Shown: in pieces, positions 1 through 64,000 of the stretch
Numbering within the stretch: the stretch's first letter is position 1
How the letters are laid out: every line of letters begins with the position of its first letter
Sequence record: PQ349265.1
Length of the DNA stretch: 64,000 nucleotides
From: Escherichia phage CJY920
Reading direction: 5' to 3' (one strand)
Made by a program: the position numbers and the translations under genes
The notes under the pieces: generated by a model
What the model saw: the letters and a program-made list of their open reading frames with translations, nothing else
Databases searched by the model: none
What the model was told of the DNA's origin: nothing

Positions 1-104
1 TCGGAATGTCATGTAAAATCGCTAAAAACGGTAATGTGTATCTTGACATTAAACGCTCAGCAGAAAACATTGAAGCTGTAATTACTATAGCATCTGAACT
101 GTGA
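1..104 (+). CDS. motA: MotA (middle-transcription activator), C-terminal fragment; 5' end outside window
   Basis: Frame ending at TGA 102-104 translates ...SCKIAKNGNVYLDIKRSAENIEAVITIASEL, which matches the T4 MotA C-terminus as I recall it; position upstream of arn/asiA fits T4 order. Confidence 0.6.
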   Translation, partial: GMSCKIAKNGNVYLDIKRSAENIEAVITIASEL

Positions 105-113
105 GGAATAATA

Positions 114-443
114 ATGAACAAGTTAGAAATTGTTAATGAACTTCGTCGTTGTGCAGAACCTACTCAAGAGGGATGGGACATCTGGTACCATGGGGCTTAT
201 CTTGGAACTATCGTAAAGATTAAGACCGGTAAATACATGATTATTCGTGAAAGTAAAGATGCTCCAGTAGGTATTCGCAATAATTTTATGGCAGCGATAA
301 GTTCATTTACGGATGCAGCTTACGAAATTTACCTTGCTGATTATAAAGAATTCCAGGAATCTCAACCAGTTATTCGCTCAATTGGTGTTAACAAAGCTCA
401 ACAGAAAACTTTGTGGCAGCGTATTAAAGGATGGTTTAAATGA
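114..443 (+). CDS. hypothetical early protein (109 aa)
   Basis: ATG ORF with GAGGA SD 6 nt upstream; tightly packed, same strand as motA-asiA early block. Confidence 0.5.
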
Positions 444-901
444 ATCCATTTATTAATCGTTTAAAAATGCTGAATGTTCCTTTATCTCGTGAAACTCCAG
501 AAAGTCTTGTTCAAAAATTTAAAGCACATGGTTATAAATGCACAGAAGAAGATATTCTTGCAGAAGTTCCGGAAATTTGTTGGCAAACCGCATACTGGGA
601 TGAAAACCAAAAGTACCAACGACGGATTGTTTGCGCAGCCAACCGTTTTAAATTAAAAGATGGACGAACTCTTGTTATTCCAGGTGCTCGTCATTATTCT
701 AAAGATATGGCAGCAGTTTTAGATGTAGTTAAACCCCAATTAGTTACTCAGCAAGTTTGTGATGATGACCAAGGGTTTATTGACCAATATAGTAATTATT
801 GGACACGTGAAGAAGCAATGATTATTGCAACTTACGCTGGACAAGTACGTATTGAACGCGGTGGTAGTGAAAAAGAACTTTACTCTGAGGACCTTTACTA
901 A
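440..901 (+). CDS. hypothetical early protein (153 aa)
   Basis: ATG overlaps previous stop (ATGA); compact early-gene spacing. Confidence 0.5.
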
Positions 902-1197
902 TGAATATTAAAAAGTTTCAAATTGATGGAATTATGAATCAAATCCAGGCATTGGAATATGCCAATAAAATGATGTCAACCAATTGGGGAATTTATACCA
1001 ATGAACCGGCATTTCAGTTCTGTAATATGGAATTCACTAAAAAGCTCGTAGGAAAAGATTATGTATGTCCATTTAGTTCCCCAATAAATGGAATGCTAAA
1101 GCCTGCTTTACGCGATCTTTATATTGCGATGAACGAAGAAATGATAAAAGAACTAAAACGTCAACTGAAGGTGATTCAATTTGGCCAGGGAAATTAA
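901..1197 (+). CDS. hypothetical early protein (98 aa)
   Basis: ATG overlapping upstream stop (TAATG). Confidence 0.5.
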   Translation: MNIKKFQIDGIMNQIQALEYANKMMSTNWGIYTNEPAFQFCNMEFTKKLVGKDYVCPFSSPINGMLKPALRDLYIAMNEEMIKELKRQLKVIQFGQGN

Positions 1198-1399
1198 TTC
1201 AAAATCCGATTATTTTAATTCTCTCAATGATAAAAATAAAAATCTAATACGGCACTTTATCGTTGAGATGGGATATACTGATACACGTGATTTAAGAGAA
1301 CATATATTTGAATGTGGTGTAGCTAAAAAGTTTTCATTCACATGCAAATGTTTAAGAGAGGTAATTCAGCACTATGAACAATTTAGTCGCAAAACATAA
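1181..1399 (+). CDS. hypothetical small protein; start uncertain (TTG at 1181 or in-frame ATG near 1268)
   Basis: ORF-track start is TTG and overlaps previous ORF; coding status uncertain. Confidence 0.3.
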   Translation: MAREINSKSDYFNSLNDKNKNLIRHFIVEMGYTDTRDLREHIFECGVAKKFSFTCKCLREVIQHYEQFSRKT

Positions 1400-1482
1400 T
1401 TTTAATAAAGCTTCTGTTCATAAAGATAAGAAGAAAGCGTTTAAAGAATCTAATCGCAAACAGAAACATAAGGGGAAGGTCT

Positions 1483-1761
1483 ATGATTATTGATTCTCAA
1501 TCTGTGGTTCAATACACAATCAAAATTGATATTCTAGAAAAGCTATATAAGTTTCTACCAAATTTATACCACTCAATTGTTAATGAATTAGTTGAAGAAC
1601 TACATCTCGAGAATAATGATTTCTTGGTTGGAACTTATAAAGACCTCTCAAAAGCAGGATATTTTTACGTAATTCCAGCTCCAGGAAAAAGTATTGATGA
1701 TGTATTAAAAACTATAATGATTTACGTCCATGATTACGAAATTGAAGATTATTTCGAATGA
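1483..1761 (+). CDS. arn: Arn-like anti-restriction protein (92 aa)
   Basis: 92-aa ORF immediately upstream of asiA, same size and position as T4 arn as recalled. Confidence 0.65.
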   Translation: MIIDSQSVVQYTIKIDILEKLYKFLPNLYHSIVNELVEELHLENNDFLVGTYKDLSKAGYFYVIPAPGKSIDDVLKTIMIYVHDYEIEDYFE

Positions 1762-1922
1762 GTCATAATCTTGAAAAGGTAATCGAGCATAATGTAGCTC
1801 AGGAACGCGAGTCGTTCAAGGAATTCGTAGAAAAAATTTTTGAAGAAAATAACACAGACCAGTTTACAAATCAAGTGTCTGATGATATTATAATAAAGTC
1901 AACTAATTGAGTGGTATAGTTA

Positions 1923-2195
1923 ATGAATAAAAACATTGATACAGTTCGTGAAATTATTACTGTTGCGTCTATTTTGATTAAATTTTCCAGAGAAGATATT
2001 GTTGAAAATCGTGCTAATTTTATTGCATTTCTGAATGAGATTGGAGTAACGCATGAAGGTAGAAAGTTAAATCAGAATTCATTCCGTAAAATTGTTTCTG
2101 AATTAACCCAAGAAGATAAGAAAACCCTCATCGACGAATTCAACGAGGGTTTTGAGGGTGTATATCGATATCTAGAGATGTATACAAACAAATAA
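1923..2195 (+). CDS. asiA: AsiA anti-sigma-70 factor (90 aa)
   Basis: Translation MNKNIDTVREIITVASILIKFSREDIVENRANF... matches T4 AsiA as recalled; 90 aa. Confidence 0.9.
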   Translation: MNKNIDTVREIITVASILIKFSREDIVENRANFIAFLNEIGVTHEGRKLNQNSFRKIVSELTQEDKKTLIDEFNEGFEGVYRYLEMYTNK

Positions 2196-2852
2196 TTATT
2201 TAGCCCTTCCTAATATTCTGGCCGCCTGAGAACATATTGATTCAAGGCGGTCATTACTTATATGATCATTTCTATACCAGTACATGGTTATTGTTCCAGC
2301 ATAGATATTATCCAAATTGAAATATGGACAACTGTACATGTAATTTATTTCGGGAGTAGGCTTTTTAGTTGGTAAAAAAGCAAATTTTGAGTCGGAATAA
2401 TAATGACGTCCATTTAAATGAACTGTATATTCATCCATAGTTTTATCAACAGGATATCCTCCAAGTGATTTTTCGCTTATTGTTGAAGGTAATTTTCCTT
2501 CATATGCTATAATATCAACAAAATAGTTTAAGTTTTTAGGGCGGAAAGAATACACCGCACTAAAGTCTGCCTCAGATGATATATGAACTATCTGGAGTTG
2601 TTCCAGGGCGACAGATTCAAAGCGTGCATTTCTTTCCTTTTCAATAATTTCACTGTATGTTTCATACTTTGATTGCTTATAGTACTCAAAGAAACTATCT
2701 CCCCTATACCAAACAATCGCCATTATAAACAAAAGAATTACGACAGCTACCCGGGAAGCAAGAACTTTCCCGGTAGCGTTATCTTTGAACAAGCGATCTA
2801 GAACACCAAACAGAATATCAGAGGGCGAAAATGATATTCTAGGTGCTGCCAT
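2196..2852 (-). CDS. t: holin T (218 aa)
   Basis: Translation MAAPRISFSPSDILFGVLDRLFKDNATGK... with single N-terminal TM segment; 218 aa as in T4 t; downstream of gene 38. Confidence 0.9.
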   Translation of the reverse strand: MAAPRISFSPSDILFGVLDRLFKDNATGKVLASRVAVVILLFIMAIVWYRGDSFFEYYKQSKYETYSEIIEKERNARFESVALEQLQIVHISSEADFSAVYSFRPKNLNYFVDIIAYEGKLPSTISEKSLGGYPVDKTMDEYTVHLNGRHYYSDSKFAFLPTKKPTPEINYMYSCPYFNLDNIYAGTITMYWYRNDHISNDRLESICSQAARILGRAK

Positions 2853-2869
2853 AGACCCTCCTTTTAAGA

Positions 2870-2877
2870 TATTTATA
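2870..2877 (-). promoter_or_regulatory. late promoter TATAAATA for holin gene t, inside the 3' end of gene 38
   Basis: Plus-strand TATTTATA 18 nt upstream of the t start codon. Confidence 0.6.
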
Positions 2878-3424
2878 CGTAATGCTTGAATAAACGCTTA
2901 TACCAAGGCTTCTGTTCTTTTTCAGGCCATGAAGGGAATTCACCACCTAAATGCTCATGCTTTTCTAAAAGAGCAAAGAACCGCTTAAGGTTTTTATAAT
3001 AAAATTTTTCCTTTTTATTGGCGACAGAAGCTTCAATCATATTATTTAAAACTTGGAACTCTTTATATAATTCTTCAATTTTTCTATTACGAATTAAAAC
3101 TCGCTTATATGTTTCGTCTTCTTTCCAACCGTCATCAGTCCATATATCAAATTCGCCGGGCTCATCAAAAGTTATACCAACCGGGCTTCCAATGTCACTT
3201 ATAAAAATTTCTTCTTTATTAAAAGTCCATGCCCGTTTGCCGCGATGGTCTTCTTCATAAATCCAATCTTGAGTACGTTCATCAAATACAACCGCGTATC
3301 CTTCTTTAGGTTCTAAAGGTTTTTTAATTGTTGAATGAGCAGGAAGACCGAGGCCTTTAATCGGTTTGTAATTTTCTTCTTTGTAAAATTCTTTAGTGTC
3401 AAAATAATAATGATATATTTTCAT
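2873..3424 (-). CDS. 38: gp38 tail-fibre assembly chaperone (183 aa)
   Basis: 183 aa, directly after gene 37; preceded by the characteristic SD-hairpin-AUG split RBS. Confidence 0.85.
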   Translation of the reverse strand: MKIYHYYFDTKEFYKEENYKPIKGLGLPAHSTIKKPLEPKEGYAVVFDERTQDWIYEEDHRGKRAWTFNKEEIFISDIGSPVGITFDEPGEFDIWTDDGWKEDETYKRVLIRNRKIEELYKEFQVLNNMIEASVANKKEKFYYKNLKRFFALLEKHEHLGGEFPSWPEKEQKPWYKRLFKHYV

Positions 3425-3454
3425 ATTTAGAAGGGGCCGAAGCCCCTCTCCTTA
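3425..3454 (-). promoter_or_regulatory. split ribosome-binding site of gene 38 (SD - UUCG hairpin - AUG)
   Basis: Minus-strand mRNA UAAGGAGAG-GGGCUUCGGCCCC-UUCUAAAU-AUG; the gene 37 stop UAA overlaps the SD. Confidence 0.75.
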
Positions 3455-6400
3455 TGCTAAACGAACGATATAGTTAAAAGCAATGTTTTTAACCGTGTTT
3501 TCTGTATTACCTGTACTATTTACAGTGATAGTATGACCGTGCGAACCAATTGCTACCGTGTGGGTATGGGCACCGATACCTACAGTATGGGTATGAGCAC
3601 CTATACCTACAGTATGAGCATGGTTACCGGTGGTGTTAGTTACACCTGTCCAAGTTCTTGATGCGTGGAAATCAACGGGAGCGCCATAAGTGAAGTTGGA
3701 ACCTGTGAAGCCGTGTGAAGCCTGACTACTACCCATCACGAACGCTCCACTCGCGGTGTAGAATGAACTATTATCACTTCTGAACCAACCAAACACACCA
3801 GAGATTTCCATGTTACCTCTATCGTGAGCGTGGTTTCCAGTAGTATTGGTCGCTTTAGTACCATAATCAAATGATGAAGAGGTTTTAGTACCATAATCAA
3901 AACTTGATGTGGTTTTAGTACCCAAATCAGTATTAGATGCAGAAGCACTATGATTATGAGACTTAATACCATCAGCTTCAGCACTCAACACTGCGCGACC
4001 GCTCGGTTTACCTTTGATAGTTTGCCCACGCATATCTGGAATAACACCACTAGGATATGCAACAGCTAACTTAGGATATGCAGACTTATCAAAGGTTTGG
4101 CCTTCCATTAAAGCAAACCCGTCAGGAACTGAATCGCTCGGCCACGGAATTGGAGCACCTACCGGATAAGGTATCTGAGCATCGGAATACATCTTATACA
4201 CTTGTCCAAGTACATGGTCTGCAGGTAATTCTTCTACCGGTGATTGAGATGCACCATTAAGACCGATTACCGAAATATTGCTAGTATTTTCTGTAGCATC
4301 ATATTCAACCAATAAAGATTGGGCAAAAGAGCCCATGTATATGTATACATCATAATCATTACCAGATGTATTCACTGTAGCAATGTTTGACGGGCTGGTA
4401 CTAGTGCTAGACCACAGCGCCGCATTAATAGATTTAGGATTATTGTTACCAGTTCTAAGAACAATTTCACTTATGGATGCTTGTTCAGGAGAATTAGCAT
4501 TATAACCATTCCCGCCGATAATTTTGAAACGCGCGGTAGATGTAGATTGTGGCATTGTTACAGTAGCAAATTTGTACCAGTACCAGCCTACTACTTTATC
4601 AACACCTGACCATGTGCCAACATTAACTTTGCGGTTTAATGTGGTATTCAAGTTAGCAAAGTTTCCTGAACCACCAGTGATATTACCGTCAGTTCCTAGT
4701 TTGGTATTTCCAACTTTAAGAGGCTTAGTAATATCGACAGTATCAGAGTTTAATGCAATGCCATGGGCGTAGGTGTAATTATGCATACGAACAATGTTTC
4801 CACCATCACCAATACCTACATACCATTTTGTAACATCTGCTTTGCGTCCTTGGATGAAGTTAGAAGACTCTTGTGTTGGAGCATTTATTCTAATAGCATC
4901 GGCGGCAGTATTAACTGTTATACGCTGAGATGCTGTAGTACCTGATGTATCTACTTTAAACTTGCCCACGCCAATATCAACAACGTGTTCCATAGAAACT
5001 GCGCCGGTGCCTAACTCAATACTAAACGGGCGAAGTGGACCGATATCGCCATGTTTACCTTCACCGTAAGCAGTTGGAATAATATGAAGACTGCCTTCTG
5101 AACGTCTAAAAATGGCTCCATAATCTGCGTTCCAAATGCGAAGACCATTTACAGCATTTGTCGCGATTTCACCGGCTGCGCTGATTGTACCGTCAAATGT
5201 AGCATTTTTTACTACTGTAAAGTTTTCATTAACAATCTGGGTGCCATTTATAACCGATTCGACTTTACCCGCAGTTGTTCGTTGAATATAGCTCATCCAA
5301 CTAGTTGCGTCAGAAATTTCCATGACATTTTTACGGGTGCCTTCACTAGGATTAGTAAAGGTATTACCCCAAACTTTGATTTCCACATTATCAACTGAAC
5401 TATAACCGCTTGTATTTCCTTTGAACAACAGCGTAGAAGCATTATTACGACCATCAATATTAACCGAACCACCAATAACGTCAATATTGCCTGGAGTAAC
5501 TAACAAACCGCCATGAGTATTAATGTTTGTGGTACCTTTACCACGGAAATAGTGATGATAATTACCGCCTTGATAATATCCTAAAAGAGTCTGACCGTCA
5601 CCATACGCGTTATTATCATGATAAGTGACAACCGTCGCCAAAGCATAGTTTTCCGACGGAGGAGTGGTTAAATCGGTACCGTTTACAGAATAACCCATAA
5701 CCATTTTTCTAAGACTGGTGGTTTCTGCCGGGCCACTCAGGAAAGTTCTTGTGCCGTTGTTTACACTAAAGAAATAACCATCTTGGTGCCATTGTAAGCC
5801 GGTATCATTATCGCCAAGAGCAATTGAAGCTGTTCCTAATTCAGAATATCCTTTAGGGCCGTGTGGAAGACCTACAGAAACAGAATGACCTGCTTTCAAT
5901 CCACCAGACCAAGTAAATGACCAAAGATAGGCGTCTAATCCATCGCCGGCATACCAGGTTATTCCATCATTATCTTTAACTTCATGGAATATACCCGCAC
6001 CTACGGCATTACGCATAACACGAAGATGATTAATAGCGGTTTCGCTTTCTGCCAATGGGGTGTTATTTGCTAATGAATAGATATCATAATCGCCTGTCTT
6101 CTTCCCATTTGTAATAACTTTATCGGTCAGAATTTGTGGAGACGAAATAGATTTCCATGCTGATACTTCAGGTGAAGTAAATAGGCCACTGCCTGAAAAT
6201 GCATAAGTGCTTTCGTTACCAGCGGCGTAGTCTTGAACGCGGATATTAACTACTTGTGTAGTTAATCCATCATTAGCCGGGGCATAAATGATTCCACGTT
6301 CGCGACTATTGCCATCGAAAAAACGAACATGCGCTGTACCTGAACTTTTTGTAATAAGTTCTCCGCCTTCGGTCATAATCTGCCCGGCGGCAATAATATC

Positions 6401-6688
6401 GCGAGTTACTCGAGCAATACCAGTTAAATTAAAATTACCTGTCTGAGTGAAGGTGCCATTTAAACTATAATCACCAGTTTGATTATAGTTTCCTATATGA
6501 ATAACATTCCCGTCAATACTACCGCCCTTAGCAAAACCAAGATCAATGATATTTCCTTGGTCGTCTTTAGTAAAAAGTACGCGGTCTTTTAAGTTTATAG
6601 CCAATTCACCTTCGGCTAATACTGAAGCGGCAGGACGTGCTCCTGCAGTTTTGCTTCTTTTAAATTGTATTTGTTTTAAAGTAGCCAT
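3452..6688 (-). CDS. 37: gp37 long tail fibre distal subunit (1078 aa)
   Basis: N-terminus [13 protein letters not shown]...; C-terminal His boxes ([16 protein letters not shown]); position between 36 and 38. Confidence 0.9.
3555..3615 (-). repeat. tandem ~27-bp repeats encoding the gp37 C-terminal His boxes
   Basis: GTGTGGGTATGGGCACCGATACCTACA / GTATGGGTATGAGCACCTATACCTACA, encoding repeated (A/S)HTHTVGIG units. Confidence 0.7.
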
Positions 6689-6696
6689 AAGTCCTC

Positions 6697-7353
6697 TTAA
6701 TAATAGCCGAAATCTTGAACAGAATCCTTAATAACAATTTGATCAAATCGTGGAACATGTGAGGGTTGAGATGCAGGATTCTGTGAAAAAAGGTTTGGCG
6801 CAGTTAAATTTCCTGTCATAGTATCTCCAGAGCGTAATACCCTAGAGTTTGCGTTTGCTGTAACAATATTTATTGCTCCATCAACATAATCTTTCCGTGT
6901 AAGGTCATAATTATTTACTGGAGATAATGAAGCTGCGCGTATTTGTGATGCTTCAATTACACCCTTTGAGCTAATATCTCCATTTCGCGTGTTAATTACT
7001 ACAGTTCTACCTGCTGTTCCTTGTGATGATTTAAAACCAATACCATGCCACGAAACAATATCCATATTTGTAGTATCATACGTGGCATTATCACCAGGAC
7101 CAGCAAAAATACCATTGTCACCTGACCCTGCACCAGGAACAGTCATTCCTTTATTAAAAATTACTTTATTTAAATACGTACCACCATTAGCTTTAGAAAC
7201 GAAATCGTTATCAGTAGCTTGTGGTTTATTATATTCTGAATATATTTTAAATGATTTATAGAGTACATCGTCACCGGCTGGATTCAATGGAAAATTTCCT
7301 TGATGCCAAATGACAGAGCCTCCAGTTGTTGAACCTACTTTTAAATCAGCCAT
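6697..7353 (-). CDS. 36: gp36 long tail fibre hinge subunit (218 aa)
   Basis: Size and position between genes 35 and 37; own late promoter upstream. Confidence 0.85.
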
Positions 7354-7376
7354 TGTATGCCCCTTTATTTTAATAG

Positions 7377-7410
7377 TATTTATAAAGAAAAAGGGAACCC
7401 GAAGGCTCCC
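7377..7410 (-). promoter_or_regulatory. terminator hairpin after gene 35 followed by late promoter TATAAATA for gene 36
   Basis: Minus-strand GGGAGCC-UUCG-GGUUCCC then UUUUUCUU then TATAAATA (7377-84). Confidence 0.65.
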
Positions 7411-7415
7411 TCAAT

Positions 7416-8531
7416 TTAAACTTCTCTAAATTCTTGCCCAAACACTTTACCAGTTTTAGACGATGCTTGCGTAGGAAGTACCATTATATCCGGAGGTGAA
7501 GCAGATTCACAGACATAATTAACTCGAATACCATTGACGCCAAATTCAGCAGGTTTTGAAATTCCGCCATTTCTTGATACTTCAGAAAAGCTTAAATTTC
7601 TCATGCCGCCTTGACCAGCTTGAGCAGTTCTTTGTGCATATATTGTAAATCCTACTGCGTTTTCTGGAATAACTACATAATCTTCCTTTAATTCCCATGA
7701 CCCAGCTTGTCCAGTAAACTCAGCATGTGTTGAAGAAATATATCCATTCGATTCATCATAAAAACGGATAGATATATTTGTAGTTCCAAGCGCAAGTAAA
7801 TCGGCATCAGCATATAACTGTGCTTTAAGATAAAGAACATCGCCAGGAATTAAATTATAATCAGATAATTTACTTATCGCGGATGAAGTTGGTAAACGTG
7901 CAATTTCGTTATTAGTTCCACCAACCGCTGACATAAATTGCTCAACGCTTTCATATGTTCTTTTAGGAAATCCTGTAGCTCCAACGTCTTCTAAACTATC
8001 AAATACAACATCTAAAATAGTTTGATAATCATCTGTGCTTTTTCTATTGCTTAATTTAACATGTTCTAATGCAATAGCTCTTTTAGAAGAAGTGTAAAAA
8101 GCAGCATATGATACGTCAAATCTTGACAATATAAAATCAGATGGAAAAGCAGACGTTCCTGTGGCTCTTAGCCAAGATACTACCTCAGGAGGAAAATTAA
8201 CCTTTCCACTAGTTAATATAGCAACAAGTCTATTATTCGTCAAAGAGTTCATGAAACCAACAAAAGCAGCTGATGTAGTATCATTTGAAGTCGAAAAAGC
8301 ATATGACTTACTATCAACTAATGCTCCTGTAGAAGGGTCAAAAACTCTTAAATGAAGACCTGTATTAAATGTTTGGCTTCCGATAGGATTATCCTGAAAT
8401 TTGACATATGGTCCTGCTGTAGAAAGCGGGCAAGAACCCGCTATACTTATTTTGTATCTTACTGAATTACTTTCCGATAAAAATGGCGTTTGGACATATC
8501 CTTGTCCAAACTCTGCCATAAATTTTTCCAT
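7416..8531 (-). CDS. 35: gp35 long tail fibre hinge connector (371 aa)
   Basis: Size and position between 34 and 36. Confidence 0.85.
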   Translation of the reverse strand: MEKFMAEFGQGYVQTPFLSESNSVRYKISIAGSCPLSTAGPYVKFQDNPIGSQTFNTGLHLRVFDPSTGALVDSKSYAFSTSNDTTSAAFVGFMNSLTNNRLVAILTSGKVNFPPEVVSWLRATGTSAFPSDFILSRFDVSYAAFYTSSKRAIALEHVKLSNRKSTDDYQTILDVVFDSLEDVGATGFPKRTYESVEQFMSAVGGTNNEIARLPTSSAISKLSDYNLIPGDVLYLKAQLYADADLLALGTTNISIRFYDESNGYISSTHAEFTGQAGSWELKEDYVVIPENAVGFTIYAQRTAQAGQGGMRNLSFSEVSRNGGISKPAEFGVNGIRVNYVCESASPPDIMVLPTQASSKTGKVFGQEFREV

Positions 8532-8539
8532 AATACCTC

Positions 8540-11500
8540 TTATTCAACCCATTCAAATTTAACCGTTTTATTCACTGGGTCAGGAATAATGCGAACATTA
8601 CCAATTCGTAAGAAATCACGAATAGTAAGATTCCCCATTGTAGCATTATCAGATGGTAAAGCACCAATATCAGATGGTTGAGGAGGGTTACCTCCATCAA
8701 ATACCTGAACAAAACTTGACCAGGAGTTTTTGGTTTTCTGCCATGTGCGTGTCCAGCGAGTGGTGCGCGCTTCTGGAGTCGTTGGATAAGTAATCCAATC
8801 TTGGTAAAGCGAATCAAGTGTGTTACCAAACTGAGTTAATGTACCAGGAGATTTAACTTCTTCGCCACGTTCTAAGTATGGAAGTCCAGTCACTTCATTA
8901 GTTTTTTCAACCATTTTAAAATAACCCGGGAACTGGTTATAAGTAGCTGAATCATTAATGTCAATTGACCAGAATCCTACAGTATCAGATGTTGGCGCAC
9001 GGGTGTATAGGTCAGATGTTTTAGTACCTTGAGAACGAATTCTCGAGTTAACAGTTAAACCACCTGAATTTATAGTAGCACCTTTGGCAATGATTAAGCT
9101 TTCACCAATCGTTACTTGACCAGATGCATTATTAATAGCTAAAGGACGTAATCCATTAAATCCGCCAGTCTGATCGCCCGATGCAGTAAGCATAAAATAT
9201 GTGCTTCCGCCATCATTCCTGATAAAGAATCCATAATTACCATTTATTGCTCTGAAAGCATTTGCAGACTTGCTAATGAATCCACCATTGGCTGTAACTG
9301 AACTACCGAATGTTGCAACACCATTCACATTCATCAAACCGGAAGCGTTAACATTTATTGGCATTACAGTACCATTAATGCTAAACGCTATATTACCATC
9401 TTTATTACGTTGAGAATAAAAGTGATGAGATGTTTCATCGCCAACTTCAAACACGGTAGAACGAGTCGTATCCGAGCCGCCGTAAAACTGATTTCCCCAT
9501 ACTCTGATAGTCATCGTCTGTGCTGGGTTAGTTCCAGTTTGAGGTCCTTTTTCAAAAATCAGATGAGTTTCTGTACGAGTTTCTGTTCCAGAGTTAGAAA
9601 TAGTTAATGTACTATTTGCCGAAACTGAACCACCAAACGTAGCAGTACTAGATGATACAAGAGGGGCACTCAGATTCGTTTGTTGGGTTAAGGTTAGTGA
9701 ACCATTAACCGTCTGTGCAATATCCCTACGAATGAACTGAGATGAATCTAGACCATCCAGTAAATTTGTATCAGCAGCTTTTGCTTTTAACGGCAAATAA
9801 TTTGCTAATACACGGTTTAATTCATATGGTGATACCGCATAGCTATTTTTCTCATATGATTCTAATGGCTGTGTTGAACCTACCGTATCATTACCAACGA
9901 ATGTAATTGAACCAGATGAAGTTTTAACAAAACCTCTTATCGCAGTAGTAGCTGCCCAGGTAGGTTCACTCTGCACAATCCACTTTAAATTTTTTGGAGA
10001 TACAGCAGTATTTGCTGATGTTCCAGTCACAGTTTCAGACTGAGTCGCAACTTTAATAACACCTTCTTGCGATTCGGTAGATTTAGTACCTAAAAGCTTT
10101 TTAGGAGTTATCAAAACATTATCCAATGTTCCTGCAGCAGCTTCAACTTGTGTAGCTACACGAAGTGTACCACGCTGTGTCTCATTTGCTTCAAGAATAT
10201 TAAGGGTATAATGGTCCCAGAGAGTTCCTGATTCAACTAATCCAGATAGAGCAACAACAGAAGTACGATCAGTACTATTAAATCTAGTTTTAATTTTTAA
10301 TGGTGTAGAGATACGAGTATCGTCGACGCCTGCGTCGAATTCAACTTGAGTAGCAATTTCAGCTATACCACTTAAACTTTCAGTTGCTCTACGGTCATTT
10401 AAAGTTTTAGGAGTGACTGCACGAGTATAATCAGTCCCAGCATTAGTTTCTGCTTGCGTAGCAATTTCAATTAAACCAATTCTTCCATCAGTTGATGTCT
10501 TTTTATGTAACGTTTCTGGCGTTACAACCGCATTTGCCCATCCTTCTTGACTTTTTCCAGCAATTACTTCACTTTCAACTGCTAAAATTACTGCACCTTG
10601 TTGTGTTGGAGTAGCTTTATACTGATCCAAAGCTTTAGGCGAAACAACTAAATTATTAGTGTTTTTATTATAAACATTCGTACCATTTAATTCACGGCTA
10701 GAAGCTGGAGTAGCACCTGCAGTAGATACAAAAGTTACAATACCAGATAATGATTCAGAACCTTGACGAGCTTGAAGCTTTTTAGGAGTAATGATTGTAG
10801 TATCATCAGTACCTGCATTAGTTTCCTGTTGCGTAGCAATTTCAGCAACACCTCTGCGAGTTTCTGTAGCAGTTCTTTCATTTAGCTTTTTAGGAGTGAT
10901 GATAATATCATCAGCAAAAGAGAATGTGGTGTTCTGGTTCACTTGAGCGGTAGTTGCTATTCTTGCGATACCTCTGCGAGTTTCTGTAGCAGTACGGTTA
11001 GCTAATGTTTCTGGTGTAATTGCTAATTCTTTTTGCGGAGAATTTTCTAAATCGACGTTAGCTTGAGCTTGTGTAGCTAAAGCAATTACGCCTAATCTTG
11101 CTCTAGTAGAATCATTTAAAGAATCAACTCTTTCAACTGTTGGAACGTTTTGCTGTACTACCCAGTATTTTCCGTCAGAATCTTCTATATAAGCAAGTTG
11201 TAAAACTGGAACATAATTAGTTTCACCGTTAAAAACTAATTCTTGAACAGTCACCCATTCAGCTTCAGGCGGATATTCTGAACGTTTTGGGAATTGCAGC
11301 AATTGAACTGAAGAAGCAATTTTATCTTCATCAGCAGCTTTGATTTTAACTGTTTGTCCTTTTCTCATGTAATTCATGGAAATTTTAACAGTATCACCAA
11401 CAGAAATATCAGTCGGAAGCTGAAGTTCAATTGTCTGAGCTGTTCCGTTATTCGCACCAAATACCATAACTTCTTCATTTGGACGAATATTAGAATTAGT

Positions 11501-12421
11501 TGTTATAATACGTAAACGTGCTTTACTATCCCCGTCAAACAATCTCCACAATTTCTCATTATCATCAAACATCAAGAAACCGTCAATCGTTGTACGGCCT
11601 TCAATGGAATGAGTTCCAACTTCTTGTATTGAAGTTGTTTCATCGTATGTAGTAACAATTGTATGATAAAGCGGATTTAGTTTATCTAAATCGACGAAAT
11701 TAATAATATCGCCATGATTAGCAAATCTTGGAAGTTTAACATTAATTGGTGCAGCAGAAGTAAATCTACGTACGATAAAATCGTTGGATTGTGCTTGATA
11801 AGTATTCGCTGGTGTTACAACTACAGCTTCTCTACTATAATCAGCAACATACATTTGCCACAGACGATTACTAAAAATTAAAACTATCTGTGATTTTGGA
11901 TGAGTCATTAGTACTGAACGTACCTGTTCACCTCTAAAGTTTACAATACTTTGCACTGGAGCTACAATTAAAACTTGGTTAACTCCAGGTTTTCCTCCAA
12001 TATCTTGGAGAACGATAGTATCACCATCAATTGGAGAAGACGGTAAAGTAAACGTAATGTCATTTCCAGCTGCAGTGTTAACCGAAATTGCTTCACCCGA
12101 TTTTAATTGATATGAACCAGATGAAACCGTAATCCAGTTTGCATCGGTACGTAATGCTCTCCAGCGTCCGCTATTAAAAGCTCCTGCTGGTTTTGGAATA
12201 TCATTTATAGCAGCCCAAAAGCGATTATCATAAATGATTACAAAATCTTTTAAATATCCACGAGTTGGATCATATTGTTGAACTGTGTTTTCTTGAATTA
12301 AGTAATCAACGTTAACACCGTCAGTTCCTACGGTACGATCAGCTAAAGCTACGTTGATTATTTTATCACCACCTGCGTCCAGACCATCTTCTGCTCTGAA
12401 CTTTCTTTTAATCTCGGCCAT
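8540..12421 (-). CDS. 34: gp34 long tail fibre proximal subunit (1293 aa)
   Basis: 1293 aa with internal repeats (…TATETRRGIARIATTAQ… several times); late promoter TATAAATA upstream; position next to rnh. Confidence 0.9.
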   Translation of the reverse strand: MAEIKRKFRAEDGLDAGGDKIINVALADRTVGTDGVNVDYLIQENTVQQYDPTRGYLKDFVIIYDNRFWAAINDIPKPAGAFNSGRWRALRTDANWITVSSGSYQLKSGEAISVNTAAGNDITFTLPSSPIDGDTIVLQDIGGKPGVNQVLIVAPVQSIVNFRGEQVRSVLMTHPKSQIVLIFSNRLWQMYVADYSREAVVVTPANTYQAQSNDFIVRRFTSAAPINVKLPRFANHGDIINFVDLDKLNPLYHTIVTTYDETTSIQEVGTHSIEGRTTIDGFLMFDDNEKLWRLFDGDSKARLRIITTNSNIRPNEEVMVFGANNGTAQTIELQLPTDISVGDTVKISMNYMRKGQTVKIKAADEDKIASSVQLLQFPKRSEYPPEAEWVTVQELVFNGETNYVPVLQLAYIEDSDGKYWVVQQNVPTVERVDSLNDSTRARLGVIALATQAQANVDLENSPQKELAITPETLANRTATETRRGIARIATTAQVNQNTTFSFADDIIITPKKLNERTATETRRGVAEIATQQETNAGTDDTTIITPKKLQARQGSESLSGIVTFVSTAGATPASSRELNGTNVYNKNTNNLVVSPKALDQYKATPTQQGAVILAVESEVIAGKSQEGWANAVVTPETLHKKTSTDGRIGLIEIATQAETNAGTDYTRAVTPKTLNDRRATESLSGIAEIATQVEFDAGVDDTRISTPLKIKTRFNSTDRTSVVALSGLVESGTLWDHYTLNILEANETQRGTLRVATQVEAAAGTLDNVLITPKKLLGTKSTESQEGVIKVATQSETVTGTSANTAVSPKNLKWIVQSEPTWAATTAIRGFVKTSSGSITFVGNDTVGSTQPLESYEKNSYAVSPYELNRVLANYLPLKAKAADTNLLDGLDSSQFIRRDIAQTVNGSLTLTQQTNLSAPLVSSSTATFGGSVSANSTLTISNSGTETRTETHLIFEKGPQTGTNPAQTMTIRVWGNQFYGGSDTTRSTVFEVGDETSHHFYSQRNKDGNIAFSINGTVMPINVNASGLMNVNGVATFGSSVTANGGFISKSANAFRAINGNYGFFIRNDGGSTYFMLTASGDQTGGFNGLRPLAINNASGQVTIGESLIIAKGATINSGGLTVNSRIRSQGTKTSDLYTRAPTSDTVGFWSIDINDSATYNQFPGYFKMVEKTNEVTGLPYLERGEEVKSPGTLTQFGNTLDSLYQDWITYPTTPEARTTRWTRTWQKTKNSWSSFVQVFDGGNPPQPSDIGALPSDNATMGNLTIRDFLRIGNVRIIPDPVNKTVKFEWVE

Positions 12422-12455
12422 TCTCCCGGGCTCCTATTGTGTTTTCAATAATAAG

Positions 12456-12463
12456 TATTTATA
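12456..12463 (-). promoter_or_regulatory. late promoter TATAAATA for gene 34
   Basis: Plus-strand TATTTATA about 35 nt upstream of the gene 34 ATG. Confidence 0.65.
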
Positions 12464-12525
12464 CTTGTTTACTTTAAGATTTGGATGGTATATAATAGAA
12501 ATCTCACTAATTGAACGAGGTTCAT

Positions 12526-13443
12526 ATGGATTTAGAAATGATGTTGGATGAAGATTACAAAGAAGGAATTTGCTTAATTGACTTTAGTCAAATTGCGCTT
12601 TCAACTGCTTTGGTAAACTTCTCAGATAAAGAAAAAATTAATTTATCAATGGTTCGTCATTTGATATTGAACTCAATTAAGTTTAATGTCAAAAAAGCAA
12701 AAACGCTTGGATACACTAAAATTGTACTGTGTATTGATAACGCGAAATCTGGATATTGGCGTCGTGATTTTGCTTACTATTACAAGAAAAACCGTGGAAA
12801 AGCACGAGAAGAATCTACTTGGGACTGGGAAGGTTATTTTGAATCCAGCCATAAAGTTATAGATGAATTGAAAGCTTATATGCCATACATTGTTATGGAT
12901 ATTGATAAGTATGAAGCAGATGACCACATTGCTGTTCTTGTTAAAAAGTTCTCTTTAGAAGGACATAAGATTTTAATCATTTCGTCGGATGGTGACTTTA
13001 CTCAACTTCACAAATACCCAAATGTTAAGCAATGGTCACCGATGCACAAGAAATGGGTTAAAATTAAAAGCGGTTCTGCTGAAATTGACTGTATGACTAA
13101 AATCCTTAAAGGCGACAAAAAGGATAACGTTGCTTCAGTTAAAGTACGATCTGACTTTTGGTTTACCAAAGTTGAAGGTGAACGAACTCCTTCAATGAAA
13201 ACTTCAATCGTTGAAGCTATTGCTAATGACCGTGAGCAAGCTAAGGTGCTTCTCACAGAATCTGAATATAATCGTTATAAAGAAAATTTAGTTCTAATTG
13301 ATTTTGATTATATTCCTGATAATATTGCTTCAAACATTGTGAATTACTATAATTCATATAAATTACCACCGCGTGGCAAAATTTATTCATATTTTGTAAA
13401 AGCGGGTCTTTCTAAATTAACTAATAGCATTAATGAATTTTGA
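12526..13443 (+). CDS. rnh: RNase H (5'-3' exonuclease / flap endonuclease), 305 aa
   Basis: Translation from ATG 12526 MDLEMMLDEDYKEGICLIDFSQIAL... matches T4 RNase H as recalled; ORF-track start at 12511 is a TTG extension; SD GAGG at 12517. Confidence 0.9.
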   Translation: MDLEMMLDEDYKEGICLIDFSQIALSTALVNFSDKEKINLSMVRHLILNSIKFNVKKAKTLGYTKIVLCIDNAKSGYWRRDFAYYYKKNRGKAREESTWDWEGYFESSHKVIDELKAYMPYIVMDIDKYEADDHIAVLVKKFSLEGHKILIISSDGDFTQLHKYPNVKQWSPMHKKWVKIKSGSAEIDCMTKILKGDKKDNVASVKVRSDFWFTKVEGERTPSMKTSIVEAIANDREQAKVLLTESEYNRYKENLVLIDFDYIPDNIASNIVNYYNSYKLPPRGKIYSYFVKAGLSKLTNSINEF

Positions 13444-13451
13444 GGTGAATA

Positions 13452-13721
13452 ATGGCTAAAAAAGAAATGGTTGAATTTGATGAAGCTATCCATGGCGAAG
13501 ACTTGGCTAAATTTATTAAAGAAGCATCTGATCATAAACTGAAAATTTCCGGTTATAATGAACTGATTAAAGATATTCGAATTCGTGCTAAAGATGAACT
13601 TGGTGTTGATGGTAAGATGTTTAATCGTCTGTTAGCTTTGTATCATAAAGATAACCGTGATGTGTTTGAAGCTGAAACTGAAGAGGTAGTTGAACTTTAT
13701 GACACAGTTTTCTCTAAATGA
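13452..13721 (+). CDS. dsbA: DsbA double-stranded DNA-binding late transcription factor (89 aa)
   Basis: 89 aa, position between rnh and 33. Confidence 0.8.
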   Translation: MAKKEMVEFDEAIHGEDLAKFIKEASDHKLKISGYNELIKDIRIRAKDELGVDGKMFNRLLALYHKDNRDVFEAETEEVVELYDTVFSK

Positions 13722-14037
13722 TATTCGTCCGGTCGATGAGACCGGTCTTTCAGAAAAAGAACTTTCAATTAAGAAAGAAAAGGATGAAATAGCAAAGCTT
13801 CTTGACCGTCAAGAAAATGGATTTATTATTGAAAAAATGGTAGAAGAGTTTGGAATGAGTTATCTTGAAGCTACAACAGCATTCTTAGAAGAAAATTCTA
13901 TTCCTGAAACTCAATTTGCTAAATTTATTCCTTCGGGTATAATTGAAAAAATTCAGTCAGAAGCTATTGACGAAAATCTTTTACGTCCTTCTGTTGTTCG
14001 TTGTGAAAAAACTAATACATTAGATTTTCTACTATGA
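13699..14037 (+). CDS. 33: gp33 late-transcription co-activator (112 aa)
   Basis: From ATG 13699: MTQFSLNDIRPVDETGLSEKELSIKKEK...; 112 aa; ORF-track start is a TTG extension. Confidence 0.85.
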   Translation: MTQFSLNDIRPVDETGLSEKELSIKKEKDEIAKLLDRQENGFIIEKMVEEFGMSYLEATTAFLEENSIPETQFAKFIPSGIIEKIQSEAIDENLLRPSVVRCEKTNTLDFLL

Positions 14038-14687
14038 TTAAACTCCGCATGCCTGCTGGTGGTGAAAGATATATTGATGGTAAATCAGTTTATAAATTAT
14101 ACTTAATGATAAAACAACATATGAATGGAAAGTATGATGTAATTAAGTATAATTGGTGCATGCGGGTGTCTGATGCCGCTTATCAAAAGCGAAGGGATAA
14201 GTATTTTTTCCAGAAGTTATCAGAAAAATATAAATTAAAGGAACTTGCTTTAATTTTTATAAGTAATTTGGTTGCTAACCAGGATGCTTGGATTGGTGAC
14301 ATCTCTGACGCTGATGCACTTGTGTTTTATCGTGAATATATCGGACGCTTAAAGCAAATTAAATTTAAGTTTGAAGAAGATATTCGCAACATTTATTATT
14401 TTAGTAAAAAAGTTGAAGTTTCTGCTTTTAAAGAAATCTTTGAATATAATCCAAAAGTTCAATCAAGTTATATTTTTAAACTGCTTCAGTCGAACATAAT
14501 TTCGTTTGAGACGTTTATCTTGCTTGATTCATTTTTAAATATAATTGATAAACATGATGAACAGACTGATAATTTAGTCTGGAATAATTATTCTATAAAG
14601 TTAAAGGCTTATAGAAAAATTTTAAATATTGATTCACAGAAAGCTAAAAATGTTTTCATTGAAACTGTGAAATCTTGCAAGTATTAA
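14034..14687 (+). CDS. 59: gp59 helicase-loading protein (217 aa)
   Basis: 217 aa, start overlaps gene 33 stop (ATGA); position before gene 32. Confidence 0.9.
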   Translation: MIKLRMPAGGERYIDGKSVYKLYLMIKQHMNGKYDVIKYNWCMRVSDAAYQKRRDKYFFQKLSEKYKLKELALIFISNLVANQDAWIGDISDADALVFYREYIGRLKQIKFKFEEDIRNIYYFSKKVEVSAFKEIFEYNPKVQSSYIFKLLQSNIISFETFILLDSFLNIIDKHDEQTDNLVWNNYSIKLKAYRKILNIDSQKAKNVFIETVKSCKY

Positions 14688-14720
14688 TTGCTTATTATAA
14701 ATAGATTATAATTATCTCAC

Positions 14721-14786
14721 TGACCAGCTATGAGGTCATACATCGTCATAGCACCAACTGTTAATTAAATTAAAAAGGAAATAAAA
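14721..14786 (+). promoter_or_regulatory. gene 32 translational operator: mRNA pseudoknot plus A/U-rich gp32 binding tract
   Basis: Stem 1 TGACC(14721-25)/GGTCA(14734-38) and stem 2 AGCTATGA(14726-33)/TCATAGC(14745-51) interleave as a pseudoknot, followed by TTAATTAAATTAAAAAGGAAATAAAA up to the AUG. Confidence 0.8.
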
Positions 14787-15695
14787 ATGTTTAAACGTAA
14801 ATCTACTGCTGAACTCGCTGCGCAAATGGCTAAACTGGCTGGAAATAAAGGTGGTTTTTCTTCTGAAGATAAAGGCGAGTGGAAACTGAAACTCGATAAT
14901 GCGGGTAACGGTCAAGCAGTAATTCGTTTTCTTCCGTCTAAAAATGATGAACAAGCACCATTCGCACTTCTTGTAAATCACGGTTTCAAGAAAAATGGTA
15001 AATGGTATATCGAAACATGCTCATCTACCTATGGTGATTACGATTCTTGTCCAGTATGTCAGTACATCAGTAAAAATGATTTGTATAATACTGACAATAA
15101 AGAGTACGGTCTTGTTAAACGTAAAATTTCTTACTGGGCTAACATTCTTGTAGTAAAAGACCCAGCTGCTCCAGAAAATGAAGGTAAAGTATTTAAATAT
15201 CGTTTCGGTAAGAAAATCTGGGATAAAATCAATGCAATGATTGCAGTTGATGTTGAAATGGGTGAAACTCCGGTTGATGTAACTTGTCCGTGGGAAGGTG
15301 CTAACTTTGTACTGAAAGTTAAACAAGTTTCTGGTTTTAGTAACTACGACGAATCTAAATTCCTGAATCAATCTGCGATTCCAAACATTGATGATGAATC
15401 TTTCCAGAAAGAACTGTTCGAACAAATGGTTGACCTTTCTGAAATGACTTCTAAAGATAAATTCAAATCGTTTGAAGAACTGAGCACTAAGTTCAGTCAA
15501 GTTATGGGAACTGCTGCTATGGGTGGTGCCGCAGCAACTGCTGCTAAGAAAGCCGATAAAGTTGCTGATGATTTGGATGCATTCAATGTTGATGACTTCA
15601 AAACAAAAACTGAAGATGATTTTATGAGATCAAGCTCTGGCAGTTCATCTAGTGTTGATGACACGGACCTGGATGACCTTTTGAATGACCTTTAA
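14787..15695 (+). CDS. 32: gp32 single-stranded DNA-binding protein (302 aa)
   Basis: Translation [50 protein letters not shown]... matches T4 gp32 as recalled; acidic C-terminal tail. Confidence 0.95.
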
Positions 15696-15717
15696 TAGAT
15701 TATATTACTAATTAATT

Positions 15718-15742
15718 GGGGACCCTAGAGGTCCCCTTTTTT
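15718..15742 (+). terminator. intrinsic terminator after gene 32
   Basis: GGGGACC-loop-GGTCCCC hairpin followed by TTTTTT. Confidence 0.8.
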
Positions 15743-15767
15743 ATTTCAAAAATTTTTTCACATAACA

Positions 15768-15797
15768 GTTTACATACAACAAGGACTATGGTACTAT
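15768..15797 (+). promoter_or_regulatory. early promoter (GTTTAC -35, TACTAT -10)
   Basis: GTTTAC at 15768 with a -10-like hexamer about 18 bp downstream, ahead of the small early ORF cluster. Confidence 0.5.
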
Positions 15798-15840
15798 ACA
15801 ACTATCGGCAATACTGCTGATGATTAAAGAGGAAAATAAC

Positions 15841-16068
15841 ATGGCTAAAATTGATATTGATGTTGTTGATTTTGAATATATTGAAGAAATTATTCGTAAT
15901 CGTTATCCTGAACTCCGTATTACAAGCGCACTAAATGATCCTAACTGCAATGTTTCAGTTGTTATTGAAGGTCCTTTAAATCGTCTTAAACAATTTATGG
16001 TTAATGAATATTGTGACGGTATGGATGCTGAAGATGTAGAATTTTACACTGGATTTATTGAGCAGTAA
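15841..16068 (+). CDS. hypothetical small early protein (75 aa from ATG 15841)
   Basis: ATG with AAAGAGGA SD; occupies the frd.x-like position between 32 and frd. Confidence 0.5.
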
Positions 16069-16112
16069 TTATCAAGGGGCTATCAAGCCCCTATTAAAAT
16101 GAGGAAAACGCA

Positions 16113-16490
16113 ATGTATACTGGTAGAAAGTATGAACTTGTTCCAAGACTTATTGATACATTTATTAATTATAGTCCACGTTCTAATTCATCAATAGTTA
16201 AAGCTATTCGAGATAATGGCGGATGGTTTGAAGTTAAAGAAGTTTCCGTCGCCAATGGATACAAAGCAGTAAAACACATTGAATGTGCAAATGGAAAGCA
16301 TTTTTATCTCAAAGATAGACTTTTAGAAATTTGCGAAGATGAATTTCATTGTTTTCGTGAGTATAAAGAACCGACTTCTGAAGATGAAGTCGAAGACAAG
16401 GTTTCTGGCGTAACAAAAATTCACTGCATTGTTGACGAAAACAATGTAGACGAAATCATTGAACTTTTGCGAAAAACTTTCAAAAAGTAG
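16113..16490 (+). CDS. hypothetical protein (125 aa)
   Basis: ATG with GAGGA SD; flanked by terminator-like hairpin and next promoter. Confidence 0.5.
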   Translation: MYTGRKYELVPRLIDTFINYSPRSNSSIVKAIRDNGGWFEVKEVSVANGYKAVKHIECANGKHFYLKDRLLEICEDEFHCFREYKEPTSEDEVEDKVSGVTKIHCIVDENNVDEIIELLRKTFKK

Positions 16491-16520
16491 TTTACAGAAG
16501 GGTAGTAGTGTGATACTATT
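16490..16520 (+). promoter_or_regulatory. early promoter
   Basis: GTTTAC at 16490 and TGATACTAT extended -10. Confidence 0.5.
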
Positions 16521-16544
16521 ACCCTATCAACTAAGGATAATAAA

Positions 16545-16787
16545 ATGAGATTACAACGTCAGAGCATTAAAGATTCAGAAGTTAGAGGTAAATGGTATTT
16601 TAATATCATCGGTAAAGACGCTGAACTTGTTGAAAAAGCTGAACATCTTTTACGTGATATGGGATGGGAAGATGAATGTGATGGATGCCCTCTTTATGAG
16701 GATGGAGAAAGCGCAGGATTCTGGATTTACCATTCTGACGTTGAACAGTTTAAAGCTGATTGGAAAATTGTGAAAAAGTCTGTTTAA
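16545..16787 (+). CDS. hypothetical protein (80 aa)
   Basis: ATG with AAGGA SD. Confidence 0.5.
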   Translation: MRLQRQSIKDSEVRGKWYFNIIGKDAELVEKAEHLLRDMGWEDECDGCPLYEDGESAGFWIYHSDVEQFKADWKIVKKSV

Positions 16788-16797
16788 GGAAAATAAT

Positions 16798-18172
<1,375 letters not shown>

Positions 18173-18426
18173 TAATTGAGGCCTGAGTATAAGGTGACTT
18201 ATACTTGTAATCTATCTAAACGGGGAACCTCTCTAGTAGACAATCCCGTGCTAAATGTTCTTTTGAACTAAATGCCTAACGACTATCCCTTTGGGGAGTA
18301 GGGTCAAGTGACTCGAAACGATAGACAACTTGCTTTAACAAGTTGGAGATATAGTCTGATCTGCATGGTGACATGCAGCTGGATATAATTCCGGGGTAAG
18401 ATTAACGACCTTATCTGAACATAATG
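18173..18426 (+). ncRNA. group I self-splicing intron in td, ORF-less (about 254 nt)
   Basis: Starts TAATTGAGGCCTGAG..., contains core GTAGGGTCAAGTGACTCGAAA and GATATAGTCTGATCTGCATGG, ends ...CTGAACATAATG; no ORF inside. Confidence 0.8.
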
Positions 18427-18738
18427 CTTCCATTTAATATTGCATCATATGCTGCGTTAGTTCATATTGTAGCTAAGATGTGTAATCTTATTCCAGGAGA
18501 TTTGATATTTTCTGGCGGTAATACTCATATCTATATGAATCACGTAGAACAATGTAAAGAAATTTTGCGTCGTGAACCTAAAGAGCTTTGTGAACTGGTA
18601 ATAGGCGGATTGCCTTATAAATTCCGCTATCTTTCTACTAAAGAACAATTGGAATATGTTCTTAAACTCAGGCCTAAAGATTTCGTTCTTAAAGGTTACG
18701 AATCACACCCTCCTATTAAAGGAAAAATGGCGGTGTAA
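18427..18738 (+). CDS. td: thymidylate synthase, exon 2 (103 codons)
   Basis: LPFNIASYAALVHIVAKMCNLIPGDLIFSGGNTHIYMNH... continues ThyA; exon 1 + exon 2 = 286 aa. Confidence 0.9.
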   Translation, partial: LPFNIASYAALVHIVAKMCNLIPGDLIFSGGNTHIYMNHVEQCKEILRREPKELCELVIGGLPYKFRYLSTKEQLEYVLKLRPKDFVLKGYESHPPIKGKMAV

Positions 18739-18761
18739 TTAATTATTAATTGTGAGGATAT

Positions 18762-19007
18762 ATGATTTTACGATTTAAAGATACTTCTGGTGTCGTTCTT
18801 TTTACACTTCCTAATCCAAGTGAGTTAGAAGTTCCAGGACCAAATCAGCCTATTATCATTTATGGCAAAAAATATTATACTCATAAAATGACTCGTGAGT
18901 ATTTTGATAATAAAATTTCTACGGTTAAAACTTCTTCAGATTGTTATTATGATATTACTGTTTTAACGGAAAAACAATATGACGAATGCAGAACTTTAGC
19001 AGTATAA
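18762..19007 (+). CDS. hypothetical protein (81 aa)
   Basis: ATG ORF; its 3' end overlaps the 3' end of the antisense GIY-YIG gene by 12 bp. Confidence 0.4.
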
Positions 19008-19727
19008 ATATGATTCCCAGCAATCTAGAGCGCATCTTTTAGATATAAGTTTTCTGCTTATTCCGGTTTGACGCACAGCTTCTGCTATTGTTGGATATTC
19101 TACCCCATCTATACTTACTCTTAGATGGGGTTTCTTTTTACCTCTTTGTGAGTCAGAAATTCGTTTTCTAACTTCATTGGTATGTGTCTGTCCATAATAT
19201 GGATTATTGATGCCTTTCATATTAAGTGCAGCGTTTCTTTCTTGGAACTTTTTGCTTATTTCTATAGCACGATCTAACCCATAGTGTTCTTCTATAGTTT
19301 TACCTTTGATATCTCTAGGTCTACCATGTTTTTGCTTAAGTTCTTCTGGTGATAATTTTGAATTATTATTTTTAATTGCATTTGAAATTTTATTAAGGAT
19401 TTCTTGCTTTCTTGGGTGATGAGATAAGGTATCCCCAAATGATGCGTCTGCTATATTATACCCATTTTCCTTTGAGTCATATTCATGCATCCAATAATTT
19501 TCACGTTCAATAATGATAGATTTTTCGTATGGAAGTTCTTCTATGATTTTACATACGAAAGCATCTTTCCCATGCTTATTATAAGAACGCTGCAGCTTTA
19601 TTGAATGATGATTTCCATTATCTAAATCTTTAAAGTGTCGTTTCCATCGTTCTTCAAAATTAATTGCACTTCCTATATAGTGCTTATTAGTTTTAGTGTT
19701 TATAATAGCATATATTCCAGATTTCAT
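18996..19727 (-). CDS. GIY-YIG homing endonuclease, I-TevI-like catalytic domain (243 aa), free-standing and antisense
   Basis: N-terminus [35 protein letters not shown]... closely resembles the I-TevI GIY-YIG domain as recalled; C-terminal HTH-like [21 protein letters not shown]; own TATAAATA and AGGAGA upstream. Confidence 0.8.
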
Positions 19728-19749
19728 TATATTCTCCTATATAAAATTA

Positions 19750-19757
19750 TATTTATA
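19750..19757 (-). promoter_or_regulatory. late promoter TATAAATA for the GIY-YIG endonuclease gene
   Basis: Plus-strand TATTTATA is TATAAATA on the minus strand, about 22 nt upstream of the ATG. Confidence 0.6.
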
Positions 19758-19782
19758 TGGGGTAACTTACGACAGAGGACTT

Positions 19783-22047
19783 ATGCAATTAATTAATGTT
19801 ATCAAAAGTAGTGGTGTTTCTCAGAGCTTTGACCCGCAAAAAATTATTAAAGTTTTATCTTGGGCAGCTGAAGGAACATCTGTAGATCCTTATGAATTAT
19901 ATGAAAATATTAAATCATATCTCCGTGATGGAATGACAACTGATGACATTCAAACCATTGTAATTAAGGCTGCTGCGAATTCTATTTCAGTTGAAGAGCC
20001 TGATTATCAATACGTAGCTGCACGCTGTTTAATGTTTGCTCTTCGTAAACACGTGTACGGACAGTATGAGCCCCGTTCATTTATTGACCATATTTCTTAC
20101 TGTGTAAATGAAGGTAAATACGACCCTGAACTGTTGTCAAAATATTCAGCAGAAGAAATTACATTTTTAGAATCAAAAATTAAGCACGAACGGGATATGG
20201 AATTTACTTATTCCGGGGCGATGCAATTAAAAGAAAAATATCTCGTTAAAGATAAAACCACTGGTCAAATTTATGAAACTCCACAGTTTGCATTTATGAC
20301 TATTGGAATGGCATTGCATCAAGATGAACCTGTTGACAGATTAAAACATGTTATTCGTTTTTATGAAGCAGTATCTACTCGACAGATTTCATTGCCAACT
20401 CCTATTATGGCTGGTTGTCGTACTCCGACTCGGCAATTTAGTTCATGCGTTGTTATTGAGGCAGGTGATTCGCTGAAGTCTATCAACAAAGCTTCTGCTT
20501 CAATTGTTGAGTATATTTCTAAACGAGCCGGAATCGGCATTAACGTTGGTATGATTCGTGCCGAAGGTTCTAAGATTGGCACAGGTGAAGTACGCCATAC
20601 TGGTGTTATTCCTTTTTGGAAACATTTTCAGACTGCTGTTAAATCATGCTCACAGGGTGGAATTCGTGGCGGCGCTGCTACTGCTTATTATCCTATTTGG
20701 CATTTGGAAGTTGAAAATCTTCTCGTTTTGAAAAATAACAAAGGCGTAGAAGAAAACCGTATCCGTCATATGGATTATGGTGTCCAGCTGAATGATTTGA
20801 TGATGGAACGTTTTGGAAAGAACGATTACATTACTTTGTTTAGTCCACATGAAATGGGTGGCGAACTTTATTATTCTTATTTTAAAGACCAAGACCGTTT
20901 CCGTGAATTATACGAAGCTGCAGAAAAAGACCCTAATATTCGTAAAAAGCGCATTAAAGCCCGTGAACTGTTTGAATTGCTCATGACTGAACGCTCAGGA
21001 ACAGCAAGGATTTATGTACAGTTCATTGATAATACGAATAACTATACTCCATTTATTCGTGAAAAGGCACCTATTCGTCAGAGTAACTTGTGCTGTGAAA
21101 TTGCTATTCCAACAAATGATGTGAATGGACCTGACGCTGAAGTGGGCCTCTGCACTCTTTCTGCCTTTGTTCTTGATAACTTCGATTGGCAAGACCAAGA
21201 TAAAATTAATGAATTAGCAGAAGTCCAAGTTCGCGCTCTTGATAATCTTTTGGATTACCAAGGATATCCAGTTCCTGAAGCAGAAAAAGCTAAAAAGCGT
21301 CGAAATCTTGGTGTAGGTGTTACTAACTATGCAGCTTGGCTGGCAAGTAACTTTGCTTCTTATGAAGATGCTAACGATTTAACACATGAACTATTTGAGA
21401 GATTACAGTATGGGCTCATTAAAGCATCCATTAAGCTCGCCAAAGAAAAAGGACCTTGCGAATATTATTCAGACACTCGTTGGTCTCGAGACGAATTACC
21501 TATCGACTGGTACAATAAAAAGATTGACCAAATCGCAGCTCCAAAATACGTTTGTGACTGGTCGTCGCTGCGGGAAGACCTTAAGCTCTTTGGCATCCGT
21601 AATAGCACATTATCAGCACTTATGCCATGTGAGTCATCTTCCCAAGTTTCTAACAGTACAAACGGTATCGAGCCTCCACGTGGACCAGTCTCGGTTAAAG
21701 AATCAAAAGAGGGTTCCTTTAATCAAGTCGTGCCCAATATTGAACATAACATAGACCTCTATGATTATACATGGAAATTAGCTAAGAAAGGTAATAAACC
21801 TTATCTTACGCAGGTAGCTATTATGCTTAAATGGGTATGTCAATCAGCTTCAGCGAATACATATTATGACCCGCAGATTTTTCCAAAAGGAAAGGTTCCA
21901 ATGTCTGTAATGATTGATGACATGCTATACGGATGGTATTATGGCATTAAAAACTTCTATTATCATAATACTCGTGATGGTTCCGGTACTGATGATTACG
22001 AAATAGAAACTCCAAAAGCTGAAGATTGTTCATCCTGTAAATTATGA
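19783..22047 (+). CDS. nrdA: ribonucleotide reductase large subunit (754 aa)
   Basis: From ATG 19783 (SD GAGGA): MQLINVIKSSGVSQSFDPQKI...; class Ia RNR alpha motifs; the ORF-track N-terminal extension from 19696 is rejected. Confidence 0.9.
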   Translation: MQLINVIKSSGVSQSFDPQKIIKVLSWAAEGTSVDPYELYENIKSYLRDGMTTDDIQTIVIKAAANSISVEEPDYQYVAARCLMFALRKHVYGQYEPRSFIDHISYCVNEGKYDPELLSKYSAEEITFLESKIKHERDMEFTYSGAMQLKEKYLVKDKTTGQIYETPQFAFMTIGMALHQDEPVDRLKHVIRFYEAVSTRQISLPTPIMAGCRTPTRQFSSCVVIEAGDSLKSINKASASIVEYISKRAGIGINVGMIRAEGSKIGTGEVRHTGVIPFWKHFQTAVKSCSQGGIRGGAATAYYPIWHLEVENLLVLKNNKGVEENRIRHMDYGVQLNDLMMERFGKNDYITLFSPHEMGGELYYSYFKDQDRFRELYEAAEKDPNIRKKRIKARELFELLMTERSGTARIYVQFIDNTNNYTPFIREKAPIRQSNLCCEIAIPTNDVNGPDAEVGLCTLSAFVLDNFDWQDQDKINELAEVQVRALDNLLDYQGYPVPEAEKAKKRRNLGVGVTNYAAWLASNFASYEDANDLTHELFERLQYGLIKASIKLAKEKGPCEYYSDTRWSRDELPIDWYNKKIDQIAAPKYVCDWSSLREDLKLFGIRNSTLSALMPCESSSQVSNSTNGIEPPRGPVSVKESKEGSFNQVVPNIEHNIDLYDYTWKLAKKGNKPYLTQVAIMLKWVCQSASANTYYDPQIFPKGKVPMSVMIDDMLYGWYYGIKNFYYHNTRDGSGTDDYEIETPKAEDCSSCKL

Positions 22048-22063
22048 TATAATTACCACAAGG

Positions 22064-23656
22064 ATGTGGTTAACTAAGAATAACGCTATGTTTGATAATA
22101 TATACAAAAACGGAAAGTTTCTTCCATTTGGAGAAGAAAAACTTAAATCTAGACTAACAGAAGAAGATAAAGCTCTTCTAACTGATGGAATAGATTTTAA
22201 GCTCAATGTGTTCCAAATTATGGAAGGCATTGACATTAACGATCTAAAATGTGCAGTTTGTGGAAATTTCATTTCTCTGAAAACAGCAAAGAAACGTGTA
22301 TTTCCAGCAACATGTAGTAAATCCTGCTCAGGGATATTTTTCGCGGATAAGAGAATTCAAAGCCGTGATACAAATTTTGGCGGAAAAGAAAAATATAAAA
22401 AATATTTGTCTGAACTTCAACACAAAAATTCTTTAGAAAAATATGGAACAACTCATCAAAAAATTTCAAGAAATAAAAATAGAAAAACTTTAATTGAACG
22501 ATATGGGGTAACGCATAATTCACAATTAGAAAGTGTGAAAGAAGCGAGAAAAGTTATAGAAAACGGTAAATCAGTTGATATTCTGAATTCTAAAAAATCT
22601 CGCGAAAAATCTAAGAAGACTAAATTAAATTGGACTGAAGAATATAAGGCATCGTTATATTCATCTATAGGAAAATCTATTAAAAATAACGGTCATATTA
22701 ATCATGATATACTAGATAAAATCAATTACAAAATTTCTATAGAAGAACTACAACAATTAGCAAATTGTTCTCGGATGACGGCTTATAGAGCTCTTTCATC
22801 CAAAGGACTAATTGACGTTCATTATACTCAAAGTTCTATAGAGCAATTCATTTTAGATCTAGGATTTGATTGCGTAGAAACTAGAAAAATTATTCCTCCG
22901 TATGAATTAGATATTTACATTCCTGAGAAAAAATTGGCTATAGAATACGATGGAATTTATTGGCATTCTAGCGGGTCAAAGGAAACAGATAAAATTAAAG
23001 AAACTTATCATTTGATGAAGACAGAGATGTGTGAAGCACAAGGAATTCAATTACTTCACATCTTCGAAAATGAATGGATTGATGATACAAAAAGAGAGAT
23101 CTGGAAATCCATTATAAAGCATAAATTAGGATTATCAGAAAGAATACCAGCCCGAAAATGCAAAGCACGGTTTGTTAATAAGGATGAGGCAAAAGAATTT
23201 ATTAATAAGAATCATCTTCAAGGATTTTGCTCAGGAGCTCATACGTATAAAGGACTTTATTACAATAATGAGTTAGTTCAAATTATTTCTATCGGTAAAT
23301 CTAGATATAGCTCAGGTGATGAACTTTTAAGGATGTGTTCAAAATTAGGGGTTTGTGTTGTAGGAGGAGCCTCAAAATTATTAAAAGGAATTAATTGTCT
23401 ATCTTATGGCAATCGAAGATGGTGCAGTACATTATCAAATGTTTATGACTCTGTCATGGAATTTAGTCATATCTCTGAGCCATGTTATTGGTACGTCGAT
23501 AAAGGAGAGGTATTTCACCGCTCAAGCTATATGAAACATAAGCTTAAAAACAAGCTTAAAAATTATGATGATACAATAACTGAAGTAGAAAATTGTTATG
23601 CAAATGGTCTTAGAAGAATCTGGGACTGTGGAAATTTAGTTTACAGGACAAAATAA
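22064..23656 (+). CDS. putative free-standing homing endonuclease (530 aa): zinc-finger-like N-terminus, tandem YG-TH repeats, Vsr/DUF559-like nuclease core
   Basis: Cys cluster CAVCGNF...CSKSCSG; repeats EKYGTTHQKIS / ERYGVTHNSQ; core PYELDIYIPEKKLAIEYDGIYWHS...GIQLLHIFENEW resembles DUF559/Vsr-type PD-(D/E)xK nucleases; sits at the nrdA-nrdB position where T4 has mobE. Confidence 0.55.
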   Translation: MWLTKNNAMFDNIYKNGKFLPFGEEKLKSRLTEEDKALLTDGIDFKLNVFQIMEGIDINDLKCAVCGNFISLKTAKKRVFPATCSKSCSGIFFADKRIQSRDTNFGGKEKYKKYLSELQHKNSLEKYGTTHQKISRNKNRKTLIERYGVTHNSQLESVKEARKVIENGKSVDILNSKKSREKSKKTKLNWTEEYKASLYSSIGKSIKNNGHINHDILDKINYKISIEELQQLANCSRMTAYRALSSKGLIDVHYTQSSIEQFILDLGFDCVETRKIIPPYELDIYIPEKKLAIEYDGIYWHSSGSKETDKIKETYHLMKTEMCEAQGIQLLHIFENEWIDDTKREIWKSIIKHKLGLSERIPARKCKARFVNKDEAKEFINKNHLQGFCSGAHTYKGLYYNNELVQIISIGKSRYSSGDELLRMCSKLGVCVVGGASKLLKGINCLSYGNRRWCSTLSNVYDSVMEFSHISEPCYWYVDKGEVFHRSSYMKHKLKNKLKNYDDTITEVENCYANGLRRIWDCGNLVYRTK

Positions 23657-24331
23657 TGAGTACAGTTTTTAATACTAAACAGGTCGATGTTTTAAAAGAA
23701 CCTATGTTTTTTGGTTCAGGTCTTGGTATTGCGCGTTATGATATTCAACGGCATCGAGTATTTGAAGAACTTATTGAACGTTCGCTCTCGTTTTTCTGGC
23801 GTCCGGAAGAAGTAAACTTGATGATGGATGCTGCACAGTTTAATAAGCTTCCTCAGTATCAACAAAATATTTTTACTAATAATCTGAAGTATCAATCATT
23901 ACTTGATAGTATTCAAGGTCGTGCGCCGTCTGCTGTACTTATGCCATTGCTTTCAGACCCAAGCCTTGATACATGGGTTGCTACATGGACTTTTAGTGAA
24001 ACTATTCACAGTCGTTCATATACTCATATCATGCGAAATCTTTATACTGATCCATCGAAGGTATTTGATGAGATTGTACTAGATGAAGCTATCATGAAAC
24101 GTGCTGAATCTATCGGTCGCTATTATGATGATGTTCTGACTAAAACCCGTGAATGGGAAAATGCTAAAGAATTTACAGAACTAGCTAAAGAATCTCCTGA
24201 TGCTGTTTTTCGTTTAAATCGAGCTATTAAACAAGAAGCCGAAGCTAAACGTGCTTTAATGAAATCTCTTTACCTCTGTTTGCATGTTATCAACGCATTG
24301 GAAGCTATTCGTTTTTATGTATCTTTCGCGT
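23656..24331 (+). CDS. nrdB: ribonucleotide reductase small subunit, exon 1
   Basis: ...NALEAIRFYVSFA then T of a split Cys codon; R2 signature as in E. coli NrdB. Confidence 0.85.
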
Positions 24332-24640
24332 AAAATGCGCCTTTAAGCAGTAATGCTTATCGAAAACTCCTTTAATTGCTGGAAAATCCAGAAATGGAAA
24401 ACTAGCAGCCAAGGTTTTGCTTGCACCTTTAATTAGTATCATATTATAAATATGATTATACTTTTAAGAGGATGCACAATTGCAAAGCAAGGTTCAACGA
24501 CTAGTCTTCGGACGTAGGGTCAAGCGACTCGAAATGGGGAGAATCCCTCTGGGATTGTGATATAGTCTGGTCTGCATAGTAATATGTAGCAGTTCATAAG
24601 AGAACGGGTTGAGAATTAGCGAGCTCAATCGAACATAACG
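24332..24640 (+). ncRNA. group I self-splicing intron in nrdB, ORF-less (about 309 nt; boundaries within a few nt)
   Basis: Core GTAGGGTCAAGCGACTCGAAA and GATATAGTCTGGTCTGCAT paralogous to the td intron core; ends ...GAACATAACG; no ORF inside. Confidence 0.7.
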
Positions 24641-25143
24641 GTACCTTTAACTTCCATAAGAACATGGAAATCATGGAAGGTAATGCCAAGATTATGAAGT
24701 TCATTGCTCGTGATGAACAGCTTCACCTTAAGGGTACCCAATATATTATTCGTCAACTTCAATCCGGTACTGATGGTGATGAATGGGTTAAAATTGCTCA
24801 AGAGTGTGAACAAGAAGCAGTTGATATTTTCATGGAAGTTAACCGTCAAGAAAAAGACTGGGCAGTTCATTTATTTAAAGATGGTGATGTTCCTGGATTA
24901 AATACAAATAGCATGTGGAGCTTTATTGATTACTTAACTGTATCTCGTATGAAACAGTGTGGTCTTCCATGCCCAATTACCGATGCTCCGGTTAAACATC
25001 CATATCCTTGGATTCGTGAATACCTTAATTCTGATAATGTTCAATCCGCGCCACAAGAAGTAGAACTATCATCTTACCTTGTAGCACAGATTGATAATGA
25101 TGTTGATGATAAAGTTATGATGAGTTTTAAAAAATATTTTTAA
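24641..25143 (+). CDS. nrdB: ribonucleotide reductase small subunit, exon 2
   Basis: Splice restores [36 protein letters not shown]..., homologous to E. coli [24 protein letters not shown]... Confidence 0.85.
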
Positions 25144-25170
25144 GGAGTGGGCCGCAAGGCCCATTTTATT

Positions 25171-25173
<3 letters not shown>
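25141..25173 (+). promoter_or_regulatory. SD (AGGAG) - GNRA hairpin - AUG arrangement at denA (split RBS and/or nrdB terminator)
   Basis: AGGAG 25143-47, hairpin TGGGCC-GCAA-GGCCCA 25148-63, TTTTATT, ATG 25171. Confidence 0.5.
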
Positions 25174-26758
<1,585 letters not shown>

Positions 26759-26761
26759 GCT

Positions 26762-26814
26762 GTTTACAAGTTCCTCATGTTGTGTTATAGTAGTCTTACT
26801 GACATAACATGAGG
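26762..26814 (+). promoter_or_regulatory. early promoter with embedded 9-bp inverted repeat (copy A), upstream of alc
   Basis: GTTTAC 26762-67, extended -10 TGTTATAGT; arms CCTCATGTT (26773-81) and AACATGAGG (26806-14), the latter overlapping the alc SD GAGGA. Confidence 0.6.
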
Positions 26815-26822
26815 ACTTTATG

Positions 26823-27326
26823 ATGGATTTGCAGCTTATTACTACTGAGATGGTCGTTGAAGCATACGGTGATACTACAGATGGGATTTCTGTGTTTAAA
26901 GGAAATCGTCGAGTTGGATATATCACCGATCTTAAGAAAGATTTAGCTAAGCAAGTCAAGCGGAAAACGACCATTAAAGAATATCGAAATCGTCGTCTTG
27001 AGCAAGCCCGTGATATGCTTCCTGATGCAGTTGAGGAGATGAAAGTCTTTTTAGAAAATCAGCTTGCGAAATATGATTGTGATGTGTTCATTAATCAGAC
27101 TCAACCTAATGTTCACATTAATAGTTGTAAATGTTACATCATCGTTAATCCTTTGACGGGAAAACATCGTCTTGGAATTAGTAATCCAAATCGTAGTGCA
27201 TCAGATATGGCAGAAGATGTTGAGGCATGCTTTAAAATTTCTAAATCTCCGGCTGAACATCACATTTTAATTAACGGTCTTTCTCAAGACGATATTGTAG
27301 AGGTTATTAAAACTTTATGCATGTAA
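26823..27326 (+). CDS. alc: Alc, transcription termination on cytosine-containing DNA (167 aa)
   Basis: 167 aa; position between rnlA and the spanin genes as in T4. Confidence 0.8.
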   Translation: MDLQLITTEMVVEAYGDTTDGISVFKGNRRVGYITDLKKDLAKQVKRKTTIKEYRNRRLEQARDMLPDAVEEMKVFLENQLAKYDCDVFINQTQPNVHINSCKCYIIVNPLTGKHRLGISNPNRSASDMAEDVEACFKISKSPAEHHILINGLSQDDIVEVIKTLCM

Positions 27327-27670
27327 GTAATTTTACAGCTGGATTGCTATTACTTGTAATAGCATTTGGCGGAACATCTATTATTTTAAAAAATAAGGTA
27401 GAAAGATTAGAAACATCGGTTACTGAAATTACAAAAACGGCCAATGAAAACGCTTTAGCATTAAATAATTTGCGAATTCAGTATAATTATATTGATGCGA
27501 TGAATAATAAAAATCGTGAGGCAATTGCTGCTATTGAGCGTGAAAATGAAAAACTGCGCAAAGACGCAAAGAAGGCGGATGTGGTGGCTCATAAGCCAGG
27601 ATTGGTTGAAAAACAAATCAACAACTCCTTCAACAAGTTCGCAGAAGACATCCAGGACCTTTCTAAATGA
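27317..27670 (+). CDS. pseT.3: i-spanin (inner-membrane spanin subunit), PseT.3-like (117 aa)
   Basis: N-terminal TM helix FTAGLLLLVIAFGGTSIIL followed by coiled-coil-like periplasmic domain; immediately precedes a lipoprotein gene. Confidence 0.7.
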   Translation: MHVSNFTAGLLLLVIAFGGTSIILKNKVERLETSVTEITKTANENALALNNLRIQYNYIDAMNNKNREAIAAIERENEKLRKDAKKADVVAHKPGLVEKQINNSFNKFAEDIQDLSK

Positions 27671-27966
27671 TTAAACTATCGGCAGTAATATTATCTATTG
27701 GTCTTCTAGTTGGTTGTTCGACAAAGCCTCTAGAAGTAAAGAAAGAAACAGTTCATCCTAATTGGCCTGTGCAAATAAAGTCATATGACGAAGCTAAACT
27801 ATCTTGGCAAGTTAAAGTTATTGATGGTAAAGCTTGGGTCGGTATGCCATTCGAAGATTCTCAGGAATTTCGTATTTGGCTTAATGATGTAAAACGATAT
27901 GTACATGACCAAAAAACTATGATATGTTATTATCGTCAAGAGCTAAAAGAGGATAAATGTAAATGA
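27667..27966 (+). CDS. pseT.2: o-spanin (outer-membrane lipoprotein spanin subunit), PseT.2-like (99 aa)
   Basis: Signal peptide with lipobox LLVGC|S (MIKLSAVILSIGLLVGCSTKP); start overlaps i-spanin stop. Confidence 0.7.
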   Translation: MIKLSAVILSIGLLVGCSTKPLEVKKETVHPNWPVQIKSYDEAKLSWQVKVIDGKAWVGMPFEDSQEFRIWLNDVKRYVHDQKTMICYYRQELKEDKCK

Positions 27967-28187
27967 TTTCATGGCATCAATTTGAACATCTCAAAGGATT
28001 GATTTATGAATCTGAGATGGCTGCAATGATTTATGGACGCCAGATTCAACGATTAGAATCTTTACCTCCAACTAATGATGTTTTATTAGCTCAATCACGT
28101 GCTAATCTCAAAAATGAATATCAAAATAAGTGGGGTAAAGCATCTAAAGACCTGCATGATTATATTCAATCATTGGTTGAGAAATAA
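27963..28187 (+). CDS. hypothetical protein (74 aa)
   Basis: ATG overlapping previous stop. Confidence 0.45.
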   Translation: MISWHQFEHLKGLIYESEMAAMIYGRQIQRLESLPPTNDVLLAQSRANLKNEYQNKWGKASKDLHDYIQSLVEK

Positions 28188-28190
28188 TAA

Positions 28191-29415
<1,225 letters not shown>

Positions 29416-29416
<1 letters not shown>

Positions 29417-29613
29417 TGGCGTGGCATCATGAAACTTGGTCTATTGTTATTGTAAATAGTGGTTTAGTTGGTACTAGTAATGGGCAATTTTGTGTATTCA
29501 CTAGTGAAATCAGAGCTTGGGAGGAATGCCTTAAATTAAGAGAAAAGAATCCTGATGTTGAACTAACAGTAAAGAAAACTAAACTGCCTTTACCATGGAA
29601 AACTTATGAATAA
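29416..29613 (+). CDS. hypothetical small protein (65 aa)
   Basis: ATG overlapping pseT stop (TAATG), GGAG SD; ORF-track start at 29386 lies inside pseT. Confidence 0.4.
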
Positions 29614-29806
29614 CATAGAAAAGATTTATCAACTTTGCGATAAAATTGAAAAAGAAAAGAAATATCTATTTTGTTTATGGCCTATTGTTGATGGAAGAAT
29701 AGACTTAGATATTCTTGATTATGAAACAGAAGACATAGTAGATGGTTCAACTTTTGATAATGCGTTGGATGTTATTAATTGGCTTGAAGAAAATTATGTG
29801 GGGTGA
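29606..29806 (+). CDS. hypothetical small protein (66 aa)
   Basis: ATG ORF in the pseT-cd small-gene cluster. Confidence 0.45.
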   Translation: MNNIEKIYQLCDKIEKEKKYLFCLWPIVDGRIDLDILDYETEDIVDGSTFDNALDVINWLEENYVG

Positions 29807-29808
29807 AT

Positions 29809-30084
29809 ATGTTTCCGACTTATTCTAAAATCGTAGAAGTAGTGTTTAGCCAAATTATCGCTAATAACATGTTTGAAAAGCTTGATAACGCAGCTGAGCT
29901 TCGAATTCATGCTCAAGTGACTCATGTATTGAACACTTTGCTTCCAGACCAGGTGGATTCTATTGCAATTACGCTGTATCCAGGTTCCGCGCATATCATT
30001 GTCGTATTCGGTCTTGATGCTGAGCTAGTCATCAAAGGCGATATTCGCTTTGAATCACAGACATCAGAATTCAAAGCAATTTAA
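29809..30084 (+). CDS. hypothetical small protein (91 aa)
   Basis: First ATG of ORF whose track start is GTG 29803. Confidence 0.45.
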   Translation: MFPTYSKIVEVVFSQIIANNMFEKLDNAAELRIHAQVTHVLNTLLPDQVDSIAITLYPGSAHIIVVFGLDAELVIKGDIRFESQTSEFKAI

Positions 30085-30086
30085 TG

Positions 30087-30116
30087 GTTTACTTTATGGT
30101 AGAGTTGTGATATTAT
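30087..30116 (+). promoter_or_regulatory. early promoter
   Basis: GTTTAC 30087-92, TGATATTAT extended -10. Confidence 0.5.
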
Positions 30117-30147
30117 AGCTCTACCAAAACAAATGAGGAAAAACAAA

Positions 30148-30402
30148 ATGCTAAGTGAAAAACCAATTACTGTTAAAGAATTCCAAGAAAAAGTTAAACT
30201 ATTTGCTCAGGAATTGGTAAATAAGGTTTCTGAACGATTTCCTGAAACATCGGTTCGTGTTATTACCGAGACTCCTCGTTCAGTATTAGTAATTGTGAAT
30301 CCAGGTGATGGTGACCAAATAACACATCTCAAATTGGATTTTGATGGATTAGTTGAAGCACAAAGGGTGTATGGCGACTATGATGAATTTAACTTGATAT
30401 AA
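30148..30402 (+). CDS. hypothetical small protein (84 aa)
   Basis: ATG 30148 with GAGGA SD. Confidence 0.45.
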   Translation: MLSEKPITVKEFQEKVKLFAQELVNKVSERFPETSVRVITETPRSVLVIVNPGDGDQITHLKLDFDGLVEAQRVYGDYDEFNLI

Positions 30403-30482
30403 TTGATAATTGTCTTGAAAATGATACTGGCGATCATAGAGCGCTTGATTCTGAAACAGCGCAGTTCATTAGAATAACTTTA

Positions 30483-30719
30483 ATGAACGATACTCTAGTG
30501 AACAGTATTCATCCTTCTGTGTATGATGCTATTATTGTGACGAAGTATCCAGTTGAGCTTCACAAAAAGATGGCTGGTGCAATTTTTATTGATAAGAAAA
30601 ACCGCTTTAAAGACGGGCAGAATATAATTAGTTCTGTTATTAAAAGTATAACTAAACTTCGTCACGAAATTTATCGTGTTGAAACTGCTAAATCTGCTTA
30701 TCTGGTGATTATGAAATGA
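30483..30719 (+). CDS. hypothetical small protein (78 aa)
   Basis: ATG ORF; stop overlaps cd start. Confidence 0.45.
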   Translation: MNDTLVNSIHPSVYDAIIVTKYPVELHKKMAGAIFIDKKNRFKDGQNIISSVIKSITKLRHEIYRVETAKSAYLVIMK

Positions 30720-31297
30720 AAGCGAGTACAGTACTTCAAATTGCATATTTAGTATCACAAGAATCAAAATGTTGCTCCTGGAAGGTAGGAGCAGTAATTG
30801 AAAAGAATGGACGTATTATTTCTACTGGATATAACGGTTCTCCGGCAGGTGGTGTGAATTGCTGTGATTATGCTGCCGAGCAAGGTTGGTTGCTGAATAA
30901 GCCTAAACATACTATCATTCAAGGTCATAAGCCCGAATGTGTATCGTTTGGTTCAACTGATCGTTTTGTCTTGGCGAAAGAACACCGTAGCGCTCACTCT
31001 GAATGGTCGTCTAAAAATGAAATTCATGCTGAACTAAATGCGATTTTGTTTGCTGCACGAAATGGTTCTTCAATTGAAGGTGCTACTATGTATGTAACAC
31101 TTTCTCCTTGCCCAGATTGCGCAAAAGCGATAGCTCAATCTGGTATTAAAAAGCTGGTTTATTGCGAAACATACGATAAAAATAAACCTGGCTGGGATGA
31201 TATTCTGCGAAATGCAGGTATTGAAGTGTTCAATGTTCCTAAGAAAAACTTGAATAAGTTAAACTGGGAAAATATCAACGAATTCTGTGGTGAATAA
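30716..31297 (+). CDS. cd: dCMP deaminase (193 aa)
   Basis: Zinc-binding deaminase motifs HAELNAILFAARNG and SPCPDCA; 193 aa as T4 Cd. Confidence 0.9.
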   Translation: MKASTVLQIAYLVSQESKCCSWKVGAVIEKNGRIISTGYNGSPAGGVNCCDYAAEQGWLLNKPKHTIIQGHKPECVSFGSTDRFVLAKEHRSAHSEWSSKNEIHAELNAILFAARNGSSIEGATMYVTLSPCPDCAKAIAQSGIKKLVYCETYDKNKPGWDDILRNAGIEVFNVPKKNLNKLNWENINEFCGE

Positions 31298-31533
31298 TGA
31301 AATTTCGTTTGGTAAAGCTCACAGCAATTAGTTCTTATTCTAACGAGAACATCTCATTTGCTGTAGAGTATAAGAAATATTTTTTCTCTAAATGGAAGCA
31401 GTATTATAAGTCAGAATGGGTTTGTATTGATAGACCATATAGTTGGAAATCTGATTTAGAAAAATGCCAAAAACTGCTTTCCACACTTAAAGAACGTGGA
31501 ACAACCCATATTAAAACCGTGATAGGTAAATAA
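31297..31533 (+). CDS. hypothetical protein (78 aa)
   Basis: ATG overlapping cd stop. Confidence 0.5.
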   Translation: MKFRLVKLTAISSYSNENISFAVEYKKYFFSKWKQYYKSEWVCIDRPYSWKSDLEKCQKLLSTLKERGTTHIKTVIGK

Positions 31534-31842
31534 ATGAAACTGACAACTAAGCAGAAGCAAGCAATTCGTGAAATTTTGAAAACTAAATTGTCCATGGGTA
31601 TTTCAAACGTGGTTTTTGAAAAGTCTGATGGTACTATTCGTACTATGAAAGGCACTCGTGATGCTGACTTTATGCCAACCATGCAAACCGGTAAATTGAC
31701 TGAATCTACTCGGAAAGAATCTATTGATATGATTCCAGTATTTGATGTTGAGCTTGGTGCATGGCGAGGCTTTTCTATTGACAAATTGATTTCCGTTAAT
31801 GGTATGAAAGTTGAGCATTTGCTTCAATTTATTGGTAAATAA
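31534..31842 (+). CDS. hypothetical protein (102 aa)
   Basis: ATG ORF upstream of gene 31. Confidence 0.5.
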   Translation: MKLTTKQKQAIREILKTKLSMGISNVVFEKSDGTIRTMKGTRDADFMPTMQTGKLTESTRKESIDMIPVFDVELGAWRGFSIDKLISVNGMKVEHLLQFIGK

Positions 31843-31870
31843 ATGCTTTAAGAATTATTTGTTATTATTA
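31842..31870 (+). promoter_or_regulatory. middle promoter (MotA box ATGCTTTA, -10 TATTAT) for gene 31
   Basis: TGCTT at 31844-48 and TATTAT about 19 bp downstream. Confidence 0.55.
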
Positions 31871-31898
31871 ACTCATCTGTTAACAAAAAGGAAAAACG

Positions 31899-32234
31899 AT
31901 GTCTGAAGTACAACAGCTACCAATTCGTGCTGTCGGTGAATATGTTATTTTAGTTTCTGAACCTGCACAAGCCGGTGATGAAGAAGTTACAGAATCAGGA
32001 CTTATTATCGGTAAACGTGTCCAAGGTGAAGTTCCTGAACTGTGTGTAATTCACTCTGTTGGTCCTGATGTTCCTGAAGGTTTCTGCGAAGTTGGTGATT
32101 TGACTTCTCTTCCAGTTGGTCAAATTCGAAACGTTCCGCATCCTTTTGTAGCTCTGGGTCTTAAGCAGCCAAAAGAAATTAAACAAAAATTCGTTACTTG
32201 TCACTATAAAGCTATTCCGTGTCTTTATAAGTGA
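31899..32234 (+). CDS. 31: gp31 co-chaperonin (GroES-like), 111 aa
   Basis: [61 protein letters not shown]...; 111 aa as T4 gp31. Confidence 0.85.
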
Positions 32235-32381
32235 TATAAATAATAATATGAATTGGGTGTCGGAATAATAAGTTAACCGAACAATTCTACGTGGTAGTCT
32301 ACAACTGAGAGATCTGTCGAAAGAAGATGAAATTCAGAAGAACGTGACTACCGAGTTTTAATCTCTAACGAGAATTTTTAA

Positions 32382-32630
32382 ATGATTAAACAATTACAAC
32401 ACGCTCTTGAACTGCAACGAAACGCATGGAATAATGGTCACGAAAACTATGGTGCATCTATTGATGTTGAAGCCGAAGCTCTTGAAATCCTGCGTTATTT
32501 CAAACATCTGAATCCTGCTCAAACTGCACTAGCTGCCGAGCTTCAGGAAAAAGATGAACTTAAGTATGCTAAGCCTCTGGCTTCTGCTGCACGAAAAGCA
32601 GTTCGTCACTTTGTGGTAACACTGAAATAA
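32382..32630 (+). CDS. rIII: RIII lysis-inhibition accessory protein (82 aa)
   Basis: 82 aa; MIKQLQHALELQRNAWNNGHENYG...; position after gene 31. Confidence 0.8.
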   Translation: MIKQLQHALELQRNAWNNGHENYGASIDVEAEALEILRYFKHLNPAQTALAAELQEKDELKYAKPLASAARKAVRHFVVTLK

Positions 32631-33028
32631 TTTATTGGAGAGTCACTGCCTTAGTGTGAAGTTAAAACGAGGAGCCGTCGAACTGTCTGATTAATGATTT
32701 GCGAATCATTATAGTTTTAAGACCCCGGCAGTTTTACGGTGTACCTCTTGAATGTTATTCTTATAGCGGCAAGTGCATGCTACCCCGAGGTGATGGCCAA
32801 TCGGGAGTACGCCTCAAGGCCTATATATCCATCAGTATATATCTTATCCTCGAGAAATCGAACCCGGAACCTTTAAGCTAACGGTGTGCAACAGATAAGA
32901 GCTATAAGGTATGATGACGGGTTTATGGTTATCCTGGTCGTTAAATATCCAAAAACCTATGTTCCCCTTGAGGGCTTGCGCAGGCAATGCCAATAAGTCC
33001 TGCATTTTCATTTAAAAGAGAATTTATA

Positions 33029-33205
33029 ATGGCAAAACAAGCTAAAGCAAAGAAAGCAGTTGAAAAGAAAGTTGGTGATTCTAAACGCGCTGGTTACAAG
33101 CGTGGGTCGAACTCTCGTATCAATCAAACTGTTGAGAAGATCATGCGCCGAGCACGTGCGGTTCTTCGAGATGATGCTTCTCGTTTTGGTAAGCAGAAAG
33201 CATAA
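33029..33205 (+). CDS. small highly basic protein (58 aa), function unknown
   Basis: MAKQAKAKKAVEKKVGDSKRAGYKRGSNSRINQTVEKIMRRARAVLRDDASRFGKQKA; SD-like AAAAGAG; followed by a terminator. Confidence 0.4.
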   Translation: MAKQAKAKKAVEKKVGDSKRAGYKRGSNSRINQTVEKIMRRARAVLRDDASRFGKQKA

Positions 33206-33210
33206 GTTGA

Positions 33211-33236
33211 GGACTCCTTCGGGAGTCCTTTTTTAT
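33211..33236 (+). terminator. intrinsic terminator
   Basis: GGACTCC-TTCG-GGAGTCC hairpin followed by TTTTTTATTTT. Confidence 0.75.
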
Positions 33237-33258
33237 TTTCCAAAGATTGCACAAAGTT

Positions 33259-33291
33259 GTTTACAGTATGGTTCCTTTGTGATAGTATTAT
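33259..33291 (+). promoter_or_regulatory. early promoter
   Basis: GTTTAC 33259-64 and TGATAGTATTAT -10 region. Confidence 0.5.
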
Positions 33292-33315
33292 CTTACACAA
33301 ACAAAGGAGAATAAA

Positions 33316-33366
33316 ATGAAAACGATTAATCGGGTTACGGTCATTGGGCTGATGTTGAAATTATAA
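33316..33366 (+). CDS. 16-codon upstream ORF (MKTINRVTVIGLMLKL) with strong SD, candidate leader peptide
   Basis: AAGGAGA SD 5 nt upstream of the ATG; stop lies 9 nt before the SD-less ATG of the NADAR-like ORF. Confidence 0.35.
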   Translation: MKTINRVTVIGLMLKL

Positions 33367-33375
33367 GTATTGAAA

Positions 33376-33834
33376 ATGTCTGAGCTAGAAATAAGAAGCA
33401 ATTTTAGATGGCCATCATGTGCATTAAGCAATTTCGCCCAATGGCCTTTCGTTATGGATGGTATCCAATTTGGAGGTCTCGAAGGATTCCTCCAAGGATG
33501 TAAGGTGAAAAATGTTGAACAGCAAAGACGTATATTTGGGTTATCCGGGCTTGCCGCCCAACAAGCTGGAAGGTCTTATGCTAGAGCTCAGGACCGTGGC
33601 ACGTTGTTCTGGCTTGGAACTCCGTTTTCAAGATATTCCGAAGCATGGAAAGAATTATACACAAATGCATATTTTGAAGCAGCGATCCAAAACAGGGGTT
33701 TTCGTGATGCATTACAAGCCTCGAAAGGAAAAGTTTTGAAGCACAGCATGGCTAGTGGTCTAACAAAAGATGATACAATACTAACCGAAGCTGAATTTAT
33801 TGATGTGTTAAACCTATTAAGAGACTCTCTATGA
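33376..33834 (+). CDS. NADAR (YbiA/DUF1768-like) domain protein, 152 aa
   Basis: Motif LSNFAQWPFVMDGIQF...EGFLQGCK parallels E. coli YbiA FSNFAAWPIKVDGKTW...EHYFQAQK as recalled; ORF-track start is TTG 33370; ATG at 33376. Confidence 0.55.
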   Translation: MSELEIRSNFRWPSCALSNFAQWPFVMDGIQFGGLEGFLQGCKVKNVEQQRRIFGLSGLAAQQAGRSYARAQDRGTLFWLGTPFSRYSEAWKELYTNAYFEAAIQNRGFRDALQASKGKVLKHSMASGLTKDDTILTEAEFIDVLNLLRDSL

Positions 33835-34679
33835 AGCCAACTATTTTGACTGATATTGATGGAGTATGTTTAAGCTGGCAATCAGGCCTTCCTTATTTTG
33901 CTCAGAAATATAATCTTCCGTTAGAACATATTTTAAAAATGATCCAAGATGAGAAATTTATTTCTCCAGGTAAACTCTTTAATTGTGATGAAGAACTTGG
34001 TGTCAAGTTAATTGAAAAATACAATCGTTCAGATTTTATTCGTTACTTGTCTCCGTATAAAGATGCCCTGTGTGTAATTAACAAATTAAAAGAAGATTAT
34101 AATTTTGTAGCTGTTACAGCATTGGGTGATTCTATTGATGCTCTATTAAATCGTCAATTTAATTTGAATGCTCTTTTTCCTGGTGCCTTCTCAGAAGTAA
34201 TGATGTGTGGTCATGATTCTTCAAAAGAAGAGTTGTTTAAAAAGGCAAAAGAGAAATATAACGTAATTTGTTATATTGACGATCTCGCTCACCACTGCGA
34301 CCACGCGAGTGAAATATTAAATGTTCCGGTTTATTGGATGGCTCGAGGAGAACGTGACAATATTCCAAAAACTGCTCAGCGAGTTTATACATGGAATGAT
34401 GTAGAAAATAAGCTTTTTTCGCCGAAGGAAAATAAAGAAAGTTTTGATAGTGAAAAAGCTATAAAAGATTTAATTGAGAAGATGGTTAAAAACGATTCTT
34501 TTCCTTGGAACACTACCTGGAGAACGCCTGGATTAAATCCTTATAATCATCTATATCATCTATATCATCCATATCAGACACATCCGTTTCAGACATGGAA
34601 CTATATTAAACCTGGTGGCATAGAGTATTTGTATAATAGACCTACTAGTGGTGATAATATTTTTCAAGGAGCATTCTAA
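33831..34679 (+). CDS. HAD-superfamily hydrolase, 5'(3')-deoxyribonucleotidase-like (282 aa)
   Basis: N-terminal motif I ILTDIDGV (DxDGV); start overlaps upstream stop (ATGA); aromatic/His-rich C-terminal tail. Confidence 0.5.
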   Translation: MKPTILTDIDGVCLSWQSGLPYFAQKYNLPLEHILKMIQDEKFISPGKLFNCDEELGVKLIEKYNRSDFIRYLSPYKDALCVINKLKEDYNFVAVTALGDSIDALLNRQFNLNALFPGAFSEVMMCGHDSSKEELFKKAKEKYNVICYIDDLAHHCDHASEILNVPVYWMARGERDNIPKTAQRVYTWNDVENKLFSPKENKESFDSEKAIKDLIEKMVKNDSFPWNTTWRTPGLNPYNHLYHLYHPYQTHPFQTWNYIKPGGIEYLYNRPTSGDNIFQGAF

Positions 34680-34948
34680 TGTTTGTTGTTCATACTATTT
34701 ATGAAAATGAAGATAATACTACACGTGATTACGGTCACGTAAATCAATTTTTTAGATGCAATCCAGAATTCCGTGCTCAAAAAGACGAACGAATTTTTAA
34801 AAAATGTGTAGAACAAGGTTTCATTTACGTCAAGCACTGGATGCAAGGAAATAAAGTTAGAACTACATATCATAAGTCTTTGCCTGAGCTTAATGATGAA
34901 TTGATTTATAATAGAAATGTAAATCAAACTCTGAAGGATGAACAATGA
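34679..34948 (+). CDS. hypothetical protein (89 aa)
   Basis: ATG overlapping previous stop; precedes ligase. Confidence 0.5.
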   Translation: MFVVHTIYENEDNTTRDYGHVNQFFRCNPEFRAQKDERIFKKCVEQGFIYVKHWMQGNKVRTTYHKSLPELNDELIYNRNVNQTLKDEQ

Positions 34949-36405
34949 TTCTTAAAATTCTGAATGAAATAGCATCTATTGGATCAACTAAGCAGAAGCA
35001 AGCAATTCTTGAAAAGAATAAAGATAATGAATTGCTTAAACGAGTATATCGTCTGACTTATTCTCGTGGGTTACAGTATTATATCAAGAAATGGCCTAAG
35101 CCTGGTATTGCTACCCAGAGTTTTGGAATGCTGACCATTACCGATATGCTTGACTTTATTGAATTTACGTTAGCTACTCGGAAATTGACTGGAAATGCAG
35201 CAATTGAGGAATTAACTGGATATATCACTGATGGTAAAAAGGATGATGTTGAAGTTTTGCGTCGAGTTATGATGCGAGACCTTGAATGCGGTGCTTCAGT
35301 ATCTATTGCAAATAAAGTTTGGCCAGGTTTAATTCCTGAACAACCTCAAATGCTGGCAAGTTCTTATGATGAAAAAGGCATTAGTAAGAATATCAAGTTT
35401 CCAGCTTTTGCCCAGTTAAAAGCTGATGGGGCTCGGTGTTTTGCTGAAGTCAGAGGAGATGAATTAGATGATGTTCGTCTTTTATCACGAGCTGGTAATG
35501 AATATCTAGGATTAGATCTTCTTAAGGAAGAGTTAATCAAAATGACCGCTGAAGCCCGCCAGATTCATCCAGAAGGTGTGTTAATTGATGGCGAATTGGT
35601 ATACCATGAGCAAGTTAAAAAGGAACCAGAAGGCCTAGATTTTCTTTTTGACACTCCTGAAATTAGCAAAGCTAAAGACTTCGCAGAAGTAGCTGAATCT
35701 CGTACTGCTTCTAATGGAATCGCTAATAAATCTTTAAAGGGAACTATTTCTGAAAAAGAAGCTCAATGCATGAAGTTTCAGGTCTGGGATTATGTCCCGT
35801 TGGTAGAAATATACGGTCTTCCGGCGTTTCGTTTAAAATATGATGTACGTTTTTCTAAACTAGAACAAATGACATCAGGATATGATAAAGTAATTTTAAT
35901 TGAAAACCAGGTAGTAAATAACCTAGATGAAGCTAAGGTAATTTATAAAAAGTATATTGACCAAGGTCTTGAAGGTATTATTCTCAAAAATACCGATGGA
36001 TTGTGGGAAAATGCTCGTTCAAAAAATCTCTATAAATTTAAAGAAGTAATTGATGTTGATTTAAAAATTGTAGGAATTTATCCTCACCGTAAAGACCCTA
36101 CTAAAGCCGGTGGATTTATTCTTGAATCAGAATGTGGAAAAATTAAAGTAAATGCTGGTTCAGGCTTAAAAGATAAAGCCGGTGTAAAATCACATGAACT
36201 TGACCGTACTCGCATTATGGAAAACCAAAATTATTATATTGGAAAAATTCTAGAATGTGAATGCAACGGTTGGTTAAAATCTGACGGCCGCACTGATTAC
36301 GTTAAATTATTTCTTCCGATTGCGATTCGTTTACGTGAAGATAAAACTAAAGCTAATACATTCGAGGATGTATTTGGTGATTTTCATGAGGTAACTGGTC
36401 TATGA
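34945..36405 (+). CDS. 30: ATP-dependent DNA ligase (486 aa)
   Basis: MILKILNEIASIGSTKQKQAILEKNKDNELLKRVYRL...; adenylation motif KADGAR; size as T4 ligase. Confidence 0.9.
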   Translation: MILKILNEIASIGSTKQKQAILEKNKDNELLKRVYRLTYSRGLQYYIKKWPKPGIATQSFGMLTITDMLDFIEFTLATRKLTGNAAIEELTGYITDGKKDDVEVLRRVMMRDLECGASVSIANKVWPGLIPEQPQMLASSYDEKGISKNIKFPAFAQLKADGARCFAEVRGDELDDVRLLSRAGNEYLGLDLLKEELIKMTAEARQIHPEGVLIDGELVYHEQVKKEPEGLDFLFDTPEISKAKDFAEVAESRTASNGIANKSLKGTISEKEAQCMKFQVWDYVPLVEIYGLPAFRLKYDVRFSKLEQMTSGYDKVILIENQVVNNLDEAKVIYKKYIDQGLEGIILKNTDGLWENARSKNLYKFKEVIDVDLKIVGIYPHRKDPTKAGGFILESECGKIKVNAGSGLKDKAGVKSHELDRTRIMENQNYYIGKILECECNGWLKSDGRTDYVKLFLPIAIRLREDKTKANTFEDVFGDFHEVTGL

Positions 36406-36590
36406 AAGCTTACTTAGAAACAATTGTCATTGCTCAAAAAGAAGGTGGAGATGTTTCTACTTCTGTATCACAAGTCATTCTCGAATTTGTAGATGCATAT
36501 GCTTATAATAAATTTACAGAAACATTTGATGCCTATGAAAAAGGACCAAAGTTTGAAATATATCGTACTCTCTTACCACTAGATTACTAA
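36402..36590 (+). CDS. hypothetical small protein (62 aa)
   Basis: ATG overlapping ligase stop (ATGA). Confidence 0.45.
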   Translation: MKAYLETIVIAQKEGGDVSTSVSQVILEFVDAYAYNKFTETFDAYEKGPKFEIYRTLLPLDY

Positions 36591-36619
36591 AGGCCTTCGG
36601 GCCTTTAATTTTATAAATA
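36591..36619 (+). promoter_or_regulatory. terminator hairpin followed by late promoter TATAAATA for alt
   Basis: AGGCC-TTCG-GGCCT hairpin 36591-36604, then TATAAATA at 36612-19, 24 nt upstream of the alt ATG. Confidence 0.65.
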
Positions 36620-36642
36620 GAATAAACACTAGAGAGGATATG

Positions 36643-38736
36643 ATGGAACTCATTACAGAATTATTTGACGAAGATACTACTCTTCCGATTACAAACTTAA
36701 ATCCAAAGAAGAAAATACCACAAATTTTTTCAGTTCATGTTGATGACGCAATTGAACAACCAGGCTTTCGTTTATGTACCTATACATCTGGAGGTGATAC
36801 TAACCGTGATTTAAAGATGGGCGATAAAATGATGCATATTGTTCCTTTTACATTAACTGCTAAAGGTTCAATTGCTAAATTAAAAGGTCTCGGTCCAAGC
36901 CCAATTAATTATATCAATTCAGTTTTTACTGTTGCAATGCAGACGATGCGTCAGTATAAAATTGATGCCTGTATGCTCCGTATTCTTAAGTCTAAAACTG
37001 CCGGTCAAGCTCGACAAATTCAAGTTATTGCTGATAGACTTATCCGTAGTCGTTCAGGTGGCAGATACGTCCTTCTTAAGGAACTCTGGGATTATGATAA
37101 AAAGTATGCATATATTCTTATACATCGCAAAAATGTATCACTAGAAGACATTCCAGGAGTTCCGGAAATTAGTACCGAGCTCTTTACTAAAGTTGAATCG
37201 AAAGTCGGCGATGTTTATATCAATAAAGATACTGGAGCTCAAGTAACTAAAAATGAGGCAATTGCAGCATCTATTGCACAAGAAAACGATAAACGTTCTG
37301 ACCAAGCTGTAATCGTTAAAGTTAAAATTTCCCGTAGAGCAATTGCACAAAGTCAGTCATTGGAATCTTCTAGATTTGAAAGTGAATTATTCCAGAAGTA
37401 TGAATCTACTGCAGCTAATTTCAATAAACCTGCTACAGCTCCTTTAATTCCCGAAGCAGAAGAAATGAAACTTGGAATTAATTCAATAGCTTCTAAAACT
37501 AAGGCAGCAAAAATTATTGCCGAAGGAACCGCAAATGAACTTCATTATGATTATAAATTCTTTTCAAAAAGTGAGGTTAATGAAGTTTCTGAAAAAATTA
37601 AAGATGTAATTCTTAATGCGATTAAAAATGAACCGACTACTTCAATAAAATGTTTAGAGAAGTATGCAGCAGCTATTAATAAATTCTTTGAAGAATATAA
37701 AGATACTTGGCTTGATAAACATAATAAAACCCGTAAAGGACAGCCAGATGAAGTCTGGGAAGAAATGACTAAAAATTCCTGGAACGCAGCAAAAACTAAA
37801 TTCCTCAAAAGAATGATTTACAGCTTTTCTGGAATTGGTGCAGGTCCAATGATTGATATTACTATTGCCCGTGATGGTTCTAAATATACTCCATCACAAA
37901 AGCGCGGCATTAGAGAGTATTGTGGTTCAGGATATACTGACATCAATAATCTTCTTTTAGGACGCTACAATCCAGAACGATATGATGTAATGAGTGAAAA
38001 AGAAATTGAATCTGCTATAAATAACTTAGATTCAGCTTTTGAAAATGGTGACCGTATACCGGAAGGAATTACAGTTTATCGTGCACAAAGTATGACTGCT
38101 CCTATATACGAAGCACTAGTTAAAAATAAAGTGTTCTATTTCAGAAATTTTGTATCTACTTCTTTAACTCCTATCATTTTTGGACGTTTTGGAATTACAC
38201 ATGCTGGTATTGGTCTTTTAGAACCAGAAGCTCGTAATGAATTGACAGTTGATAAAAATGAAGAAGGAATAACTATTAATCCAAACGAAATAAGAGCGTA
38301 TAAAGAAAATCCTGAATACGTTAAAGTTCAAATAGGATGGGCAATTGATGGAGCTCATAAAGTTAATGTTGTATATCCAGGAAGTCTCGGAATAGCAACA
38401 GAAGCTGAAGTTATTCTACCACGCGGATTGATGGTCAAAGTTAATAAAATAACTGATGCTTCTAATAATGACGGAACAACATCTAATAACACAAAACTCA
38501 TTCAAGCTGAAGTTATGACTACAGAAGAACTCACCGAATCGGTAATTTATGACGGTGACAGTCTAATGGAAACTGGTGAAGTAGTTGCAATGACAGGTGA
38601 TATTGAAATAGAAGACAGAGTTGACTTTGCATCATTTGTTTCATCAAATGTTAAACAAAAAGTAGAATCATCTCTTGGAATTATTGCGTCTTGCATAGAT
38701 ATTACAAACATGCCTTACAAGTTCGTTCAAGGATAA
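36643..38736 (+). CDS. alt: Alt ADP-ribosyltransferase (capsid-packaged), 697 aa
   Basis: N-terminus MELITELFD...; ART R-S-ExE signature (VYRAQS, FVSTSL, EAEVILPRG); downstream of ligase as in T4. Confidence 0.85.
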   Translation: MELITELFDEDTTLPITNLNPKKKIPQIFSVHVDDAIEQPGFRLCTYTSGGDTNRDLKMGDKMMHIVPFTLTAKGSIAKLKGLGPSPINYINSVFTVAMQTMRQYKIDACMLRILKSKTAGQARQIQVIADRLIRSRSGGRYVLLKELWDYDKKYAYILIHRKNVSLEDIPGVPEISTELFTKVESKVGDVYINKDTGAQVTKNEAIAASIAQENDKRSDQAVIVKVKISRRAIAQSQSLESSRFESELFQKYESTAANFNKPATAPLIPEAEEMKLGINSIASKTKAAKIIAEGTANELHYDYKFFSKSEVNEVSEKIKDVILNAIKNEPTTSIKCLEKYAAAINKFFEEYKDTWLDKHNKTRKGQPDEVWEEMTKNSWNAAKTKFLKRMIYSFSGIGAGPMIDITIARDGSKYTPSQKRGIREYCGSGYTDINNLLLGRYNPERYDVMSEKEIESAINNLDSAFENGDRIPEGITVYRAQSMTAPIYEALVKNKVFYFRNFVSTSLTPIIFGRFGITHAGIGLLEPEARNELTVDKNEEGITINPNEIRAYKENPEYVKVQIGWAIDGAHKVNVVYPGSLGIATEAEVILPRGLMVKVNKITDASNNDGTTSNNTKLIQAEVMTTEELTESVIYDGDSLMETGEVVAMTGDIEIEDRVDFASFVSSNVKQKVESSLGIIASCIDITNMPYKFVQG

Positions 38737-38739
38737 ATC

Positions 38740-40797
38740 ATGGAACTTATTACAGAATTATTTGACGGCGCTTCGGCGCCGGTTGTTAACTTAAATCCTA
38801 AGCATAAAATACCTCAAATTTTTGCTATTCAAGCCGGTGAAGAAAGCGTGCTTCCTGGATTTAGATTTTGTACATACACCTCTGGCGGTGATACAAATAA
38901 AAATGTTAAGCCAGGCGATAAAATGATGCATATCGTAATGATAGGTGTTAATGAGAAACTATCATTAGTTAAACTTAAAAACTTGGGTGGAAATCCAATT
39001 GGTGTCATTAATGCGGTTTTTGATACTGCTCTTCAAACAATGAAACAGTATAAAATTGACGCATGCCTATTCCGCGTGCTAAAGAGTAAAACAAACGGTG
39101 CAGCTCGTCAAATGCAAGTTATTGCCGACCGTTTAGTACGTACTAAAGGAGCAGGTCGATATGTTCTTTTAAAGGAAATCTGGGACTATGATAAAAAGTA
39201 TGCATATATTATGGTTTACCGTAAAAATGCCAATTTAGAAGACATTCCAGGTGTACCTCCTATTTCAACTGAGTTATTCACAAAAGTTGAATCAAAGGTT
39301 GGTGATGTTTATGTAGACGTTAAAACAGGTAATGCTGTTCCTAAAGCTGTTGCTGTTGCTGCTTCTATTGCTTTAGAAAATGATAAGCGTACGGATCAAG
39401 CTGTTATTCAGAAAACTAAAATTAGTCGTCGATTAGCAGCACAAGCTCAATATTCTACTGTCGATGCTTCACTTCAGGGTGATAGCTTCGCTGCTAAGAA
39501 ATATCAAGAGTTTGAATCTAAAGTTCCGGTATATAAAGCAGAAGGACCAATGAACTCCGGTGTTATTCAAGTTGGTTCAAACTTCAGCAAAGGAGCTATC
39601 GGTGGTATGAGGAGTGCTTCTCGTTTTAAATCTAATGATTATGAATTAGAAAGCTTCCGAAATCATATTGCATTGGCTCATGCACGTTTACGTGATCCAT
39701 CTATCAAGTTACAGAGCGATATAACATATCAAGGTTCTCAGGAATATTTAAAGAATAAAGAATTTTTTGATTATAAAACTGATAAAATTTTAAGCGATCT
39801 TGCTGACATTAATATTTCTAATAGCTTTGATGTTATTAAGAAAATTGTCAATGATTTAGTTAAAGGTTCTAAAGCCACACCAGATGAAAAGGTAGCTATT
39901 GTTCAATTTGTCATGAATGGCGTTTATAAATTGATTAATGAATCTGCTTCTCAAGCGTATGAATACGCAAGCACCGAAGTAACTCCAAAAGGATTAACTC
40001 AGGCTGAGTCTGATGTAATTGAAGATTATTGTGCAGATTCATATGTTGAAATGAACTCGTTCCTTTTAGGTAAACCAGATTCTACTCGTGAAGAATATAT
40101 GGAACGAGCTATTAAACACATCGAGACAATGGATTCTGCCTTTGCCAAAGGATCAGTTCTTCCTCCAGGAACTACACTTTATCGTGGACAAGAAGTTACC
40201 TTTAAAACTTTACGTCATAATATTGAAAATAAAATGTTCTATTTCAAGAACTTCGTATCCACATCGCTTAAACCAAATATCTTCGGTGAGTATGGTAAAA
40301 ACTATATGGCTCTAGATGATTTCAGTGCAGTATTTTCTGGTGAAGGAGAAGGTTCAGTTGATGCTGAAGATTTAATGCATATGGGTAGTCATTCTGCTTA
40401 TGCGAATGAAGATGCTGAAACTAGCGTAGGTATGGTAATTAAAGGAGCTGAGCGAATCAAAGTTATCGTTCCAGGACATTTATCAGGATTTCCATCAGAA
40501 GCTGAAGTTATTCTACCGCGTGGAATTTTGCTGAAGATTAATAAAGTGAGTACGTACATGATGAAAGAAACTGCTTATAATAAGTATCTAATCGAAGGCA
40601 CAATCGTTCCTCCTTCTGAACAATTAGAAGAATCGGTATATGATGGCGACCATCTAATGGAAACTGGTGAAGTTCGTCCAATGGCTGGATTTAATCAATT
40701 CCTTGTAGAAGAATCAAAAGAAGAGGAAAACGAAGTTTCTCAAATCTTGGCTTCTTTGGTTAACATCAACGGAATGTCTAAAAAGTTCAAGATGTAG
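38740..40797 (+). CDS. Alt-like ADP-ribosyltransferase paralog (685 aa)
   Basis: Collinear with upstream alt at roughly half identity by eye; conserved MELITELFD N-terminus, LYRGQE / FVSTSL / EAEVILPRG motifs; SD AAGGA inside the end of the upstream gene. Confidence 0.8.
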   Translation: MELITELFDGASAPVVNLNPKHKIPQIFAIQAGEESVLPGFRFCTYTSGGDTNKNVKPGDKMMHIVMIGVNEKLSLVKLKNLGGNPIGVINAVFDTALQTMKQYKIDACLFRVLKSKTNGAARQMQVIADRLVRTKGAGRYVLLKEIWDYDKKYAYIMVYRKNANLEDIPGVPPISTELFTKVESKVGDVYVDVKTGNAVPKAVAVAASIALENDKRTDQAVIQKTKISRRLAAQAQYSTVDASLQGDSFAAKKYQEFESKVPVYKAEGPMNSGVIQVGSNFSKGAIGGMRSASRFKSNDYELESFRNHIALAHARLRDPSIKLQSDITYQGSQEYLKNKEFFDYKTDKILSDLADINISNSFDVIKKIVNDLVKGSKATPDEKVAIVQFVMNGVYKLINESASQAYEYASTEVTPKGLTQAESDVIEDYCADSYVEMNSFLLGKPDSTREEYMERAIKHIETMDSAFAKGSVLPPGTTLYRGQEVTFKTLRHNIENKMFYFKNFVSTSLKPNIFGEYGKNYMALDDFSAVFSGEGEGSVDAEDLMHMGSHSAYANEDAETSVGMVIKGAERIKVIVPGHLSGFPSEAEVILPRGILLKINKVSTYMMKETAYNKYLIEGTIVPPSEQLEESVYDGDHLMETGEVRPMAGFNQFLVEESKEEENEVSQILASLVNINGMSKKFKM

Positions 40798-40849
40798 TTT
40801 ACAAGTCCCTCGTGTTGTGTTATAATAATCTTACTGACATAACATGAGG
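40797..40849 (+). promoter_or_regulatory. early promoter with embedded inverted repeat (copy B)
   Basis: GTTTAC 40797-802, TGTTATAAT; arms CCTCGTGTT (40808-16) and AACATGAGG (40841-49); about 50 bp near-identical to 26762-26814. Confidence 0.6.
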
Positions 40850-40857
40850 AACACAAA

Positions 40858-41148
40858 ATGAAATCTTCTTTGCGCTTTTTAGGCCAAGAACTTGTAGTTG
40901 AAGGCGTTATTCCTGCTGATAACACTTTTAATGAAGCAGTTTATGATGAATTTATCAAAATTTTTGGAACAGATAAAAAGTTCGGAATTTTTCCTTCTGA
41001 AAATTTTTCAAAGCCAGAGCAGACTGAAAGCATTTTCCAGGGTGTAGTAACAGGTAAATTTGAGTCAGAAGCTCCGGTAAAAATTGAAGTTTATATTGAA
41101 GATAGTTTAGTTGCTTCAGTTTCCGCTTTTATTTCATTCCGTAAATAA
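40858..41148 (+). CDS. hypothetical protein (96 aa)
   Basis: ATG 8 nt after GAGGA; followed by a bidirectional terminator. Confidence 0.5.
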   Translation: MKSSLRFLGQELVVEGVIPADNTFNEAVYDEFIKIFGTDKKFGIFPSENFSKPEQTESIFQGVVTGKFESEAPVKIEVYIEDSLVASVSAFISFRK

Positions 41149-41154
41149 AAACAT

Positions 41155-41172
41155 GGGGACCTTTCGGTCCCC
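41155..41172. terminator. bidirectional terminator hairpin between the 96-aa ORF (+) and gene 54 (-)
   Basis: GGGGACC-TTTC-GGTCCCC with flanking T/A runs. Confidence 0.7.
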
Positions 41173-41176
41173 ATTG

Positions 41177-42142
41177 TTATATTGCTCCTAATATTTTACT
41201 TTGCGAGTTGACAATTCCCGTCATAGTATTAATGTTTGAAATGCTTCCTGCAGTTCCTCCTAATCTACTAAGTCGTGAAAGCGAATTAGATAGTCCAGTA
41301 ACACCTCCACTATTTCCGAGAACGCTTTGAATGCCATTTATAGCAGCAGATTCAAGCCACTCAAGCGCAGCTTGTCTATCAACCGCTCCAGCCTGCATGA
41401 CTCTATACGCAAAAGTAACATCAAATGTAGTTATTTGGTTATCTCCATCATATGATAACTCAGGAGCGCTCACTGACACTGGAATGCATCCGGTGAACAT
41501 CACAGCAGTATGAGGTAATCCATTACGAGCATGAAGATTAACCTGAATATCTGCCTCGACATCTTGTGGCAAAGCACGCAGTCCAGTTACTGGGTCTTGA
41601 ACAGCATTAACCCAGTCTTGCATTGCACGATAATTACATGCTTCTGAATCCATTCTAAATGAAATAACCAAAGGGTCTAATTCTCTCCCAGTTATACGAA
41701 TATTAGGAGAATTATAGTTCCAGTCAGTTTCATAGGATAATCTATTCTCTGGCATTTTTACTGAATATATCATCAATCCAGATGAGTTATATGCCATATT
41801 AAAGAAGTCAATTAAATATGTACCAACTGTAAATGAGCCCAATAAACTTTGAACTGTACGTTGACTCATGGCACCAATAAGATATTTACTAACTCCTGAT
41901 TTTCTTATCAGTTTTTGTGTGCCAGCAGTAATTAGCGTGGTAATTCCCTGATTAATATCGACTTGAGTCAATCCTAACCAATCTGAATTTAAACCCAAGT
42001 TATTATAAGAAAAGTTGCTAATTGAACTTATCAACGAAGAGCTTTTAGTTGATGGAGTTGTCGCAAAAACGCAGCTAAACATATTATTACGTTGGAAATC
42101 TGCGTTTATTGCTTGATTATTAAATTCCTCTAAAGAATACAT
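41177..42142 (-). CDS. 54: gp54 baseplate tail-tube initiator (321 aa)
   Basis: Size and order 54-48-29-28-27-51 as in T4. Confidence 0.8.
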   Translation of the reverse strand: MYSLEEFNNQAINADFQRNNMFSCVFATTPSTKSSSLISSISNFSYNNLGLNSDWLGLTQVDINQGITTLITAGTQKLIRKSGVSKYLIGAMSQRTVQSLLGSFTVGTYLIDFFNMAYNSSGLMIYSVKMPENRLSYETDWNYNSPNIRITGRELDPLVISFRMDSEACNYRAMQDWVNAVQDPVTGLRALPQDVEADIQVNLHARNGLPHTAVMFTGCIPVSVSAPELSYDGDNQITTFDVTFAYRVMQAGAVDRQAALEWLESAAINGIQSVLGNSGGVTGLSNSLSRLSRLGGTAGSISNINTMTGIVNSQSKILGAI

Positions 42143-43236
42143 TAAAAAGTCCCCGCATATAAAGAAGCACGGTTTAACGTGATAATTTCTCTCATAGTAA
42201 TCTCAAGAGTAAATGTACTAGGGAGGTTTGGAGCAATAGCTAATCCGTTAAAGTTACCATTAGGTGTTTTATCAAATCTGATGCTCTGTATTTGGCATGG
42301 GCCAAATATTTCCGTTTTTCCATCAAACTTAGATGTTGCACCAAAGTTTTTCACCATCCAAATTGTCGGGTTTGAAACTACTAGAACGTTAGTTAAACTC
42401 GATGTCATTTTCTCAAATAGTGTTTTATTTTTAGCTGCGTCTTCCGGAGATAAAGGTTCAATTAACGTAGAACGATACCAATCATCTAAATACCCCTTTA
42501 TTTCAGCAGCATATTGAGATTTGCCCGTTTCACCATAAGAAAAATAGTTAAAATATTGATAGATATTAATAATAGCCATTAAATCTTCTGTGGAACGTGG
42601 AGTCAAATCCCATGTAAACACTTTAGTTCTATTCTCAGCACCACCATACATACTTCTGGCTGTCGTATAAATCTGTTCATTATTATCAGCCATTATACCT
42701 TGTGTTATACTTTCCAGTGCCCCAAATACTGCAGTTGAAGCAATATTACTTAGCACACCAGTAGCAGTACCTCCGCCTCTGCTGATAAGACTTTCTTGAA
42801 CATCATTAAATCTATGTGATGATGTATCAACATCGGATTTAGATCTTGGTAAAAGAATATTTGCAACAGGTGCTTTACTTATTGTTCCTGAATTATTATC
42901 TGATATTAATCCATTTGACAGTTTTGATACTGTATTACTGATAGTGTTTCTGGCTGTACGTAAAATACTCGAAGATGAAGAAGAGTAGTTAGATCTCATC
43001 AATCTAAGACTTCCAGAATCCCTAGATGACATATTGTATGCAGTAAATAATAATCCATTCTTATATAGATCTGTTACCTGGAAGTCCCCTGTAGTGTCAT
43101 TACCACTAGCACGCCCAGTTGGAAACTGGGCAGTGTATGTTTTAGTTGCTACTTCTGATTTAGTACTCTGTCCGGCTGAAATTTTCTCACCTGACTTTTT
43201 AATTAAATCAGCAGTTATTTCTTTAACAATTGCCAT
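42142..43236 (-). CDS. 48: gp48 baseplate tail-tube cap (364 aa)
   Basis: 364 aa, T4 order. Confidence 0.8.
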   Translation of the reverse strand: MAIVKEITADLIKKSGEKISAGQSTKSEVATKTYTAQFPTGRASGNDTTGDFQVTDLYKNGLLFTAYNMSSRDSGSLRLMRSNYSSSSSSILRTARNTISNTVSKLSNGLISDNNSGTISKAPVANILLPRSKSDVDTSSHRFNDVQESLISRGGGTATGVLSNIASTAVFGALESITQGIMADNNEQIYTTARSMYGGAENRTKVFTWDLTPRSTEDLMAIINIYQYFNYFSYGETGKSQYAAEIKGYLDDWYRSTLIEPLSPEDAAKNKTLFEKMTSSLTNVLVVSNPTIWMVKNFGATSKFDGKTEIFGPCQIQSIRFDKTPNGNFNGLAIAPNLPSTFTLEITMREIITLNRASLYAGTF

Positions 43237-43244
43237 ATTATTCC

Positions 43245-45017
43245 TTAATTAACTCCAGTCGCATCAAATACACCAGGAGCAGTCGTGCTCGTAACAGGTG
43301 TCATATTATGAACGACAGTATTTTTCTTAATAACATTATTAGTATTATTGATCGAAGGAGATACTTGTTGAACAGGAGCTTGCTGTGCTTTGTTCTTTTC
43401 TATTACCTGGACTTGTTTTGCTTCTGGCGATTTAGCAGAAGTTTCAGGCTTGGCGTTAGGCTGATTTTTCTTGAGCTCTTGATAAGTAGCATCAATTTTA
43501 GAAAATCTAGCAGCAAGTTCCTTTTTAACTGCCGGTGAATTATTTAAATCTGGGTCATCCATCCGTTTTTTAAGGTCTTCATAGGCAGCTTCAACTGATT
43601 TAACTGTTGAGTCTTTACTCATATCAGCCGAATCAGCATATTTTTCAAAGCGAATCATCGCGGCGCGCGCTTCATTAGCCTTCATTAAAGCATTTTTTCT
43701 TTCTTCAGGTGAAAGTTGCTTTAATTTTTCTTCTTCTGCTGCACGTTCTTCGTCGGTAGTTAGTGCTTCTTTATTATCAACGCCACGAATCCAGTTAGAT
43801 GCACGAGTTTTCCAGTTCGCAATTTTGTCTAGTCCTTCTGCTATTGGACCAAGGTCTCCATTCATTCGTTTATCTTGATAATTTGCAACTTTTTCCTGGT
43901 CTTCTTTATTGAGAGATGCTCCAGTAGAATTTTGGAAATTTTCTAGCGCTCTTCCTTCTACTTCATCAGCGGTATCCTTCATGCCAGGAATGACTCGAAG
44001 AATTGCAGCAGATAATTTAGCCATTCCAAGCTGAATAAGTTCTCCTAAATTATAAAGAACCTTTCCAAGCCCTTCTACAATAGCTACCGTCAAACCGCCC
44101 CAATCTCCCTCTTCCCAGAATTTTTTAATTTCATCAATAGAACTAAAGATGCTCTGTAATAAAGGACCCCATGTTCCTGTTTCACTAGAGAATTTAGTAA
44201 AGTCTGTACTAAATAAATCCCATGCCTGCGAAAATTTATCTGACCAATATTTAAAGTGAACCATCAGCAGATCTATTCCAACAACAACAGCCAATATCAT
44301 TGCAGTCATTTTAGCAGCTTCAATAGCAGCACTGACGGTGTACTTAAATAGCATGCTTGATATTTTATCAGTAATTGAAATGGATTTTTTAAATCCAAAA
44401 TCAACTGTCTTTGTTAATTTATCTAAAGCTTGAGATAATTTTAAGTTAAATGCGTCTTTTTTCTGTTTTTCTTCTGGCGATTCTTGTTTAGGTTCAACTG
44501 GCTGAGGGGTAGGGAAAAAATCAGCATCAGGATCATTATTAACTGCTTCAGGAGCCGGTAATAAAGGACCCACAGATTCAGCTGTATCGTCCTCAACAAC
44601 TTTAACAGGAATAGCGCTTTCAACCGTGGCTAAACTAGTTCCTGTTTGTTGAATTCCGGCTGTCTGGATTTTTTGCTCGAGTAAACTGGTTAATTTATCT
44701 AATTTGCTCCCGAGTGATTCACCGATTTCTTTATTAATATTGTTGCCAATTTCAACAGTTTCAGCAATTAACTCAGAACCAGCAGTAGTATCACTCACTG
44801 CACTTTCTACATTGTCAATTGCTCCAATTATTTCATTCGATTTTTCTTCGACAGTTTGAGCAATTAATTCAGAAGCAGCTTGAGCATCATCCAATTTCGT
44901 AGATATATCGTTAAGTCCAGATAAAGTGTTAGAAGCGGATTTAGCCGCTTCCTGTGTTGGTTTATTATCTGAAATAACTTTTCTACGCATCGTTTGCATT
45001 TCTTGTGGCTTTTTCAT
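43245..45017 (-). CDS. 29: gp29 tail tape-measure / baseplate hub protein (590 aa)
   Basis: 590 aa, T4 order. Confidence 0.8.
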   Translation of the reverse strand: MKKPQEMQTMRRKVISDNKPTQEAAKSASNTLSGLNDISTKLDDAQAASELIAQTVEEKSNEIIGAIDNVESAVSDTTAGSELIAETVEIGNNINKEIGESLGSKLDKLTSLLEQKIQTAGIQQTGTSLATVESAIPVKVVEDDTAESVGPLLPAPEAVNNDPDADFFPTPQPVEPKQESPEEKQKKDAFNLKLSQALDKLTKTVDFGFKKSISITDKISSMLFKYTVSAAIEAAKMTAMILAVVVGIDLLMVHFKYWSDKFSQAWDLFSTDFTKFSSETGTWGPLLQSIFSSIDEIKKFWEEGDWGGLTVAIVEGLGKVLYNLGELIQLGMAKLSAAILRVIPGMKDTADEVEGRALENFQNSTGASLNKEDQEKVANYQDKRMNGDLGPIAEGLDKIANWKTRASNWIRGVDNKEALTTDEERAAEEEKLKQLSPEERKNALMKANEARAAMIRFEKYADSADMSKDSTVKSVEAAYEDLKKRMDDPDLNNSPAVKKELAARFSKIDATYQELKKNQPNAKPETSAKSPEAKQVQVIEKNKAQQAPVQQVSPSINNTNNVIKKNTVVHNMTPVTSTTAPGVFDATGVN

Positions 45018-45547
45018 TCAAATAATCCAATAATATTGCCAATTCCGGTTATTGGACCATTAGGGCCAGGAATTGCTAAAGTTGTAAAAATATCATTTGC
45101 CCATTTTAAAACGAATGCTGGCATCTCAAGAAAATTAATTTCTTTAACTTCATCATTGACCTTAAGCAAGCATTTGGATAACATATCGCTCACAGTTAAA
45201 AATTGTTCAAATTTTCCAGGCGGTCTAAAATAAAATGTATTTCCTTGGTATTGAAATTCTAATCTTTGGCATACATAAACATCATTAATGTCATAAGTAT
45301 AACCATCTATTTCTTTACGAGATTTAATCTTTCCATTAAATTCCAATAAATGAATTGAAACGAAATCAACTTCTGCTGGTGATAAATTCGGACAAATAGA
45401 ATCAATAAGAAGTTTTAAATTTTCATCAGGACCTTTAACATCTTTTAAAATGTTATAATGTTTAAGACCCATTTTAGGAATAGAAACTTCTTTATTGCTT
45501 ATTGGAAGAACTACTTTCTTCAGTGGTAGTATCAGATTTAAATTCAT
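45014..45547 (-). CDS. 28: gp28 baseplate distal hub subunit (177 aa)
   Basis: 177 aa; start overlaps the 3' end of gene 27 by about 56 nt. Confidence 0.75.
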
Positions 45548-46667
45548 TTTTAACCTTAACTGGGTCTATTGTTTCCAGTTTCGTTGCATTAGTGAACATA
45601 TATAGATGAGTTACCGAATTATTATTGGATAATTCATGGATGACTTCATCAACGTAAAATTCTGTTTTAAATTGGTTTTTACTATCATTAAAAATAATTT
45701 TAACGCCAGGAGTCAAGTTAAAATTACCGACAGTAGAACATTTAGCATAACCATCGTATTGTGCCATAGTTTGAAGACGAATAGCTTCTTCATATCCATT
45801 CCTATAAGTCATTTCAGAATAAGCACCTGACCTTGATACTACAATAGAGTTTTCTCCCTTTCCTGTAGTAATCATTGGCAATGAAGAATCTAAAAATGAA
45901 TGCGCATAGATAGTAGCGTTTTTCATTGGGTCGCGTTTGTGAGGATTTGATTTAGTCAACCAAACGAAATCATATGCTAATGGATATTTTAATTCTTGGA
46001 TGAATTGACCTATTAAAGATGGCTCACCGACAATCATTGGATATGGTTCTTGATTTATCATCATATCATAGTCCATCATGTTAACTCCCATGATGTCTTG
46101 CCATACAAATACAAATTTGTCACTTCCTACAGCTAGAGCAACTTCTCTGACATACGACAAATAGTTTTCAAATGTGCTAGTCCATGGAATATCAGGAACA
46201 TAAGCATTTATAGCATTTATTGCTGGAGTTAATAACGTGCGATCCTGATAAATGACACCAAGCATTTCCTTTATAGATTCACCTGCATCAGAGAAAAACG
46301 GTCTGCCAAATTTAAGATTTTCTATAGAATGAATAGTTCCCAATTCAATAGCAATGATGTTATCACCCTTTGAATCTACAGATACAGAAAAATGCTTACA
46401 TCCATAAATTCGTGTTTTAACATTATTAATATCGTTTGCATTAGCTACAGAAATCTGAATTATTTCATTTCCATCCATTTTTGTATGGATATTTTTAGAA
46501 TCATAAAACTGCAGCATTCCTTCATTTCGGCCATAAAGAGAATCCCGCATAGTTAATGTGGTAATAGTAGCAGCTAATTCAACAAATCTATTATTACTCC
46601 AAGAGTCGTAGCTATCAAATAATTTAACGCTGAGATTTGGATATCCTGGGCGTTGCAACATACTCAT
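45492..46667 (-). CDS. 27: gp27 baseplate hub subunit (391 aa)
   Basis: 391 aa, T4 order. Confidence 0.85.
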
Positions 46668-47416
46668 TATTGTTTATCCTTCTCAATCAGTTTTAATACG
46701 AATCCGCGCTCGGCAGGAATCATTTTCATTATTGAATTTAAGCTATAATTACTTTTTACGAGTGTGTGATTAATTTGATAAAAAGTAAATATCTCATCTG
46801 GGTTAACTAATAGCTTAAACACATCTACTATATCAGTGTATTTTTTTACATACTTATCACAGCAGGACATATGTAGAGTTAAATTAATAGGATTCATTGC
46901 ATCGAGAATTTTTTCTAATGTTTCTATCTCGATGGCGTCAACGAGTTCTATTTGACTTGATTCGCTAATTTCCTTCCAATCATACCAAGTTTCATCTACT
47001 TGAACAGAATGAATATTTTCAGTAATCATCTTTGCTTTATTTTCATAAAACTCAGAAGGAAACTTTAATTTAATTTTAACATTAGCTACATCAAAAACAG
47101 GTTCCTTTAATTCTTTTTGATATATTTCAAATGGAACTGTCTTTTCTTTTTTACATTTTGGACATACAAATGTGACCGGTACTTTAGTTTTACCTATTGA
47201 CCCTACAAATACCTGCAAAAATATAAATGGTTGCCAAGTCTTCGGATAATCTCCAAAATAATCGGCAATTAAATCAGCAATTATTTCTTTTTGTTCTTGT
47301 GGTGACCGATGTTCTATATCGTTTCGAACTAACAAAAAATCTCGATAATCTTCTACCGTAAATGGTTTAAAACGATGAACACCATCTGGTAATTTACAAC
47401 GAATAATGTTTGCCAT
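46667..47416 (-). CDS. 51: gp51 baseplate hub assembly catalyst (249 aa)
   Basis: 249 aa, divergent from gene 26. Confidence 0.8.
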
Positions 47417-47432
47417 AGATGCTCCTTTTATT

Positions 47433-47444
47433 CTATTTATAAAT
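47433..47444. promoter_or_regulatory. overlapping divergent late promoters (TATAAATA on both strands) for genes 51 and 26
   Basis: TATTTATAAATA: minus-strand TATAAATA at 47433-40 for gene 51 and plus-strand TATAAATA at 47437-44 for gene 26. Confidence 0.7.
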
Positions 47445-47466
47445 ATGATAAATAAAGGAGCTAAAT

Positions 47467-48093
47467 ATGTATGAATACAAATTTGATGTGAGAGTTGGTT
47501 CTAAAATAATCAACTGTCGCGCATTTACTCTTAAAGAATATCTAGAACTTATTACTGCTAAAAAGAACGGTTCAGTAGAAGAGATCGTTAAAAAGCTAAT
47601 TAAAGACTGTACAAATGCAAAAGATTTAAACCGCCAAGAATCAGAACTACTGCTGATTCATTTATGGGCGCATTCTCTTGGAGAAGTTAATCACGAAAAC
47701 TCCTGGAAGTGCACCTGTGGAACTGAAATATCAACCCATATAAATCTATTACATACACAAATAGATGCACCAGAAGACCTCTGGTATACACTGGGTGACA
47801 TTAAAATTAAGTTCCATTACCCTAAAATTTTTGATGATAAAAACATAGCCCACATGATAGTATCATGCATAGAAACGATTCATGCTAACGGGGAAAGCAT
47901 TCCAGTTGAAGACTTAAATGAAAAGGAACTAGAAGATTTATATTCTATCATCACAGAGTCAGATATTGTAGCTATAAAAGATATGCTTTTAAAACCTACC
48001 GTTTATTTGGCTGTTCCAATTAAGTGTCCAGAGTGTGGAAAAACCCATGCTCACGTAATAAGAGGCCTCAAAGAGTTCTTTGAGTTACTATAA
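47467..48093 (+). CDS. 26: gp26 baseplate hub subunit (208 aa)
   Basis: 208 aa, T4 order. Confidence 0.8.
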
Positions 48094-48095
48094 TG
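48060..48095 (+). promoter_or_regulatory. split ribosome-binding site of gene 25 (SD - hairpin - AUG)
   Basis: AAGAGG 48060-65, hairpin CTCAAAG-AGTT-CTTTGAG 48067-84, ATG 48093. Confidence 0.7.
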
Positions 48096-48491
48096 GCAAA
48101 TATTAATAAGCTTTATTCTGATATTGACCCGGAAATGAAAATGGATTGGAACAAAGATGTTTCCAGATCACTTGGATTAAGGTCAATTAAAAACAGTCTT
48201 TTGGGAATTATTACAACAAGAAAAGGTTCAAGACCGTTTGACCCTGAATTTGGATGTGATTTATCAGACCAGCTTTTTGAAAATATGACTCCTCTTACTG
48301 CTGACACAGTTGAGCGCAATATTGAAAGCGCAGTAAGAAACTATGAGCCACGTATTGATAAATTATCAGTTAATGTGATACCAGTTTATGATGATTATAC
48401 TCTGATAGTAGAAATACGCTTTTCGGTCATCGATAACCCTGATGATATTGAGCAGATAAAACTGCAACTGGCTTCCAGTAATAGGGTATAA
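48093..48491 (+). CDS. 25: gp25 baseplate wedge protein (132 aa)
   Basis: 132 aa, T4 order. Confidence 0.85.
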   Translation: MANINKLYSDIDPEMKMDWNKDVSRSLGLRSIKNSLLGIITTRKGSRPFDPEFGCDLSDQLFENMTPLTADTVERNIESAVRNYEPRIDKLSVNVIPVYDDYTLIVEIRFSVIDNPDDIEQIKLQLASSNRV

Positions 48492-48518
48492 TGCTTCACG
48501 TTAAAACGTGGTATAATG
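48489..48518 (+). promoter_or_regulatory. middle promoter (MotA box AATGCTTCA, -10 TATAAT) for uvsY
   Basis: TGCTT at 48492-96, TATAAT at 48512-17. Confidence 0.65.
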
Positions 48519-48557
48519 AATCTAAGTCCATCCAATAACAATTGAATAGAGAACAAT

Positions 48558-48971
48558 ATGAGATTAGAAGATCTTCAAGAAGAATTGAAGAAAGATGTGT
48601 TTATAGATTCGACTAAATTACAGTATGAAGCAGCTAATAATGTGATGTTATATAGTAAATGGCTTAATAAGCATTCAAGTATTAAAAAGGAAATGCTTAG
48701 AATTGACGCACAGAAAAAAGTTGCTCTTAAAGCTAGATTAGACTACTACTCGGGACGAGGAGATGGTGATGAATTTAGTATGGACCGTTACGAGAAATCA
48801 GAAATGAAGACAGTTCTATCAGCTGATAAGGATGTTTTAAAGGTTGATACCTCGTTACAGTATTGGGGAATTTTATTAGATTTCTGTAGCGGAGCTCTTG
48901 ATGCTATTAAATCACGCGGATTTGCTATTAAGCATATTCAAGACATGCGAGCATTTGAGGCTGGAAAATAA
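48558..48971 (+). CDS. uvsY: UvsY recombination mediator (137 aa)
   Basis: 137 aa, T4 order after gene 25. Confidence 0.85.
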   Translation: MRLEDLQEELKKDVFIDSTKLQYEAANNVMLYSKWLNKHSSIKKEMLRIDAQKKVALKARLDYYSGRGDGDEFSMDRYEKSEMKTVLSADKDVLKVDTSLQYWGILLDFCSGALDAIKSRGFAIKHIQDMRAFEAGK

Positions 48972-49195
48972 TGAGATATAGCATTGATGATGCTTTTAAT
49001 TATGAAGAAGAATTCGAAACGGAAATTCAATTCTTAATGAAAAAGTATAATCTCAAGCGTCAGGATATTCGTATCCTGGCCGACCATCCATGCGGTGAAG
49101 ATGTACTTTATATTAAAGGAAAATTTGCCGGATATCTTGATGAATATTTTTATTCTAAAGATATGGGCATTGATATGCATATGAGAGTTGTATAA
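48971..49195 (+). CDS. hypothetical protein, uvsY.-1-like (74 aa)
   Basis: ATG overlapping uvsY stop. Confidence 0.5.
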   Translation: MRYSIDDAFNYEEEFETEIQFLMKKYNLKRQDIRILADHPCGEDVLYIKGKFAGYLDEYFYSKDMGIDMHMRVV

Positions 49196-49231
49196 ATAGA
49201 TATAGATATATATAATTCAGAGGAGACAATC

Positions 49232-49399
49232 ATGTCAGATAAGATTTGTGTTGTCTGTAAAACTCCAATCGATTCTGCATTGGTTGTTGAAACAGACAAA
49301 GGTCCTGTACATCCTGGGCCTTGTTATAATTACATTAAAGAACTACCAGTTTCAGAAAGTTCGGAAGAACAATTAAATGAAACACAACTTTTGCTATAG
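49232..49399 (+). CDS. small Cys-containing protein, uvsY.-2-like (55 aa)
   Basis: ATG with AGGAGA SD; CVVCKT...HPGPC; below the ORF-track length cut-off. Confidence 0.4.
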   Translation: MSDKICVVCKTPIDSALVVETDKGPVHPGPCYNYIKELPVSESSEEQLNETQLLL

Positions 49400-49454
49400 T
49401 GTGACCTTTAGTCTATAGTTTTGGCCCTTCCTTTTTGGTTGGGCCTTTTTTAAT

Positions 49455-49685
49455 TTAAAAGCTTTCTTCTACTTCATCGTCTGAATCTTCTAATTCAGCT
49501 CTTTTTCCTGCCAAAGCATCTCTCACAGAGATGTCATCAGTATCTTTTAATTCAGTTTCTTTAACTCTTTTCTTATAATAAGCTTCAAGTTCTTCTAAAC
49601 CTTCTAATGTTTGACAAGAGGCAATTTTACCCATAAATTCATCAATAGAAGCTTCATAAAGAAATTGTTTAAATCCTAGTAACAT
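49455..49685 (-). CDS. uvsW.1: UvsW.1 (76 aa)
   Basis: From ATG at 49685 (SD GGAGA): MLLGFKQFLYEASIDEF...; ORF-track start is a TTG extension. Confidence 0.7.
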   Translation of the reverse strand: MLLGFKQFLYEASIDEFMGKIASCQTLEGLEELEAYYKKRVKETELKDTDDISVRDALAGKRAELEDSDDEVEESF

Positions 49686-49710
49686 CTTTTTCTCCAAAGG
49701 GCCGAAGCCC

Positions 49711-51222
49711 TTATAAATTAACTGTTTTCATTACGTAATTAAATTTTTCATCTGCGTAGCGCTGAATACGATCAATGCCGTGTTTTAAAAGATAGTTCAA
49801 ATGAACGTATTTCTTTTTCGTATTAGCAGATTTTGGTCTAACGCCCGCGTCATCTATGAGGTCCCAGACCGTTGCGATTGTTTTAGAACCATGCTTACGT
49901 AATACACGACCGATTGTTTGTAATACAATGATTTTTGATTTAACGCCGTGCGCTAAAACAACATGATGCAGATTTTTAACTGAAATACCAGTAGAAAATA
50001 CACCATAACTCGCTACTATAATTATTCCTTTACCGTTTTCAGCTAAGGTTTTCATTACGTTGCGGGTTTCGGTATCAACTTCCCCTGATACGTAATAAAC
50101 TTTATCGTATTCATTTTTAATTAAATCGAAAATAGCTTTACCGTGTGATACGTGTTTAAACATGACAAAAGCGTTTTCATCTTTTTGCGCAAGCTTAATA
50201 GCTAATTTAGCGATCCATTTATTTCTTTTACTGAGCCCAGTAATAATTTTTATTTCTTCTTGGTAAGTTTTTCCCTTTAATTTAGTAGTGAACTCATCGG
50301 GATAGCGAAGAAAAATACTATTAATTTTTAGCTCAGTTACTTGTCCATCTTCCATTAATTTAGAAGTCGTTACTGGCTTAAATATTTCACCAAACATTCC
50401 AACATACTGCATGATATTAGCTTTGCCATCACGTAATGAACCAGACAAACCGAATTTGAACATGCAGTTATTTAAACCTGATATGATAGATGAAATACTT
50501 TTTCCTGTAGCAAGATGGCATTCATCATTCATCATCATTCCAAACTGTGAGAACCATTCTTTTGGTTGTTTTACTACAGTTTGCCATGTACCAACAACGA
50601 CTGGCGCATCATTTTTATATTTATCATCTTTTGATGCTCCGCCACCGATTTTCTTTATCATTGCATGACTGAATAAACGATAGTCAACGAAGTCATCAGC
50701 CATCTGAGTTGTCAGAGCAGTTGTTGGAACAATGATAAGAATTTTACCTTCATAATTTTCCAAATAATATCGCGCAAGCAAAGCTTGAATTAAAGATTTA
50801 CCAGCAGATGTTGGAAGATTAAGAATTCTACGACGATTAACTAATCCTTCGAACACTGCATCTTTTTGATACCAGTGTGGTTCAATTCTTTTATTTCCTG
50901 AATAGATTTCTAATTTAGAAAGCCATTCATCAAAATCTTTTCTTGATAATTCTTCTTTTTCATTAATTTGTGGGTCAATCCAGGCTTTATAACCAAAGTT
51001 ATCACAGAACTTTTTAATTTGCCCGACTAAGCCGAATGGAAGAAGACGATTATAATCTAAAAGACGGATTCGTCCATCCCAGTTGCCATATCTGAAGCGA
51101 GGATTAAACCTATATCCATCAGCTTCAAAGCTAAAGAAATCACGGAGTTCATGAAATGTACTTTCTTCACAATCAATTCTCACGTGACTAAAATCATAAA
51201 AATGTACTTTAATGTCAGTCAT
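49711..51222 (-). CDS. uvsW: UvsW DNA/RNA helicase (503 aa)
   Basis: SF2 helicase motifs (PTSAGKS Walker A, DECH box); 503 aa. Confidence 0.9.
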   Translation of the reverse strand: MTDIKVHFYDFSHVRIDCEESTFHELRDFFSFEADGYRFNPRFRYGNWDGRIRLLDYNRLLPFGLVGQIKKFCDNFGYKAWIDPQINEKEELSRKDFDEWLSKLEIYSGNKRIEPHWYQKDAVFEGLVNRRRILNLPTSAGKSLIQALLARYYLENYEGKILIIVPTTALTTQMADDFVDYRLFSHAMIKKIGGGASKDDKYKNDAPVVVGTWQTVVKQPKEWFSQFGMMMNDECHLATGKSISSIISGLNNCMFKFGLSGSLRDGKANIMQYVGMFGEIFKPVTTSKLMEDGQVTELKINSIFLRYPDEFTTKLKGKTYQEEIKIITGLSKRNKWIAKLAIKLAQKDENAFVMFKHVSHGKAIFDLIKNEYDKVYYVSGEVDTETRNVMKTLAENGKGIIIVASYGVFSTGISVKNLHHVVLAHGVKSKIIVLQTIGRVLRKHGSKTIATVWDLIDDAGVRPKSANTKKKYVHLNYLLKHGIDRIQRYADEKFNYVMKTVNL

Positions 51223-51272
51223 GTCTAAATACCATGTAATAAATATATCTATATTTATACTGAGGAAATATT

Positions 51273-51953
51273 ATGATAGATAAAGATTATATTGCAGAGC
51301 TGAAGGCTCTTGATGATAATAAAGAAGCTAAGGCTAAATTAGCTGAATATGCTGAACAGTTTGGTATAAAGGTCAAAAAGAATAAATCTTTTGATAATAT
51401 CGTTAATGATATTGAAGAAGCCCTCCAGAAGCTCGCTAGTGAACCTATGCCAGAGACTGATGGGTTATCTATTAAAGACTTAATCAATGCTGCTGATGCC
51501 GCAGAGGGGTTAAAATATGACGATGAAGAAGTCAATCCAGAAGCAGCACTTCTGATTGATTCTCCGGTTAAATCTGATATTAAAATTGAAGTAGTAGAAA
51601 CGGATAAAATTCCCGAAAATACAGATGTTTTGATTGAAGATACTCCTTTTGTTGAAGAAAAATTTGAACAGGCTGTAGCTGAGATTATTGAATCTGAAAA
51701 GCCGTCTGTATTTACTCTTCCGGAAAACTTTAGTCCGAATCTTCAGCTGATTGGAAAAAATCCAGGATTCTGCACTGTTCCTTGGTGGATTTATCAATGG
51801 ATAGCTGAAACTCCGGATTGGAAATCTCACCCAACTAGTTTTGAACACGCGTCGGCACACCAAACTTTATTTAGCTTAATTTACTACATTAACCGTGACG
51901 GATCAGTTCTAATTCGTGAAACACGCAATTCTTCTTTCGTAACATTAAAATAA
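51273..51953 (+). CDS. inh: Inh-like inhibitor of prohead protease (226 aa)
   Basis: 226 aa acidic protein directly upstream of hoc. Confidence 0.6.
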   Translation: MIDKDYIAELKALDDNKEAKAKLAEYAEQFGIKVKKNKSFDNIVNDIEEALQKLASEPMPETDGLSIKDLINAADAAEGLKYDDEEVNPEAALLIDSPVKSDIKIEVVETDKIPENTDVLIEDTPFVEEKFEQAVAEIIESEKPSVFTLPENFSPNLQLIGKNPGFCTVPWWIYQWIAETPDWKSHPTSFEHASAHQTLFSLIYYINRDGSVLIRETRNSSFVTLK

Positions 51954-51962
51954 GGATAACTT

Positions 51963-53093
51963 ATGACTTTTACAGTTGATATAACTCCTAAAACACCTAC
52001 TGGAGTTATAGATCAGACTCAGCAGTTTACTGCTACACCCAGTGGTCAAACTGGAGATGGACCTATTACATATGTTTGGACTGTAGACGGTGCTCAACAG
52101 GAAGAAACGTCAGCAACTTTTAATTATGTATTAAAAGGACCTGCCGGTCAAAAGACTATTAAAGTAGTTGCAACAAATCAAGTTGCCGATAGTAGTCCCG
52201 AAACAGCTGAAATTAGTACAACTATCACAGTTCAAAATAAGACACAAACAACTACTTTAGCCGTAACTCCTGCTAGTCCTGCTGCTGGAGTAATTGGAAC
52301 TCCTGTTGAATTTACCGCTGCCTTAGCTTCTCAACCATCAGGTGCATCTGCTACGTATCAGTGGCATGTAGATGGTTCTCCTGTGAGCGAAGCAACTAGT
52401 GCTACATTCAATTACACTCCTACTACAAGCGGAGTTAAAAAAATTAAGTGTGTAGCTCAAGTAACAGCGACAGATTATGATGCACTAAGCGTTACTTCTA
52501 ATGAAGTATCACTGACTGTTAATAAGAAGACAATGAATCCACAGGTTACATTGACTCCTCCTTCTATTAATGTTCAGCAAGATGCTTCGGCTACATTTAC
52601 TGCTAACGTTACGGATGCTCCGGAAGAAGCGCAAATTACGTATTCATGGAAGAAAGATTCTTCTCCTGTAGAAGGGTCAACTAATGTATACACCGTTGAT
52701 ACATCATCTGTTGGAAGTCAAACTATTGAAGTTACTGCAACTGTTACTGCCACTGATTATGATAGCAAAACTATTACAGCAGAAGGCCAAGTTCAGGTAA
52801 CTGATAAAGTTGCTCCGGAACCAGAAGGTGAATTACCTTATGTTCATCCTCTTCCACATCATAGCTCAGCTTATATCTGGTGCGGTTGGTGGGTTATGGA
52901 TGAAATCCAAAAAATGACTGAAGAAGGTAAAGATTGGAAAACTGAAGATCCAGATAGTAAATACTACCTGCATCGTTACACTCTTCAGAAGATGATGAAA
53001 GACTATCCAGAAGTTGATGTTCAAGAATCACGTAATGGATACATCATTCATAAAACTGCTTTAGAAACTGGTATCATCTATACCTATCCATAA
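51963..53093 (+). CDS. hoc: Hoc highly immunogenic outer capsid protein (376 aa)
   Basis: Tandem Ig-like repeats; 376 aa as T4 Hoc. Confidence 0.85.
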   Translation: MTFTVDITPKTPTGVIDQTQQFTATPSGQTGDGPITYVWTVDGAQQEETSATFNYVLKGPAGQKTIKVVATNQVADSSPETAEISTTITVQNKTQTTTLAVTPASPAAGVIGTPVEFTAALASQPSGASATYQWHVDGSPVSEATSATFNYTPTTSGVKKIKCVAQVTATDYDALSVTSNEVSLTVNKKTMNPQVTLTPPSINVQQDASATFTANVTDAPEEAQITYSWKKDSSPVEGSTNVYTVDTSSVGSQTIEVTATVTATDYDSKTITAEGQVQVTDKVAPEPEGELPYVHPLPHHSSAYIWCGWWVMDEIQKMTEEGKDWKTEDPDSKYYLHRYTLQKMMKDYPEVDVQESRNGYIIHKTALETGIIYTYP

Positions 53094-53098
53094 TCTCA

Positions 53099-53120
53099 GG
53101 GGCTTCGGCCCCTTTCTTCA
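53099..53120 (+). terminator. intrinsic terminator after hoc
   Basis: GGGGC-TTCG-GCCCC hairpin followed by TTTCTTCATTTT. Confidence 0.75.
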
Positions 53121-53181
53121 TTTTGAAAGCACACAAAACACAATCAGAAAACGATGTATATAATGGCACCAACTCGATAAC

Positions 53182-53397
53182 ATGAGATTGATTATGAGAA
53201 CTGAGGTTGTGGTGTTTACTCTTCATGAGTCTGGAAAGTCATTCATTGAAATTGCTCGTGAATTGAACTTACAGGCGAAAGAAGTGGCTGTATTATGGGC
53301 TCGAGCTATGACTGCTAAGAATAAATTTGAGACTCGAGAAAAAGTTGTCTATAGAAAAAGACATATTAATAAGAAGGTGAAAAATGGAACAGTATGA
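53182..53397 (+). CDS. hypothetical protein (71 aa)
   Basis: ATG ORF between hoc and rnlB. Confidence 0.45.
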   Translation: MRLIMRTEVVVFTLHESGKSFIEIARELNLQAKEVAVLWARAMTAKNKFETREKVVYRKRHINKKVKNGTV

Positions 53398-53662
53398 TCT
53401 TTATGAAAATGAATCTTTTGCTAATCAATTACGCGAAAAAGCACTTAAAAGCAAACAGTTTAAGCTAGAGTGTTTTATTAAAGATTTTTCGGAACTTGCT
53501 AATAAAGCAGCTGAACAAGGTAAAACATATTTTAGTTATTATTGCACTGCTCGCGATAAATTGATTACTGAAGAAATTGGTGATTGGCTGAGAAAAGAAG
53601 GATTTAGCTTTAAAGTCAATAGTGACCAGCGTGATGGTGATTGGTTAGAAATTACATTTTGA
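53384..53662 (+). CDS. hypothetical protein (92 aa)
   Basis: ATG overlapping previous ORF. Confidence 0.45.
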   Translation: MEQYDLYENESFANQLREKALKSKQFKLECFIKDFSELANKAAEQGKTYFSYYCTARDKLITEEIGDWLRKEGFSFKVNSDQRDGDWLEITF

Positions 53663-53671
53663 GGATTAATT

Positions 53672-54676
53672 ATGTTTAAAAAGTATAGCAGTCTTGAAAA
53701 TCATTACAATTCTAAATTCATTGAAAAACTTTACAGTTTAGGATTGACTGGCGGCGAATGGGTAGCTCGTGAAAAGATTCATGGCACAAATTTCTCACTA
53801 ATTATTGAACGCGATAAAGCAACTTGTGCTAAACGTACTAGACCGATTCTTCCTGCTGAAGATTTCTTTGGGTATGAAATTATTCTAAAGAATTACGCTG
53901 ATTCCATTAAAGCAGTACAAGATATTATGGAAACTTCGGCAGTTGTATCTTATCAAGTCTTCGGCGAATTCGCTGGACCTGGCATTCAGAAGAATGTCGA
54001 TTATGGTGATAAAGATTTTTATGTATTTGACATTATTGTTACTACAGAAAGTGGTGATGTGACTTATGTCGATGATTATATGATGGAATCATTCTGTAAT
54101 ACATTCAAATTTAAAATGGCTCCACTTTTGGGTCGTGGTAAATTTGAAGAACTTATTAAATTGCCAAATGATTTAGATTCTGTCGTCCAGGATTATAATT
54201 TTACAGTAGACCATGCTGGATTAGTTGATGCAAATAAATGCGTTTGGAATGCCGAAGCAAAAGGCGAAGTATTTACTGCTGAAGGATATGTATTGAAACC
54301 TTGTTATCCTTCTTGGATGCCTAACGGAAATCGTGTAGCTATTAAATGCAAGAACTCTAAATTTAGTGAAAAGAAAAAGTCTGATAAGCCTATTAAAGCT
54401 AAAGTTGAGCTGTCAGAAGCTGATAATAAATTGTTGGGAATTTTAGCTTGCTACGTTACACTGAACCGAGTAAATAACGTTATTTCTAAAATTGGTGAAA
54501 TTGGTCCAAAAGATTTTGGAAAGGTGATGGGACTAACTGTTCAAGATATTTTGGAAGAAACTTCTCGTGAAGGTATTACTCTAACTCAAGCGGATAATCC
54601 TTCTTTGGTTAAAAAGGAATTAGTTAAAATGGTACAAGATGTACTTCGTCCGGCTTGGATTGAATTGGTAAGTTAA
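53672..54676 (+). CDS. rnlB: RNA ligase 2 (334 aa)
   Basis: [44 protein letters not shown] with nucleotidyltransferase KxHG lysine; 334 aa. Confidence 0.85.
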
Positions 54677-54683
54677 ATAAAAA

Positions 54684-54699
54684 GGGACCGAAAGGTCCC
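54684..54699. terminator. bidirectional terminator hairpin between rnlB (+) and gene 24 (-)
   Basis: GGGACC-GAAA-GGTCCC (GNRA loop) flanked by A and T runs. Confidence 0.7.
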
Positions 54700-54705
54700 T
54701 TTGTT

Positions 54706-55989
54706 TTATTCATCAACGATAATTTTTGGTAATTTAACACCTAATAAAACAGACAAATCTGAACGACCCGCCATTTTATCCATGTCTCCACCATCAATTA
54801 TTCTTGCTTCTTTTTCATCTTTTGCTACAGTGTAAGGATTTGCAGATAAAGCATATCTAACCAATAAACCGATAGATGGTTGTAAGCTTTCTGGATCAAC
54901 TACAACTTTAAATGCACCTACATGTTCAGGGTCATCTAAGTCAAGACCTTCTGTATACGGAGCATAGAAAATTGATCCAACAATTTCTTTTTCGCCAATA
55001 TTTTCTACCACGCCAACGATTACATAATCTAATGGGCTGTTAGTATCGCAATAAAGCGGTAAACCATTAGCTAAGAACCCGTAGGCATTTTGTGAAAGAT
55101 ATTTATCATCTTCTGGTTTATGTTTTAACCAACCTGATGCAGCAAGAATCGCAGCGGCACGAGCTGAAGCAACACAGAACGTTGCTGTATAAGTTGATTC
55201 TTTTTGGATATGTGAAACCATTTCACATACCATTCGGTATAATGAACGACCAGCTTCAGGTGCAGATGCATAACTCAAATCAATGAAACCGGTATCAGTA
55301 ATTCCTGTAACTTTATAGCGTTTTGATACTGTAATCAAAGACTGTAAAATATCTTTATTGATTTCATCCGCCATTTCAGTTGCAAGCAAATCTTCCAGGA
55401 AATTAGGAGCATCGAATCCATTTGCTTCTAAATCTTGTGCTAATTCAACTGTGATGCCAGTTTTAAGTTTACGAGATTTAACTGCGGTTTGCCATTTATT
55501 AATCTGGAATCTAGCATCAGCAATTTCGCTATCAGAGCTTTCAAATTTGCTTGTTACCGCAGCATCAGAAAATAGACGAACCTTTAAAAGAACAATTGCA
55601 ATCTGAAGAGCTAATTCTAAATCACTTTCTTCAATGGTAGCAAATGGTGTATCTTCTAATACTTTATAAACGATATTATTATATTTGAATAAATCGCCTT
55701 TATTGAGAGTTAATTTAGACTCTTCTGTTAATTCTGTGATTTGTTCTCGGTCTACGTATCCAGCTTCGCCAGCGTAAGTAGCACCAGTTTTAAATGTAAA
55801 TTCGTTATCTGGGTTAAGGTATTTGATACCATAAAAAGCAGCAACAGGTTGATTAGTTCTTTGCGTTGCTACAATGTCAGAATATATTAATTTAGTTGTA
55901 GCGCGAGTCAAAGCAACGAGATTTGGGCGACCGATTGAGTTGCTATTCGTTGTGGTTGATTCGCGCAGAAGTTCGTTGATTTTAGCCAT
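54706..55989 (-). CDS. 24: gp24 head vertex protein (427 aa)
   Basis: 427 aa; gp23-like fold; late promoter upstream at 56017-24. Confidence 0.85.
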   Translation of the reverse strand: MAKINELLRESTTTNSNSIGRPNLVALTRATTKLIYSDIVATQRTNQPVAAFYGIKYLNPDNEFTFKTGATYAGEAGYVDREQITELTEESKLTLNKGDLFKYNNIVYKVLEDTPFATIEESDLELALQIAIVLLKVRLFSDAAVTSKFESSDSEIADARFQINKWQTAVKSRKLKTGITVELAQDLEANGFDAPNFLEDLLATEMADEINKDILQSLITVSKRYKVTGITDTGFIDLSYASAPEAGRSLYRMVCEMVSHIQKESTYTATFCVASARAAAILAASGWLKHKPEDDKYLSQNAYGFLANGLPLYCDTNSPLDYVIVGVVENIGEKEIVGSIFYAPYTEGLDLDDPEHVGAFKVVVDPESLQPSIGLLVRYALSANPYTVAKDEKEARIIDGGDMDKMAGRSDLSVLLGVKLPKIIVDE

Positions 55990-56088
55990 TGTATTTTCCT
56001 TGTTGAAATATAATACTATTTATAAAGTTATTTACAAGACCAAAGTAATATGATATTATATTCATATACAAATGGAGTGGTGTTTAAA

Positions 56089-56751
56089 ATGAAATATTTA
56101 ATATATCAAATTACTAATATCATCAATGGAAAAATTTACATCGGAGCTCATGCTACTCTTGACGAAAACGATGGTTATATGGGTTCTGGCGTAAACATCA
56201 AAAAATCCATCAAAAAATATGGTATTCATAACTTTAAAAAAGAAATTCTTTATTCTTTCTCCTCATCTGAGGAGATGTATAAAATGGAAGCTTTACTAGT
56301 CAATGAGGAATTCGTTATGAGAACTGATACTTATAATGCTGCTATTGGTGGTAGAGGAAATCCAGTTATAGTTCATTTGCAAGATCCTTCATATCGTAAT
56401 ATGTTATCAATGCGAACAAAAGAAGGAATGACTGCGGAAGTTAAACGAAAAATATCAAAGGCAAAAACAGGCGTTAAGCAATCTGATGAAACTATCGCGA
56501 AGCGAGTTAAAGGGCGCAATGAATATTATAAAACACATGTTCATCCACGAAAAAATAAACCTATATCGATTTCACATCGTAAAGCTATTTCTGAAAAACT
56601 TAGCGGTATTAAAAAATTTATTCCAATATGTATAAAGGGTGTCAAATTTGATAATCCTGATTACGCAGCGGAGCATTTTAAAGTTAGTCCTAAAACTATT
56701 CGCAATTGGATAAATGCGGATGATATGCCTGATTGCTATCGTATAAAATAG
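56089..56751 (+). CDS. segD: SegD-like GIY-YIG homing endonuclease (220 aa)
   Basis: From ATG 56089: MKYLIYQITNIINGKIYIGAH...; sits between genes 24 and 23, antisense to the late genes. Confidence 0.75.
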   Translation: MKYLIYQITNIINGKIYIGAHATLDENDGYMGSGVNIKKSIKKYGIHNFKKEILYSFSSSEEMYKMEALLVNEEFVMRTDTYNAAIGGRGNPVIVHLQDPSYRNMLSMRTKEGMTAEVKRKISKAKTGVKQSDETIAKRVKGRNEYYKTHVHPRKNKPISISHRKAISEKLSGIKKFIPICIKGVKFDNPDYAAEHFKVSPKTIRNWINADDMPDCYRIK

Positions 56752-56756
56752 AAAAA

Positions 56757-56774
56757 GGGAACCCGAAGGTTCCC
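56757..56774. terminator. bidirectional terminator hairpin between segD (+) and gene 23 (-)
   Basis: GGGAACC-CGAA-GGTTCCC perfect hairpin. Confidence 0.7.
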
Positions 56775-56800
56775 TAAAATTGTGCTTCTATCGTTAGAGA

Positions 56801-58366
56801 TTAGATACCTTTAACATATACACGTCTAAAGTAAGCGTTTTTACCAAGGCTATTCAGAATAGAAGGCATACCGCTCTGGATGCGAGAAGCCGGAGCCTGA
56901 GCAGCGGATTCTGCAAATGGGTTGATACCGATACCGTAACGAGTTTTGAATCCCATTACTGGTTGGAAGTTCTTCGGATCGGAACCACGCAGCGGAGTCA
57001 GAGCTACATATGGAGCATAGTAAATACCAGCATCCATTTCGTTCGGACCTTTATAACCTACAGTGAAATAATCCTGTTTAGCATACTGGTCGATATATAC
57101 ACGGTATTTACCACCCAGAACACCAGCAAATACTGACTTGGTAGTATCAGTGTTAAAGCCGGTAGCCAGACCCTGTGCAGCATAAGAAATGCCAGTATCA
57201 ACTGAAGCCAGAACGTTAACTACGTTACGGGAAGCGATAATGAAGTTACCTTCACCACGACCGGTCTGACGAGCAATTTCAACTGCTTCTTTGTCAATCT
57301 GGAACAACAGAGCTTTAAAGGATTCACCCGCCCAGCGAGCACCACGAATATCAATCGGATCCTGGAAGTCAAATACACCAGCTTTAGAACCTGGAGTCAG
57401 GGTCATACCAGATTTACCAACCTGAGCTGAGTAGTTAATCCAATCAACAACTTCACGGTTGATTTCCAGCATGATTTCGGTAGCCAGAATACCAGACAGT
57501 TCAGCATCAGCATCCATACCGTGAACAGCGCGGAGGTCTTGTGCTAATTCGATAGAGTAAGCAGCTTTCAGCTGGCGAGATTTAGCTTCGATAACTTGTT
57601 TATCGATACGGAAGCCCATTTCATTCCATGGGTTATCGGTAGAACCGTTGAAACCTTCCTGAAGTTCAGCGATAGAAGTAGCCATACCTTCAGCGATTTC
57701 TACCAATGCACCAGCTTCCATTTGTTTCTTAATTTCAGCATCTAATTTAGCTGCATCAGTTGCGCTTGCACTAATTGTTACTTGAGCAGAAGCCTGCAGA
57801 TACACAGTACCAGTGTCCTGGAAGAAGTGAGTATAGATATCACCTACTGTGGTTTCTGTGCTAGCAGCCAGAGCCGGGAATTTCTTAGCAGCACCCTGAC
57901 CAGAGAACATTGCATCTGGGCCATACATTGGGTGGAATGCTTCTTTAGCACCGGAAGCGATTGGGTCTTTACCATATACTGCGCGCAGTGCGAATACCTG
58001 GCCAGTCGGGCTGTTCATCGGCTGAACACCGCAAATATCGAAAGCAATCAGGTTAGGAATAGCACGACGTACCATACCCATAACAGCTGGGCCAATCTGA
58101 GTTACTGCGCCAGAAGTCTGACCAGCAGCGATGTTAGTAGCATTGTAACCGTGGTCACCACCGATTTCAGCTTCTGTTAAGAAAGAACCGAACGCCTGAG
58201 CGATTTTTTCGTCTTTGTACTCTGGAGCTGTCTGGAAATCTTTTTCCTGGTTTTCAAAGATTTTAGCGATAATCGCTTGTTTGCTATTAGCAATTTCCGG
58301 TAAACCTTCACCTTCCAGTAATGGCTTCCATTTGTTCAAAAGTTCAGCTTTAGTTTTGATAGTCAT
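56801..58366 (-). CDS. 23: gp23 major capsid protein (521 aa)
   Basis: MTIKTKAELLNKWKPLLEGEGLPEIANSKQAIIAKIFENQEKDFQTAPEYKDEKIAQAFGSFLTEAEIGG... matches T4 gp23 as recalled. Confidence 0.95.
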   Translation of the reverse strand: MTIKTKAELLNKWKPLLEGEGLPEIANSKQAIIAKIFENQEKDFQTAPEYKDEKIAQAFGSFLTEAEIGGDHGYNATNIAAGQTSGAVTQIGPAVMGMVRRAIPNLIAFDICGVQPMNSPTGQVFALRAVYGKDPIASGAKEAFHPMYGPDAMFSGQGAAKKFPALAASTETTVGDIYTHFFQDTGTVYLQASAQVTISASATDAAKLDAEIKKQMEAGALVEIAEGMATSIAELQEGFNGSTDNPWNEMGFRIDKQVIEAKSRQLKAAYSIELAQDLRAVHGMDADAELSGILATEIMLEINREVVDWINYSAQVGKSGMTLTPGSKAGVFDFQDPIDIRGARWAGESFKALLFQIDKEAVEIARQTGRGEGNFIIASRNVVNVLASVDTGISYAAQGLATGFNTDTTKSVFAGVLGGKYRVYIDQYAKQDYFTVGYKGPNEMDAGIYYAPYVALTPLRGSDPKNFQPVMGFKTRYGIGINPFAESAAQAPASRIQSGMPSILNSLGKNAYFRRVYVKGI

Positions 58367-58384
58367 TTGTGTTAACCTTTAAAA

Positions 58385-59194
58385 TTAGAAACGAGATGCG
58401 ACTTTCGCATATACACTTACAATATCTTCTGCACCAGGTGCAGCTTTATCTTCTACAGCTTCAGTGACGAAATTCAGTCCGGCTGCTTCAGTATCAGGAG
58501 TATTTATACCCTCAGTAATAGTGCTTTCATCTTTATTAGACTTCTTCACCATTTCTACGATGGCACTCAATTTACTTGAGAATTCATCTGAATAATCCAT
58601 ACCTTCGACCAGAGCAGAGACTTTTTCTTTTTGAGACTCAGTCAGATCTTTAGTACTTTCGCTCAATGCCACTTCACGCTGCACATAATTGATATATGCG
58701 TCACGCTTATTGAGTTCTTCGAACAGACGAGCTGATTCTTCTTTATGTTCTTGCAGCTCTTCTTCCATTTCAGCTACAACATCAACTGATTCTTCTGGAA
58801 CAACAACGTTGTGTTCAACAAAGAGCTCTTTTAATCCACCAAGCATGGATTCAAACAGTTCGGCTTTGATGCCTTTATCAACTGCTAATTTATTTTCGGC
58901 GAGCCATTCTTTCGCAAGATGGTCGATGAATTTAGAAGCTTGCTCAGCGATTTTCTTCTCAGCTTTTTCTTCGGCTTCTTCTTTATTTTTTTCTACTTCT
59001 TCTTCTGCTTTTTCAGCAATTTTAGCGATATGAGATTCAGCTAATTTAACGGCGTGCTGCTTGACGGTAGCTTCGAATACAGTGCCGAAAGTTTCTTTTG
59101 CTTCCGGAGAAATATTAACTGATTCGAAAATACTATCAAGAGCAACGGAAGCATCAATTTTTTGCGCTTCAGCAATCAGTTGTTCTTTAAGCAT
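58385..59194 (-). CDS. 22: gp22 prohead core scaffold protein (269 aa)
   Basis: Highly acidic coiled-coil protein; 269 aa. Confidence 0.85.
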   Translation of the reverse strand: MLKEQLIAEAQKIDASVALDSIFESVNISPEAKETFGTVFEATVKQHAVKLAESHIAKIAEKAEEEVEKNKEEAEEKAEKKIAEQASKFIDHLAKEWLAENKLAVDKGIKAELFESMLGGLKELFVEHNVVVPEESVDVVAEMEEELQEHKEESARLFEELNKRDAYINYVQREVALSESTKDLTESQKEKVSALVEGMDYSDEFSSKLSAIVEMVKKSNKDESTITEGINTPDTEAAGLNFVTEAVEDKAAPGAEDIVSVYAKVASRF

Positions 59195-59221
59195 TTTGTA
59201 GTCCTGTTGTTTAGATAATAA

Positions 59222-59229
59222 TATTTATA
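59222..59229 (-). promoter_or_regulatory. late promoter TATAAATA for gene 22
   Basis: Plus-strand TATTTATA between the gene 21 stop and gene 22 start. Confidence 0.6.
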
Positions 59230-59863
59230 ACGCTTTTTTCATGGCCTCTGCGAGAGCCATATAGGCGTCATCGGCACTTGTATCGGCTTCCGCCGTCTGT
59301 GATTCGGTAATTTCCTTAGGAGTTACCCATGCATCTGGAGCACTTGGACCCCATACTGCATCAACACCTACAGTTAATTTAAATCCTTCGTTTACGATAC
59401 GATAACCTTTATTTGTGTCAGTCAATGAACCTAATCCACGAGAAGAAACTCCTGGAATCCATCCGGCACGAATATTAGCTGCTAATTTATCTCCAGGACC
59501 ATGGTCACCTTCAATAACACGAGCTCGTCCGTATACGTCATTTCCTTTCCACCACATATCTTCTATAATGATAGCGGCTTGCATCGGGTCAACATTAGCG
59601 CGTGGAGGATGATTTAATTCTCCGAGAGCTTGTTTAGTTAAAACTTGCTCATTGATATAGTCTTTTACCGCTTTTTCTAATATGCGTTTTGGATAAAGAC
59701 GTTTATTTCTATTGACGACTTCCGCTTGCATGAATATTCCTTCGATGTATAAACCAGGTTTTAAACCTAGGTCTTTTCCATCGTGAGATTCAAGCATTGG
59801 CACGCCATCAATAATTTCGCCAGGTTGACCCCAAGTTTCAATTAGTAATTGGGGTTCATTCAT
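59225..59863 (-). CDS. 21: gp21 prohead core protease (212 aa)
   Basis: 212 aa between 68 and 22; start overlaps gene 68 stop. Confidence 0.85.
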   Translation of the reverse strand: MNEPQLLIETWGQPGEIIDGVPMLESHDGKDLGLKPGLYIEGIFMQAEVVNRNKRLYPKRILEKAVKDYINEQVLTKQALGELNHPPRANVDPMQAAIIIEDMWWKGNDVYGRARVIEGDHGPGDKLAANIRAGWIPGVSSRGLGSLTDTNKGYRIVNEGFKLTVGVDAVWGPSAPDAWVTPKEITESQTAEADTSADDAYMALAEAMKKAL

Positions 59864-60288
59864 TAGCTTAATCCTAATGCTTTACGGCGTTTAAGAGCTT
59901 TTTTACGCTTACGCTGAGCACGAGATTGACCTGCTGGATTGGCAATCTTCGTTTTGGTAGCTTTGCGAGCAATTTGTCTACGTTTTGCTTTAGACAGCCC
60001 AGTGGTTTGAAATGCATTACGTTCGCGCGTTTTGCGGTCTTTAGTACGTGTAATTTCACCACGAGCTGAAACATGCTTAACAATGAATTCATTTAACGGC
60101 ATATTTTCATTAATAGAAGCTAATGCAACTGCTAAATCAGTTTCATCATCAAGCATATTCTCGACAATTGTATTTATATCGTCTTTATTTAAAGCAGAAG
60201 ACAATTCGTCAAAGCGACCCTGTGCTTCAGGAATAAGTGCTTCGACATTCTCGAGAACTAATTCATGAGTTTCAGGGATCAGAAGCAT
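59863..60288 (-). CDS. 68: gp68 prohead core protein (141 aa)
   Basis: 141 aa, T4 order. Confidence 0.7.
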
Positions 60289-60529
60289 TATTCATCATCC
60301 TCGTCTTCGTCATCTTCGTCAGAGTCTTTGTCTTTTTTGTCGTCTTTATCATCACTATCTTCGTCATCATCCTCGTCTTCAGGTTCTTCACCTTCGATTA
60401 AGAAATTACGAGCGATAGCGATTTTTTCTTCTTTAATTAAATCAATCGTTCTTGCAGCCATGGCTTCAGCAAATAATTTACGAGCGGCTACGAGGTCGTT
60501 TGATTTAATAGCTTCAATTAAACCTTCCA

Positions 60530-60530
<1 letters not shown>
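60288..60530 (-). CDS. 67: gp67 prohead core protein (80 aa)
   Basis: 80 aa with poly-acidic C-terminus [33 protein letters not shown]. Confidence 0.75.
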
Positions 60531-62155
<1,625 letters not shown>

Positions 62156-62187
62156 TTAAGCAGGATGGGGATTTCTCCCCATTCATT

Positions 62188-62679
62188 TTATTCCCAATAA
62201 TCGAGAGCGAGAGTTACTTCAAAGGTTTGGATTTCATTGTTTGAATCCCAATCTAATTGAAGTTCACCCACGTTAGTAGGCCACAAGCCTTTAATTTCGA
62301 CTTCTTTTGTTACAGTTTTAGCGTCACGAGCATATTGGCGAACAACAGCGCTCTTTTTATATTCTGCTGGTTTTCCACCAGTAATTTCGTTCCCTTGCCC
62401 AGCAGCAATGCTTTGCCAATCAACAAACTTCTGGCGAGCATCATGTGCTTCATCGTTCATTACTGTAATAGTCCAGTCATCGAATGTACGATCGCCTGCT
62501 ACGTTAATTTTACGGTTCATAAATCCGACTGGAATTTTTTCTACAATACCAGCTGGTAAAGCAGTGGCTTTACATTGAAACGTAAAATTTTGTCCAAGAT
62601 AAGAAATTTCTACTTGGAATAAGTTAGGTCGAGCAAAATCACCAGATTCAAACGCTCGTGTTACATCATCTACAAACAT
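62188..62679 (-). CDS. 19: gp19 tail tube protein (163 aa)
   Basis: 163 aa; late promoter at 62693-62700. Confidence 0.85.
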   Translation of the reverse strand: MFVDDVTRAFESGDFARPNLFQVEISYLGQNFTFQCKATALPAGIVEKIPVGFMNRKINVAGDRTFDDWTITVMNDEAHDARQKFVDWQSIAAGQGNEITGGKPAEYKKSAVVRQYARDAKTVTKEVEIKGLWPTNVGELQLDWDSNNEIQTFEVTLALDYWE

Positions 62680-62786
62680 ATTAGCCTCTGTAGTATTTAT
62701 ATCCCTATGTTTAACCTAGGGCATATAGAATTAAAGAATTAAGGATATAGTGTATTTATATGGCCTGCCGAAACAGGCCTTTAGAA

Positions 62787-63278
62787 TCATTCTAGTAAAT
62801 CCCAAAGATCTACGCTATTTCTTTTTGACTTTTCTCGGTTAGATTCCCAAGTGATTATTTCTAAATTTTTTACGCTTGCTATAATTTCCGGCGGAATTAA
62901 ATTATCAAATCCATATTTGATAGATACTTTATGATCGAGTTGGTAAGCACCTTCTACACCGCACACTCCTATTTTATCAGCATTCGGCCATTTTGACCAA
63001 ATTTTTCTTATTTTAGCTGACTTAGTTATAGAATGAACTCTACTAGCATATAATGCAAACTCTTTTCTTTTACCAGTCCATCGAGGATGTTTATCGCCTC
63101 TTTGCCATGGTCTGCTTATTCCGGATTGAACTTCCGAATTTTTAATAGCAACTTGTTTAATACTACATTTTCTACATGCATGTGTGGGTGTTCTATTTAA
63201 AAGCTGAATGCTTCTACTAAATTTAATACCGCACAAATCACATTTAGCGTCAACTATTTTATTACTATTCTTTGGCAT
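62787..63278 (-). CDS. putative HNH homing endonuclease with N-terminal zinc ribbon (163 aa), between genes 18 and 19
   Basis: CDLCG...CRKC Cys pairs; HNH-like YQLDHKVSIKYG...NLEIITWESNREKS; no SD, 7-bp hairpin just upstream. Confidence 0.5.
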   Translation of the reverse strand: MPKNSNKIVDAKCDLCGIKFSRSIQLLNRTPTHACRKCSIKQVAIKNSEVQSGISRPWQRGDKHPRWTGKRKEFALYASRVHSITKSAKIRKIWSKWPNADKIGVCGVEGAYQLDHKVSIKYGFDNLIPPEIIASVKNLEIITWESNREKSKRNSVDLWDLLE

Positions 63279-63409
63279 TAATTCTATTGGAACAGATACT
63301 GTATCATGTTATGATACTTTATATCCTAGAATTGTCGACCACATTTTTGAATGATTTCTTGGTTTTATTGTAACAAACTTAGAAATAATCACTTGTTTCC
63401 TCGAGAATA

Positions 63410-63424
63410 GGGGCCGAAGCCCCA
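63410..63424 (-). terminator. terminator hairpin after gene 18
   Basis: GGGGC-UUCG-GCCCC on the minus strand immediately after the gene 18 stop. Confidence 0.7.
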
Positions 63425-63431
63425 CAATCAA

Positions 63432-64000
63432 TTAACCTGCAAGACCAGTTAACTCATCGAAATCTGCGCCAGTAGCAGTTGCGACGAAATTAAGTTGGAT
63501 ATAATTTATACTACGAGCCGGTTGGATGTAGAATGTTGCAACAAACTCATTTCTATCAATTACTGACGGAGTGTTATTTGTTGTATCGCAAACTACACGA
63601 TATTCATAAATTCCACCGAGAGCTTTAATTCCCTGTAAGTATTGGGCAGTTTCTGTGCGGAATGATGAACGAGTAAACGCGTTGTTTAATTCGAATAAAC
63701 GATATTTTGAACTACGTCCGATATTCGTTTTCAACATATTAAACAGACGACGAACGTTAATACGATCAAATGGAGAAGGAACAGAAGTAGCTGTTTTATC
63801 ACCATACAATACGTAACCATCACCACCTGTACCGGTTACCGGGTTGATAGCTTCTTGATATAAACGGTCGCGCTGAGCCTGGCGAGTTTCAATAGCAAGT
63901 TTAATAACGTTAAGAATCTGGCCGCGATTATAACCAGCTGGAGACATCCAAGTCTGAGAAACGTTATCAGTTCTTGCGCATAAACCTGCAATATCAGCTG
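63432..64000 (-). CDS. 18: gp18 tail sheath protein, C-terminal part (5' end outside window)
   Basis: Open reading frame runs to the window edge; C-terminus ...IDFDELTGLAG; position adjacent to gene 19. Confidence 0.85.
   Translation of the reverse strand, partial: ADIAGLCARTDNVSQTWMSPAGYNRGQILNVIKLAIETRQAQRDRLYQEAINPVTGTGGDGYVLYGDKTATSVPSPFDRINVRRLFNMLKTNIGRSSKYRLFELNNAFTRSSFRTETAQYLQGIKALGGIYEYRVVCDTTNNTPSVIDRNEFVATFYIQPARSINYIQLNFVATATGADFDELTGLAG

Follow-up and report, generated by a model that had tools for sequence, protein, structure and literature searches.

Tandem repeats at the tip of a phage adhesin raise the question of whether they have themselves altered the receptor recognised by the fibre or whether they build the structure that carries the receptor-binding part. 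Such repeats occur in gene 37 of Escherichia phage CJY920 (PQ349265.1), located at 3452..6688 of the window, i.e. the whole stretch of 64,000 nucleotides that was analysed (this gene and all other features given below lie on the minus strand). From its open reading frame and its Pfam domains, namely gp37_trimer, Collar and Gp34_trimer, this gene encodes the distal subunit of the long tail fibre. The original prediction held that three near-identical HTHTV(G/A)IG boxes and a duplicated SSFDY unit reflected a repeat expansion in the receptor-binding tip, which would have lengthened gp37 and offered a likely route to an altered receptor specificity. The reading favoured here, with a probability of roughly 0.85, is that the tip is of the T4 gp37 type, that the repeats are its scaffold and that a swapped Felix-O1-like head chooses the receptor.

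The window belongs to a Tequatrovirus that shares about 95% identity with LH2 and N2, among others, and its genes 34-35-36-37-38-t follow the order of T4. Gene 38 (2873..3424) lies directly downstream of gene 37 and encodes a T4-type tail-fibre assembly chaperone of 183 aa, 182 residues of which are identical to T4 gp38. A distal fibre of the T2/T6 type, where a separate gp38 adhesin of about 260 aa caps gp37 (PMC3157838), was thus rejected, gp38 being here the 183-aa chaperone. With 1078 aa, against 1026 aa in T4 (NC_000866), gp37 is indeed longer than its T4 counterpart, as had been anticipated, and the overall identity between the two is 47%. The 52 additional residues are shared between the shaft (28) and the tip (24), where the excess corresponds to a bigger head insert. 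Sequence matches further reveal gene 37 as a patchwork, the segments of which differ in their nearest relatives, PP01-type phages providing the best match for the N-terminal half of the protein; an exact look-up of the complete gp37 in a collection of 15 billion proteins returned no entry.

The assignment of the region to the receptor-binding tip is well founded, since the structure of the T4 gp37 tip (PDB 2XGF; Bartual et al., 2010, as cited in PMC12609058) aligns with aa 834-1078 over the collar, the needle and the C-terminus (E 1.6e-80), in agreement with the alignment to T4 itself. The collar or knob domain (aa 841-910; 3959..4168) comprises the Pfam domain PF07484 at aa 844-891 (E 7.1e-11, 42.3 bits for a cut-off of 24) and is almost identical to T4 as a protein, with a DNA identity of 86.9%, while the final 47 residues of gp37 are identical or nearly so. 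An AlphaFold2 monomer of aa 834-1078, built from an alignment of 121 sequences, was of poor quality (pLDDT of 55.5, pTM of 0.23), as expected of an intertwined trimer; for the needle, the arrangement of the trimer, the pairing of its strands and its metal sites are here deduced by analogy with T4.

Within this tip, two sets of tandem repeats can be distinguished. On what would be the descending strand, a 30-bp repeat (aa 923-952; 3833..3922) is made of three successive units of ten residues, i.e. unit 1 (3893-3922), unit 2 (3863-3892) and a degenerate unit 3 (3833-3862). On the putative ascending strand, a 27-bp repeat (aa 1023-1058; 3515..3622) encodes box 1, HAHTVGIGA (3596-3622), box 2, HTHTVGIGA (3569-3595), and box 3, HTHTVAIGS (3542-3568), followed by HGHTITVNS. 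In Tandem Repeats Finder, the 27-bp repeat scores 100 (2.6 copies at 3553-3623, 84% matches) and the 30-bp repeat 103 (2.5 copies at 3854-3929, 84%). These repeats are above chance level, as the best match at period 27 amounts to 25/27 against 18/27 in 500 codon shuffles, and the one at period 30 to 25/30 against 20/30. The three boxes announced from the DNA are hence present in 27-bp repeats, except that the first one reads HAH rather than HTH; as for the duplicated SSFDY unit, it is borne out by the 30-bp repeat, with one GTKxxSSFDY unit more than in T4, so that the repeat number is not the same in the two phages.

The His boxes belong to a larger series of His-x-His (HxH) motifs. The 1078-aa protein has six such motifs, all of them within aa 911-1052, and none of 20,000 shuffles of the tip reached this number. 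The first one (HNH, aa 911-913; 3950..3958) marks the start of the descending strand and aligns with HSH 883-885 of T4, the second (HAH, aa 953-955; 3824..3832) is the final rung ahead of the head, and the remaining four, at aa 1023, 1032, 1041 and 1050, are regularly spaced by 9 residues. The T4 needle holds seven HxH/Fe sites and its chain doubles back at the head (PMC12609058, PMC11705849). The successive spacings are 42, 70, 9, 9 and 9 residues here, vs. 32, 14, 37, 14, 9 and 9 in T4, where the ascending motifs are spaced by 14, 9 and 9 residues instead of being four evenly spaced ones. The repeats are the conserved His-x-His needle of a T4-type tip. Each chain would come out of the collar, run down a thin needle, form a small distal head and go back up, three chains thereby giving a six-stranded needle. 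The His boxes would correspond to the HxH rungs, which in the T4 tip coordinate iron on the fibre axis, and the GTKxxSSFDY units to the repeating strand facing these rungs. Since rungs and opposite strand together would build the needle, the repeats are better regarded as a load-bearing scaffold than as a specificity determinant. Six metal sites, a trimeric geometry and a dependence on gp38 would be expected accordingly from the T4 model.

The receptor choice would rather sit in the head, between both sets of repeats. The head insert (aa 956-1022; 3623..3823) is 67 aa long, vs. 34 aa between HxH motifs in T4, and has no counterpart in T4, where its place is occupied by the third descending HxH motif and the receptor-binding head. 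In T4, the tip subdomain spans residues 932-959 (PMC9603124) and receptor-specificity mutations map to T939, V941, G943, Y953 and A955 (PMC5221442); in the alignment, the whole segment holding these residues (939-955) has been replaced in CJY920. As the segment governing T4 specificity has been replaced, the host range probably differs from that of T4, as had been suspected, though through head replacement and not repeat expansion. The fibre would then recognise a receptor other than the OmpC/LPS site of T4, possibly an LPS structure by analogy with the Felixounaviruses.

The closest heads are indeed found among the long tail fibres of Ounavirinae, with identities over the 67 aa of 97% for SP22, 94% for EC6 and 86% for gp53 of Sf14, compared with 72.7% for the Mosigvirus vB_EcoM-ZQ3 (MW630116). 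The head is present in 59 phage records, all of which except ZQ3 are genomes of 78-93 kb, and the two of these that were checked are both Ounavirinae; ZQ3 is the only T-even phage of the collection with this head. Fibres of Ounavirinae are described as having T4-gp37-like tips with collar, HxH needle and head (PMC12609058, PMC11821841), and the authors of the Sf14 genome did not find a Mu-type fibre chaperone gene (PMC11821841). In the Felixounaviruses SP22, EC6 and wV8 and the Mooglevirus Sf14, about 100 aa, which begin at SSFDYGTK, include the head and end with HAH(T/S)VGIGAH, are nearly identical to the tip under study, with a DNA identity of 88% over 302 nt. These fibres differ by their collar and C-terminus, a shorter needle with one unit and fewer boxes, and an unrelated remainder; those of SP22 and Sf14 align poorly beyond aa 936-1034 or so, and neither collar, C-terminus nor shaft of the Ounavirinae type was encountered in CJY920. 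With ZQ3, the architecture of the tip is shared, namely the collar, two units, the head family and three boxes followed by HGH (identity of 80% for the C-terminal 249 aa and of 84.7% for the C-terminal 170 aa), although this phage belongs to a different genus, its head is more distant than that of Felixounavirus and its DNA is 80.5% identical. Side tail fibres encoded by E. coli prophages (four proteins, P0001-P0004, of 344 aa with Pfam Collar and Phage_fiber_2) likewise share the collar, needle, C-terminus and head family, with a tip identity of 73-76%, yet these are short fibres of temperate phages with a shorter needle of one unit and two boxes plus HGH. The 67-aa head is a cassette common to Felix-O1-like long tail fibres and some E. 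coli prophage fibres.

The distribution of the repeats in homologues indicates how the needle may vary. Among 116 database proteins, an HxH1-HxH2 distance of 42 residues goes with a period-9 chain of four HxH in 107 cases, a distance of 32 with a chain of three in seven and a distance of 72 with a chain of seven in one, with a single exception; among IMG/VR loci, 59 of 72 show the 42/4 state and eight the 32/3 state, again with one exception, keeping in mind that these samples were ordered by their closeness to the query sequence and contain many near-duplicate prophage proteins, so that shared ancestry inflates the counts of co-variation. Judging from these sequences, the descending 10-aa units and the ascending 9-aa boxes co-vary, with three or four length states only, and each added unit would need one added box. 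The state of two units and a four-member chain observed here appears as the usual one among the sampled homologues and the shorter state of T4 as rare. Besides, one head family is found on both needles, i.e. 32/3 (prophage fibre P0002 and IMG/VR locus L006) and 42/4 (CJY920 and ZQ3). When IMG/VR was scanned with the whole tip, the best match was 70-72%, the matches to Felixounavirus contigs were restricted to the head, and none of the contigs noticed among the 80 loci kept had the size of a T4-like genome.

At the DNA level, the limits of the cassette can be followed through changes in the nearest relative. A segment of 302 nt at 3582..3883, from the SSFDY of unit 2 through the head and box 1 into the start of box 2, is Felixounavirus-like, with 88.4% identity to the tail-fibre gene of SP22 and Megablast matches of 87-89% to SP22, Silverhawkium, PHB11, SME50 and ZX4221. 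On one side, positions 4159-3885 are T4-like at 86.9%; on the other, a T4-like block of 98.2% identity (2196..3595) takes in the end of gene 37 from box 2 (aa 1032-1078) as well as gene 38 and t, the holin gene. The similarity to BCH953P4 breaks off at 3913 and restarts at 3605. Judged from these matches, the ancestry junctions lie within the repeats, namely inside unit 2 and at the border of boxes 1 and 2. With a DNA identity of only 88%, an exchange with Felixounaviruses would not be recent. In 5,426 complete E. coli genomes, Megablast returned no match to the cassette (3560-3930), so that no prophage donor was found down to a DNA identity of about 85%. Of note, the T4-like match stops at 3885 and the match to SP22 starts at 3883, which suggested that unit 2 and the additional box originated from an out-of-register crossover between a T4-like and a Felix-like parent; this idea was rejected as unprovable, because the true parent was not T4 itself (87% identity) and the two-unit state is widespread.

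The conserved exchange motifs of the study of Tetart et al. in 1998 are reportedly 'His boxes', and Ounavirinae are not known to figure as a swap partner there or in the work of Montag et al. in 1989. The arrangement found here resembles both the exchange of adhesins among T-even phages through such motifs (Tetart et al., 1998, as cited in PMC3157838) and the replacement of the T4 tip by lambda Stf (Montag et al., 1989, as cited in PMC13517834), in that a receptor cassette lies between short conserved motifs joining DNA of different ancestry and in that such cassettes are common to unrelated phage groups.

That slippage or unequal crossing-over recently expanded the repeats, lengthened gp37 and shifted its specificity is very unlikely in the light of these results. 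Compared with T4 alone, the tip does have one 10-aa unit more and a period-9 HxH chain of four instead of three, and there is a precedent in T4 host-range mutants with duplications in the adhesin domain, the title of Tetart et al. (1996), cited in PMC3157838 and PMC5221442, stating that the host range of T4 can be widened by duplications in this portion of gene 37. The copies are, however, only 83-85% identical in DNA (25/30 between units 1 and 2, 23/27 between boxes 1 and 2) and boxes 1 and 2 come from segments of different ancestry, which together argue against a recent duplication in place, and most sampled homologues, including ZQ3 and many prophage fibres, share this repeat state. Neither the lengthening nor the shift in specificity attributed to the repeats is upheld: the stem is slightly shorter than that of T4 (42 vs. 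46 residues down, 27 vs. 32 up), so that the extra length is that of head and shaft, the repeat state is common in homologues, and the specificity residues of T4 fall in the replaced segment. Moreover, the tip has a single head, and near-identical copies spanning the receptor-binding domain, as in a Tetart-type duplication, are not found.

A marginally better, though still improbable, alternative is that the number of rungs itself matters for the host range, as it would set the reach of the head across O-antigen or capsule, and is selected independently of the head. In its favour, rungs range from 4 to 9 among 120 homologues and one head is borne by needles of two lengths, and the number of HxH motifs has been suggested to follow needle length (PMC12609058, PMC11705849), as a speculation in the former, the Bas63 paper. 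The tip under study has nevertheless one rung fewer than T4 (six vs. seven HxH), not more, and the length states vary so little that they could be neutral. As for an artefact of assembly, with repeat copies or chimeric junctions arising from misassembled reads of mixed phages, the patchwork gene with pieces best matching different phages and the absence of the exact protein from the collection searched might call it to mind, but its likelihood is minimal: all 1078 codons stand in one intact reading frame, the repeat copies have diverged enough for an unambiguous assembly, the succession of collar, two units, head and three boxes recurs in the independent isolate ZQ3, and all matches are of 86-98%, whereas contaminating reads would have given segments identical to a known phage, of which there are none.

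Returning to the T4-type scaffold bearing a swapped head, the repeats would also supply the homology for cassette exchange, because the scaffold is conserved across otherwise unrelated phages. A more ambitious proposal, put forward tentatively and at somewhat short of even odds, is that the head cassette of this Tequatrovirus was exchanged with Ounavirinae, another subfamily of myoviruses, in frame at the needle repeats, bringing a Felixounavirus-type specificity (possibly LPS-directed and associated with O157/Shigella), and that pairs of unit and box act as universal splice points keeping the strands in register. Needle repeats can probably be gained or lost only as pairs of one unit and one box. 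While the knowledge of T4-type fibres is unchanged, and this is one further case of a well-described mosaicism, the likely host-range determinant moves from the conspicuous repeats to a 67-aa head common to another phage subfamily. For typing and engineering purposes, the swappable cassette would correspond to positions ~3596-3912 of the window, with GTK units at one border and His boxes at the other, and, should the exchange with Ounavirinae prove true, it would provide a natural template for engineering the host range of T4 with Ounavirinae heads.

Gene 37 (3452-6688, minus strand; 1078 codons), whose 3' end carries the tip features of the distal long-tail-fibre subunit gp37, is followed on the same strand by gene 38 (183 codons, 2873-3424) and gene t (218 codons, 2196-2852) and preceded by ORFs of 218, 371 and 1293 codons, i.e. 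in the T4 order 34-35-36-37-38-t. The window overall has the sequence of a Tequatrovirus, sharing about 95% DNA identity with phages including LH2 and N2, and ARAGORN detected no tRNA gene across its whole length (1-64000). As 182 of the 183 residues of gp38 are identical to those of the T4 assembly chaperone, the fibre is, judging from sequence, T4-type, this chaperone-type gp38 excluding a T2/T6-type fibre with an adhesin cap. In the gap between genes 37 and 38 (3433-3453), an AAGGAG (3448-3453, minus strand) overlaps the gene 37 stop codon and is separated from the gene 38 ATG at 3424 by a tetraloop hairpin, GGGGC-UUCG-GCCCC (3433-3446, minus strand), also present in T4 minus one C; this matches the T4 gene 38 arrangement known as a "split" ribosome-binding site, where a CUUCGG hairpin draws the Shine-Dalgarno near the start codon.

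The last 245 residues of gp37 match the solved receptor-binding tip of T4 gp37 (2XGF, E 1.6e-80), and a Pfam tail collar domain lies at aa 844-891. In T4, the chain runs from the collar down a needle to a small head and back up, the trimer forming a six-stranded needle with iron on its axis coordinated by seven His-x-His (HxH) motifs (PMC12609058, PMC9603124, PMC11705849). The match to 2XGF and this published architecture identify the His boxes as predicted needle rungs, with the GTK units opposite, on the descending strand. The AlphaFold2 monomer model of the tip (aa 834-1078), with a pLDDT of 55.5 and a pTM of 0.23, was uninformative. Besides, aa 418-611 (4856-5437, minus strand) match gp34, the proximal fibre protein, in its C-terminal part (PDB 4UXE, 5NXF; E ~5e-17) and contain a Pfam Gp34_trimer domain, an internal similarity linking the two half-fibres.

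Both repeat arrays of the original prediction were recovered by Tandem Repeats Finder, namely a 27-bp repeat (3553-3623, 2.6 copies) and a 30-bp repeat (3854-3929, 2.5 copies), each with 84% matches, and self-similarity at these periods (25/27 and 25/30) exceeded the best of codon shuffles of the region (18/27 and 20/30). In the protein, three 10-residue units of GTKxxSSFDY type (3893-3922, 3863-3892 and, degenerate, 3833-3862) lead to HAH, then come 67 residues, the head (aa 956-1022), and HAHTVGIGA, HTHTVGIGA, HTHTVAIGS (box1 to box3; 3596-3622, 3569-3595 and 3542-3568) and HGHTITVNS. All six HxH motifs of gp37 fall within aa 911-1052, a number reached in none of 20000 tip shuffles. Weaker matches (75-87%) to the GTK-unit and His-box DNA were also seen in the tail-fibre locus of Felixounavirus SP22 (448-530 and 720-799), inside the shorter, upstream fibre gene; this second fibre therefore has repeats of the same kind, in agreement with a report of T4-like tips on both Felixounavirus fibres.

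The length difference given in the original prediction was correct, gp37 having 1078 residues vs. 1026 in T4 (NC_000866). Overall identity is just 47%, the two proteins being identical or nearly so over ~60 residues at the N-terminus, 47 at the C-terminus and the collar (aa 841-932). Before the collar, there are 840 residues vs. 812 in T4, and the tip has 238 residues vs. 214, with six HxH motifs (successive spacings of 42, 70, 9, 9 and 9) instead of seven (32, 14, 37, 14, 9 and 9). While the descending and ascending stems have 42 and 27 residues vs. 46 and 32 in T4, the insert between them has 67 vs. 34. The extra length thus consists of a larger head and 28 additional shaft residues, without contribution from the repeats. 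Part of this net 28, with alignment gaps running both ways, is probably held by the distal shaft (aa 583-843; 4160-4940, minus strand), a segment mostly without detectable T4 DNA match and sharing ~90% identity with BCH953P2/P4, Tequatrovirus assemblies that lack annotation; over aa 583-926, identity to these is 89-91%.

Gene 37 is a mosaic, and no record in the DNA search spans 80% of it. Its first 1670 nt (5019-6688, minus strand) are ~91% identical to SP1/PP01-type phages, best matches ranging from 88 to 91% (e.g. SP1, PP01, wV7), of which at least PP01 uses a separate gp38 adhesin. Despite this N-terminal half, both gene 38 and the gp37 C-terminus correspond to the T4 chaperone type; gene 37 therefore joins shaft and tip from two fibre designs. 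On the minus strand, a T4-like block (86.9% DNA, 4159 to 3885) extends from the collar through unit1 to the GTK of unit2, a block resembling the SP22 fibre gene (88.4%, 3883 to 3582) takes over at the SSFDY of unit2 and continues through the head and box1 to the beginning of box2, and a second T4-like block (98.2%, 3595 down to 2196) covers box2 onward, gene 38 and t. Similarity to Tequatrovirus BCH953P4 ends at 3913 (89%) and restarts at 3605 (96%), with a differing tip between. These block boundaries and break points delineate a putative exchangeable cassette (~3596-3912) bordered by repeats, which fits the proposal, as cited in PMC3157838, that conserved motifs of the distal-fibre locus are swap sites for adhesin specificity (Tetart 1998). 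An Ounavirinae-like cassette also fits the T4-gp37-like tips published for Ounavirinae fibres (PMC12609058), including Sf14 gp53, which "appears to have acquired" one (PMC11821841).

The 67-residue head matched 59 phage records, including SP22 (97%), ZX4221, Silverhawkium, SME50 and PHB11 (95.5%), EC6 (94%) and Sf14 (86%); 58 have genome sizes of 78-93 kb, and membership of the Ounavirinae was confirmed for SP22 (Felixounavirus) and Sf14 (Mooglevirus). The sole T-even is Mosigvirus ZQ3 (72.7%), whose gp37 has the same architecture (collar, two units, head, three boxes). No E. coli prophage matched the cassette at megablast level in 5,426 complete E. coli genomes, the exact protein was absent from the public collections searched (15 billion proteins), and no closer tip relative was present among the 80 IMG/VR loci kept (best whole tip 70-72%).

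Could the repeat expansion first proposed have occurred in this lineage? For 116 homologous tips with complete ends, taken in order of similarity after searching 5.8 billion protein clusters, the spacing between HxH1 and HxH2 was compared with the length of the C-terminal chain of HxH at spacing 9: 107 proteins, including those of the window and ZQ3, combine 42 with 4, seven, including T4, combine 32 with 3, one combines 72 with 7, and the sole exception combines 42 with 2. In 72 IMG/VR loci, 59 had 42 with 4, eight 32 with 3 and one 42 with 3, four Felixounavirus fibres of a different type having 34 with 1. The length states are few and both samples, similarity-ranked, include many related prophage proteins, so that counts exceed the number of independent events. 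Among the tips sampled, the repeat number of the window is the family norm, and each added 10-residue descending unit is paired with one added 9-residue ascending box, as an antiparallel needle demands. One head family occurs on both 32/3 needles (prophage fibres P0002 and L006) and 42/4 needles (window, ZQ3), and 42/4 needles also bear differing heads; heads and needle lengths thus occur in new combinations, whereas the two strands keep in step. According to its title, Tetart 1996 (cited in PMC5221442 and PMC3157838) shows that duplications in this region do alter T4 host range in the laboratory. Nevertheless, box1 and box2 share 23 of 27 bases and fall in DNA blocks of different ancestry, unit1 and unit2 share 25 of 30, and the arrangement is common to ZQ3 and most homologues, so that a recent duplication, and with it repeat expansion in this lineage as the mechanism, is unlikely.

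A host range unlike that of T4, as anticipated, remains likely; its probable cause, though, is the replaced head and not an expansion of the repeats. The T4 subdomain 932-959 (PMC9603124), which holds the receptor-use substitutions T939I, V941E, G943S, Y953R and A955E (PMC5221442), has no counterpart in the window gp37, and the OmpC/LPS-binding residues of T4 are missing. In the proposed working of the tip, gp38 would assist gp37 trimerisation, the six HxH rungs would hold metal and stiffen the needle, and the Felixounavirus-type distal head would make the first, reversible cell contact. Since Felixounaviruses are described as LPS-dependent, without dependence on a protein receptor (PMC8594841, PMC12609058), an LPS structure is, by analogy, the leading candidate receptor. 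The tip belongs to the T4-type gp37 tip family and is, as such, commonplace and well understood; of modest interest are the head common to this phage and Ounavirinae, and needle repeat numbers that vary in step on both strands.

Follow-up and report, generated by a model that had tools for sequence, protein, structure and literature searches.

The stretch of DNA analysed here, referred to as the window, comprises 64,000 nucleotides of a Tequatrovirus (T4-like) genome. On its plus strand the list of open reading frames gives rnh (12511-13443), dsbA (13452-13721), gene 33 (ending at 14037), gene 59 and gene 32 in that order. Gene 59, which encodes the helicase loader, lies at 14034-14687 with a TAA stop codon at 14685-14687 and is collinear with its T4 counterpart. 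The ORF of gene 32, encoding the ssDNA-binding protein, occupies 14787-15695 and is followed by a predicted intrinsic terminator-like hairpin on the same strand (15718-15736). Further downstream are homologues of frd.3-frd.1 together with one extra ORF, frd, and an intron-split td gene. The top database matches to positions 13400-16200 are complete coliphage genomes with 96-98.5% identity.

Genes 59 and 32 are separated by a spacer of 99 bp on the plus strand (14688-14786), and this is the place at which T4 carries segG. A first-pass annotation of the sequence had claimed that no endonuclease gene is present here and that the spacer holds the gene 32 operator, and both statements were borne out. 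Past the stop codon of gene 59, no ORF of approximately 210 aa precedes the gene 32 operator. Among ORFs of at least 20 aa, the single one that overlaps the spacer is an antisense ORF located mostly within gene 32. A tblastn search of the whole 64-kb window with T4 SegG (phrog_7504), using a cutoff of E<=1, returned no match, and the spacer showed no remnant of segG.

The same annotation had placed segG near this position in T4, and in the T4 record (NC_000866) the gene, annotated as 'homing endonuclease, GIY-YIG family', is found exactly between genes 59 and 32. It occupies 147909-148541 (633 bp, 210 aa) and is flanked by gene 59 (148543-149196) and gene 32 (146948-147853). T4 segG starts 1 bp past gene 59, whose stop codon overlaps the segG start in the sequence TGATATG, and 55 bp separate its end from gene 32. 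It has been described as a free-standing GIY-YIG gene that is inserted in the interval from gene 32 to gene 59 and targets gene 32 (PMC2988022). Breakpoints were read directly from a blastn alignment of the window to T4 95000-168903. The two genomes are collinear through window position 14688 (T4 148542) and become so again at 14724 (T4 147918); between these points the window has 35 bp on the plus strand (14689-14723) and T4 has a segG-bearing segment of 623 bp (147919-148541) instead. The left breakpoint is the gene 59 stop codon and the right breakpoint, CCAGCTATGAGG, lies within the gene 32 pseudoknot. The T4 segG reading frame terminates in stem 2 of this pseudoknot, and the overlap between the gene and the pseudoknot in T4 has been noted previously (PMC535899).

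An alignment of 161 nt across the whole spacer shows that T2 (AP018813) is 100% identical to the window. A 99-bp spacer is present in 10 out of 10 segG-less relatives, in which it is either identical or one SNP apart. In gene 32, the window has 24 nt differences from T2; against T4 it differs in 44 alignment columns, which consist of 41 substitutions and a 3-nt indel. The 99-bp spacer is, with high confidence, the unoccupied segG homing site in the form of the T2 allele, and no observation speaks against this reading.

T4 middle promoters, which depend on MotA and AsiA, combine a -10 element with a MotA box some 12 bp further upstream, and T4 late promoters (gp55/gp33) have the element TATAAATA at -10. 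Sites resembling both are located in the spacer. A pattern search identified a predicted gene 32 middle promoter on the plus strand at 14689-14712, with the MotA-box-like pattern TGCTT-N13-TATAAT. This is the single match in the window, where 0.15 are expected by chance, and an identical sequence is labelled 'predicted middle promoter' in the record of Yersinia phage fPS-2. The T4-type late promoter consensus is found on the plus strand at 14696-14703, 91 nt upstream of the gene 32 ATG, and has 21 matches in the window versus 9.6 expected. The MotA-type middle promoter-like site would overlap the putative late promoter. Both are consensus matches in AT-rich DNA, and their activity is predicted. 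A sigma-70 scan gave no relevant site in the spacer, as expected for T4 middle and late promoters. In T4, a MotA-box-like TGCTT and the late consensus are found in the interior of segG, 236 nt and 158 nt upstream of the gene 32 ATG, respectively. These positions fit the gene 32 middle and late promoters that were reported to be embedded in segG (PMC2988022).

The pattern search also found a middle-promoter-like site, TGCTT-N14-TATAAT, on the plus strand within the 3'-terminal part of gene 59 (14521-14545; 0.09 expected). The site is also present in T4, one SNP apart. A promoter for segG has been assigned to the 3' part of the gene preceding it, and the site is counted as a T4 segG promoter (PMC2988022), yet it is kept in this segG-less phage. 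Its presence without segG suggests that the site is older than segG and may serve gene 32.

The gene 32 translational operator contains an H-type RNA pseudoknot of the T2/T6 type on the plus strand at 14721-14752. In stem 1, positions 14721-14725 pair with 14734-14738, and in stem 2, positions 14727-14733 pair with 14746-14752. Covariation was scored in 8 distinct upstream sequences of T4-like phages with gp32 identity down to approximately 63%. Across the 12 proposed pairs, every cell that could be scored (82 of 82) holds a standard pair, and compensatory changes on both sides are seen in 5 of the 12. When the 3' partners were slid by 1-3 columns as a control, 25-50% of the cells were paired. 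Both stems of the pseudoknot are thus well supported by covariation, and stem 2 also appears in the minimum-free-energy fold. When the spacer was searched against Rfam, no gene 32 operator family was matched. A hit to the DUF2815 RNA in this search was rejected as a chance match, since its 19 bits fall below the gathering score of 41. As expected from the location of the 5' strand of stem 1 within the swapped segment, the type of pseudoknot tracks segG: the T2/T6 type (GGUCAUACAUCG) is found together with the absence of segG in 10/10 genomes and the T4 type (GGUAAAGUG) together with its presence in 10/10.

The pseudoknot is followed on the plus strand by an A/U-rich leader, UUAAAUUAAAAAGGAAAUAAAA (14753-14786), that includes the ribosome-binding site and is predicted to be unpaired. 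This unstructured stretch has UUAAA-type repeats and spans both the ribosome-binding site and the AUG; from 14753 to 14789, through the AUG, it matches T4 minus one 5-nt AAUUA repeat unit. An operator pseudoknot has been described for gene 32 of T4 and RB69, and the cooperative binding of gp32 and its autogenous repression are known for the same two phages (PMC535899). By analogy with that literature, the leader is probably the part of the operator to which gp32 binds cooperatively, and this binding would repress the translation of gp32 itself.

It has been textbook knowledge since 2003 that segG has a patchy distribution in T-even phages and that it plays a role in the exclusion of T2 gene 32 markers. 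When database records were counted directly, T4 segG DNA matched 142 phage records, all with at least 95% identity, and the 59/32 junction of the window matched about 500. By these counts segG is carried by approximately 28% of relatives and approximately 72% are without it. The state varies even within one ICTV species, to which both JK38 (with segG) and PhiZZ23 (segG-less) belong. The segG-less junction is the T2-type majority state, which is long known and not new. The absence of segG in this phage is an ordinary finding, one allele of a well-studied presence/absence polymorphism.

Outside the genus, no endonuclease-like ORF was found between genes 59 and 32 in those T4-like IMG/VR loci in which the two genes could be placed (L010-L085). 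The spacers in these other genera are mostly 130 bp or shorter, and some marine loci have a coiled-coil-like ORF of 56-74 aa. Among the IMG/VR loci, segG was found in only two, both from Tequatrovirus, and one of these copies is frameshifted. Since segG was seen only in Tequatrovirus and the loci examined from other genera have no endonuclease-like ORF at the site, the empty site looks ancestral, and the segG-less state is probably the ancestral allele. segG looks like a genus-restricted invader that shows the usual signs of a homing cycle. The frameshifted copy is that of L007 (1818-2451); like another frameshifted copy in L089 from phage a51 (1101-1735), it appears to be decaying. The annotation of L095 from Shigella phage CT01 includes a partial second copy of gene 32 at 599-961, upstream of the full gene, and there are two matching places in the record.

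The consequences of an empty site depend on where SegG cuts. In T4 x T2 crosses, the 59-32 region of T2 serves as the segG-less recipient allele (Liu et al. 2003, J Mol Biol 334:13, cited in PMC2988022). The SegG cut reportedly lies 332 bp from the insertion site. SegG has been found to account for T2L gene 32 being excluded in T4 x T2L crosses (PMC2330249), and free-standing endonucleases are known to cut hundreds of bp from their own gene (PMC2988022). Gene 32 was compared among 26 related genomes, 13 with segG and 13 without; scans with gp32 in IMG/VR and in metagenomes gave 4 and 7 close relatives, respectively, a number insufficient for a large association test, and 12 GenBank loci were therefore added. 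A simple 'segG haplotype' was rejected, as no gene 32 SNP is fixed between the two groups. The candidate determinant of SegG sensitivity is codon 77 (nt 229-231 of gene 32; 15015-15017 in the window, plus strand), which lies 328-330 bp from the insertion point. It is ACA (Thr) in the window and in 13/13 genomes with segG, and AAT or AAC in 8/13 segG-less genomes, T2 included. For this association the Fisher p value is 0.0016, uncorrected for the relatedness of the 26 genomes.

The differences are at nt 230-231, and the distance from these to the segG insertion point is 328-329 bp. Within nt 211-250, genomes with and without segG differ solely at these two nucleotides on each of two haplotype backgrounds. 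One is represented by JK38 versus T2, and the other by AREG1, L007 and L099 versus PhiZZ23, CT01, L006 and L098. At the only positions nearby that split T2 from every genome with segG, the window carries the allele of the segG-bearing type. The 40-mer of the window at nt 211-250 differs from that of three segG-bearing phages only at nt 246, where it is the same as T4. From these comparisons we infer that codon 77 may mark the position of the SegG site and that the gene 32 allele of the window would be of the kind tolerated by SegG, with ACA conferring resistance. The association could also reflect the history of co-conversion rather than the specificity of the enzyme. It offers a cheap, testable guess as to what renders a gene 32 allele sensitive to SegG.

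Relative to T4, alignment and tblastn searches with T4 endonucleases showed that segG, segE, mobE and the ORFs for I-TevI and I-TevIII are absent, and that six endonuclease loci of the window differ from T4. The first-pass annotation had listed segE as missing and the introns as ORF-less, which agrees with the alignment. At the empty segE site, 19 bp (51217-51235) are found in place of T4 112045-112679. The group I introns in td (18163-18378) and nrdB (24313-24589), both on the plus strand and identified with Rfam Intron_gpI, are without an endonuclease ORF; the missing stretches correspond to T4 143705-144479 and about 138622-138908. It had also listed a mobE equivalent as missing. The mobE gene is indeed absent, but its slot is filled by hef. 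This gene (22064-23656, plus strand, 530 aa) lies between nrdA and nrdB, has 99.6% DNA identity to hef of phage U5 and matches phrog_3339 ('homing endonuclease'). It occupies the mobE/nrdB.1 slot of T4, adjoins the ORF-less nrdB intron and is carried by only 16 phage records. Hef has been described as a unique endonuclease which, like MobE, cleaves nrdB (PMC2988022).

The inventory of endonucleases thus has to be corrected, as hef, segD, a paralogue of I-TevI and a candidate new insert are all present. segD (56050-56751, plus strand) lies between genes 23 and 24, antisense to both as in T4, and has 97.8% aa identity to the T4 protein. The paralogue of I-TevI is free-standing, replaces nrdA.1 on the minus strand (18996-19727) and has 46% aa identity to I-TevI. 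It matches TIGR01453, and its domains are of the GIY-YIG, NUMOD3 and I-TevI DNA-binding types. The gene and td, from whose intron the I-TevI ORF is gone, are arranged convergently, and the paralogue may target td in trans. About 26 records contain it, and the architecture of the window is matched by phage N2 only. A restriction of the paralogue to phages with ORF-less td introns, as would be expected under collaborative homing, was considered and rejected as a strict rule, since four phages have both the paralogue and the intronic I-TevI. The candidate new insert is an ORF of 163 aa on the minus strand between tail genes 18 and 19 (62787-63278), which T4 is without. It is a member of phrog_5104, of unknown function, and about 69 records have it. 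By eye, it has an N-terminal CxxC...CxxC and a C-terminal DH...N...N (HNH-like) motif; searches of Pfam, NCBIfam and PDB sequences gave no assignment, to HNH or to any other family. It is a candidate uncharacterised free-standing endonuclease.

Other differences from T4 were observed elsewhere in the window. Positions 17023-18256, which take in the 3'-terminal part of the ORF preceding frd together with frd and td exon 1, have only 82% identity to T4, and their flanks have 93-97%. The best database match to the module from td to the GIY-YIG gene has about 92% identity, and the GIY-YIG gene is 93% identical to a gene of Klebsiella phage KP179. Judged from these identities, 17023-18256 looks like a mosaic patch around endonuclease genes. 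An extra ORF of 106 aa lies upstream of pseT (28191-28511, plus strand) and belongs to phrog_2364, of unknown function. At window 33331/33336, T4 genes 30.4-30.8 (T4 128806-130237) are absent.

Other explanations for the empty site have to be considered. It is hardly credible that segG was lost from the record through mis-assembly or a collapsed region, since an identical 299-bp junction (100% identity) is present in the independent complete genome of ECML-134, junctions with at least 95% identity are found in more than 350 records and the flanking genes are intact. Secondary loss is a more serious proposal. It holds that an ancestor with segG recombined with a segG-less relative, which brought back the T2-type spacer while the ACA at codon 77 stayed. 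This would account for a window that has the codon of all the segG-bearing genomes rather than the AAT or AAC of most segG-less ones. The markers from segG to codon 77 have been freely reassorted among relatives, which indicates that recombination is common there, and degenerating copies of segG are present in L007 and phage a51. The spacer, however, is that of T2 without a scar and gene 32 is T2-like at nt 52-67. The ACA codon may equally be an old polymorphism or the result of a co-conversion tract that ended short of segG, and a secondary loss in this phage is considered unlikely.

The first-pass annotation had taken the absence of segG as part of a lineage-defining endonuclease complement from which the excluded loci could be read. 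The complement does differ from that of T4, at the six loci noted above, and marker exclusion by SegG, SegF, SegE and others has been established (PMC2988022, PMC2330249). However, a state that is shared by about 72% of relatives, that is the state of T2 and that varies within a species defines no lineage, and one of the loci counted as missing, the mobE slot, holds hef. The prediction of exclusion from the absence of segG alone did not survive either: exclusion hinges on the target alleles, and the candidate SegG site in gene 32 of the window resembles that of genomes with segG. A lineage-defining complement of this kind is therefore quite unlikely.

The preferred reading remains an unoccupied homing site of the T2 type. 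In T4 and about one quarter of the genus, 35 bp of a compact gene 32 control spacer are swapped for 623 bp with a promoter-less GIY-YIG segG, whose ORF reaches the pseudoknot, extending into its 5' strand, and which carries substitute gene 32 promoters inside it. Upon co-infection with a phage that has segG, SegG would cut within gene 32 of the sensitive genome, and repair from the genome with segG would lead to co-conversion of gene 32 markers and often of segG too. Whether this phage would be a good recipient is uncertain, because its codon 77 allele is that of every sampled genome with segG. Exclusion is set by the SegG target in gene 32 and not by the empty site, so T2-like exclusion cannot be assumed and an empty site is not to be taken as a sign of susceptibility. 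It is suggested tentatively, as a possibility that may well fail, that this phage represents an 'empty but immune' stage of segG homing and that nt 230-231 (CA versus AT/AC) are the main determinant of SegG sensitivity. If this is true, approximately 40% of the T4 relatives without segG would resist exclusion driven by SegG. The resistant allele would also spread without the endonuclease, as expected when the cleavage and insertion sites are about 330 bp apart.

T2 is among the known systems closest to the window. The spacer, promoter motifs, pseudoknot and leader of its 59-32 region are the same base for base, but codon 77 of gene 32 is AAT in T2 and ACA in the window. The sequence of the T2/T6 gene 32 mRNA pseudoknot, CUGACCAGCUAUGAGGUCAUACAUCGUCAUAGCAC, is present at 14720-14754 with no difference detected. 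The structure of this autoregulatory pseudoknot was reportedly solved by NMR by Du, Giedroc and Hoffman in 1996 (PDB 2TPK). At the T4 segG (ORF 32.1) locus the flanking genes are the same and so is the insertion point, right after the gene 59 stop codon, and the T4 operator is that of the window from stem 2 of the pseudoknot on. Unlike the window, T4 has the 210-aa GIY-YIG gene, stem 1 and loop 2 of the T4-type pseudoknot, the extra 5-nt AATTA unit and gene 32 promoters within segG. The IC59-32 region of RB69 is likewise without segG, and has a short spacer, a pseudoknot-like element and a leader repressed by gp32 (PMC535899). RB69 belongs to a different genus, however, and both its sequence and the RNA target of its gp32 have diverged from those of the window.

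What the first reader, a model, noticed from the sequence alone, without database searches (positions are those of the whole stretch)
18173..18426. td group I intron present but ORF-less (about 254 nt)
td is split at the canonical ...VFLG | LPFNIASYA... site by an intron with a recognisable group IA2 core, but it has no room for an endonuclease gene. The T4 td intron as I recall it is about 1 kb and encodes I-TevI. An ORF-less natural intron suggests either endonuclease loss after fixation or acquisition of a minimal intron.
Basis: partly seen in the sequence, partly recalled or inferred. Interest (0 to 1): 0.55.

Follow-up and report, generated by a model that had tools for sequence, protein, structure and literature searches.

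The report
Endonuclease-less td intron with nrdD-type hairpin
The thymidylate synthase gene of this T4-like phage carries a 254-base self-splicing intron that has lost its homing-endonuclease gene, and the 12-base hairpin left in its place is identical to one from the sister intron in nrdD, which points to intron-to-intron gene conversion rather than plain deletion.

Summary
Removing it restores a 286-aa Td, and no ORF longer than 32 aa fits inside.

Intron nt 1-84 equal T4 td intron nt 1-84. Nt 97-254 equal T4 nt 859-1016 with one mismatch. T4 nt 85-858, which hold almost all of I-TevI, are replaced by GTTCTTTTGAAC, a 4-bp hairpin.

This is not unique. About 40 phage records carry shortened td introns of 250, 254, 262/263, about 320 and about 445 nt. 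Most are deletions between short direct repeats.

The 254-nt class differs. Its cap plus flanks (71 nt) is identical to a common nrdD-intron allele. A second 254-nt allele (GRNsp7) carries exactly the P6a hairpin of T4's own nrdD intron. The likeliest origin is nrdD-to-td gene conversion that purged I-TevI.

The intron should splice like T4's. It cannot home by itself, but it still splits the I-TevI target site. A free-standing I-TevI paralogue 560 bp downstream could mobilise it in trans, but it also occurs beside intronless td.

Verdict: an ordinary kind of element (a degenerate mobile intron) with an unusually informative origin. Interest is moderate.

The parts
17624..18172 (+). td exon 1 (183 codons, ends ...VFLG). 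It contains the I-TevI cleavage motif CAACG at 18146..18150. The last 7 nt, CUUGGGU (18166..18172), form the 5' strand of P1.
   Evidence: exon 1 is 549/549 identical to phage ECO07P1
18173..18426 (+). td group I intron, 254 nt, with no endonuclease ORF. Its first codon, UAA (18173..18175), is an in-frame stop for ribosomes on unspliced RNA. The last base, G18426, is the omega-G.
   Evidence: Rfam RF00028, 75.7 bits, E 2e-17. Nt 1-84 and 97-254 match the T4 td intron with 1 mismatch. Structure counts: 98.7% of cells paired and 14 pairs with compensatory change.
18181..18187 (+). Internal guide sequence GCCUGAG, the 3' strand of P1. It pairs with exon CUUGGGU, with a U.G pair at the splice site.
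   Evidence: read from the sequence; P1 is also in the Rfam alignment; the td substrate oligo UUGGGU is quoted in PMC2729099
18215..18285 (+). 71-nt tract (intron nt 43-113: P3 3' end, P4, P5, P6, P6a, J6/7, P7 5' strand) that is identical to the L079-type nrdD intron.
   Evidence: longest common substring of 71 nt; that nrdD allele is 100% identical in N2, 236Ecol005PP, GRNsp7, HY03 and others
18257..18268 (+). P6a cap GUUC-UUUU-GAAC. It stands where T4 has nt 85-858, which hold almost all of the I-TevI gene.
   Evidence: all 4 pairs covary across td and nrdD alleles; 41 of 43 distinct caps of this intron family form stems of at least 4 bp, against 3% of shuffled caps
18281..18285 (+). P7 5' strand (GACUA). 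It pairs with 18352..18356 (UAGUC) to form the guanosine-binding helix, a pseudoknot with P3.
   Evidence: 5/5 pairs kept in all 7 sequences, but none of them varies, so the counts are uninformative for this helix
18427..18738 (+). td exon 2 (LPFNIASYA... to the stop codon).
18996..19727 (-). Free-standing GIY-YIG homing-endonuclease gene (243 aa), a paralogue of I-TevI. The cassette at about 18988..19774 replaces T4's nrdA.1. It is a possible trans-mobiliser of the intron; the link is not established.
   Evidence: 46% identity to I-TevI over the full length; Pfam GIY-YIG and NUMOD3 pass their curated cut-offs, and I-TevI_DNA-bd scores 21.4 bits, below its cut-off of 27; distribution; cassette edges

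Best explanation
This is the T4-type td group I (IA2) intron in a form that has lost its homing-endonuclease gene. The RNA should fold into the same P1-P9.2 ribozyme as T4's intron and excise itself by the usual guanosine-initiated two-step transesterification, restoring thymidylate synthase mRNA (inferred from sequence identity, not shown). Without I-TevI it cannot start its own homing. It persists for three reasons: only a base-perfect excision would leave td functional; it still splits the I-TevI recognition site and so should protect td from I-TevI of co-infecting phages; and it avoids the known conflict between I-TevI translation and splicing. The endonuclease gene was most likely removed by homologous recombination (gene conversion) with the paralogous nrdD (sunY) intron, not by random deletion. 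The segment between two sequence blocks shared by the two introns was overwritten with the nrdD intron's own 12-nt P6a hairpin. That segment is td's long P6a together with almost all of the I-TevI gene. The resulting allele either arose directly in, or was recombined into, a td gene otherwise identical to one that carries the full I-TevI+ intron.
For: Ribozyme. Rfam gives a full-length hit, E 2e-17. All intron bases outside the 12-nt cap match the experimentally self-splicing T4 td intron, with one mismatch in J7/9. The thermodynamic centroid fold recovers P2, P3, P4, P5, P6, P6a, P7.1, P7.2, P8, P9 and P9.1. On an alignment of 5 td and 2 nrdD introns, 98.7% of cells are paired and 14 pairs show compensatory change; 0 of 500 shuffles reach that, and slid controls pair 33-39% of cells. 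td constructs with shortened or mutated P6a self-splice in vitro (PMC2729099). The spliced ORF is intact. Origin. The cap plus flanks (71 nt) is identical to the L079-type nrdD intron. That allele is present at 100% identity in N2 and 236Ecol005PP, which also have the GUUC-cap td intron. It also occurs in genomes with the I-TevI+ td intron (HY03, pSe_SNUABM_01 and ELT1 at 100%, LH2 at 99.3%), which is the substrate configuration. A second 254-nt td allele (GRNsp7) has the cap CAGCAGTAGCTG, which equals T4's own nrdD P6a. That cap occurs 24 times in nrdD and once in td. The GUUC cap occurs in about 46 nrdD records against 3 database td records with the exact cap, plus SEA1 with the same stem and a different loop. 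P6a is the most variable part of this intron family: 43 distinct caps in 65 instances. No other family member shares td's 30-nt upstream flank; the closest has 2 mismatches. Identity by descent or by chance is therefore unlikely. The other short td classes keep td's own P6a stem or I-TevI remnants and look like plain deletions between short repeats. Background. Exon 1 is 549/549 identical to ECO07P1, which has the 1016-nt I-TevI+ intron, whereas other phages' exon 1 is only about 75-83% identical. Cost of the ORF. Deregulated I-TevI translation lowers td splicing (PMC2988022).
Against: No splicing data exist for this phage. The direction of the td/nrdD exchange rests on allele frequencies and parsimony, not on a rooted history. 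The L079-type nrdD intron itself has td-type P4-P5 sequence, so a single td(ORF-less)-to-nrdD conversion could also explain the 71-nt identity. The window does not include nrdD, so this phage's own nrdD intron is unknown. Its closest td relative, ECO07P1, has an intronless nrdD. For the GRNsp7-type event the flanking homology is only 8 nt on each side. HMD-9 has the GUUC-cap td intron but no second intron match. The laboratory precedents for T4 inter-intron recombination (Hall, Liu and Shub 1989; Bryk and Belfort 1990) are cited from memory and could not be read here.
Confidence: 0.68

Rival explanations
1. Plain deletion. I-TevI was lost from the td intron by illegitimate recombination or replication slippage, as in the other short classes, and the 12-nt hairpin is a by-product or later repair of the junction.
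For: Deletion clearly happens in this intron. The 445-nt class joins at the direct repeat CATTTTAAA. The 320-nt class keeps the I-TevI C-terminal coding sequence. The 262/263-nt class keeps T4's P6a stem closed by UUUG. The neighbouring nrdB intron lost its I-TevIII remnant between 7-nt repeats ACAATTG.
Against: The 12 nt have no counterpart at the T4 deletion endpoints. They are identical to an nrdD-intron hairpin, and a second td allele carries a different nrdD hairpin. Two such coincidences are very unlikely in the most variable element of the family.
Confidence: 0.08
2. Ancestral minimal intron. The 254-nt form is the original ORF-less td intron, into which I-TevI later inserted, and ORF-less td introns donated their P4-P6a segment to nrdD introns (direction td to nrdD).
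For: Group I introns are thought to be ancestrally ORF-less (PMC3073962). Short P6a hairpins are the rule in 58 related viral loci. The L079-type nrdD intron has td-type P4-P5, unlike T4's nrdD intron, so one td-to-nrdD conversion could explain the 71-nt tract. A GUUC stem also occurs in the diverged Gelderlandvirus td intron of SEA1.
Against: Two different 'ancestral' td caps would each have had to be donated to nrdD. Both caps are far commoner in nrdD (24:1 and about 46:4). The rest of the window's intron is base-identical to I-TevI+ alleles, and its exon 1 is identical to that of an I-TevI+ phage, which indicates a recent event rather than an old separate lineage.
Confidence: 0.17
3. Trans or collaborative homing. 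The ORF-less intron is still effectively mobile because the free-standing I-TevI paralogue 560 bp downstream (18996..19727, minus strand) cuts HEG-less genomes in or near td, so the intron is co-converted with it. This is an add-on to the best explanation, not an alternative to it.
For: The gene is intact, 46% identical to I-TevI with the same domain order. It lies within the roughly 2-kb co-conversion range reported for T4 homing (PMC2790892). Homologues sit convergent to the td 3' end in Klebsiella, Acinetobacter and other E. coli phages. There is precedent in mobE with the nrdB intron and in F-CphI with the psbA intron. N2 and the window both combine it with the 254-nt intron.
Against: The same HEG (99% identical) sits next to intronless td in ECO07P5 and Ozark, and next to I-TevI+ td in RPN226, sutha, LH2 and TB004. 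It is therefore not coupled to the intron, and it evidently tolerates an intact intron-insertion site in its own genome. In the window the HEG-linked haplotype and td exon 1 have different closest relatives. The enzyme's target is unknown, and it lacks I-TevI's zinc finger.
Confidence: 0.25
4. Dead element. The sequence is a decayed intron that no longer splices, td is a pseudogene, and the phage relies on host thyA.
For: Nothing specific, beyond the fact that splicing has not been tested.
Against: The core is identical to a working ribozyme. Both exons are open and conserved. The same architecture is kept in several independent phages with compensatory changes in P6a and P8.
Confidence: 0.02

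Closest known systems
Phage T4 td intron (group IA2, 1016 nt, encodes I-TevI)
   Same: Same gene and same insertion site. Intron nt 1-84 and the last 158 nt are identical except for 1 base. P1-P9.2 are the same, including P7.1/P7.2.
   Different: T4 nt 85-858 are absent. They comprise the long P6a, the I-TevI late promoter/operator, the RBS hairpin and almost all of the ORF. A 12-nt hairpin replaces them, so there is no autonomous homing and no I-TevI autoregulation.
T-even nrdD (sunY) intron, L079-type and T4-type alleles
   Same: The short 4-bp/4-nt P6a hairpin. The L079-type shares 71 identical nt with the window's td intron, and the T4-type cap equals the GRNsp7 td cap.
   Different: Different host gene and different P1, P2, P7.1, P7.2 and P8. 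The nrdD intron carries its endonuclease (I-TevII-like) downstream of P9, not in P6a.
Laboratory ORF-deleted or shortened-P6a td introns, used for splicing and crystallisation work
   Same: About 250-270 nt, I-TevI removed, P6a shortened, still self-splicing (PMC2729099).
   Different: Those are engineered. This one is a natural allele, and its cap is borrowed from another natural intron.
T4 nrdB intron with defunct I-TevIII, mobilised in trans by mobE
   Same: A T-even intron whose own HEG has decayed, with a free-standing HEG next door (PMC2790892). The window's own nrdB intron (24332..24640) is a further-deleted form.
   Different: For nrdB, trans homing was shown experimentally. For td here the neighbouring HEG's target is unknown and its distribution is uncoupled from the intron.
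Recombination between T4 introns in the laboratory (Hall, Liu and Shub 1989, Nature 340:575; Bryk and Belfort 1990, Nature 346:394; recalled, not read here)
   Same: Exchange of intron segments through the short conserved core sequences shared by the td, nrdB and sunY introns, giving functional chimeras.
   Different: Those events were selected in the laboratory. Here the chimera is found in natural isolates, and its effect is loss of the homing endonuclease.
Collaborative homing (cyanophage S-PM2 psbA intron with F-CphI; T7-like phage DNA polymerase intron with a free-standing HNH)
   Same: An ORF-less intron with a free-standing HEG encoded nearby.
   Different: In those systems the HEG cuts the intron-insertion site. 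Here that is untested, and the HEG coexists with intronless td.

Membership tests
Group I self-splicing intron (Rfam RF00028) | Match to the covariance model above the curated threshold | tested here: met
   75.7 bits against a gathering score of 50, E 2e-17, model positions 1-253
Group I self-splicing intron (Rfam RF00028) | P1 formed by the 5' exon end and an internal guide sequence, with U.G at the splice site; intron ends in G | tested here: met
   CUUGGGU (18166..18172) pairs with GCCUGAG (18181..18187); U18172 pairs with G18181; the last base is G18426
Group I self-splicing intron (Rfam RF00028) | Conserved core helices P3-P8, including the P7 guanosine-binding helix, supported by covariation | tested here: met
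   58 pairs, 98.7% of cells paired, 14 pairs with double changes, 0/500 shuffles as good, slid controls 33-39%. The P7 pairs themselves never vary in this set.
Group I self-splicing intron (Rfam RF00028) | Excision restores an intact host reading frame | tested here: met
   286-aa Td, 253/286 identical to T4 Td
Group I self-splicing intron (Rfam RF00028) | GTP-dependent self-splicing observed | not testable with these tools
   Inferred from 241/242 identity to the T4 td intron outside the cap and from splicing of shortened-P6a td constructs
Subgroup IA2 (T4 td/nrdB/sunY type) | Extra helices P7.1 and P7.2 between P7 and P3' | tested here: met
   Both hairpins are in the centroid fold and are kept with compensatory changes (helices 8-10)
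Mobile (homing) group I intron | Intron-encoded homing endonuclease ORF | tested here: not met
   Longest internal ORFs are 31-32 aa; the I-TevI region of T4 is absent
Collaborative or trans homing pair (ORF-less intron plus nearby free-standing HEG) | Intact free-standing HEG within co-conversion distance (about 2 kb) of the intron | tested here: met
   243-aa GIY-YIG gene at 18996..19727 (minus strand), 570 bp from the intron's 3' end; distance criterion from PMC2790892
Collaborative or trans homing pair (ORF-less intron plus nearby free-standing HEG) | The HEG cleaves at or near the intron-insertion site of intronless alleles | not testable with these tools
   No way to predict the target; the DNA-binding half is diverged from I-TevI and lacks the zinc finger
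Collaborative or trans homing pair (ORF-less intron plus nearby free-standing HEG) | Intron and HEG co-inherited across genomes | tested here: not met
   The same HEG occurs with intronless td (ECO07P5, Ozark, Jiaodavirus), with I-TevI+ td (RPN226, sutha, LH2, TB004) and with ORF-less td (N2, window)

The most novel reading that the evidence does not exclude
Paralogous introns within T-even genomes act as repair templates for one another. The nrdD intron has repeatedly overwritten the I-TevI-bearing P6a of the td intron, at least twice independently and with two different nrdD alleles. This gives a templated, recurrent route by which a phage sheds a homing endonuclease while keeping the protective, precisely spliced intron. 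Combined with the I-TevI paralogue parked next to td in many phage genera, the td locus would then display every stage of the homing-endonuclease life cycle in natural isolates: free-standing HEG, HEG in the intron, decaying HEG and purged intron.
Probability: 0.55. Interest if true: 0.6.

Novelty: new variant of a known kind. Interest (0 to 1): 0.42.

Why it matters
The td/I-TevI intron is the textbook mobile group I intron. A 2010 review of T4-related genomes states that all three T-even introns described by then encode their own endonucleases (PMC2993671). Natural endonuclease-less td introns show the 'death' half of the homing cycle in that same model system. The nrdD-type hairpin suggests a specific, testable mechanism for how the endonuclease is lost without harming an essential-pathway gene. 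On the practical side, such introns are annotated in databases only as two td CDSs, so intron and HEG surveys of T4-like phages miscount them. The 254-nt natural form is also a ready-made minimal td ribozyme.

Tried and rejected
1. Literature. Seven full-text searches found no paper describing natural ORF-less td introns or td/nrdD chimeras. The key survey (Sandegren and Sjoberg 2004, JBC) and the SegH/Hef paper are not held, so prior description cannot be excluded.
2. Exact allele. No phage record has this exact allele. The best is 97.6% (N2, 236Ecol005PP, HMD-9), whose 3' half differs in P8, P9 and P9.2. IMG/VR has no GUUC-NNNN-GAAC cap.
3. Obligate intron/HEG partnership. I considered that the free-standing I-TevI paralogue is the intron's obligate partner. 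This was rejected because the same HEG sits beside intronless and I-TevI+ td.
4. Donor in the closest td relative. I looked for the donor nrdD intron in ECO07P1, but its nrdD is intronless. The window itself does not reach nrdD; it holds only two Rfam intron hits.
5. Family-wide conservation. I tested whether the 71-nt identity merely reflects conservation across the intron family. It does not: no other member matches td's 30-nt upstream flank, and the closest has 2 mismatches.
6. Rfam on L079. Rfam at gathering threshold gives no hit on the L079 nrdD intron. It was identified instead by its flanking NrdD/NrdG ORFs and by alignment to T4's sunY region.
7. Co-conversion tract. Mismatch maps of exon 2 and downstream sequence show heavy mosaicism but no clean tract linking the HEG to the intron.

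Full report
**Observation**

The window is from a T4-like (Tequatrovirus) genome with the gene order frd, td, nrdA, nrdB, denA, rnlA. No database phage is closer than about 96% over 24 kb.

- Exon 1 is 17624..18172 and ends TTC TTG GGT (...VFLG).
- The intron is 18173..18426 (254 nt, from TAATTGAGG to CATAATG).
- Exon 2 is 18427..18738 and starts CTT CCA TTT AAT (LPFN...).

Rfam's group I intron model matches 18163..18378 at 75.7 bits (threshold 50), E 2e-17, across the whole model. The joined exons encode a 286-aa Td that is 253/286 identical to T4's. The largest ORFs inside the intron are 31-32 aa. The first intron codon is an in-frame UAA, so ribosomes on unspliced RNA stop at the intron's edge. 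The intron's final ATG explains why databases annotate exon 2 as a separate 'thymidylate synthase' CDS.

**Anatomy**

Compared with the 1016-nt T4 td intron (I-TevI ORF at nt 132-869), the window's intron breaks down as follows:
- Nt 1-84 are identical to T4 nt 1-84.
- Nt 97-254 equal T4 nt 859-1016, with one mismatch in J7/9.
- T4 nt 85-858 are replaced by the 12 nt GTTCTTTTGAAC (18257..18268).

Every catalytic element is therefore T4's own: P1 (exon CUUGGGU with guide GCCUGAG, U.G at the splice site), P2-P6, P7, the IA2-specific P7.1/P7.2, P8, P9-P9.2 and the terminal G.

An unconstrained fold recovers P2, P3, P4, P5, P6, a 4-bp P6a (GUUC/GAAC, loop UUUU), P7.1, P7.2, P8, P9 and P9.1 in the centroid.

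I counted that structure, plus P7 as a pseudoknot, on an alignment of five td and two nrdD introns:

| Measure | Result |
|---|---|
| Cells paired | 98.7% |
| Pairs with changes on both sides | 14 |
| Shuffles (of 500) as good | 0 |
| Cells paired after sliding the partners | 33-39% |

All four P6a pairs covary. The P7 pairs are kept in every sequence but never vary, so they neither add to nor subtract from the support.

td constructs with shortened or mutated P6a self-splice in vitro (PMC2729099). Splicing of this natural form is therefore a strong inference, but it is not demonstrated here.

**Not a one-off**

About 40 phage records carry td introns in which I-TevI is truncated or gone, against roughly 180 with the full-length form. 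They fall into size classes:

| Size (nt) | Examples | What remains |
|---|---|---|
| ~445 | G28, F1, vB_EcoM_112 | Truncated I-TevI; joined at the direct repeat CATTTTAAA |
| ~320 | HP3, MLP2, Shinka | Still holds the last ~20 I-TevI codons |
| 262/263 | PD112, CE1, BYEP01, 215Ecol030PP | T4's own 8-bp P6a stem, closed by UUUG |
| 254 | N2, 236Ecol005PP, HMD-9; GRNsp7 | 12-nt cap (two different caps) |
| 250 | SEA1 (a Gelderlandvirus) | GUUC stem with a GAAA loop |

The first three classes are ordinary deletions between short repeats. The same is true of this phage's nrdB intron (24332..24640, 309 nt). It equals T4's 598-nt nrdB intron minus the I-TevIII remnant, joined at a 7-nt repeat ACAATTG.

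**Where the 12-nt cap comes from**

The 254-nt class does not look like a deletion scar.

- A metagenome scan for the cap found one contig (L079). It is a T-even nrdD (sunY) intron followed by an I-TevII-like ORF, NrdD exon 2 and NrdG.
- That intron shares a 71-nt identical tract with the window's td intron: intron nt 43-113, window 18215..18285, covering P4-P5-P6-P6a-P6'-J6/7-P7.
- The same nrdD allele is present at 100% identity in many Tequatroviruses. These include N2 and 236Ecol005PP, which also have the GUUC-cap td intron. They also include HY03, pSe_SNUABM_01 and ELT1, which still have the I-TevI+ td intron; LH2 carries the same nrdD allele at 99.3%. The substrate configuration therefore exists in nature.
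- The other 254-nt allele, in GRNsp7, has the cap CAGCAGTAGCTG. That is exactly the P6a hairpin of T4's own nrdD intron.
- In the database that cap occurs 24 times in nrdD introns and once in td. The GUUC cap occurs in about 46 nrdD records, against 3 td records with the exact cap plus SEA1, which shares the stem only.

P6a is the most variable element of this intron family. In 58 viral loci that share the flanking motif there are 43 different caps. Of these, 41 form a stem of at least 4 bp, against 3% of shuffled caps. None of those loci shares td's 30-nt upstream flank.

Two different td caps matching two different nrdD caps is best explained by transfer of the nrdD hairpin into the td intron. 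The transfer would go through the sequence blocks the two introns share (42 and 17 nt for the L079-type allele), overwriting td's long P6a together with I-TevI. Recombination between T4 introns through shared core sequences has been seen in the laboratory (Hall, Liu and Shub 1989; Bryk and Belfort 1990). I cite those from memory because they are not in the library.

The reverse direction cannot be excluded: an old ORF-less td lineage donating to nrdD. The L079-type nrdD intron has td-type P4-P5, so this would need only one event for the GUUC cap. It is less parsimonious, however, because it requires two 'ancestral' td caps, each donated to nrdD and each now rare in td.

**The background of this particular allele**

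td exon 1 is unusually variable among these phages (about 75-83% identity). Yet the window's exon 1 is 549/549 identical to that of phage ECO07P1. The intron flanks and the first 200 nt of exon 2 are also nearly identical. ECO07P1 carries the full 1016-nt I-TevI+ intron. The window and ECO07P1 therefore differ essentially by the swap 'P6a plus I-TevI' versus '12-nt cap'.

The window's 3' half is T4/T6-type, while the N2 group's 3' half differs in P8 (a compensatory A-U to U-A change), P9 and P9.2. The window's allele is thus either a fresh conversion in an ECO07P1-like td gene or a recombinant. ECO07P1 itself has no nrdD intron, and the window does not include nrdD, so I cannot say which.

**How it works**

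Shown by sequence:
- An intact td-type ribozyme.
- Intact exons.
- No endonuclease gene.

Inferred:
- It self-splices like T4's intron.
- It cannot home autonomously.
- It should keep td immune to I-TevI, because the intron still splits the recognition site. The CAACG cleavage motif is still present in exon 1 at 18146..18150, so a precise intron loss would recreate a target.
- It removes the documented conflict between I-TevI translation and splicing (PMC2988022).

**Possible mobilisation in trans**

A free-standing GIY-YIG gene lies at 18996..19727 on the minus strand (243 aa). It is 46% identical to I-TevI over its whole length, with GIY-YIG, NUMOD3 and a weak I-TevI-type DNA-binding match but no zinc finger. 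It starts 570 bp from the intron's 3' end, within the roughly 2-kb co-conversion range known for T4 homing (PMC2790892). Homologues sit next to td in Klebsiella, Acinetobacter and other E. coli phage genera.

However, the same gene (99% identical) lies beside intronless td in ECO07P5 and Ozark, and beside I-TevI+ td in RPN226, sutha, LH2 and TB004. It is not coupled to the intron, and it clearly tolerates an intact insertion site in its own genome. I treat trans homing as possible but unproven.

**Comparison with what is known, and verdict**

This is a member of the group I/IA2 family. It is the td intron lineage, but it fails the defining feature of a mobile intron, namely an encoded HEG. Endonuclease decay is the expected end of the homing cycle (PMC5009752). 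ORF-less group I introns are common, and dozens of unremarked database genomes have short td introns, so the bare observation is not surprising.

Two points go beyond the ordinary:
- A 2010 review states that the T-even introns described until then all encode their own HEGs (PMC2993671). I found no paper in the held library describing ORF-less td introns.
- The cap identities point to natural inter-intron gene conversion as the way I-TevI was purged.

I rate it a new variant of a known kind, of moderate interest.

Noticed in passing
window 24332..24640 (+): [quoted passage not shown] It equals T4's 598-nt nrdB intron minus the defective I-TevIII remnant, joined at a 7-nt direct repeat ACAATTG. 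The same short form occurs in PD112, CE1, BYEP01 and SP21535. PD112, CE1 and BYEP01 also have short td introns (SP21535's td match is cut by the record start), so HEG loss at the two loci co-occurs.
   Followed up: partly
window 18996..19727 (-); cassette about 18988..19774: A free-standing 243-aa GIY-YIG homing-endonuclease gene, 46% identical to I-TevI along its whole length but without the zinc finger. It replaces T4's nrdA.1 and clips the nrdA.2-like DUF5496 gene (18762..19007). Homologues lie convergent to the td 3' end in Klebsiella Jiaodavirus, E. coli phage EcS1 and Acinetobacter Lazarusvirus, all with intronless td. It looks like a td-locus-specific family of free-standing I-TevI relatives.
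   Followed up: partly
window 22064..23656 (+): A 530-aa ORF lies between nrdA and nrdB, where T4 has mobE. It has only a weak PD-(D/E)xK-type Pfam hit (REase_MTES_1575, E 1.7e-4, below the cut-off). It may be a Hef-like free-standing homing endonuclease that could mobilise the ORF-less nrdB intron in trans.
   Followed up: no
window 17624..18172 versus loci L002, L003, L013, L018: td exon 1 is hypervariable between Tequatroviruses (about 75-83% nt identity to RPN226, ECO07P5, HP3 and the T4 frd-td region). The intron core is about 100% identical, and exon 2 is mostly at least 90% identical. The region is a dense recombination mosaic, with break points at or inside the intron.
   Followed up: partly
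L079 63..265 and phage records: A second, widespread nrdD-intron allele (L079-type) differs from T4's classical sunY intron through P1-P2, P7.1-P8 and P9.1. It carries td-type P4-P5 sequence, so domain exchange between the td and nrdD introns may have gone both ways. Rfam's gathering threshold misses this intron.
   Followed up: partly
IMG/VR loci L019-L076 (for example L054 and L033): The motif CCCGTGCTAAAT-hairpin-TAAATGCCNAACGACTA recurs in 58 viral contigs. Some loci hold up to four copies within about 1.5 kb. This indicates a large family of td-like, mostly ORF-less introns in other phages, including multi-intron genes.
   Followed up: no
L008 2001..2250 (Salmonella phage SEA1, Gelderlandvirus): A 250-nt ORF-less td intron has the same GUUC/GAAC stem but a GAAA loop, in a core otherwise like the I-TevI-like-HEG-bearing intron of Melville (same genus). 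This cap is unique in the phage database, and its source is unexplained.
   Followed up: partly

Follow-up and report, generated by a model that had tools for sequence, protein, structure and literature searches.

A well-known relative of the endonuclease described here is I-TevI, the GIY-YIG enzyme encoded within the td intron of phage T4, whose catalytic domain (PDB 1MK0, 1LN0) is followed by a linker and a DNA-binding domain (1I3J) in which a NUMOD3 minor-groove helix precedes a helix-turn-helix. A zinc finger (CxC...CxxC) in the linker is the distance determinant of the enzyme. I-BmoI, encoded in the thyA intron of Bacillus mojavensis, targets thymidylate synthase at the site homologous to that of I-TevI and is not known to have a zinc finger. 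Three NUMOD3 repeats are predicted for it (PMC3664794).

Other homing endonuclease genes (HEGs) of T4 are free-standing; SegA–SegG lie in gaps between conserved nucleotide-metabolism genes and are patchily present among close relatives. SegF, SegG and MobE cut inside a neighboring conserved gene, and weakly cut their own genome as well. Free-standing T4 HEGs spread by intronless homing, with co-conversion of up to ~2 kb (PMC2988022, PMC2790892), and in the trans homing of MobE/I-TevIII (Wilson & Edgell 2009, PMC2790892), as in collaborative homing, the HEG lies within that ~2-kb range of an intron without a working endonuclease.

Here we analyze a locus of Escherichia phage CJY920 (PQ349265.1; the 64,000-nt stretch analyzed is referred to hereafter as the window) in which a free-standing GIY-YIG gene lies close to an ORF-less td intron, an arrangement that the first-pass annotation had taken for a snapshot of HEG mobility between intron-borne and free-standing states. 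We find instead an I-TevI paralogue on a minimal cassette that has recently been exchanged between phage genera, and whose presence is independent of the state of the td intron.

Results

Layout of the td–nrdA region

In the window, the thymidylate synthase gene td comprises a divergent, IME08-type exon 1 (17624-18172, plus strand), a 254-nt group I intron (18173-18426, plus strand, boundaries set by alignment to intronless td genes) and a T4-type exon 2 (18427-18738, plus strand). The intron matches Rfam Intron_gpI over the whole model (75.7 bits, gathering score 50) and the ORF list holds no frame of at least 40 aa inside it, a 13-nt hairpin (GTTCTTTTGAACT) standing in place of the 774-nt segment that includes I-TevI; the intron called empty at first pass is thus a genuine ORF-less group I intron. 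The window has a second pair of this kind elsewhere, an ORF-less nrdB intron with a Hef-like gene next to it.

Downstream of td lie nrdA.2 (DUF5496, 81 aa; 18762-19007, plus strand) and the ribonucleotide reductase gene nrdA (19783-22047, plus strand), and between these two an ORF of 243 aa with an ATG start runs on the minus strand (18996-19727), its 3′ end overlapping that of nrdA.2 by 12 nt, tail to tail. The ORF lies outside the td intron, on the opposite strand and 570 bp downstream of the intron insertion site. The antisense placement between td and nrdA given by the annotation therefore stands, with the refinement that the gene is flanked by nrdA.2 and nrdA, td not being its immediate neighbor.

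An intact GIY-YIG endonuclease without a zinc finger

The minus-strand GIY-YIG ORF is present and intact as originally called. Its product matches Pfam GIY-YIG (E = 7e-15). In a phmmer search of the PDB, residues 1-98 (nt 19434-19727, minus strand) align with the catalytic domain of I-TevI (1MK0/1LN0, E = 1e-39) and residues 156-239 with its DNA-binding domain (1I3J, E = 2.8e-7). As with I-TevI, the NCBIfam subfamily is TIGR01453, ‘group I intron endonuclease’, which the product matches at full length (residues 2-240, profile positions 1-210 of 215; 128.5 bits, cut-off 56.05). After residue 98 and before the NUMOD3 motifs comes an I-TevI-type linker whose start is conserved, followed by two NUMOD3 motifs (~residues 134-150 and ~171-191; Pfam, 28 bits against a cut-off of 20.4) and a C-terminal helix-turn-helix (~residues 201-238), all read from the minus strand; the order is that of I-TevI, which has one NUMOD3 where this protein has two. 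Pfam I-TevI_DNA-bd scores 21.4 bits, under its curated cut-off of 27, and we therefore regard the helix-turn-helix as a divergent, weakly I-TevI-type element. The zinc finger of I-TevI is absent: the linker contains zero cysteines, and Pfam I-TevI_ZnF matches I-TevI (63 bits) but not this protein. In domain layout (GIY-YIG, I-TevI-like linker, several NUMOD3) the enzyme may be likened to I-BmoI, from which it differs in that I-BmoI is intron-encoded. A single-sequence AlphaFold2 model (mean pLDDT 40.5, pTM 0.22) was unusable.

The annotation had allowed that catalytic residues might prove missing on alignment, or that the gene might be a frameshifted fragment. Arg27 and Glu75 (the positions mutated in 1MK0/1LN0) are both retained, as are the GIY and YIG tyrosines and Asn90 on alignment to I-TevI, such that all known catalytic residues are present; the 11 orthologues that we read are all intact, 243 aa long and without frameshift, and the fragment reading was discarded. 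Values of dN/dS against the Klebsiella orthologues of KpV477 (0.10) and KP179 (0.11) are low, and remain ~0.1 in the DNA-binding half. The gene is thus intact and under purifying selection.

Relationship to I-TevI and other enzymes

Identity to I-TevI is 46% overall, 68-69% in the catalytic domain and ~27% in the remainder, bearing out the claim of an I-TevI-like N-terminal domain joined to a different DNA-binding region of NUMOD3 and helix-turn-helix type. Similarity at the DNA level is limited to ~67% over 330 nt, with none beyond. The C-terminal YRVKSDKWNWFYINA signature of I-TevI is missing; as this accompanies a DNA-binding part only ~27% identical, a target differing from that of I-TevI is to be expected. 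The recognition-helix region differs both from that of I-TevI and from that of the intron-borne Aes508 enzyme. Given a catalytic domain 69% identical, a remainder at 27% and no zinc finger, the endonuclease is, as judged by sequence, an old I-TevI paralogue and not a relocated I-TevI.

A protein-level search of phage records returned, outside the gene's own orthologues, I-TevI genes and relatives from Acinetobacter phages as best matches, and by sequence no Seg protein comes nearly as close to it as I-TevI does. The Acinetobacter-phage proteins (AbTZA1, Meroveus and AB1I1M-1; 45-51% identity overall) occupy the same antisense slot after td and before nrdA, lack a zinc finger, carry two or three NUMOD3 repeats and a helix-turn-helix with a common ‘RC’ motif, and in 2 of 3 cases have TATAAATA upstream. 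In AB1I1M-1, the HEG coexists with an nrdA.1-like gene, so its target may differ. These relatives are annotated variously as ‘hypothetical protein’, ‘putative intron endonuclease’ and ‘GIY-YIG endonuclease’.

The two halves of I-TevI itself show discordant similarities, of the kind a module swap could leave: its catalytic domain is 75% identical to that of AbTZA1 and 58% to that of the Aes508 enzyme, whereas in its DNA-binding half identity is 41% to Aes508 and 27-35% to the free-standing proteins.

A minimal cassette exchanged between genera

Identity breaks against HEG-minus alleles delimit an inserted cassette of ~790 bp (18988-19777), made up of the ORF and its 50-nt leader. On the left, identity to the HEG-minus phage ZJUN4 ends at 18987 and the sequence common to Klebsiella copies begins at 18995, the intervening 18988-18994 being a junction filler (GCAGAAC); on the right, identity to ZJUN4 returns at ~19775-19778, at the nrdA Shine-Dalgarno and start (GAGGACTTATGCAA), which forms the junction in E. 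coli and Klebsiella phages alike. The cassette replaces nrdA.1 and the final codons of nrdA.2, whose C-terminus is rewritten by the insertion (81 aa in the window, 87 aa in HEG-minus phages). HEG-minus alleles in both genera hold nrdA.1 (DUF4326) at the same place. KP179 has 301 additional bp separating the HEG from nrdA; a reading of these as an nrdA.1 remnant was rejected, since they encode an unrelated 79-aa ORF.

The boundaries are also sharp between genera. Copies from E. coli and Klebsiella phages are 85-100% identical within 18995-19777, and identity just outside drops to 65-80%, equal to that with a HEG-minus E. coli phage; no Klebsiella-type sequence beyond the cassette, that is, no co-conversion tract, is visible in the E. 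coli flanks. Klebsiella phage KP179 shares the 5′ half of the cassette and the promoter at 100% identity (dS = 0.018). Among the eight HEG-plus Tequatroviruses, mean pairwise difference is 0.0097 in the cassette against 0.037-0.076 in the td exon 2, nrdA.2 and nrdA flanks, a diversity 4-8 times lower that indicates recent spread into diverse backgrounds. E. coli phages and Klebsiella phages, members of different genera, have recently exchanged the cassette, which was imported as a single unit also present in Jiaodavirus phages, whose td is intronless.

Leader and promoter

The leader (19728-19777, minus strand) contains a T4 late-promoter motif, TATAAATA (19750-19757, minus strand), and a Shine-Dalgarno sequence, AGGAG (19734-19738, minus strand), in agreement with the late promoter and ribosome-binding site first proposed for the gene; I-TevI likewise has a late-promoter motif upstream. 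Because TATAAATA occurs 21 times in the window against 9.6 expected, a lone match is not proof of a promoter; the motif is also kept, at -26 to -35 from the ATG, by divergent relatives that do not conserve the sequence around it. A plus-strand copy of TATAAATA lies at 19003-19010. The leader is 97-100% identical to the Klebsiella copies, identity ending at 19777. A scan of 18400-20000 for sigma-70 promoters and terminators gave nothing above shuffle expectation. We would expect transcription solely late in infection, from the gene's own TATAAATA promoter, and the resulting transcript would oppose the early/middle frd–td–nrdA transcripts.

Adjoining the promoter, TGGGGTAACTTACG (19759-19772, plus strand) resembles a conserved nrdA.1 block. 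Local alignment of the 50-nt promoter/leader with the nrdA.1 region of the HEG-minus phages ZJUN4 and KP185 did not rise above the null (300 shuffles, fraction at or above observed 0.06-0.89); the best plus-strand match coincides with the most conserved nrdA.1 block, a similarity that is not significant on its own. We regard the likeness of TGGGGTAACTTACG to nrdA.1 as an unproven lead toward a candidate operator.

Presence of the gene is independent of the td intron

Carriage is patchy: 8 of ~520 Tequatrovirus-type records matching the flank (~1.5%) and ~18 of ~131 Jiaodavirus records (~14%) have the gene. Free-standing between conserved genes and patchy among close relatives, it shows the distribution typical of a HEG. 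Four of the HEG-plus Tequatroviruses (sutha, TB004, RPN226 and LH2) retain full I-TevI in the td intron, two (N2 and the phage of the window) have an ORF-less intron, and two (ECO07P5 and Ozark) have intronless td, as do all Klebsiella Jiaodavirus copies examined. Conversely, ~36 database records have a td intron that is ORF-less or holds only an I-TevI remnant, and nearly all of these are without this HEG. Association between HEG and intron state was not significant (Fisher p = 0.13-0.44, from approximate counts), and gene presence is independent of td intron state. Two parts of the original reading find no support: that the gene, found alike with an I-TevI intron, an ORF-less intron and no intron, is a snapshot of passage between intron-borne and free-standing states, and that it is causally tied to the empty intron, against which stand these counts, the ~27% identity outside the catalytic domain and the Acinetobacter-phage relatives in the same slot. 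The empty td intron is an independent product of I-TevI loss.

A proposed route of homing

We consider it probable that the ORF is an active free-standing HEG of the I-TevI/TIGR01453 GIY-YIG subfamily, carried on the minimal ~790-bp cassette. By homology to I-TevI and I-BmoI, the protein should act as a monomer; its NUMOD3 helices and helix-turn-helix would hold it on an extended asymmetric site, after which the tethered GIY-YIG domain would nick the two strands at a short distance from that site. As the zinc-finger ‘ruler’ is absent, the spacing between site and cut probably differs from that of I-TevI. We infer that, when a related HEG-minus phage infects the same cell, its td–nrdA region would be cut by the enzyme, and repair off the HEG-carrying genome would copy the cassette in, replacing nrdA.1. 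The expected spread is thus intronless homing with marker exclusion, by double-strand-break repair as for SegF/SegG (PMC2988022). The gene here differs from SegA–SegG in being antisense to its neighbors, in having a dedicated late-promoter motif, and in replacing nrdA.1 rather than being simply inserted.

The target would most likely be found within the displaced nrdA.1 sequence, on its border or where nrdA.1 meets nrdA. In this replaced segment, E. coli and Klebsiella phages share three conserved blocks, namely TGGGGAAATTACGTCGGTAAAGAT, CCATGGTGATATAATAGCTC and, at the nrdA.1/nrdA junction, GAGGACTTATGCAA. Across 561 nt of left flank and 1123 nt of right flank, no position separates HEG-plus (8) from HEG-minus (5) phages, which suggests that self-immunity would come from absence of the replaced segment. 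The lack of HEG-linked polymorphisms does not prove a target in nrdA.1, since SegF, SegG and MobE cut conserved neighbors and, weakly, their own genomes. In the published literature, we found no description of this gene, nor cleavage, homing or transcript data for its protein.

Discussion

Several other explanations deserve consideration alongside an active, autonomously homing HEG. Proximity to an intron lacking its endonuclease invites comparison with MobE/I-TevIII (PMC2790892, PMC2988022): the gene is within 2 kb of such an intron, ~570 bp separates the intron insertion site from the cassette, and the Hef-like gene with its nrdB intron offers a second pair in the window. Collaborative or trans homing, in which the free-standing HEG would work together with the ORF-less td intron, is nonetheless unlikely. 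Were the enzyme to cut at the insertion site, ECO07P5, Ozark and KpV477, which have the HEG but an intronless td, would themselves bear its target, and around that site a single difference in 75 nt distinguishes KpV477 from the HEG-minus KP185; the helix-turn-helix is without the YRVKSxKWNWxYINA signature common to the two intron-borne enzymes of that site, and unlike in the MobE and collaborative cases the HEG is not linked statistically to intron state, an ORF-less intron accompanying it in 2 of 8 Tequatroviruses and in none of the Klebsiella copies examined. The insertion site thus does not appear a plausible target, and any mobilization of the intron would be incidental; passive hitch-hiking by co-conversion is possible, yet explains nothing otherwise unexplained, and the td intron at most hitch-hikes occasionally in this way. 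Still harder to credit is that the gene is I-TevI itself, or a direct descendant, after leaving (or about to enter) the td intron, with the empty intron part of one recent event. The catalytic domain at 69% identity (E = 1e-39), the 570 bp between gene and ORF-lacking intron and the TIGR01453 ‘group I intron endonuclease’ match could be taken to favor such descent, to which we give almost no credence when the intron of four HEG-plus phages still encodes full I-TevI, td is intronless in two further HEG-plus phages of E. coli and in the examined Klebsiella copies, ORF-less or remnant introns are common without the gene, the cassette came as a unit common to intronless-td Jiaodavirus phages, the non-catalytic part is 27% identical and without the zinc finger, and DNA similarity stops at ~67% over 330 nt.

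Two further readings concern activity. The strong purifying selection, a slot and orientation kept across several genera, and promoter-adjacent sequence faintly like the conserved nrdA.1 block might point to domestication, either as a regulator that binds DNA but leaves it uncut (the behavior of I-TevI on its operator) or as a means of attacking rival phages or host DNA, PADLOC indeed having GIY-YIG homing-endonuclease-like models among its candidate defense proteins. We think this quite improbable, given that carriage of ~1.5% and ~14% is unlike that of a useful core function, that a cassette varying so little among diverse backgrounds and moving between genera speaks for selfish spread, and that the operator resemblance is not significant. 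PADLOC itself returned only generic homing-endonuclease models and weak UzuA matches on the GIY-YIG domain, and a defense-system assignment was rejected. That the gene is an inactive relic, decaying and no longer cutting or moving, is very improbable: HEGs often degenerate once fixed, and the neighboring I-TevI was lost in this same genome, with a series of remnants in the database, but here all catalytic residues are present, no truncated or frameshifted copies were seen, dN/dS is ~0.1 with the DNA-binding half included, and the segment recently exchanged across genera is 100% identical.

An active free-standing HEG remains our preferred interpretation, and can be extended, speculatively and with a good deal of doubt on our part, to the origin of I-TevI. 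The zinc-finger-less, antisense td–nrdA enzymes of Tequatrovirus, Jiaodavirus and Acinetobacter phages may be a free-standing sister or ancestral lineage of I-TevI, which would have been born when such a td-adjacent catalytic domain and linker gained a zinc-finger DNA-binding module and entered the td intron; in addition, next to its own late promoter the present enzyme may find an operator-like copy of its nrdA.1 target and bind it, just as I-TevI binds its operator, and from time to time it may carry the ORF-less td intron along.

The endonuclease is an ordinary, previously uncharacterized member of a known HEG class, and the attractive story must be dropped: the empty td intron and the nearby HEG are independent. 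What replaces it is an I-TevI paralogue defined with a clean minimal cassette of ~790 bp, for which database labels such as ‘endonuclease I-TevI’ and ‘intron-associated endonuclease 1’ mislead. I-TevI-type nuclease domains and linkers serve in engineered genome-editing nucleases, where a close natural variant whose linker has no zinc-finger ruler might have some use. Transfer of the cassette between phage genera only ~70-75% identical in flanking genes is clear and recent, and the same slot is in use across two subfamilies of T4-like phages; the locus is thus a good natural case of free-standing HEGs crossing genus barriers and of recombination between catalytic and DNA-binding modules. If the enzymes of this slot do prove a sister or ancestral lineage of I-TevI, they would make a tractable natural system in which to follow the assembly of mobile introns.

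An antisense relative of I-TevI between nrdA.2 and nrdA

The window is a Tequatrovirus (T4-like) segment with the order gene 32, frd, td, nrdA.2, endonuclease gene, nrdA, Hef-like gene, nrdB, denA; its nearest database genomes at the endonuclease region are Shigella phage TB004 and Escherichia phages sutha, RPN226, LH2, ECO07P5, N2, and Ozark (97.6–98.5% DNA identity). The endonuclease ORF (18996–19727, minus strand, 243 aa) lies between td and nrdA, as the first-pass annotation placed it, but is not td-adjacent, its true neighbors being nrdA.2 (DUF5496) and nrdA. Over its full length the protein matches NCBIfam TIGR01453 “group I intron endonuclease” (128.5 bits, cut-off 56 bits), and it also matches Pfam GIY-YIG (7e-15) and NUMOD3 (in two stretches), with a weak I-TevI_DNA-bd match (21.4 bits, below the 27-bit cut-off). 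A search of solved structures pairs residues 1–98 with the catalytic domain of I-TevI, the endonuclease of the T4 td intron (1MK0, 1LN0; E = 1e-39), and residues 156–239 with its DNA-binding domain (1I3J; E = 2.8e-7). No catalytic residue is missing (GIY, YIG, N90, and R27 and E75, the residues mutated in 1MK0/1LN0, are all kept), and no frameshifted fragment is seen, all 11 orthologues examined being intact at 243 aa.

Alignment bears out the earlier reading of an I-TevI-like catalytic domain joined to a different DNA-binding region: I-TevI is 69% identical to the window protein in the catalytic domain and 27% in the rest (61–72% and 34–39%, respectively, for the Acinetobacter relatives AbTZA1, Meroveus, and AB1I1M-1). 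I-TevI and the Aeromonas phage Aes508 enzyme, both borne by the td intron, have in common a zinc finger and a C-terminal YRVKSxK(W/Y)NWxYINA signature. No zinc finger occurs in the window protein, in its orthologues from Klebsiella phages, or in the three relatives from Acinetobacter phages, and Pfam I-TevI_ZnF is matched by I-TevI alone. The proteins without the finger carry two to three NUMOD3 repeats and their own helix-turn-helix with an “RC” motif, and all occupy one slot, 3′ of td and 5′ of nrdA on the opposite strand. These features together mark them as a lineage of their own, conserved in its slot. I-TevI is the closest characterized protein, yet the window gene departs from I-TevI proper in two defining respects, having neither the intron location nor the zinc finger; judged by its sequence, the window protein is an old I-TevI paralogue, not I-TevI, and in lifestyle it resembles T4's free-standing seg/mob genes. 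The catalytic domain of I-TevI is nearest to the free-standing Acinetobacter-phage enzymes and its DNA-binding half to the intron-borne Aes508 enzyme; these discordant similarities leave room for an origin of I-TevI by module swap from this free-standing lineage resident beside td, an origin we consider improbable.

The endonuclease gene and the empty td intron are independent

The td intron (18173–18426, plus strand, 254 nt, ends from alignment to intronless td genes) is real and ORF-less, as first described: it matches Rfam Intron_gpI over the full model (75.7 bits), and no ORF lies inside it. A stretch of 774 nt that includes I-TevI is replaced by a 13-nt hairpin, GTTCTTTTGAACT (18257–18269, plus strand), whose self-complementary GTTC/GAAC neatly caps the loop; the final I-TevI codons are retained because they form part of the intron core.

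The juxtaposition had been read as a snapshot of a gene moving between intron-borne and free-standing states. Examination of the td region in every Tequatrovirus record carrying the gene (HEG-plus, for homing endonuclease gene; eight phages) does not support this, since the gene occurs with all three td states: full I-TevI in the intron (sutha, TB004, RPN226, LH2), an ORF-less intron (N2, window), and an intronless td (ECO07P5, Ozark). In the Klebsiella phages KpV477 and KP179 (Jiaodavirus; two loci examined in full), an intronless td abuts the gene, and the remaining Jiaodavirus copies have the same td-to-nrdA span. Conversely, ~36 database records have a td intron without full I-TevI, either fully empty or with remnants of ~65 or ~190 nt that form a degeneration series, and nearly all lack the window endonuclease gene; association between gene and intron state is not significant (p = 0.13–0.44, approximate counts). 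The td states, the records lacking the gene, and the hairpin replacement therefore place the window's empty intron in a series of I-TevI loss, not in an event of the endonuclease “moving out”; endonuclease gene and empty intron are independent.

The intron also coincides with a recombination boundary, since td exon 1 (17624–18172, plus strand) is a foreign allele (100% identical to ECO07P1 and ECO07P3, 90–95% to IME08/IME341-type phages, and only 75–80% to the td genes of the compared T4-type and intronless Tequatroviruses), whereas intron and exon 2 match sutha's T4-type copy at 97–100% identity. A Hef-like homing endonuclease gene in the nrdA–nrdB gap (22064–23656, plus strand, 530 aa; PHROG 3339, 3e-151; annotated “Hef-like” in N2; missing in sutha, ZJUN4, ECO07P5, and TB004) adjoins an ORF-less group I intron of nrdB (~24332–24640, plus strand, ~309 nt; Rfam 71.7 bits), so the window holds two separate pairs of free-standing HEG and empty intron. 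In RPN226 (4584–7752 of its locus), an HNH endonuclease gene is inserted in nrdA, giving two ORFs.

A sharply bounded cassette exchanged between genera

In phages without the gene (HEG-minus), nrdA.1 (DUF4326) holds the cassette's place in both genera (for example, E. coli phages ZJUN4, EP01, EcNP1, W143, and RB6; Klebsiella phages KP185 and JD18). Identity between window and ZJUN4 is 98–100% through 18987 and returns from ~19775; the stretch shared with Klebsiella phages runs from the stop codon (18995) to 19777, comprising the ORF and a 50-nt leader and nothing more. Within it, identity to Klebsiella phages is 85–100%, against 65–80% directly outside, where it is no higher than for a HEG-minus E. 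coli phage. The right junction is GAGGACTTATGCAA, the 14-nt nrdA ribosome-binding site and start, identical in both genera; the left differs (td stop in Klebsiella phages, nrdA.2 codon ~76 in E. coli phages), with microhomology of a few bases only. Insertion has rewritten the C-terminus of nrdA.2 (18762–19007, plus strand), which ends ...DECRTLAV in the window and ...DELSPRGPSMPSSE in HEG-minus phages; the nrdA.2 protein therefore tolerates another tail.

The 5′ half of the gene and its promoter are 100% identical to KP179 (dS = 0.018) whereas the 3′ half has diverged (dS ~0.5), which points to recent cross-genus exchange. Copies in Klebsiella phages differ far more among themselves (dS 0.36) than those in E. 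coli phages (0.04–0.05); from this dS we infer the direction, which suggests Jiaodavirus as the older host lineage. KP179 has an extra 301 bp between endonuclease promoter and nrdA (2700–3000 of its locus) with a 79-aa ORF of unassigned function, unrelated in sequence to nrdA.1. Pairwise comparison of the eight HEG-plus Tequatroviruses gives a mean difference of 0.0097 in the cassette versus 0.037–0.076 in td exon 2, nrdA.2, and nrdA; dN/dS is ~0.1 overall (0.09–0.12 in linker and DNA-binding part), and the gene occurs in 8 of ~520 flank-matching Tequatrovirus-type records and ~18 of ~131 Jiaodavirus records. Boundaries, exchange, low diversity, dN/dS, and patchiness look like the hallmarks of an active, selfish HEG.

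Predicted expression, mechanism, and target

The gene has its own ribosome-binding motif (AGGAG, 19734–19738, minus strand) and T4 late-promoter motif (TATAAATA, 19750–19757, minus strand) before the ATG, as the first-pass annotation held. A single TATAAATA is weak evidence because the window has 21 matches versus 9.6 expected by chance; the motif is, however, kept 26–35 nt 5′ of the ATG in the Klebsiella copies, two Acinetobacter-phage relatives, and the intron-borne Aeromonas relative, within otherwise unrelated sequence. Being antisense, the gene cannot be expressed by early/middle read-through from td; its putative late promoter would be the only source of expression, matching the late expression of I-TevI (PMC2988022). 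A second TATAAATA (19003–19010, plus strand), kept in the Klebsiella copies, overlaps the endonuclease stop codon and, if functional, would start late transcripts that run against the endonuclease gene and on into nrdA. Adjoining the late promoter, TGGGGTAACTTACG (19759–19772, plus strand) resembles the most conserved nrdA.1 block of HEG-minus phages, TGGGGAAATTACG, a likeness that recalls the I-TevI operator but is not statistically significant on its own.

By homology, the protein would work like I-TevI and I-BmoI, whose binding and cutting model (PMC2988022, PMC3664794) we adopt: anchored on an extended asymmetric site by its C-terminal modules, the enzyme would nick each strand close by with its tethered GIY-YIG domain, and repair from the HEG-plus genome would copy the cassette into the cut genome, as in intronless homing, where co-conversion reaches up to ~2 kb (PMC2790892). 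The divergent recognition region predicts a target other than that of I-TevI. The insertion site of the td intron is unlikely to be that target because intronless HEG-plus phages keep it (KpV477 and HEG-minus KP185 differ at 1 of 75 nt). Across 561 nt of left and 1123 nt of right flank, no position distinguishes HEG-plus (eight) from HEG-minus (five) phages, so self-protection is best explained by a target within the nrdA.1 segment that the cassette replaces or spanning the nrdA.1–nrdA junction, where we infer the cut position. Three blocks of this segment (TGGGGAAATTACGTCGGTAAAGAT, CCATGGTGATATAATAGCTC, and GAGGACTTATGCAA) are identical in the HEG-minus alleles of E. coli and Klebsiella phages, and, as we read the segment's sequence, CNNNG motifs lie near them; the I-TevI cleavage motif is CNNNG, given as 5′-CXXXG-3′ (PMC2988022).

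No description of this gene was found in the literature. Database labels include “homing endonuclease”, “GIY-YIG nuclease family protein”, and “endonuclease I-TevI / intron-associated endonuclease 1”, the last of which is wrong. The free-standing antisense I-TevI-like gene by an ORF-less td intron is confirmed as an observation, and is an uncharacterized addition to a known class: as its sequence reads, an ordinary but neat free-standing HEG with evidence of recent between-genera transfer.

Follow-up and report, generated by a model that had tools for sequence, protein, structure and literature searches.

The 530-aa open reading frame between nrdA and nrdB of Escherichia phage CJY920 is very probably the homing endonuclease gene hef, which is free-standing in T4-like phages and here occupies the slot that in T4 is taken by mobE. 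We analyzed it within a stretch of 64,000 nucleotides (sequence record PQ349265.1; the window) and observed identity with the Hef protein of phage U5, the folds of its domains, conserved catalytic residues, the boundaries of the insertion and a pattern of sequence identity that speaks for recent horizontal spread. The encoded protein is built from three parts: a variable, presumably DNA-binding N-terminal region comprising a Cys4 element, three YG repeats and a helix-turn-helix-like segment, a Vsr-like metal-dependent nuclease, and a Mom-like GNAT domain. The coordinates of all features are collected in Table 1.

Table 1 Position of hef, its predicted domains and its flanks in the window.
Feature	Position	Strand	Details and basis
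nrdA, upstream flank	19783..22047	+	ORF listing, related-phage annotation
Segment inserted relative to hef-less phage PD112	22055..23655	+	~1601 nt in place of the 43-nt nrdA-nrdB spacer; junction alignments, PD112 annotation
hef ORF	22064..23656	+	530 aa plus stop; ATG start, TAA at 23654-23656; ORF listing, ortholog of phage U5 Hef
Alternative hef start codon, ATG (M9)	22088..22090	+	Distant-homolog alignment, model disorder
Cys4 putative zinc-binding element, aa 62-92	22247..22339	+	C63, C66, C84, C88; zinc binding inferred
Three ~21-aa helical repeats, aa 93-160, DUF7487 type	22340..22543	+	Column counts, DUF7487 match, helical model; presumed DNA-binding
Helix-turn-helix-like segment, aa 222-251	22727..22816	+	Weak HTH_11 match, E 0.047-0.13; putative assignment
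Vsr-like (EDxHD-type) nuclease domain, aa 252-355	22817..23128	+	Profile, fold, conserved residues
Mom-like GNAT domain, aa 356-530	23129..23653	+	Foldseek, hhalign, Pfam matches of relatives
nrdB, downstream flank	23656..25143	+	Split by a group I intron that lacks an ORF; Rfam match 24313-24589
nrdB codons 7-10	23674..23685	+	Window, U5 and N2 (hef-carrying): ACTAAACAGGTC, T-K-Q-V; T4 and hef-less PD112: ACAAATCCAGTT, T-N-P-V

A tblastn search of annotated phage records aligned the product over its full length with U5 Hef (GenBank AY262133, ABI48935), with 528 of 530 residues identical (99.6%). The two substitutions, N175H and S417T, do not affect any conserved catalytic position. The AY262133 record describes hef as a homing endonuclease gene located between nrdA and nrdB, and the first-pass annotation, which had proposed Hef or a relative for this ORF, was thereby borne out. 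The product also matched PHROG 3339 ('homing endonuclease') with an E-value of 3e-151, whereas PADLOC yielded a weak 'HEase' match only (E 5e-5) and an NCBIfam search of the product returned nothing useful. At 99% identity or more, hef was found in 16 of ~960 related phage records. Besides U5, these are 15 records of T4-like phages of Escherichia, Shigella and Salmonella, in which the label varies between 'hypothetical protein' and 'Hef-like homing endonuclease'. The carriers in the database amount to roughly 14 genomes, to which the phage of the window adds one more T4-like phage.

U5 Hef was described by Sandegren, Nord and Sjoberg in Nucleic Acids Res in 2005. In that study, hef was reportedly present in one of 18 screened phages, and the Hef protein reportedly cut near its own gene but also cut the DNA of the hef-carrying phage; homing of hef is said to be called 'most likely' only. 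A review by Edgell and colleagues from 2010 describes U5 hef as encoding a unique endonuclease that cuts nrdB, the gene also targeted by T4 MobE (PMC2988022). The endonuclease activity and the cleavage of nrdB ascribed to Hef are taken from this literature.

The ORF listing recovered the 530-aa frame on the strand and at the coordinates given by the first-pass annotation, between the end of nrdA at 22047 and the nrdB ATG at 23656, which overlaps the hef stop codon TAA. The hef region has a GC content of 27–32% compared to 37–42% for the flanking genes. An unbroken 1.6-kb frame in such AT-rich DNA, together with the more than 2500 homologs of its product obtained in a homolog search, indicates that hef is not a chance ORF. 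No second Hef-like copy was found within the window.

The position of the hef start codon differs from the annotation of the U5 gene. There, an ATG located 42 nt (14 codons) further upstream, within nrdA, is given as the start; this codon reads AAG in the window (22022..22090 region), so that translation must start at either ATG 22064 or ATG 22088 (M9). Distant homologs begin aligning with the product at residue 9, and residues 1–7 are disordered in the model with pLDDT values below 50; ATG 22088 may be the true start. At ATG 22064, an AAGG motif abuts the start codon directly. A scan around hef for promoter and terminator signals of its own gave 13 sites, against 11.4 ± 3.6 expected by chance, and no terminators. 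This null result is compatible with a reliance of hef on upstream transcription, a dependence that has been shown for mobE.

Alignment with the hef-less phage PD112 delineated clean boundaries of the inserted segment, as the PD112 homology ends 7 nt past the nrdA stop codon (22054) and restarts exactly at the nrdB ATG. The sequence shared with PD112 includes a perfect TATAAT hexamer at 22048..22053, directly 3' of the nrdA stop codon and without a convincing −35 partner. Compared with the DNA of phage N2, hef in the window is 99.8% identical (3 mismatches in 1593 nt), whereas nrdA reaches 95.9% and rnlA 96.8%. Likewise, in the comparison with U5 DNA, hef shows an identity of 99.6%, the last 262 nt of nrdA 90.8% and the first 645 nt of nrdB 86.4%. 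The gene therefore sits in a mobile genetic context: closely related phages differ in whether they carry it, and its sequence is conserved much more strongly than that of its flanks. The GC content below that of the flanks and the small share of carriers (16 of ~960 related records) speak for mobility as well, and the identity pattern is as expected for an element that recently moved between phages. Five substitutions within the 12 nt of nrdB codons 7–10 are common to the three hef-carrying phages examined. The T-K-Q-V variant that they encode may represent either a co-converted flank or a variant of the target site.

The surrounding region displayed several further features. The mechanically called nrdA ORF opens at a GTG at 19696 and its additional part (19696..19782) overlaps a reverse-strand GIY-YIG ORF, while conservation places the NrdA start at ATG 19783 (MQLINV...). 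This free-standing, I-TevI-like GIY-YIG ORF of 243 aa (18996..19727, − strand) is oriented opposite to td and nrdA and exhibits full-length identity of 46% to T4 I-TevI (E 2e-71). No ORF is present in the td group I intron of the window (18163..18378), and N2 is arranged alike. For the nrdB intron, the gap between the exons is ~320 nt; its T4 counterpart carries the defunct I-TevIII.

Free-standing endonuclease genes frequently degenerate, and the neighbouring td and nrdB introns of the window have indeed lost their endonuclease ORFs, raising the question whether hef, too, is in decay or domesticated and its product has lost the ability to cut DNA. We consider this highly improbable, as the frame is intact, the differences from U5 Hef are limited to the two substitutions outside the conserved catalytic positions, and the near-identity among phages with diverged flanks points to recent spread.

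In the N-terminal region, the Cys cluster noticed in the first reading of the sequence is present as C63-x2-C66-x17-C84-x3-C88, each Cys being kept in 84–86 of 90 homologs, and relatives match zinc-ribbon or treble-clef Pfam families. It is followed by the tandem repeats that had also been pointed out there, with EKYGTTH at aa 125–131 (Y127-G128) and ERYGVTH at aa 145–151 (Y147-G148). Furthermore, we identified a third, degenerate copy (F105-G106) one period of ~21 aa upstream. Within the family the repeats follow the consensus K-x-T-x3-(K/R)-Y-G-V and differ in copy number between members; the DUF7487 model matches the hef product with an E-value of 0.007 and is found in 47 of the 90 relatives. 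The helix-turn-helix-like segment closing this region contains two helices in the model, spanning residues 226–233 and 237–246.

The central part of the protein adopts a Vsr-like alpha/beta nuclease fold in the AlphaFold2 (AF2) model, where the domain reaches a pLDDT of 94.7. The blocks quoted in the first-pass annotation, PYELDIYIPEKKLAIEYDGIYWHS at aa 279–302 and LLHIFENEW at aa 330–338, lie within a segment in which D283, H301, H316, K319, T320 and H332 are invariant throughout the family. Pfam matches of the product itself remained below the gathering thresholds (MTES_1575, E 1.4e-5; DUF559, E 0.0016; Vsr, E 0.13), and among the 90 homologs MTES_1575 was matched in 56, Vsr in 5 and DUF559 in 3. 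A profile of the Hef family compared against the PDB gave I-Bth0305I (3R3P) as the only significant match, with an E-value of 1.7e-5. Together, the sub-threshold MTES_1575 and DUF559 matches and the match to 3R3P support the Vsr/DUF559-like core proposed in the first-pass annotation.

Based on the alignment with I-Bth0305I, D283 and H301 correspond to D196 and H213 of this enzyme (D51 and H69 in Vsr), and all 90 homologs have both residues. At the first position of the EDxHD motif, E170 of I-Bth0305I pairs with Q256 in the hef product, the family consensus at this position being E; according to Taylor et al. 2011, this first Glu sits in a weakly conserved region (PMC3239194). For the last Asp of the motif, D222 in I-Bth0305I, the nearest candidate is D309 (D in 61 of 90 homologs, gaps in 21), although HMMER pairs D222 two residues off. 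As Taylor et al. 2011 had already counted the Hef-type homing endonucleases of bacteriophages among the Vsr-like EDxHD enzymes (PMC3239194), the fold is confirmed here but is not new.

An HNH endonuclease like MobE is a further reading of this ORF, since T4 has its HNH gene mobE at the same place, as the first-pass annotation had correctly stated, and PHROG 559, labelled 'HNH endonuclease', matches the product with an E-value of 3e-77. However, no HNH family of Pfam was matched by the hef product or by any of the 90 homologs, and the nuclease domain has the Vsr-like alpha/beta fold. We reject the HNH identity, to which we assign next to no probability, as it is refuted by both the fold and the profile results; the PHROG 559 label is thus an annotation artefact. 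No GIY-YIG family of Pfam was matched by the product either, in line with the initial remark that signatures of both families are absent.

The C-terminal third of Hef forms a separate, Mom-like GNAT domain, on which the first-pass annotation did not remark. Its GNAT fold is nearest to that of Mom: a Foldseek search of the Hef model against the PDB ranked the crystal structure of Mom from phage Mu (8BV8) first (E 2.6e-6), the next GNAT protein following at 3e-3. At the sequence level, alignment of the Hef C-terminal family to a Mom family alignment by hhalign gave a probability of 90% and an E-value of 1.5e-6, covering Hef residues 366–493 and Mom residues 40–191. Significance was reached only with the Mom family profile, a single Mu Mom sequence as target in hmmsearch and hhalign being too weak. 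The Pfam 'Mom protein family' (PF25680) was matched at E ≤0.01 by 21 of 90 relatives, at least three homologs among the matches listed exceeding its 27.1-bit cut-off, and no other acetyltransferase family was matched. The hef product itself gave no match to PF25680, even at E-values up to 10.

Mu Mom transfers glycine from Gly-tRNA onto the N6 of adenine in double-stranded DNA, with R111, S124 and R151 being essential and H58, Y59, D149 and Y159 important for function (Silva et al. 2026; PMC13219725). Most of these positions are retained in Hef, where H58 corresponds to H384 (88/90 homologs), R111 to R423 (89/90), R151 to R452 (90/90) and Y159 to Y461 (89/90). In contrast, D149, whose exchange to Ala greatly reduces Mom activity (PMC13219725), is matched by N450 (N in 75/90, D in 15/90 homologs) and Y59 by L385 (87/90). 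The start of a Mom-specific helical insertion, residues 175–209 (Silva et al. 2026; PMC13219725), also aligns in Hef. Furthermore, Hef exhibits an invariant S437 right after G434-G435-A436, resembling the classical pyrophosphate-binding motif of GNAT enzymes; three alignments gave S437 different partners in Mom, so that its correspondence to Mom S124 varies with the alignment.

The conservation profile across the family sets the two C-terminal domains apart from the N-terminal region. Homologs share with the hef product a median identity of 57% across the nuclease and 52% across the Mom-like domain, whereas the N-terminal segments range from 15 to 32%, and certain relatives of ~300 aa correspond to little more than the C-terminal half of the protein. 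The family is thus composed of a constant two-domain core and a variable N-terminal region. This pattern fits an arrangement in which the N-terminus would set the target specificity and the Mom-like domain would do something common to all members. Using the Mom-like domain alone as query, 13,104 clusters were obtained (50% identity, E ≤0.001), and nearly all of the best matches are proteins of 450–700 aa carrying the domain at the C-terminal end.

As a further reading, Hef could be bifunctional in the manner of a restriction-modification system, with an active adenine-N6 acyltransferase marking its own site and the nuclease cutting unmarked co-infecting DNA, a scheme that would be compatible with homing. 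The C-terminal domain is specifically Mom-like and conserved to a similar extent as the nuclease, the residues H384, R423, R452 and Y461, important in Mom, are nearly invariant, and the canonical GNAT G-G-A is followed by the invariant S437. We nevertheless regard this reading as unlikely. The Mom D149 position is Asn in the hef product and in 75 of 90 homologs, Y59 is replaced by Leu, the equivalent of the essential Mom S124 is not fixed by the alignments, and the hef product misses the Pfam Mom model. Moreover, we know of no momylation reported in T-even DNA. Hef reportedly cleaves the DNA of its own phage in vitro, a substrate that would then have been unmodified. On the other side, the same logic was predicted for jumbo-phage fusions of a restriction-endonuclease-fold nuclease (REase) and Mom (Iyer et al. 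2021; PMC7824862). Taken to the family level, Hef-type enzymes would constitute a single-polypeptide 'homing restriction-modification', in which a working adenine-N6 acyltransferase marks the site of the carrier and the Vsr-like nuclease cuts unmarked alleles, which we likewise hold to be a rather doubtful proposition. The canonical GNAT G-G-A-S motif would in this case point to acyl-CoA as the donor, whereas by analogy to Mu Mom it could be an aminoacyl-tRNA.

Reading hef as a homing endonuclease gene, we propose that, when two phages infect the same cell, the nuclease would be guided by the N-terminal region to a target within nrdB, or close by, on the genome of a phage lacking hef. Repair of the resulting break by recombination would then copy hef together with adjacent markers from the hef-carrying genome. 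The Mom-like domain would most likely be an accessory part that is kept constant across the family and assists in binding DNA, flipping bases or forming dimers. The division of labour between the domains that underlies this scheme is inferred.

The flagged ORF re-identifies a gene that is already known, having been described in 2005 and assigned to its nuclease family in 2011. The residual value of the analysis resides in the architecture, as a Mom-like GNAT domain is joined to the nuclease family-wide with most Mom active-site positions intact. Its presence in a homing endonuclease validated by experiment has been little discussed and is of modest weight; in the literature searched we found no paper naming 'Hef-like' together with 'Mom'. 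Should the domain be active, homing endonucleases would thereby be connected with the hypermodification of DNA, and if homing restriction-modification holds true, a family numbering thousands would newly supply DNA hypermodification that is site-specific.

Among known systems, U5 Hef is matched in 528 of 530 residues and at the same nrdA-nrdB locus, with the differences that its upstream annotated start is not a start codon in the window, that the flanks have diverged to 86–91% identity, and that the U5 nrdB intron is ~1.1 kb whereas that of the window is devoid of an ORF. I-Bth0305I (3R3P), the EDxHD prototype, is an intron-encoded enzyme of 266 aa with NUMOD motifs and without a Mom-like domain (PMC3239194). 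The Vsr and DUF559 endonuclease-like proteins (PDB 1CW0, 3HRL) are single-domain proteins of repair or unknown function, and Hef stays below their Pfam thresholds. Mu Mom (8BV8) is a stand-alone, tRNA-Gly-dependent adenine-N6 modifying GNAT protein of 231–241 aa, whereas the Hef domain, whose activity is hypothetical, is part of a fusion; Hef contains the glycine-rich GNAT motif A, which is absent from Mom, and carries Asn and Leu in place of Mom D149 and Y59. The jumbo-phage proteins in which Iyer, Anantharaman, Krishnan, Burroughs and Aravind 2021 found Mom domains fused to restriction-endonuclease-fold nucleases, and for which they predicted a restriction-modification logic (PMC7824862), show the same domain pairing as Hef; the text on these fusions makes no link to the experimentally studied Hef (PMC7824862). 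T4 MobE, a protein of 141 aa belonging to the HNH family, is unrelated to Hef in sequence and fold, but is likewise encoded by a free-standing endonuclease gene at the nrdA-nrdB position and targets nrdB.
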